Of a stretch of 15,516 nucleotides of DNA, positions 1 to 15,516 are shown in pieces (position 1 is the stretch's first letter; the number at the start of each line of letters is the position of its first letter). The stretch is from a virus (lineage: Duplodnaviria; Heunggongvirae; Uroviricota; Caudoviricetes), in the IMG/VR virus record IMGVR_UViG_2574180238_000004. One strand, written 5' to 3'. The notes beneath the pieces were generated by a model, which was given only the letters and a program-made list of their open reading frames with translations, was not told where the DNA came from and made no database searches. The translations under genes were made by a program, and so were the position numbers.

Positions 1-1284
1 TTACAGACTTCTGGAAGGTTGCGCAGCTCTTACAACACGCGGTTGATCTTCCGCAGCGTCTTCCAGCGCACTTAAATCACGGTCTTTCACCTCTGGCATT
101 TTCAGCGCAGAGATTAAACCAATCACTGAATATGCCATGATCATAATGGCGATCGGATACCAGGATTCCGTCATGGTGCAGAAAATACCCGCCAGGATAG
201 GACCAAAACCGGAAGCGATAAGACCACCAATTTCTTTAGAAATAGCCATCCGGGTAAAGCGGTTTTTACAGCCGAACATTTCTGCCATGGTAATGTTTTC
301 CAGAGCAAATAATCCCAGCACCGCACAGTTATGAATCACAATCAGTGCAACCATAATGGTGCTCGGGGCATAGCTTTTATCTACAATGATAGAAAGCATT
401 GGCCATGCCAGCACAATCGCGGAGGTATTCATAATAATATACGGGATCCGGCGACCAATTTTATCGGATAACCAACCAAGGAACGGAATGGTCATAAAGC
501 CGAGAATCGAACTGATCATCAATGCATCTGTTGGAATTGCTTTGTTAAACAATAACGTCTGCACTAAATAGCCTGCAAGGAAAGTCTGAATTAACTCGGA
601 GTTACCCGCCTGACCAAAACGCAGCCCTGTTGCCAGCCAGAAGGATTTGCTCTGGAACATGCTACCAGCAGGTGCAGGTTTTGCTGTCGGTTGGTTACTG
701 TCGTTAACCTTCTCAAAGACCGGGCTTTCTTTCAGATTCATACGCAACCAGATAGCAAAGACCATCACGACAACGCTCGCCAGGAACGGTATACGCCATC
801 CCCACGCCAGCAGTTCCTCTTTACTGAGAATGAAGAACATAAAGGCCCAGATTGCCGTTGCGCTCAAGGTTCCGCAGTTAGTTCCCATAGCCACAAATGA
901 GGAGATAATTCCGCGCTTACCTTTTGGCGCATATTCCGCCAGCATCGTACCGGCACCGGAAATTTCCGCACCTGCACCCAACCCCTGAATAATACGCAAC
1001 GTCACCAGCAAGATGGGTGCAAAAACACCAATCTGTGCATAGGTCGGTAACACACCAATTAAGGTGGTACAGATCCCCATCATGGTGATGGTAATAAAGA
1101 GCACTTTTTTACGCCCTATTCTGTCGCCCATTTTGCCGAAAATAAATGCTCCGACAATACGCGCCACATAACCTGCACCGTAGGTTCCCATTGCCAGAAT
1201 TAACGCCATTGCCGTTGATGATTCAGGAAAAAATATTTCATGAAACACTAACGCTGCGCCGAGCGAATATAACTGGAAATCCAT
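1..1284 (-). CDS. ydfJ: MFS transporter of the metabolite:H+ symporter family (ydfJ-like), 5'-truncated at the prophage junction
   Basis: 427-aa ORF with multiple hydrophobic helices and the MFS loop motif GDRIGRKK. Against family members I recall (ShiA, KgtP) it starts at the conserved (W)YDFxxY box, so about 25-30 N-terminal residues are missing. An in-frame TGA lies two codons upstream of the first Met. K-12 ydfJ is the known Qin insertion target. Confidence 0.8.
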   Translation of the reverse strand: MDFQLYSLGAALVFHEIFFPESSTAMALILAMGTYGAGYVARIVGAFIFGKMGDRIGRKKVLFITITMMGICTTLIGVLPTYAQIGVFAPILLVTLRIIQGLGAGAEISGAGTMLAEYAPKGKRGIISSFVAMGTNCGTLSATAIWAFMFFILSKEELLAWGWRIPFLASVVVMVFAIWLRMNLKESPVFEKVNDSNQPTAKPAPAGSMFQSKSFWLATGLRFGQAGNSELIQTFLAGYLVQTLLFNKAIPTDALMISSILGFMTIPFLGWLSDKIGRRIPYIIMNTSAIVLAWPMLSIIVDKSYAPSTIMVALIVIHNCAVLGLFALENITMAEMFGCKNRFTRMAISKEIGGLIASGFGPILAGIFCTMTESWYPIAIMIMAYSVIGLISALKMPEVKDRDLSALEDAAEDQPRVVRAAQPSRSL

Positions 1285-1886
1285 AATTCACAGGTGTTTT
1301 TTCCCATCCTGTGGTTTCCTTGGCGTTTTCTAGGTTTTTTCAGATAGTTGCATTTTTTAAAAAGCATCCTAAGTTCGATCTCAGTGTCTATCTGGGGCCT
1401 ATTTCTGTCCCATATATGCCCCAAAAAAACTCCCCAACAGATAAGTAGTTTTTTCATGGATTTATGCGTAAAATCAAGAACGGCTGGAAATCATTCAATA
1501 CTCACACTATCGAAAAATTTACCAGCCAACCGCAGCACGTTCTTGCATAAGGCGTGTCTGCGGTTTTTCAACTATTCAGATACATCACTCCCATCACATT
1601 CATTCCTCCGCATCAAAGGCATATAGGCTATATCACCTTGATATTTTTCTTTTTCAGATAAAAACTGTTATCTATGTATACTTTTAAACCCAATCCGTGT
1701 AGAGTCTCTGCATAAGATAGTTTGCAGTTGCCGCTTCAGCTTGCGCCATAACCGCCTGATTTTTGCTGCCACCTGTTAGCATTCCTGTATACCTGAAACG
1801 ACAATGTTTATCTACGAACTTTAAGAACACCCAAGATAAAAATTGTCAACTATATCATATATAACACATTACTAATTCGAGGCTAT

Positions 1887-2000
1887 ATGAACAGCATACT
1901 GATAATCACTTCTCTCCTTATCATATTCAGCATTTTTAGTCATGCCCTAATAAAATTAGGGATTGGCATATCCAATAACCCAGACAAAACCGATGTATAA
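1887..2000 (+). CDS. Candidate small hydrophobic protein (37 aa, one predicted transmembrane helix); not in the ORF track
   Basis: ATG preceded by GAGG 4 nt upstream; translates to [37 protein letters not shown]. Lies in the AT-rich region just upstream of ydfK. Coordinates hand-derived. Confidence 0.35.
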
Positions 2001-2068
2001 GTCAACATATCCTGAATCAGACATACAATATCGCAATGAAAATCAATAATATTTTAAGGAATATCTTC

Positions 2069-2302
2069 ATGAAATCAAAAGACACCCTAAAGTGGTTCCC
2101 TGCGCAGCTTCCTGAAGTAAGAATTATCCTAGGGGATGCTGTAGTGGAAGTAGCAAAACAGGGAAGACCTATCAATACCAGAACATTGCTTGATTACATT
2201 GAAGGAAACATAAAGAAAAAATCATGGCTGGATAACAAAGAATTATTACAAACAGCGATATCAGTTCTTAAAGACAACCAAAATTTAAATGGTAAAATGT
2301 AA
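2069..2302 (+). CDS. ydfK: YdfK/YnaE-family prophage protein (cold-shock-associated family), 77 aa from the SD-supported start
   Basis: Track ORF 2036-2302. The internal ATG at 2069 (MKSKDTLKW...) has AAGGAA 8 nt upstream, whereas the 2036 ATG has no SD. Sequence matches my recollection of the Rac/Qin YnaE/YdfK pair, and the position next to pin fits the Qin order. Confidence 0.7.
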   Translation: MKSKDTLKWFPAQLPEVRIILGDAVVEVAKQGRPINTRTLLDYIEGNIKKKSWLDNKELLQTAISVLKDNQNLNGKM

Positions 2303-2618
2303 TATAATAAACTTACTTTTTTATCATTTTTCCACTTTAACAACATTTTGCTCCACTTTTCCACGACCAAACAACTTAAAATCTGGTTAAAATAACACGA
2401 AACACTATTCTTCTTCCTTGAGTCCGCCCGGAACTCGAAAAACAAACCGAGTTAAAGCCATTTTTCACAAAATCGATTTTGGGTCTCACCAAAATTACGG
2501 GGTTGCATACGCATTCGTTTATTTTCGAACGTGTACATACAAATATGCACAAAAATAATCAAAATTATTTTCTGCGATGCATTATGATATGAACACCAAT
2601 TTCGTATAGAGTCTCACT

Positions 2619-3209
2619 ATGTCTCGAATTTTTGCTTACTGTCGGATATCAACGCTGGATCAGACCACCGAAAATCAACGCCGGGAAATCGAAAGTGCAG
2701 GTTTTAAAATCAAACCTCAGCAAATAATCGAAGAACACATTAGCGGCTCAGCAGCAACCAGTGAGCGTCCTAGTTTTAACCGGTTGCTTGCTCGCCTGAA
2801 ATGTGGTGATCAATTGATTGTGACAAAACTGGATCGCCTTGGTTGTAATGCAATGGATATCAGGAAAACAGTGGAACAACTGACCGAAACAGGTATCAGA
2901 GTGCATTGCTTAGCATTGGGGGGCATTGACTTGACCAGTCCAACAGGAAAAATGATGATGCAAGTAATTTCAGCAGTTGCTGAATTTGAACGAGACCTTT
3001 TACTTGAACGCACTCATTCCGGGATAGTAAGAGCCCGCGGCGCAGGGAAACGTTTTGGTCGACCACCTGTGTTAAATGAAGAACAGAAACAGGTGGTATT
3101 CGAACGAATTAAGTCAGGTGTAAGTATAAGTGCCATTGCCCGGGAATTCAAAACCTCGCGGCAAACCATTTTAAGAGCCAAAGCAAAACTTCAGACACCT
3201 GACATATAA
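2619..3209 (+). CDS. pinQ: Serine-recombinase DNA invertase, Pin/Gin/Hin/Cin family
   Basis: 196 aa; N-terminal catalytic region with the nucleophile-serine context (YCRISTLDQ), resolvase-type core and C-terminal helix-turn-helix ([18 protein letters not shown]). Typical invertase length and placement next to tail-fibre genes. Confidence 0.9.
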
Positions 3210-3306
3210 AAAATAATCTCGGTGTGAGATGCTTTACGTCTTCCAAGCCCCCTTCCTTGCCGTAAATGGAAAGATACATCTAATTAAAGAATTTATATGT
3301 TTTACC

Positions 3307-3882
3307 CTACGGCAGTGCTGGCCATTCAATATCCTGTGCAGTTGACGTATCAACACGGTTCAGCAATACCCGATACTTTTTCCATGCTTCCAGCAACGAG
3401 ATTTCTTCCTCCGTTGCAATTTCCAGATCTGCAGCATCCTGAAGCGGCGCAATATGCTCACTGGCTACCTGCATCAGGTTGTTTTTTGTTTCTTCCGCCT
3501 CCCGGATCCGGAACAGTTTTTCTGCTTCCGTATCCTTCACCCAGGCTGTGCCGTTCCACTTCTGAAACTCCCCTTCCGGCGATAACCAGGTAACATTTTT
3601 CGGTAACGGACCGAGTTCAGAAATAAATAACGCGTCGCCGGAAGCCACGTCATAAACCGTTTTACCCCGATGATCTTCAACGAGATGCCACGATGACTCA
3701 TCACTGTTGAAAACAGCCACGAAGCCAGCCGGAATATCTGGCGGTGCAATATCGGTACTGTTTGCTGGCAGACCTGTATGAGGCGGAATATATGCATCAC
3801 CTTCACCAATAAATTCATTAGTTCCGGCCAGCAGATTATAAATTGTTATGGTCCGTGGTTGTTCACTCATTCTGAATGCCAT
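3307..3882 (-). CDS. tfaQ: Tail fibre assembly protein (lambda Tfa-like chaperone)
   Basis: 191 aa, near-identical over its length to lambda Tfa as I recall it ([12 protein letters not shown]...). Its ATG overlaps the stf stop (TAATG), indicating translational coupling. Confidence 0.9.
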
Positions 3883-6800
3883 TATGCAAGCCTCACAATA
3901 TAGTTAAATGCGATGTTTTTGACGGTGTTTTCCGCGTTACCAGCAGCGTTAACGGTGATGGTGTGTCCATGTGAGCCAATCGCAACGGAGTGCGTATGAG
4001 CACCAATACCGACAGTATGTGCGTGTGCACCTGCGCTTGCAGCAGTACCCGATACAGAGTGCGTATGAGCGCCTGCAGAAGAAGTGTTAACACTGTATTT
4101 AGAATAATCAGGTGATCCACTTCCCGGAGCACCACTGGAACCACCTGAAACAAATGTCATCGAATGGGTATGTGCACCGGCTGAAGCAGCCGTACCGCTA
4201 ACACTATGGGTATGTGCACCAGTGTTATTCGTGGATTTAGTGCCGTAATCAAACGATGATGTGGTTTTCGTCCCCAAATCCGTACTGGATGCGCTGGCGC
4301 TGTGGGTGTGCGATTTAATGCCGTCCTGTTCCTGAGACAATACGGCACGACCACTGGCGGGCTTGCCCTTAATCGTCCAGCCACGCATATCAGGAATAAC
4401 GCCTGACGGATAAGCCACTGCAAGTTTCGGGTATGCAGATTTGTCAAAAGTCTGCCCCTGCATCAGGGCATAGCCAGACGGAACGGTATCTGATGGCCAC
4501 GGGATTGGTGCGCCGACTGGGTAGCTTTCTGGTGGAAGATTTTTCGAGGTATAAACTTCTGCCCAGTCATCCTCAAAACCATAACCGTCTCTTGAAGAAC
4601 GGTAGAACAGACCACCATTTCTGTAATGCGCCTTCATCTGCAAGGTCCGGCAACTTCCGACTCCGGTATAGAAGTTAACCAGAATATAGCTGTCGCCAGA
4701 GCGGGTGACATTGTAAGCACCTGATTCGGCATTCCAGGGAACGCCACCATCCGCATCGGCATATGTATCCGTTGCCCTTCTGGCAAAAGCAGCCACATGC
4801 GCGGCGGTTAAAGTAATATCTCTGGAACCATCAAACTCAACACCAGAAACCAGTCTTGGCGTTTGCAGCTTTGTTGCTGTTAATGCATTACCGTTCAGAC
4901 TTGCGGACAGTTTGGTTCCAATAACCAGTTCGCCGGTTGCGTTATAAATAGCAAACGGTCTTAATGTATTCCAGCCACCATAAACATCACCTTGATTGGT
5001 AAGCAGCAGGTAAGTTTTAGCGCCATCATTACGCCATAATGCACCATACTCCCCACCTATCATTCGAATCTGATTACCACCACGCGCTACAATTTCGTCT
5101 GTGGCAAAAAGTTTTTTGCACGACAAATTATCGTTAACGATTAACGAATGAGACTCATAAAAACCACGCCCACTCTTAAAATCAAGGATAACGTCCGCCG
5201 CGATACATTCAGTCGCTGGATTTGTTGCCCCAAACTTATAGGTCGTATCATTAACAACGAGATCAGCACCAGGTGCGGATATTGACAGGCCATCTTCGAT
5301 AAACGCAAAAACAGGGAAAGCAGCGCCATCAACATAGAACACAGAGCGCAAATCATCGCCCTTATTACTCATCATTATTGAGTGGATGGCTCGTTCATTG
5401 TTTTGATATTGCCAGAACATTCCATAAGCATAACGCCCCCTGTCAGTCCAGCCACCAGGCATAACAAATCCGTTAAACTCGCAGTTATTCATCGGATCGC
5501 CTGCGGTTCGCGTTGCCGTGGTGATAATGACCCTTGATGCCAGTTCGCTTACTGAGCCAGCAGAACGCATAACAACAACAGGGTAATATTTTCCAGATGT
5601 TGCACCTGCAGGAGCGTTAACCCGCACATAACGCATACCACGCTTATCAGCAAAGTCTGTTTTACTGACCGCGTTAATGTTGTTCAGGAAGCGTCCCTTA
5701 TCGGGTATATCAGTGCCGTTCTGGTCTTTCTGCAGACGTTTCTCTGCATTGTCATAGGCTGATTTTACTGCCTTTGGCGTTGCCGCCAGCGTTTCAGACG
5801 TACTGTTGGTCGCACTGCTGAGCTGTACTATCCCCTTTTTCGTCGTGCTCGCATCCTCAAGCGCCACGGCGGATGCAATATCCTCTGCCCGTTTTGCTGC
5901 TGTCTCGGCGCGCGTTGCCGCGGATTCCGCCGTACTTTTGCTCTGAGCTGCCGCCGTCGCACTGCCAGCTGCCTCTGTCGCCTTCGTGGATGCCGTCGTG
6001 GCGCTGCCCTTCGCTGCTGACGCCTGTCTGGTCGCCTCATCTTTTGAAGCAGACGCCGATGATGCCGATGACGCCGCCGAACTGGCTGACGATGCGGCAG
6101 CCGTTTTTGAGGATTCTGCGCTGGTTTCCGACGCTTTCGCGTTCGTTTCGGATGTCTTCGCTGCGGAAGCTGACCTCGCTGCTACCGTGGCCTGTTCAGT
6201 GGCTTCGCCAGCCTTCGTTGTGGCTGTTGAAGCGGATGATGCGGCGCTTTCTGCCGACTTTCCGGCAGCGGTGGCACTGGCTGAGGCCTGCCCGGCATTT
6301 GTTGACGCGGCGCTGGCAGATGAGGCAGCCGCTGTTTTTGAGTCTGCTGCTGCGGAGGCACTCTGTCCCGCTGCCGTCTCAGAAGACTTTGCGTTCGTCT
6401 CGGACGTTTTTGCCGCCTTCGCGGAAGTTCCTGCCGCTGTTGCCGAGGAGGCTGCACGACTGGCGCTCGAGGCTGCGCTCGTTTCTGATGATTTTGCCGC
6501 CTCTTTTGAAGCCGACGCATCCCTGGCTGAGGTGGCAGCTTCTGACGCTTTCGTGGTCGCGGTGGATGCAGAAGTGGCGGCTGATTGTTCTGACGCTGCC
6601 GCATTCGTTTCTGACGTTTTCGCCGCACCGGCACTGGTAGCCGCCGCGCTTTTTGAGGACTCTGCAGCGGCAGCACTTTTTGAGGCTTCAGTGGCCTTTG
6701 TTGATGCCGTTCCTGCGCTGGAAGACGCTGACTGAGCCGACGACGCGGCCTGTCCGGCTGACGTGCTGGCTGCACGTGCTGAATCTGCAGCATCAGTCGC

Positions 6801-7232
6801 ACGGGTTGCCGCCTCACTGGCAGATGTGCTGGCATCACTGGCTGACTTCTTTGCGGCTGCCGTGTTCTGTGCCACCACGGACGCGTTACGCGCCACCTCT
6901 TCCACCATCAGTTCAAAACGACGCAGTGCCTCCGGACGGGCATCATCCTCCGTCATGGCACCGAGAAAATCATTCAGCGTACCGGGTTGAGAATCTTCAT
7001 ACACGGTGATGGTCCCGGCATGTGACGGCGGGAATCCCTCCACCAACAGAATAACGCTGTACTGACCGTACTCAACGTCCATGCTGTAACGCCCGGCTTC
7101 ATCCGGATTTTCTGAGGCCAGCGTGTTCACCACCACAGTGGTACTGTTACGTTTTGCTTTCAGCTGGATTGTGCAGTTCTGTACCGGTTTTCCTGTGCCG
7201 TCTTTCAGTACACCTGAAATCTTTACTGCCAT
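3882..7232 (-). CDS. stfQ: Side tail fibre protein (lambda Stf / T4 gp37-like), 1116 aa from the ATG
   Basis: N-terminus [20 protein letters not shown] matches lambda Stf. Long Ala/Ser/Thr-rich repetitive shaft, and a C-terminal tip with repeated GAHTHS / HxH motifs of the gp37 type. The track begins 2 codons upstream at a GTG (7238); the ATG at 7230-7232 is the likelier start. Confidence 0.9.
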
Positions 7233-7234
7233 AT

Positions 7235-7381
7235 TCACCCCACAAAAAAGCCCGCCTGAACCGGCGGGCTGTCATAACACTGTGTTACCTGGCTAATGGC
7301 CATTGCGGCGGCACCGGGCACCGCCGTTTTGCTGATACGGCTGAGGTTTTCAACGGCCTGCTCAAGACCTTTTATGGCCAT
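7235..7381 (-). pseudogene. Remnant of tail gene Z: the first ~29 codons of lambda Z fused to unrelated sequence
   Basis: Minus-strand ATG 12 nt after the FII stop encodes MAIKGLEQAVENLSRISKTAVPGAAAMAI, matching the lambda Z N-terminus. Similarity ends near 7293; the frame runs 18 more codons to a TGA overlapping the stf start region. Confidence 0.6.
7241..7270 (-). terminator. Intrinsic terminator immediately upstream of stf (minus-strand transcripts)
   Basis: 8-bp GC-rich stem AGCCCGCC / GGCGGGCT with a 6-nt loop, followed on the minus strand by a U-run (TTTTTTGTG). Confidence 0.55.
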
Positions 7382-7392
7382 ACATCCCCCTT

Positions 7393-7746
7393 TCAGCGGC
7401 GACGGTTAACGGCAGGCGGTACGCCCCGTCCAAGCCAGAGATGACAACTTCCGCCATCATCCGGCGAAACCCGATCTACCCAGAAATTTTCCTCACCGAT
7501 GGTCAGCGTGTCTCCACGCCGCAGCTGCCGCACCTCATCAGTCCGGACAAACAGGGACGGGCTGGAGCCTTCAACGCGCACGCCCTGTCCGGCATAGCTG
7601 ATATTTTCAGGGTCATCAAAAACACCACGTATCACAGCACCGGACTGCTCACCGGATGTCATGGTGGCTGACGTTCCCATGTACCCGCGTATCGTTTCAT
7701 CGGCGCGGGCAATGGCAGCATCGAACAGGTTATCGAAATCAGCCAC
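7393..7746 (-). CDS. Head-tail joining protein FII (lambda gpFII)
   Basis: 117 aa, near-identical to lambda FII (MADFDNLFDAAIARADETIRGYMGTSAT...). Start codon reads as GTG in my transcription. Confidence 0.85.
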   Translation of the reverse strand: MADFDNLFDAAIARADETIRGYMGTSATMTSGEQSGAVIRGVFDDPENISYAGQGVRVEGSSPSLFVRTDEVRQLRRGDTLTIGEENFWVDRVSPDDGGSCHLWLGRGVPPAVNRRR

Positions 7747-7757
7747 AGCGCCTCCCG

Positions 7758-8156
7758 TTATTGCATTCTGGCCAGGCCGCGCGCTGTCATTTCAGCTGAC
7801 ACACCGGCAGAGACACGAAACGCCGTTCCCGGCAGCACAAATGCCACAGGTTCATCCCGCGTGGCGTGAAGTGCATCAGTATGCAGCGTCACCAGTGCCA
7901 CGACCGTGACCAGTTCAGACGTATCCAGAATCACGGTATCCGGCTGCGCTGATCCCACCTCATTTTCATGTCCGGTCAGCACATTTTCCCGGCTGAGAGG
8001 GGTGTCCTGACCGGCAGTTTCATCCGTGTCATCAAGCTCCTCTTCCAGCTCTGCCACACGGAGCGCCAGTTCTTCTTTCGTCCCCGTCAGGCTGACATCA
8101 CGGTTCAGTTGTTCACCCAGCGAGCGGAGACGGGCAATCAGTTCATCTTTCGTCAT
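7758..8156 (-). CDS. DNA-packaging/head assembly protein FI (lambda gpFI)
   Basis: 132 aa from MTKDELIARLRSLGEQLNRDV, matching lambda FI. The track's 145-aa version starts 13 codons upstream and is probably an over-extension. Confidence 0.85.
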   Translation of the reverse strand: MTKDELIARLRSLGEQLNRDVSLTGTKEELALRVAELEEELDDTDETAGQDTPLSRENVLTGHENEVGSAQPDTVILDTSELVTVVALVTLHTDALHATRDEPVAFVLPGTAFRVSAGVSAEMTARGLARMQ

Positions 8157-8197
8157 GGACTCCTCCACAGAGAGAAAATGGCCCCGAAGGGCCATGA

Positions 8198-8673
8198 TTA
8201 CGCCAGTTGAACGGCCACGAACTCATCAGGATCAGCCAGCAGCATCAGCGGTGCTGACTGAATCATGGTGAACTCTCGCGCCGGATCGCCGGATGTCTTC
8301 CAGTTTTTCGGATAACGGGGAGACGCATTAATACCCTCACTCAATGCATCCGCATCCTGAATACAGCCATAGGTGCGCAGACCGCGTGCATGAGTGTTAC
8401 CCAGCACCATCGTGTTGTCCGGCAGGAAGTTCTTTTTGACGCCGTTTTCCACGTACTGTCCGGAATACACGACGATGGCCACATCGCCATACATCCCCTT
8501 ATAGGACACCGCTTTACCCAGGTCTTTCACCGCTGTCTCCAGCTCGGAATGAGAGCCACGACGGGTATCCAGCTTCTCCCTGACGGCTTTGAAGGAACGG
8601 AACAGCGCCCAGCCTTTCGGATCGAACACGATGATATTCACCACACCGCTGGCGTTCAGCGCGTAGGCTTCGA
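8198..8673 (-). pseudogene. 3' fragment of major capsid gene E (about the last 155 codons), no start codon of its own
   Basis: Translation ...IEAYALNASGVVNIIVFDPKGWALFRSFKAV...VQLA matches the C-terminal part of lambda gpE. Homology begins at the A/E deletion joint near 8673/8674; the track ORF begins at an internal GTG (8644). Confidence 0.8.
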
Positions 8674-9906
8674 TACGCGCATTTCGTAGCGGTCCAGCTG
8701 GGAGTCGATACCGGCGGTCAGGTAAGCCACACGGTCAGGAACGGGCGCTGAATAATGCTCTTTCCGCTCTGCCATCACTTCAGCATCCGGACGTTCACCG
8801 ATTTTCGCTTCCCACGTCTCACCGAGCGTGGTGTTCACGAAGGTTTTACGTTTTCCCGTATCCCCTTTCGTCTTCATCCAGTCTTTGACAATCTGCACCC
8901 AGGTGGTGAACGGACTGTACGCCGTCCAGATGTGAAAGGTCACACTGTCAGGCGGTTCAATCTCTTCACCGGATGACGAAAACCAGAGAATGCCATCACG
9001 GGTCCAGATCCCGGTCTTTTCGCAGATATAACGGGCATCAGTAAAGTCCAGCTCCTGCTGACGGATGACGCAGGCGTTATGCTCACAGAGATAAAACACG
9101 CTGGAGGGGTCATCCGGCATCCATTTGAGGCCAAACGGCGTCTCTTTGTCGCCAAATTTAAGGTACTGCTCCTTCCCGCAGTGCGGGCAGGCAACATGAA
9201 AACGCATAAAATGCGGGGATTCACTGGCTGCACGCTCAATCTGGCAGGTGCCTCTCACTTTGGGCGTGGAGCCACGGATGGACTTTGGCCAGACCGAGCC
9301 TTCAATACGTTTGTCGCCAAGGAACGTCGGAGAGCCTTCCTGTTCAATATCCTCATCAAAGGCAGCAAGTTCATCATACCCCGCCACATCCACCGACTTT
9401 TCACGGTAGTTTTTTGCCGCTTTACCGCCCAGGCACCAGAAGCCACGACCATTGGTGAAACGCTTCATAGTGAGCGTGTTATCCCGGTGCTTTTTGCCAT
9501 ACCACGGAGCCAGCGCCAGCAGCGACGGAATATCGCGGATGGTCGGCTCAACGTGGGTTTTCATAAAGTTCTCGGCATCACCATCCGTCGGCAACCAGAT
9601 AAGTGTGTTGCGCTGCTTATGCTCTATAAAGTAGGCATAAACACCCAGCAGCATTTTGGAATAACCGACACGGGCAGACTTCACCACATTCACCTCACGG
9701 ATGTAGTCGCTGCCCATCGCATTCATGATGGCCCGCTGAAAGGGCAGTGTTTCCCAGCGCCCTTCCTGGTATGCGGATTCTTTCGGGAGATAGTAATTAG
9801 CATCCGCCCATTCAACGGCGGTCTGTGGCTCCGGCCTGAACAGTGAGCGAAGCCCGGCGCGGACAAAATGCCGCAGCCTGTTAACCTGACTGTTCGATAT
9901 ATTCAC
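8656..9906 (-). pseudogene. Terminase large subunit (lambda gpA), truncated after ~410 of 641 codons
   Basis: MNISNSQVNRLRHFVRAGLRSLF... tracks lambda gpA up to ...GIDSQLDRYEMRV, then 5 foreign codons and a stop. The C-terminal third is absent. The start overlaps the Nu1 3' end by 26 nt, as in lambda. Confidence 0.85.
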
Positions 9907-10426
9907 TCAGCAACCCCGGTATCAGTTCATCCAGCGCGGCTGCTTTGTTCATGGCTTTGATGATATCCCGTTTCAGGAAATCAACATGTCGGTTTTCCAG
10001 TTCCGGAAAACGCCGCTGCACCGACAGGGGGATCCCGTCGAGAATACTGGCAATTTCACCTGCGATCCGCGACAGCACGAAAGTACAGAATGCGGTTTCC
10101 ACCACTTCAGCGGAGTCTCTGGCATTTTTCAGCTCCTGTGCGTCGGCCTGCGCACGCGTAAGTCGATGGCGTTCGTACTCAATAGTCCCTGGCTGGAGAT
10201 CTGTCTCGCTGGCCCGCCGCAGTTCTTCAACTTCCCGGCGCAGCTTTTCGTTCTCAATTTCAGCATCCCTTTCGGCATACCATCTTATAACGGCGGCAGA
10301 GTCATAAAGCACCTCATTACCCTTGCCACCGCCTCGCAGAACGGGCATTCCCTGTTCCTGCCAGTTCTGAATGGTACGGATACTCGCACCGAAAATGTCA
10401 GCCAGCTGCTTTTTGTTGACTTCCAT
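9881..10426 (-). CDS. nohA: Terminase small subunit (lambda Nu1 homologue), full length
   Basis: 181 aa, near-identical to lambda Nu1 (MEVNKKQLADIFGASIRTIQNWQEQGMPVLRGGGKGNEV...), including the N-terminal winged-HTH DNA-binding region. Confidence 0.9.
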   Translation of the reverse strand: MEVNKKQLADIFGASIRTIQNWQEQGMPVLRGGGKGNEVLYDSAAVIRWYAERDAEIENEKLRREVEELRRASETDLQPGTIEYERHRLTRAQADAQELKNARDSAEVVETAFCTFVLSRIAGEIASILDGIPLSVQRRFPELENRHVDFLKRDIIKAMNKAAALDELIPGLLSEYIEQSG

Positions 10427-10439
10427 TGTTCATTCCACG

Positions 10440-10650
10440 GCCAAAAACAGAGAAAGGAAACGACAGAGGCCCAAAAGTTCGTTTTCAGCACCTGTCGTTT
10501 CCTTTCTTTTTAGGGGGTATTTTAAATAAAAACATTAAGTTACGACGAAGAAGAACGGAAACGCCTTAAACCGGAAAATTTTCATAAATAGCGAAAACCC
10601 GCGAGGTCGCCGCCCCGTAACCTGTCGGATCACCGGAAAGGACCCGTAAA
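10440..10650 (-). promoter_or_regulatory. Lambda-type cos packaging site (cosB R elements, cosN, cosQ side)
   Basis: The reverse complement of 10604-10615 is GGGCGGCGACCT, the lambda 12-nt cohesive end, flanked by ...CGACAGGTTACG, which I recall as the lambda right terminus. R-element-like repeats (GGAAACGACAG / CTGTCGTTTCC near 10455-10500, a third copy near 10545-10560) lie between cosN and the nohA start. Confidence 0.8.
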
Positions 10651-10814
10651 GTGATAATGATTATCATCTACATATCACAACGTGCGTGGAGGCCATCAAA
10701 CCACGTCAAATAATCAATTATGACGCAGGTATCGTATTAATTGATCTGCATCAACTTAACGTAAAAACAACTTCAGACAATACAAATCAGCGACACTGAA
10801 TACGGGGCAACCTC

Positions 10815-11048
10815 ATGTCAACGAAGAACAGAACCCGCAGAACAACAACCCGCAACATCCGCTTTCCTAACCAAATGATTGAACAAATTAACATCGCTCT
10901 TGAGCAAAAAGGGTCCGGGAATTTCTCAGCCTGGGTCATTGAAGCCTGCCGCCGGAGACTGTGCTCAGAAAAAAGAGTTTCTTCTGAAGCAAACAAAGAA
11001 AAGAGTGACATTACTGAATTGCTCAGAAAACAGGTCAGACCAGATTGA
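10815..11048 (+). CDS. ynfO: Small ribbon-helix-helix (CopG/Arc/MetJ-like) DNA-binding protein, YnfO-like
   Basis: 77 aa; basic N-terminal tail, then a beta-strand / helix / G-x-S-capped helix pattern (RNIRFPNQMIEQINIALEQKGSGNFSAWVIEACRRRL). Position right after nohA/cos fits Qin ynfO; the symbol is from synteny and length only. Confidence 0.6.
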   Translation: MSTKNRTRRTTTRNIRFPNQMIEQINIALEQKGSGNFSAWVIEACRRRLCSEKRVSSEANKEKSDITELLRKQVRPD

Positions 11049-11090
11049 AGCAATTTAGATAATCGTGCAGACTACGCCCCCTCATATCAC

Positions 11091-11516
11091 ATGGACGGTT
11101 TATCTATGGATCAGGTAGTCATTTTTAAACAAATATTTGATAAAGTTCGAAACGATTTAAACTATCAATGGTTTTATTCTGAGCTAAAACGTCACAATGT
11201 CTCACATTACATTTACTATTTAGCCACAGAGAATGTTCATATTGTATTAAAAAATGATAATACAGTGTTATTAAAGGGCCTAAAAAACATTGTGTCTGTC
11301 AAATTTTCAAAGGATAGGCATCTTATAGAAACGACCTCTAATAAGCTGAAATCCAGAGAGATCACATTTCAGGAATACAGAAGAAACCTTGCTAAAGCAG
11401 GAGTTTTTCGGTGGGTTACAAATATCCACGAACAAAAAAGATATTACTATACCTTTGATAATTCATTACTATTTACTGAAAGCATCCAGAAAACTACACA
11501 GATCTTACCACGCTAA
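11091..11516 (+). CDS. ydfO: DUF1398-family prophage protein, YdfO-like
   Basis: 141-aa ORF; an internal ATG at 11106 would give 136 aa. Identified from synteny with Qin and my recollection of the YdfO/YbcV family; no SD is obvious for either start. Confidence 0.6.
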
Positions 11517-11610
11517 ACCATAACGTCCGGCTTCTCTCACTCCTGAGCCGGACTGCATTGGTTTAATAAAAACCATCAACAATTGTGATTTAGATATTCG
11601 GAACCATTCA

Positions 11611-11638
11611 AATATAACAAAACCCCGTAAAAACGAGG
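11611..11638 (-). terminator. Probable intrinsic terminator downstream of gnsB
   Basis: On the minus strand: CCUCGU / ACGGGG stem (one G-U pair), 4-nt loop, followed by UUUUGUUAUAUU. Confidence 0.4.
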
Positions 11639-11667
11639 TTTATGGATAAATTTTATTATTGAATACA

Positions 11668-11841
11668 TCAGATTAAATTAATCTTGACATCATAGCTTTC
11701 AAGACCCGTCATTTTTTCCCGTGCGGTAAACTGAATACTGGTAACTTCTTTCCCGGTCTTTTTCTTAAGTTCAATAATTTTTTTTGTTATATATTCAGAA
11801 ATATCTGCTTCTGCTTTTGTTTTTAAGTTTTCAATATTCAT
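11668..11841 (-). CDS. gnsB: GnsB-like small protein (57 aa), below the ORF-track size cutoff
   Basis: Hand translation of the minus strand gives MNIENLKTKAEADISEYITKKIIELKKKTGKEVTSIQFTAREKMTGLESYDVKINLI, with an AGAGGAA SD upstream. Matches my recollection of the GnsA/GnsB family (...FTAREKMTGLESYDVKI...). Confidence 0.7.
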   Translation of the reverse strand: MNIENLKTKAEADISEYITKKIIELKKKTGKEVTSIQFTAREKMTGLESYDVKINLI

Positions 11842-12012
11842 CATTTCCTCTTTTAGTCTGTTATGACTTTCCAGTTACACAGTAAGTCGATTATATGGTG
11901 CAAACGTGTAAAAGATAAGATGAAACATCGCAATAATCAACATACGATAGTCTAAATTTTACACAAACAGACAAAGAGAATTTTCCTGAATTATCAATGC
12001 AATAGCATCAAA

Positions 12013-12168
12013 TCAACTCAAGAGCCTTATTGCTGCTTCCAGAATTTCTTCTGAAGTAACATGTCGATCCGCGGCTACATAAATGACTTTATGATCTCCG
12101 GTCAGAGATGGAAACCCTGCGGCCATTACAGTAAGGTGTGTTTTTTCGCCATTTGGATATTCACGCAT
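12013..12168 (-). CDS. ynfN: YnfN-like small prophage protein; the 51-aa form starts MREYPNGEK, but in-frame upstream starts reach 12243 or 12285
   Basis: Track ORF 12013-12285 (90 aa). The reading frame is clear but the true start is not; the 51-aa version matches the length I recall for K-12 YnfN. Position between gnsB and cspI fits Qin. Confidence 0.45.
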   Translation of the reverse strand: MREYPNGEKTHLTVMAAGFPSLTGDHKVIYVAADRHVTSEEILEAAIRLLS

Positions 12169-12286
12169 GATGGTGTTAACTCCAGTCATCGCTGGCACTA
12201 CCACTGCTGGTTCAGAGTTAAAAAAAACTATGATTTTTTTCATGATGTTACCGTAGTATGTGAGTATCCATCGAATAGACACCAAG

Positions 12287-12313
12287 CAAAAAAGCTCCCG
12301 AAGGAGCCTTCAT
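12287..12313 (-). terminator. Intrinsic terminator downstream of cspI (possibly bidirectional)
   Basis: GCTCC / GGAGC stem with a 4-nt loop (UUCG on the minus strand), followed on the minus strand by UUUUUUG. A weaker interrupted T-tract follows on the plus strand. Confidence 0.45.
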
Positions 12314-12514
12314 TTTCACTTTTTTAAATCCAACGACAGACGGCTGGCATTTAAGTATTGTGAAATATTATCAAATGTAATCATCATTGATTTACAAAAG
12401 ATACATTTTGCCCCGAAAGGATTCATGTCAGAAACATCAAAAGATGATGTTCTATACTGGGAACCATGACAACACGGGCATCTAAAGTGAATATGGTTTG
12501 TAATATTGTCTACC

Positions 12515-12727
12515 TCAAAGCGCCACTACATGAACAGCGGCAGGACCTTTAGGTCCGTTCTCAATACCAAATTCAACTTCCTGATTCTCAGTTAATGTTT
12601 TGAAATCGTTGCTCTGAATTGCTGAGAAATGGACAAACACATCTTTGCTGCCATCTTTCGGCGTGATGAAACCAAAACCTTTTTCAGGGTTAAACCATTT
12701 CACTAAACCAGTCATTTTGTTAGACAT
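12515..12727 (-). CDS. cspI: Cold-shock protein, CspA family (CspI-like)
   Basis: 70 aa with the canonical cold-shock-domain motifs ([20 protein letters not shown]1-like, [11 protein letters not shown]2-like). About 360 nt of AT-rich sequence upstream, consistent with the long 5' leader of csp genes. Confidence 0.9.
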
Positions 12728-13089
12728 AATTATTACCTTTTGAAGAAATTAGCCCTTGGGCAGAATGGTCCGAAAAAAAATATCAGAGAGAAAAACCAAC
12801 AAGGAAATCTCAAGAGGTACAAATAATAAAATTATAACAATGACTGCTTCAGATAAATTTGTAACAAACCAGAACACCATTAACGCATGATTAACCACCC
12901 ATAGCAAGGATTACTTTTGTAAAGAAAAACACAGCAATGAAAGAATAGCTTTATTTATTAATAAAACGTGTCATTCTGATTAAGACCTTTTATCTTACCC
13001 TTAAGATTTCAGGAATTTTGGCTCATGGAAGAGTCCTTTTTATTTAAATTTTACATTCCGCGATGTAAATGTTCCGATTTAATATTACC

Positions 13090-14113
<1,024 letters not shown>

Positions 14114-14117
<4 letters not shown>

Positions 14118-14425
14118 AGATATTTATGATGAGGACGCTCGTGCTTATTGGCAGGATTTTCAATCTTAAAGGAGTACTGATGCTGCAGATAAGACTCAAC
14201 TTTTTCTGACAATTTTTCTGCTACTTCCAGGAAGACTTGCCGGACGCTCCTTCTGGCTGCTGCCTCATAAAACTCCAGCGCAGCTCCTTCAACACGGTCC
14301 ATGGCGACATCCAGGTCAAAAATTTCACCGTCAAAGCGTTCTTTGTCCTGTAAGGCTACAGTTACCGTAACTTTATTCTCAAAATTACGGACTCCTTTCA
14401 CAACCAGTTCATAGTCTTGAGTCAT
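14114..14425 (-). CDS. ydfR: YdfR-like protein (DUF1327), soluble and acidic, inside the lysis cassette
   Basis: 103 aa, no hydrophobic segment; GAGAGGAGAG SD upstream; stop overlaps the endolysin ATG. Symbol from Qin synteny. Confidence 0.65.
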
Positions 14426-14429
14426 TGGA

Positions 14430-14507
14430 TTACTCTCCTCTCGCAGCCTTACGCCTGTCTTCTTTAATCTTGAAATAAAGATTTGTCAGATACGTCAGCA
14501 GGCCAAA
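14430..14507 (-). pseudogene. essQ: 3' fragment (25 codons) of a class II pinholin gene (S21/EssQ-like), cut by IS3
   Basis: The minus-strand frame is open from the IS3 boundary to a TAA 4 nt before the ydfR ATG and reads [25 protein letters not shown], matching the charged C-terminal tail of the phage 21 S21 pinholin as I recall it. Not in the ORF track (too short). Confidence 0.55.
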
Positions 14508-14572
14508 TGATCTTACCCAGCAATAGTGGACACGCGGCTAAGTGAGTAAACTCTCAGTCAGAGGTGACTCAC

Positions 14573-14872
14573 ATGACAAAAACAGTATCAACCAGTAAAA
14601 AACCCCGTAAACAGCATTCGCCTGAATTTCGCAGTGAAGCCCTGAAGCTTGCTGAACGCATCGGTGTTACTGCCGCAGCCCGTGAACTCAGCCTGTATGA
14701 ATCACTGCTCTACAACTGGCGCAGTAAACAGCAAAATCAGCAGACGTCTTCTGAACGTGAACTGGAGATGTCTACCGAGATTGCACGTCTCAAACGCCAG
14801 CTGGCAGAACGGGATGAAGAGCTGGCTATCCTCCAAAAGGCCGCGACATACTTCGCGAAGCGCCTGAAATGA
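14573..14872 (+). CDS. insE: IS3 transposase OrfA (InsE-like, helix-turn-helix plus leucine-zipper region)
   Basis: [44 protein letters not shown]...; GAGG SD 8 nt upstream of the ATG at 14573. The track begins 3 codons earlier at a GTG. Confidence 0.85.
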
Positions 14873-15516
14873 AGTATGTCTTTATTGAAAAACATCAGGC
14901 TGAGTTCAGCATCAAAGCAATGTGCCGCGTGCTCCGGGTGGCCCGCAGCGGCTGGTATACGTGGTGTCAGCGGCGGACAAGGATAAGCACGCGTCAGCAG
15001 TTCCGCCAACACTGCGACAGCGTTGTCCTCGCGGCTTTTACCCGGTCAAAACAGCGTTACGGTGCCCCACGCCTGACGGATGAACTGCGTGCTCAGGGTT
15101 ACCCCTTTAACGTAAAAACCGTGGCGGCAAGCCTGCGCCGTCAGGGACTGAGGGCAAAGGCCTCCCGGAAGTTCAGCCCGGTCAGCTACCGCGCACACGG
15201 CCTGCCTGTGTCAGAAAATCTGTTGGAGCAGGATTTTTACGCCAGTGGCCCGAACCAGAAGTGGGCAGGAGACATCACGTACTTACGTACAGATGAAGGC
15301 TGGCTGTATCTGGCAGTGGTCATTGACCTGTGGTCACGTGCCGTTATTGGCTGGTCAATGTCGCCACGCATGACGGCGCAACTGGCCTGCGATGCCCTGC
15401 AGATGGCGCTGTGGCGGCGTAAGAGGCCCCGGAACGTTATCGTTCACACGGACCGTGGAGGCCAGTACTGTTCAGCAGATTATCAGGCGCAACTGAAGCG
15501 GCATAATCTGCGTGGA
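14869..15516 (+). CDS. insF: IS3 transposase OrfB (InsF-like, DDE integrase catalytic domain), 3'-partial at the window edge
   Basis: ATG overlapping the orfA stop; hand translation [36 protein letters not shown]...[33 protein letters not shown]... carries the DDE-transposase region. The frame is open to the end of the window, so it is absent from the ORF track. Confidence 0.8.

Follow-up and report, generated by a model that had tools for sequence, protein, structure and literature searches.

The ynfT-ydfK locus at the left end of the Qin prophage

The stretch of DNA analysed here (15,516 nt, IMG/VR record IMGVR_UViG_2574180238_000004; hereafter the window) is the left end of an E. coli Qin prophage, with the prophage boundary near 1273-1284. 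Its gene order is ydfJ (truncated; 1..1284, minus strand), an AT-rich non-coding stretch, ynfT, ydfK, pinQ, tfaQ and stfQ. The ynfT CDS occupies 1887..2000 on the plus strand, with its ATG at 1887, 37 codons and a TAA stop at 1998-2000. A Shine-Dalgarno sequence, GAGG, can be read at 1879..1882 (plus strand), 4 nt before the ATG. Downstream, a 68-nt spacer (2001..2068, plus strand) holds the ydfK Shine-Dalgarno sequence AAGGA at 2057-2061 and leads into ydfK itself (2069..2302, plus strand, 77 aa), which always accompanies ynfT on its downstream side. The first-pass annotation of this DNA had described an ORF with a GAGG ribosome-binding site, and this is exactly as claimed, including the 37 codons and the peptide. 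It had also placed the ORF in an AT-rich setting at the prophage end just before ydfK, and the GC content is indeed 36.7% for 1285-2068 against 47.7% for the whole window.

The length of the ynfT ORF is uninformative by itself, because 90% of dinucleotide shuffles of 1285-2068 hold an ATG-initiated ORF of at least 37 aa. The encoded peptide is one hydrophobic helix (approximately residues 4-28) followed by an invariant polar tail. Its Kyte-Doolittle hydropathy peaks at 2.52 over residues 4-22, and among 2000 shuffles of 1285-2068 only 1% contained an ORF (30 aa or longer) whose Kyte-Doolittle mean was at least 2.5 across 19 residues. The AlphaFold (AF2) model of YnfT is a single helix over residues 2-30 with a pLDDT of 88.6, the tail being less confident.

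Identity and distribution of ynfT

The frame at 1887..2000 is ynfT, which has been named and annotated since 2018, so that the original observation is correct but not new. RefSeq carries a CDS at identical coordinates, described as “ynfT: YnaM/YnfT family protein”. The term “unlisted”, as used in the first-pass annotation, therefore stands for its length-limited ORF track only and not for public annotation, and the novelty that it implied falls away, the gene being annotated as ynfT, with a twin, ynaM, in RefSeq, Pfam and NCBIfam. In K-12 MG1655 the Qin copy of ynfT is b4748 (1632890..1633003), whilst the Rac prophage encodes the same peptide as ynaM (b4744), upstream of the ydfK paralogue ynaE. 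The 37-aa peptide is identical in the window, K-12 Qin and K-12 Rac, and the DNA of the window ynfT differs from that of the K-12 Qin copy at one synonymous site. An exact look-up of the peptide returned the UniRef entry YNAM_ECOLI and occurrences on about a thousand or more contigs. Moreover, YnfT matches Pfam PF23676 at 96.2 bits (gathering score 27) across positions 1-37 of 37, NCBIfam NF041477 at 63.9 bits (cutoff 35) and phrog_35882 with E = 3e-20. The window ORF thus passes the model cutoffs of the YnaM/YnfT family, is identical to the K-12 proteins and lies upstream of ydfK/ynaE at a prophage end. Being the same in peptide, length, coordinates and neighbourhood, it is in effect the type sequence of the family.

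A megablast of the region 1600-2320 against 5426 complete E. coli genomes matched 2790 of them, in which RefSeq lists the ynfT CDS, and an intact annotated ynfT was present in 59 of 60 records in an evenly spaced sample of E. coli records. Roughly every second complete E. coli genome has YnfT/YnaM, which also occurs in Salmonella prophages. A HMMER search of 1.84 billion representative proteins returned four matches, all trivially close. The YnaM/YnfT family is very narrow, though protein databases under-count it through uncalled copies such as those at the two loci L105 and L107 described below. The family is likewise under-annotated outside E. coli and Salmonella, the same two copies having been left uncalled.

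Conservation of the frame

Copies for comparison were found via DNA similarity or a neighbouring ydfK, thereby avoiding selection on the peptide. Against the Rac copy there are two substitutions in ynfT, both synonymous, and against phage 2H10 there are five synonymous and one non-synonymous. The Salmonella phage 118970_sal3 keeps the 37-codon frame at 78% peptide identity, with 4, 3 and 13 ynfT substitutions at codon positions 1, 2 and 3, respectively. Here dS is 1.08 and dN 0.10, giving an omega of 0.09 for ynfT compared with 0.08 for ydfK. At L105 (691-810) and L107 (1202-1321), whose YdfK homologues are 72% and 67% identical (BLASTP), uncalled 39-codon homologues of YnfT lie at the same place, one variant being GTG-started. 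The length difference is an in-frame 6-nt indel, and both lysines are changed to arginine. In these comparisons pS is 0.69-0.88 and pN 0.15-0.17, synonymous sites being saturated; over the diverged copies, the Salmonella phage included, peptide identity stays at 70-78%. Four diverged copies have a purine-rich Shine-Dalgarno sequence in the equivalent position (GAGG, GAGG, AGGA and GGAG), and all five distinct peptides share GIGISNNPD-[K/R]-TD unchanged; searching viral contigs for the arginine variant of this motif gave no match. Taken together, ynfT is under purifying selection, transmembrane segment included. Conservation of the frame in related prophages had been put forward as a check in the first-pass annotation, and the outcome is favourable, with frame and Shine-Dalgarno sequence kept, a dN/dS of ~0.09 and the indel in frame.

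The only frame-disrupted copy encountered, at locus L014, has indels across the region, including ydfK and the spacers. We rejected this frameshift as evidence against coding and take it as an assembly error or local decay. A set of IMG/VR loci, with peptides 100% identical and 9 of 10 polymorphisms at third positions, was not relied on, having been chosen by peptide identity.

Evidence that YnfT is made

VanOrsdel et al. (2018) detected a chromosomally SPA-tagged protein from the sORF flanked by ydfJ and ydfK (PMC6001520, Table 1). In the same work the sORF was positive by tetracycline ribosome profiling (PMC6001520). In Weaver et al. (preprint 10.1101/511675), YnaM-SPA from ordinary cultures was more plentiful than the majority of newly detected small proteins. 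SPA-tagged YnaM and YnfT were both detected in LB cultures, with the proviso that a C-terminal tag could mask toxicity (10.1101/511675, PMC6001520). The YnaM start peak was absent with retapamulin or Onc112 (Weaver et al., preprint 10.1101/511675). From -53 to +23 relative to the ATG the Rac and Qin sequences of K-12 do not differ, and start-codon footprints are therefore not uniquely mappable; judging from this identity, the missing peak is probably due to multi-mapping. Taken with the family models, the AF2 helix over residues 2-30 and the purifying selection, the SPA-tag detection bears out the earlier description of a hydrophobic, single-helix small membrane peptide.

The nomenclature of this gene has shifted. 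PMC6001520 lists the ydfJ/ydfK sORF at 1632890-1633003 as “ynfQ”, for which the current annotation is ynfT. In NC_000913.3, ynfQ (b4724) is now a different gene, adjoining cspI.

ynfT and ydfK form a mobile cassette

The 13 phage records that contain ynfT are the same 13 that contain ydfK. The temperate phages mEp460 and 2H10, both functional, are arranged int, attP, ynfT, ydfK, pin, tfa, stf. In intact phages the two genes thus sit between attP/int and the tail-fibre invertase, and they are therefore found at the prophage end in the lysogen. Accessory moron genes that are expressed from the prophage usually reside in this region beside the attachment site. The homology of the Salmonella phage to the window is confined to 1834-2306, that is, from a point ~50 nt ahead of ynfT as far as the ydfK stop, and its backbone has a different tail module and no pin. 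Therefore, ynfT and ydfK move as one cassette, and ynfT is the first gene of this mobile two-gene unit. Between the two genes, the 68-nt spacer of the window compares with one of ~27-30 nt in L105 and L107, and is 66% identical to that of the Salmonella phage.

This linkage does not extend to all relatives of YdfK. Homologues that are 55-64% identical (L097-L104; Enterobacter, E. coli and Limnobaculum) have no ynfT-like ORF upstream; each forms a divergent pair with a ynfU-family (PF23499) gene ~130 nt away. Since these homologues have ynfU and not ynfT, ynfT is specific to one YdfK sub-clade, and YdfK is not universally dependent on it. In a Salmonella enterica prophage (L108, 1643-2734) we observed a second, shorter YnaE-family gene (70 aa) upstream of ynfT-ydfK. 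A 137-aa ORF with a lipoprotein-like N-terminus (…LTVIITGCSS…) also lies upstream within L108 1643-2734, and the cassette in this prophage is part of a larger accessory block.

The ydfK gene is inducible by cold shock. In one RNA-seq study ynfT was up 5.7-fold and ydfK 5.3-fold, alongside cspI, cspB and cspG, at q = 0.067 (PMC13058169). Expression of ynfT probably follows that of ydfK. The predicted model of YdfK resembles the fold of the connector protein AriR/YmgB; a PDB sequence search with a YdfK profile returned nothing significant.

Sequence elements upstream of the cassette

The upstream limit of the cassette region is marked by an intrinsic terminator at 1528..1575 (plus strand), formed by CCGCAGCACG...CGTGTCTGCGG and a U5 tract (TTTTT), with a fold of -20.7 kcal/mol and z = -3.9. 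This terminator was missed by a simple scan. Homology between Rac and Qin starts right at the hairpin (1526). In the intact phage mEp460 this hairpin lies ~300 nt downstream of int, across attP, which is a position relative to int like that of the lambda sib/tI terminator. A minus-strand match to the Rfam family CssrB over 1531-1668 reached 25 bits, the gathering score being 76, and is carried by the terminator hairpin only. We considered this match as a divergent antitoxin sRNA and rejected it, the hit being sub-threshold and the hairpin palindromic with a plus-strand U-tract.

A conserved motif, AGATAAAAATTGTCAACTAT, with the core AAAAYTGTCWA, lies at 1834..1853 (plus strand), 34-53 nt before the ynfT ATG. 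It is one copy of a 20-nt direct repeat, D2 (AGATAAAAAYTGTYAWCTAT), whose copies are at 1656-1675 and 1834-1853 on the plus strand. The core is kept in the cassettes of the Salmonella phage, L105 and L107, and the homology of the Salmonella phage to the window begins at 1834, the start of the motif. The motif is likely to be a promoter or operator element, and we put it forward as a candidate. The search for the cassette promoter did not locate one: just 11-14 nt separate the conserved -35-like TTGTCA and the closest -10-like hexamer, a spacing that does not suit sigma-70. The “ydfK promoter” from gSELEX, TTCCCA-16-GATAAT (PMC3946193), was also considered. It maps inside ydfJ (882-909), ~1 kb upstream, and was set aside as uninformative.

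A separate 21-nt direct repeat, 81% identical and on the plus strand, consists of ACCCAATCCGTGTAGAGTCTC (1688-1708) and ACCAATTTCGTATAGAGTCTC (2595-2615), both of which contain CCAAT. One copy is located upstream of ynfT; the second comes just ahead of the start codon of pinQ (2619).

A possible role for YnfT

It is shown that ynfT is a real gene, conserved at the protein level and strictly linked to ydfK, and according to the literature cells do make its product. A search of the literature returned no published function for YnfT/YnaM, and no interaction data or partner. Most characterised E. coli proteins of YnfT's size and shape act by binding a larger membrane protein. By analogy with these, the most likely role would be that of a small inner-membrane modulator expressed with YdfK. 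Under this scheme ynfT-ydfK would be expressed from the prophage, with YnfT made alongside YdfK; YnfT would insert in the inner membrane as a single-pass helix, where it would bind a larger membrane protein or work with YdfK. Overall, we lean towards ynfT being a real translated gene whose product would enter the inner membrane and act through a larger membrane protein or together with YdfK, and we consider this somewhat better than an even bet. The roles of pore-forming toxin and of cis-acting leader peptide are unsupported for YnfT and we do not infer either.

YnfT has the features of the small inner-membrane protein class, namely a length of at most 50 aa, one predicted transmembrane helix and demonstrated synthesis (PMC6001520). 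The first-pass annotation had also offered a small regulatory membrane protein as a reading, and this is plausible. Like YnfT, the proteins AcrZ, MgrB, MgtS, KdpF and CydX are smaller than 50 aa, have one predicted transmembrane helix and were detected by chromosomal tag, and they too are encoded next to or with a gene of common regulation. However, they have no sequence similarity to YnfT, and the likeness is to a functional class and not to a homologous family. Moreover, YnfT differs from them in being prophage-borne and very narrowly distributed, and its membrane location is a predicted one.

Alternative explanations

The simplest alternative, that the frame is a functionless chance ORF in AT-rich DNA, starts from the facts that ORFs of similar length arise in 90% of shuffles of the region and that T-rich codons readily yield hydrophobic peptides. 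Comparably hydrophobic ORFs, however, appear in only 1% of shuffles, and a dN/dS of ~0.09, saturated synonymous sites alongside 70-78% peptide identity, an in-frame indel and a conserved Shine-Dalgarno sequence are not what a chance frame would leave behind; in addition, the protein has been detected experimentally (PMC6001520). The conservation pattern effectively refutes this explanation, whose probability we regard as negligible. A type I toxin, as suggested by the first-pass annotation, would be a membrane-damaging peptide silenced by an antisense or divergent small RNA. YnfT does share a small hydrophobic helix and short polar tail with Hok, Ldr, TisB, Ibs, ShoB, ZorO, DinQ and the Staphylococcus PepG1, and a prophage location and multiple copies are common to both; it is a short hydrophobic prophage peptide with two copies in K-12. 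The best match to a toxin family, to PepG1, is nevertheless sub-threshold (E = 0.055; 13.1 bits against a cutoff of 70), and Pfam gives the YnaM family only. No Rfam family reaches the gathering level, the weak CssrB match being the plus-strand terminator hairpin only. Scanning the region gave no terminator-like site on the minus strand, and seven promoter-like sites against 4.9 expected, which is chance level. Compared with shuffles, there is no excess RNA structure either in the antisense across the ORF (z = -0.31) or in the 5′ region (z = -0.48). The D2 motif is the only local repeat able to give antisense complementarity, and its copy at 1656-1675 could in principle yield a divergent RNA complementary to the 5′ UTR, but no promoter accompanies it. 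Furthermore, the protein tagged on the chromosome is easy to detect in normally growing cells (PMC6001520, 10.1101/511675). Unlike the known toxins, then, YnfT accumulates in normal growth, has no family match above cutoff and no detectable antitoxin RNA signal, and forms an operon-like pair with the gene of a soluble protein; such tight linkage to, and probable co-transcription with, a gene like ydfK is unusual for type I toxins. With no toxin-family match above cutoff and the tagged protein accumulating, the toxin suggestion is unsupported, and we now think it very improbable.

Two further explanations take the position of ynfT as their starting point. If ynfT were a cis-acting leader or uORF, its translation, or stalling on the C-terminal NNPDKTD, would control translation of ydfK and the peptide would be a by-product. 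MifM, a membrane-insertion monitor, acts in cis, and like MifM, SecM and VemP, YnfT has a hydrophobic segment near its N-terminus and a conserved motif at its C-terminus, and its ORF is followed directly by another gene. In keeping with such a role, ynfT is always directly upstream of ydfK on the same strand, an N-terminal transmembrane segment precedes an invariant, proline-containing acidic C-terminal motif, and the spacer is very short (~27-30 nt) in divergent cassettes. On the other hand, we looked for mRNA structure that would hide the ydfK Shine-Dalgarno sequence and found no excess, the fold of 1860-2110 (the ynfT 3′ end and the ydfK Shine-Dalgarno sequence) having z = 0.00. The spacer also varies in length (68 against ~27-30 nt) and in sequence (66% identity with the Salmonella phage), whilst the whole peptide, transmembrane segment included, is under purifying selection. 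In contrast to MifM, SecM and VemP, YnfT thus combines a variable spacer with no predicted Shine-Dalgarno-sequestering structure; it is not known to match any arrest motif, and ydfK downstream does not encode a membrane-biogenesis factor. Some YdfK homologues occur without ynfT, and the tagged protein accumulates (PMC6001520, 10.1101/511675). We therefore give a leader function little credence. A lysogenic-conversion or superinfection-exclusion factor, that is, a prophage inner-membrane peptide blocking DNA entry or another step of an incoming phage, would be a specific case of the membrane modulator favoured above, for which the HK97 gp15 moron offers a parallel. The position between the tail-fibre genes and attP/int in mEp460 and 2H10 is typical for morons, the self-contained cassette moves between unrelated phage backbones, and around half of the complete E. 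coli genomes have kept it. Against this, no PADLOC defence model matches YnfT or YdfK, the PHROG families of both proteins are listed as function unknown, and cold-shock regulation has no obvious connection to exclusion. An exclusion function is accordingly unlikely in our estimation, if still worth considering.

Returning to the membrane modulator, gene linkage and the match of the predicted YdfK fold to AriR/YmgB suggest an extension of it, to which we would assign only a slim chance. YnfT might serve as the membrane component of a two-protein module with YdfK, carried by the phage and induced by cold, that acts on a host membrane signalling protein. Were this so, the target may be, for example, a sensor kinase or phosphorelay component, and the prophage would readjust the envelope or biofilm responses of its host when temperatures are low.

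Significance and the wider window

That a real small gene can be recognised by a sequence-only reader is confirmed by this example. The finding itself contributes little, since the name of the gene, its annotation and the demonstration of its translation all date back to 2018. What interest is left in ynfT lies in its function and its fixed partnership with ydfK. Starting points for functional study are the strict linkage to ydfK as a mobile cassette, the invariant C-terminal motif and the predicted AriR-like fold of YdfK.

Beyond the cassette, the window holds ~5.8 kb more DNA than K-12 Qin (4071-9897), among it a full-length side tail fibre gene, stfQ (3882..7238, minus strand, 1118 aa), whereas in K-12 stfQ is truncated and fused next to nohA. 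Given the extra 5.8 kb and the full-length stfQ, the window comes from a non-K-12 strain. It matches E. coli 1303, among others, at 100%. Contigs with 99-100% identity to the window region are also filed under Draconibacterium, Caldithrix and Alistipes MAGs (L005, L006 and L008), filings that are almost certainly binning contamination.

Follow-up and report, generated by a model that had tools for sequence, protein, structure and literature searches.

The DNA analysed here, a stretch of 15,516 nucleotides (the window), very probably records a recent insertion of IS3 that split the holin gene of a defective Qin-like prophage of E. coli, an element adjoining ydfJ. On the reading that we favour, a full-length or near full-length IS3 would recently have transposed between codons 46 and 47 of a holin gene homologous to essQ and essD, and the lysis cassette would thereby have been left without its trigger. 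The coordinates of the features concerned, together with IS3 insertions into the same cassette in other genomes, are collected in Table 1.

Table 1. Features around the holin/IS3 junction in the window, and sites of IS3 in the same lysis cassette of other E. coli genomes
Feature	Position	Strand	Remarks
3' remnant of class II holin gene	14430..14507	-	F47-E71 + TAA; pseudogene fragment without start codon
Insertion point	14505..14507	.	AAA (TTT = codon F47, holin sense); inferred 3-bp target duplication
ydfR (DUF1327)	14114..14425	-	PF07041, E = 1e-53; intact; between holin and endolysin
rrrQ-type lysozyme, SAR-like N-terminus	13584..14117	-	PF00959, E = 1e-23; 177 aa; intact
rzpQ (DUF2514)	13090..13587	-	PF10721, E = 8e-39; N-terminal TMD; candidate inner-membrane spanin; intact
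rzoQ-type lipoprotein spanin	13140..13394	-	+1 frame inside rzpQ; lipobox LTSC; read from sequence; intact
IS3, first 1009 of 1258 bp	14508..15516	+	runs off window end; left inverted repeat starts at 14508
orfA	ATG 14573 to stop 14872	+	HTH_Tnp_1 (PF01527)
orfB, partial	from 14869	+	HTH_21 (PF13276) + rve (PF00665); final third beyond window
IS3 in holin	codon 15/16		F3_13_1_3
IS3 in holin	codon 20/21		STEC383
IS3 in holin	codon 21		STK78-E
IS3 in holin	codon 32/33		FT130
IS3 in holin	codon 44/45		OW1E2; opposite orientation
IS3 at holin ribosome-binding site			D2
IS3 in ydfR			C9; SEV1/SEV4
IS3 in rrrQ			MB57; a 13-genome group
IS3 upstream of holin	up to ~730 bp		four alleles

The holin remnant and its junction with IS3

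Translation of the minus strand between ydfR and IS3 yielded 25 sense codons followed by TAA (14430-14432), the end of this remnant lying 4 nt upstream of the ATG of ydfR (14423-14425), whose Shine-Dalgarno sequence, AGGAG (complement of 14435-14439), is still contained in it. Taken alone, the 25-aa peptide matched the Pfam family PF04971, 'Bacteriophage P21 holin S', with 35.8 bits (E = 7.9e-9) against a family cutoff of 26 bits, and aligned to profile positions 43-63 of 64; its content amounts to half of the second transmembrane domain (TMD2) plus the charged C-terminal tail. This holin likeness is not a matter of chance, as an intact 216-nt holin gene has exactly these 78 nt at its 3' end (see below). 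A reading made from the sequence only had described a 25-codon open frame with a holin-type charged tail between ydfR and IS3, which proved correct in every detail, and had noted that the frame is open up to the first IS3 base. The last holin base is 14507 and the first IS3 base 14508, and the frame runs 10 codons further into IS3 before meeting a TAG. No in-frame ATG, GTG or TTG occurs inside the remnant or between the remnant and this TAG; because no such codon follows the IS3 stop, the remnant is untranslatable. A hybrid reading frame, or translational fusion, across the junction is excluded by the same lack of an in-frame start and by the TAG 10 codons into IS3.

The break separates V46 from F47, midway through TMD2, whose hydropathy peak covers residues 36-54, and the insertion point falls in a run of five T residues of the holin gene (14503-14507), of which only AAA at 14505-14507 is left in the window. 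The view that IS3 interrupts the holin was thus borne out, the gene being of the phage-21/933W class II type and split at codon 46/47; judged from its sequence, the window's holin is expected to be null. For annotation, the 78-nt remnant is best described as the 3' half of an IS3-split holin pseudogene of the essQ type, and a working Qin lysis trigger should not be assumed in strains carrying the holin::IS3 allele. A promoter-like pair on the plus strand (14483-14511; TTGTCA, 17-nt spacer, AATGAT; 9/12 matches) spans the junction, the -35 box coming from the holin remnant and the -10 box from the start of IS3, and is aimed at the transposase genes. It was the sole site in a 2-kb scan, in which shuffled sequence yields 2.8, and is probably a chance match.

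The element itself, a member of the IS3 group in the IS3 family, was recognised by its left end, TGATCTTACC, found at 14508, and its sequence from that position onward reads TGATCTTACCCAGCAATAG. Positions 14508-15516 are 99.8-99.9% identical to complete annotated IS3 copies of 1258 bp, the matching RefSeq copies being annotated as 'IS3-like element IS3 family transposase', and the window ends 249 bp short of the right end of IS3. The two transposase frames overlap in an ATGA at 14869-14872, with orfB in the -1 frame; the interval singled out by the sequence-only reading (14430-14872) also takes in the left inverted repeat and orfA. At 14706-14707, two adjacent bases of the window's copy differ from the other copies examined (CTG versus CAA), which changes Gln to Leu in OrfA (ESLLYNW versus ESQLYNW).

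Relatives were found by searching public assemblies for the tail-fibre protein of the window (1118 aa), an exact copy of which is present in E. coli 1303 and in draft or Logan contigs. Three contigs (L004, L005 and L008) are 99.98% identical to window positions 1-14507, with 2-3 substitutions over 14.5 kb; they cease to be colinear with the window precisely at 14507/14508, where they carry an intact 216-nt gene encoding a 71-aa holin. The intact protein matched PF04971 over profile positions 1-63 of 64 (116.7 bits, E = 4e-34) and displays an MKSM dual-start motif, two TMDs, of which TMD1 is weakly and TMD2 strongly hydrophobic (hydropathy maxima of 0.7 at residues 10-28 and 1.72 at residues 36-54), and a charged C-terminal tail. 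Its sequence coincides fully (100% identity) with the holin of HannyBb, a phage record in the databases, and shares 80% identity with S of Stx phage 933W. The same junction occurs in L009, a Logan contig assembled from the reads of another sample (ERR3328946), which stops 27 nt beyond it inside IS3; the junction is therefore not peculiar to one assembly. Because most contigs of the window's lineage that reach the holin gene carry the intact version, and flanking sequences scarcely differ, the insertion is, on this sequence comparison, recent, lineage-specific and polymorphic. Window positions 596 and 9379 are among the 2-3 single-nucleotide differences separating the window from the uninterrupted contigs; one difference gives a G230E variant of YdfJ that was seen only on draft contigs of at most 152 kb and is common to Logan SRR1186802.

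Downstream lysis genes and the state of the prophage

The genes downstream of the break are intact. Positions 11200-14507 are identical to a RefSeq genome in which ydfR, rrrQ and rzpQ are annotated at this place, and ydfR is 100% identical to the copy of strain F3_13_1_3, annotated as WP_000189916.1. The RrrQ-type lysozyme has the catalytic triad E35-x8-D44-x5-T50, of the T4-lysozyme type (E-x8-D-x5-T); its residues 7-24 form a weakly hydrophobic segment in which 11 of the 18 residues are G, A or S, and its alignments to R21 (3HDE; SAR region included) and RrrD (4ZPU) begin at residue 9. The embedded rzoQ-type frame extends over 13140-13412, the interval given in Table 1 being that obtained with M7 as the start; the lipoprotein had no Pfam match. 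Going by these sequence features, the labels 'SAR endolysin' and 'Rz/Rz1' are reasonable for the lysozyme and for the rzpQ/rzoQ pair, and the earlier placement of ydfR, a SAR endolysin and Rz/Rz1 downstream of the break agrees with the Pfam matches, the triad and the lipobox. The ydfR gene is wedged between holin and endolysin with a 4-nt spacing and overlapping junctions, and the order holin-ydfR-lysozyme-Rz recurs in HannyBb (PP925841; ydfR at 3221-3532 of contig L024), deposited as a complete phage genome; ydfR might be a lysis accessory gene.

The remainder of the prophage is extensively eroded. The terminase gpA breaks off in the nuclease domain (position 95 of 294), capsid protein E is reduced to positions 191-328 (the C-terminal 40%), and the only tail genes left are a 48-aa fragment of Z, the side tail fibre and its assembly gene. 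As read from these truncations, the prophage was already a non-viable remnant before IS3 arrived. The suggestion that the insertion makes the prophage lysis-defective accordingly does not hold as it was put, since the element was already a remnant, with gpA, E and tail genes cut or missing. It is also overstated in that SAR endolysins are exported by Sec and slowly released from the membrane spontaneously, so that without a holin they still lyse the cell, later and less synchronously (PMC9239132). If the lysis genes of the window are expressed, lysis by spontaneous SAR release would be delayed and ragged, not abolished. The insertion may be one step in the neutral decay, or in the disarming, of a cryptic prophage, and this is the simplest account because the prophage cannot make particles anyway.

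The morphogenesis module (7393-10426, minus strand) is a deletion patchwork, composed of Nu1 (181 aa), gpA (416 aa) and the C-terminal 148 aa of E, after which come FI, an FII-like gene (PF05354) and the 48-aa Z fragment, which runs straight into the side tail fibre. The latter (3882-7238, minus strand; 1118 aa) includes a low-complexity region of about 350 aa rich in Ala, Ser and Thr as well as C-terminal GAHTHS repeats; several long spurious open reading frames, among them 5873-6640 and 5986-6735, arise from the low-complexity region, on both strands. The pin invertase gene adjoins the tfa gene.

The far side of IS3 and transcription of the lysis genes

On simple insertion, the 5' piece of the holin gene would lie beyond the right end of IS3 after a duplicated TTT and would stop at a TGA in the IS3 terminus; its product would be a 47-aa peptide, comprising TMD1 and half of TMD2, that should be unable to form holes. 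The right side is predicted to read ...ATTACGTGGGTAGGATCA + AAA + AACCAGGCTACCCAGC..., continuing with holin codons 46 to 1, ynfU, cspB, cspF and quuQ. In the computed product, the IS3 terminus supplies TGA directly behind F47 once TTT has been duplicated. A deposited protein, EQQ23618.1 ('phage lysis protein', from a 924-kb contig of E. coli HVH 91), is exactly the 44-aa stretch M4-F47 of the holin, a length that fits only a 3-bp duplication, as 0 bp would give 43 aa and 4 bp 49 aa; a 47-aa version of the fragment with one substitution has also been deposited (P0007). The expectation of a 5' holin fragment and a 3-bp duplication, raised by the sequence-only reading, thus found its match in a protein of strain HVH 91. 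Where complete IS3 copies lie elsewhere in the holin gene of RefSeq genomes, both holin halves flank the element, and 3-bp duplications are clear at three other IS3 copies of the cassette, the duplication of the STEC383 copy being of 3 or 4 bp. The exact left junction of the window was present in none of 5,426 RefSeq complete E. coli genomes, and a 40-mer spanning it had no match in genome, viral and metagenome contig collections. From the annotation of another strain and from the analogous alleles, we consider it highly likely that the window carries a simple insertion.

Turning to transcription, a consensus scan of the intact allele placed a promoter-like site beside the Q gene, about 1.85 kb upstream of the holin, and a simple scan found at least one strong terminator-like hairpin between the two. 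Lambdoid late genes are expressed through Q antitermination; because terminator-like hairpins stand between the promoter-like site and the intact holin, expression of the lysis genes should, by analogy, already depend on it. On contig L004, the promoter-like site and a GC-rich hairpin follow Q (Antiterm), a terminator-like hairpin follows cspB (721-750, 796-819 and 2122-2141), and the layout resembles a lambdoid pR'/tR' arrangement whose late leader has taken up cold-shock genes. The insertion adds 1.26 kb between the late promoter and the lysis genes. As no terminator-like site was detected on the antisense strand of IS3 by the simple scan, Q-modified read-through across the element is plausible, and transcription of the downstream genes would require RNA polymerase modified by Q to travel from the late promoter antisense through IS3. 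The proposed separation of the late promoter from the lysis genes therefore stands in the physical sense, but silencing need not follow.

Two other accounts of the region bear on how the lysis genes are transcribed. IS3 may have mediated a rearrangement, by recombination with another IS3 copy or by an adjacent deletion, that removed or moved the 5' holin piece and the Q/late-promoter region, in which case the lysis genes would be permanently cut off from late transcription. The right end of IS3 does lie outside the window, a median of about 4 IS3-matching places per E. coli genome offers substrates for recombination, and in F3_13_1_3 the IS3 in the holin is truncated by an IS21-family element followed by unrelated DNA; nevertheless, EQQ23618.1 is exactly the 5' fragment that a simple insertion duplicating 3 bp would leave, four of the five further IS3 copies in the holin are simple insertions that preserve both halves, and the flanking sequence hardly differs from the uninterrupted allele, hence the event is very recent. 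A rearrangement is thus improbable. The other account, put forward in the sequence-only reading, has an outward IS3 promoter driving constitutive transcription of ydfR, the endolysin and the spanins. IS elements, including members of the IS3 family, can carry outward or hybrid promoters, with such a promoter predicted for about 26% of the family (PMC12095673), but it is the left end of IS3 that is turned towards ydfR, its known promoter directs transcription inwards, and the transposase genes are read in the direction away from ydfR. A consensus scan of the minus strand detected no promoter-like site, either in 12900-14900 or in a complete IS3 copy. Moreover, a dual-reporter study took the terminal 150 bp of IS3, left and right, as parent sequences on the grounds that no promoter activity could be detected at either; in the family, junction or hybrid promoters draw their outward -35 box from the right end (PMC12095673). 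Selection would probably also act against constitutive expression of a SAR endolysin together with spanins. Such activation is very improbable, and the idea is not upheld. A simple insertion, with any late transcription arriving through the element, remains our preferred reading.

Recurrent insertions in the lysis cassette and related systems

A census was made with RefSeq queries joining cassette anchors to either IS3 end, and revealed IS3 at about 14 distinct sites within about 1.4 kb of the cassette among RefSeq E. coli, in both orientations (Table 1). The 216-bp holin frame holds 5 of the 14 alleles versus 2.1 expected from its length (P ~0.05, uncorrected), a count to be read with the uneven detection of the census in mind, as insertions inside the anchor sequence ranked low; with so marginal an excess, a holin-specific IS3 hotspot is unconvincing. 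An apparent orientation bias was rejected, the query having joined same-strand pieces only, and inverted queries recovered just as many copies facing the other way. The protein collection includes other null alleles of the holin (P0003, P0010 and P0014), namely (i) a -1 frameshift in the same run of five T residues that IS3 entered here (tail VLAC*; 29 contigs), (ii) an IS1 insertion after T54 (tail VMTPTY*, from the IS1 end) and (iii) a form ending after L56 in 330 contigs, probably a nonsense allele.

Loss of the trigger might have been selected because it spares the host an abortive lysis driven by the prophage, the endolysin and spanins being retained for some host function. Such disarming could account for five further IS3 sites in the 216-bp holin frame and one at its ribosome-binding site in RefSeq, for the IS1 allele, and for the frameshift and the probable nonsense allele (330 contigs); besides, the homologous DLP12 lysis module affects vesiculation in K-12 (PMC7918800). 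Yet ydfR, rrrQ and the upstream region are also hit by IS3, truncated RzpQ variants are common too, the holin exceeds its neighbours only marginally (5 of 14 against 2.1, P ~0.05 before correction), and deletion of the DLP12 holin alone had only a 1.3-fold effect on vesiculation (PMC7918800). Neutral decay accounts for all of the observations, and we hold selected disarming to be unlikely; the broader proposal, that the holin, with at least 6 IS3 sites in 216 bp besides the IS1, frameshift and nonsense alleles, has repeatedly and independently been lost by selection across E. coli with the SAR endolysin and spanins kept for an envelope function, is likewise unlikely, although if true it would make the loss an observable step of prophage domestication. 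The recurrent inactivation of the holin fits the ordinary decay of cryptic prophages. The lysis cassette gathers independent IS3 hits in many lineages, a pattern that could be used to address selection versus drift.

The event is of a known kind, an IS insertion making a pseudogene in a defective prophage, and contains no new biology; its significance beyond annotation is small. Analogous IS3-split holin alleles are already annotated by PGAP in several genomes, namely FT130 (NZ_CP040090), STK78-E (NZ_CP162185), STEC383 (NZ_CP091026), OW1E2 (NZ_CP067245) and F3_13_1_3 (NZ_CP074754), both halves being labelled 'phage holin, incomplete'. These alleles share with the window the insertion sequence, the 216-bp gene and the cassette order holin-ydfR-rrrQ-rzpQ, and 3-bp duplications are seen among them; they differ from the window in that IS3 sits at other codons (Table 1) than 46/47 and in both orientations. 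A literature search for essQ and rrrQ returned almost only unrelated matches.

Among characterised systems, S21/R21 of phage 21 resembles the uninterrupted allele in its PF04971 holin, MKSM dual start, weak TMD1 and strong TMD2, and R21 (3HDE) aligns with the window's lysozyme, including the N-terminal SAR region, albeit distantly (63 bits); the window departs from phage 21 in its truncated holin and in the extra ydfR (DUF1327) between holin and endolysin. S21-68 with an amber codon at V43, truncated inside TMD2, serves as a non-functional pinholin control (PMC9239132); V43 would correspond to V46 in S71 numbering, within two codons of the break in the window, the former being an engineered plasmid nonsense mutation and the latter a natural IS insertion. 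The essD-ybcS(rrrD)-rzpD/rzoD genes of DLP12 in K-12 form a homologous holin/endolysin/spanin cassette of a cryptic prophage, with RrrD (4ZPU) matching RrrQ, and this module is reported to influence vesiculation and is regarded as domesticated (PMC7918800); DLP12 is, however, a different prophage, is without ydfR, and has an intact holin in K-12.
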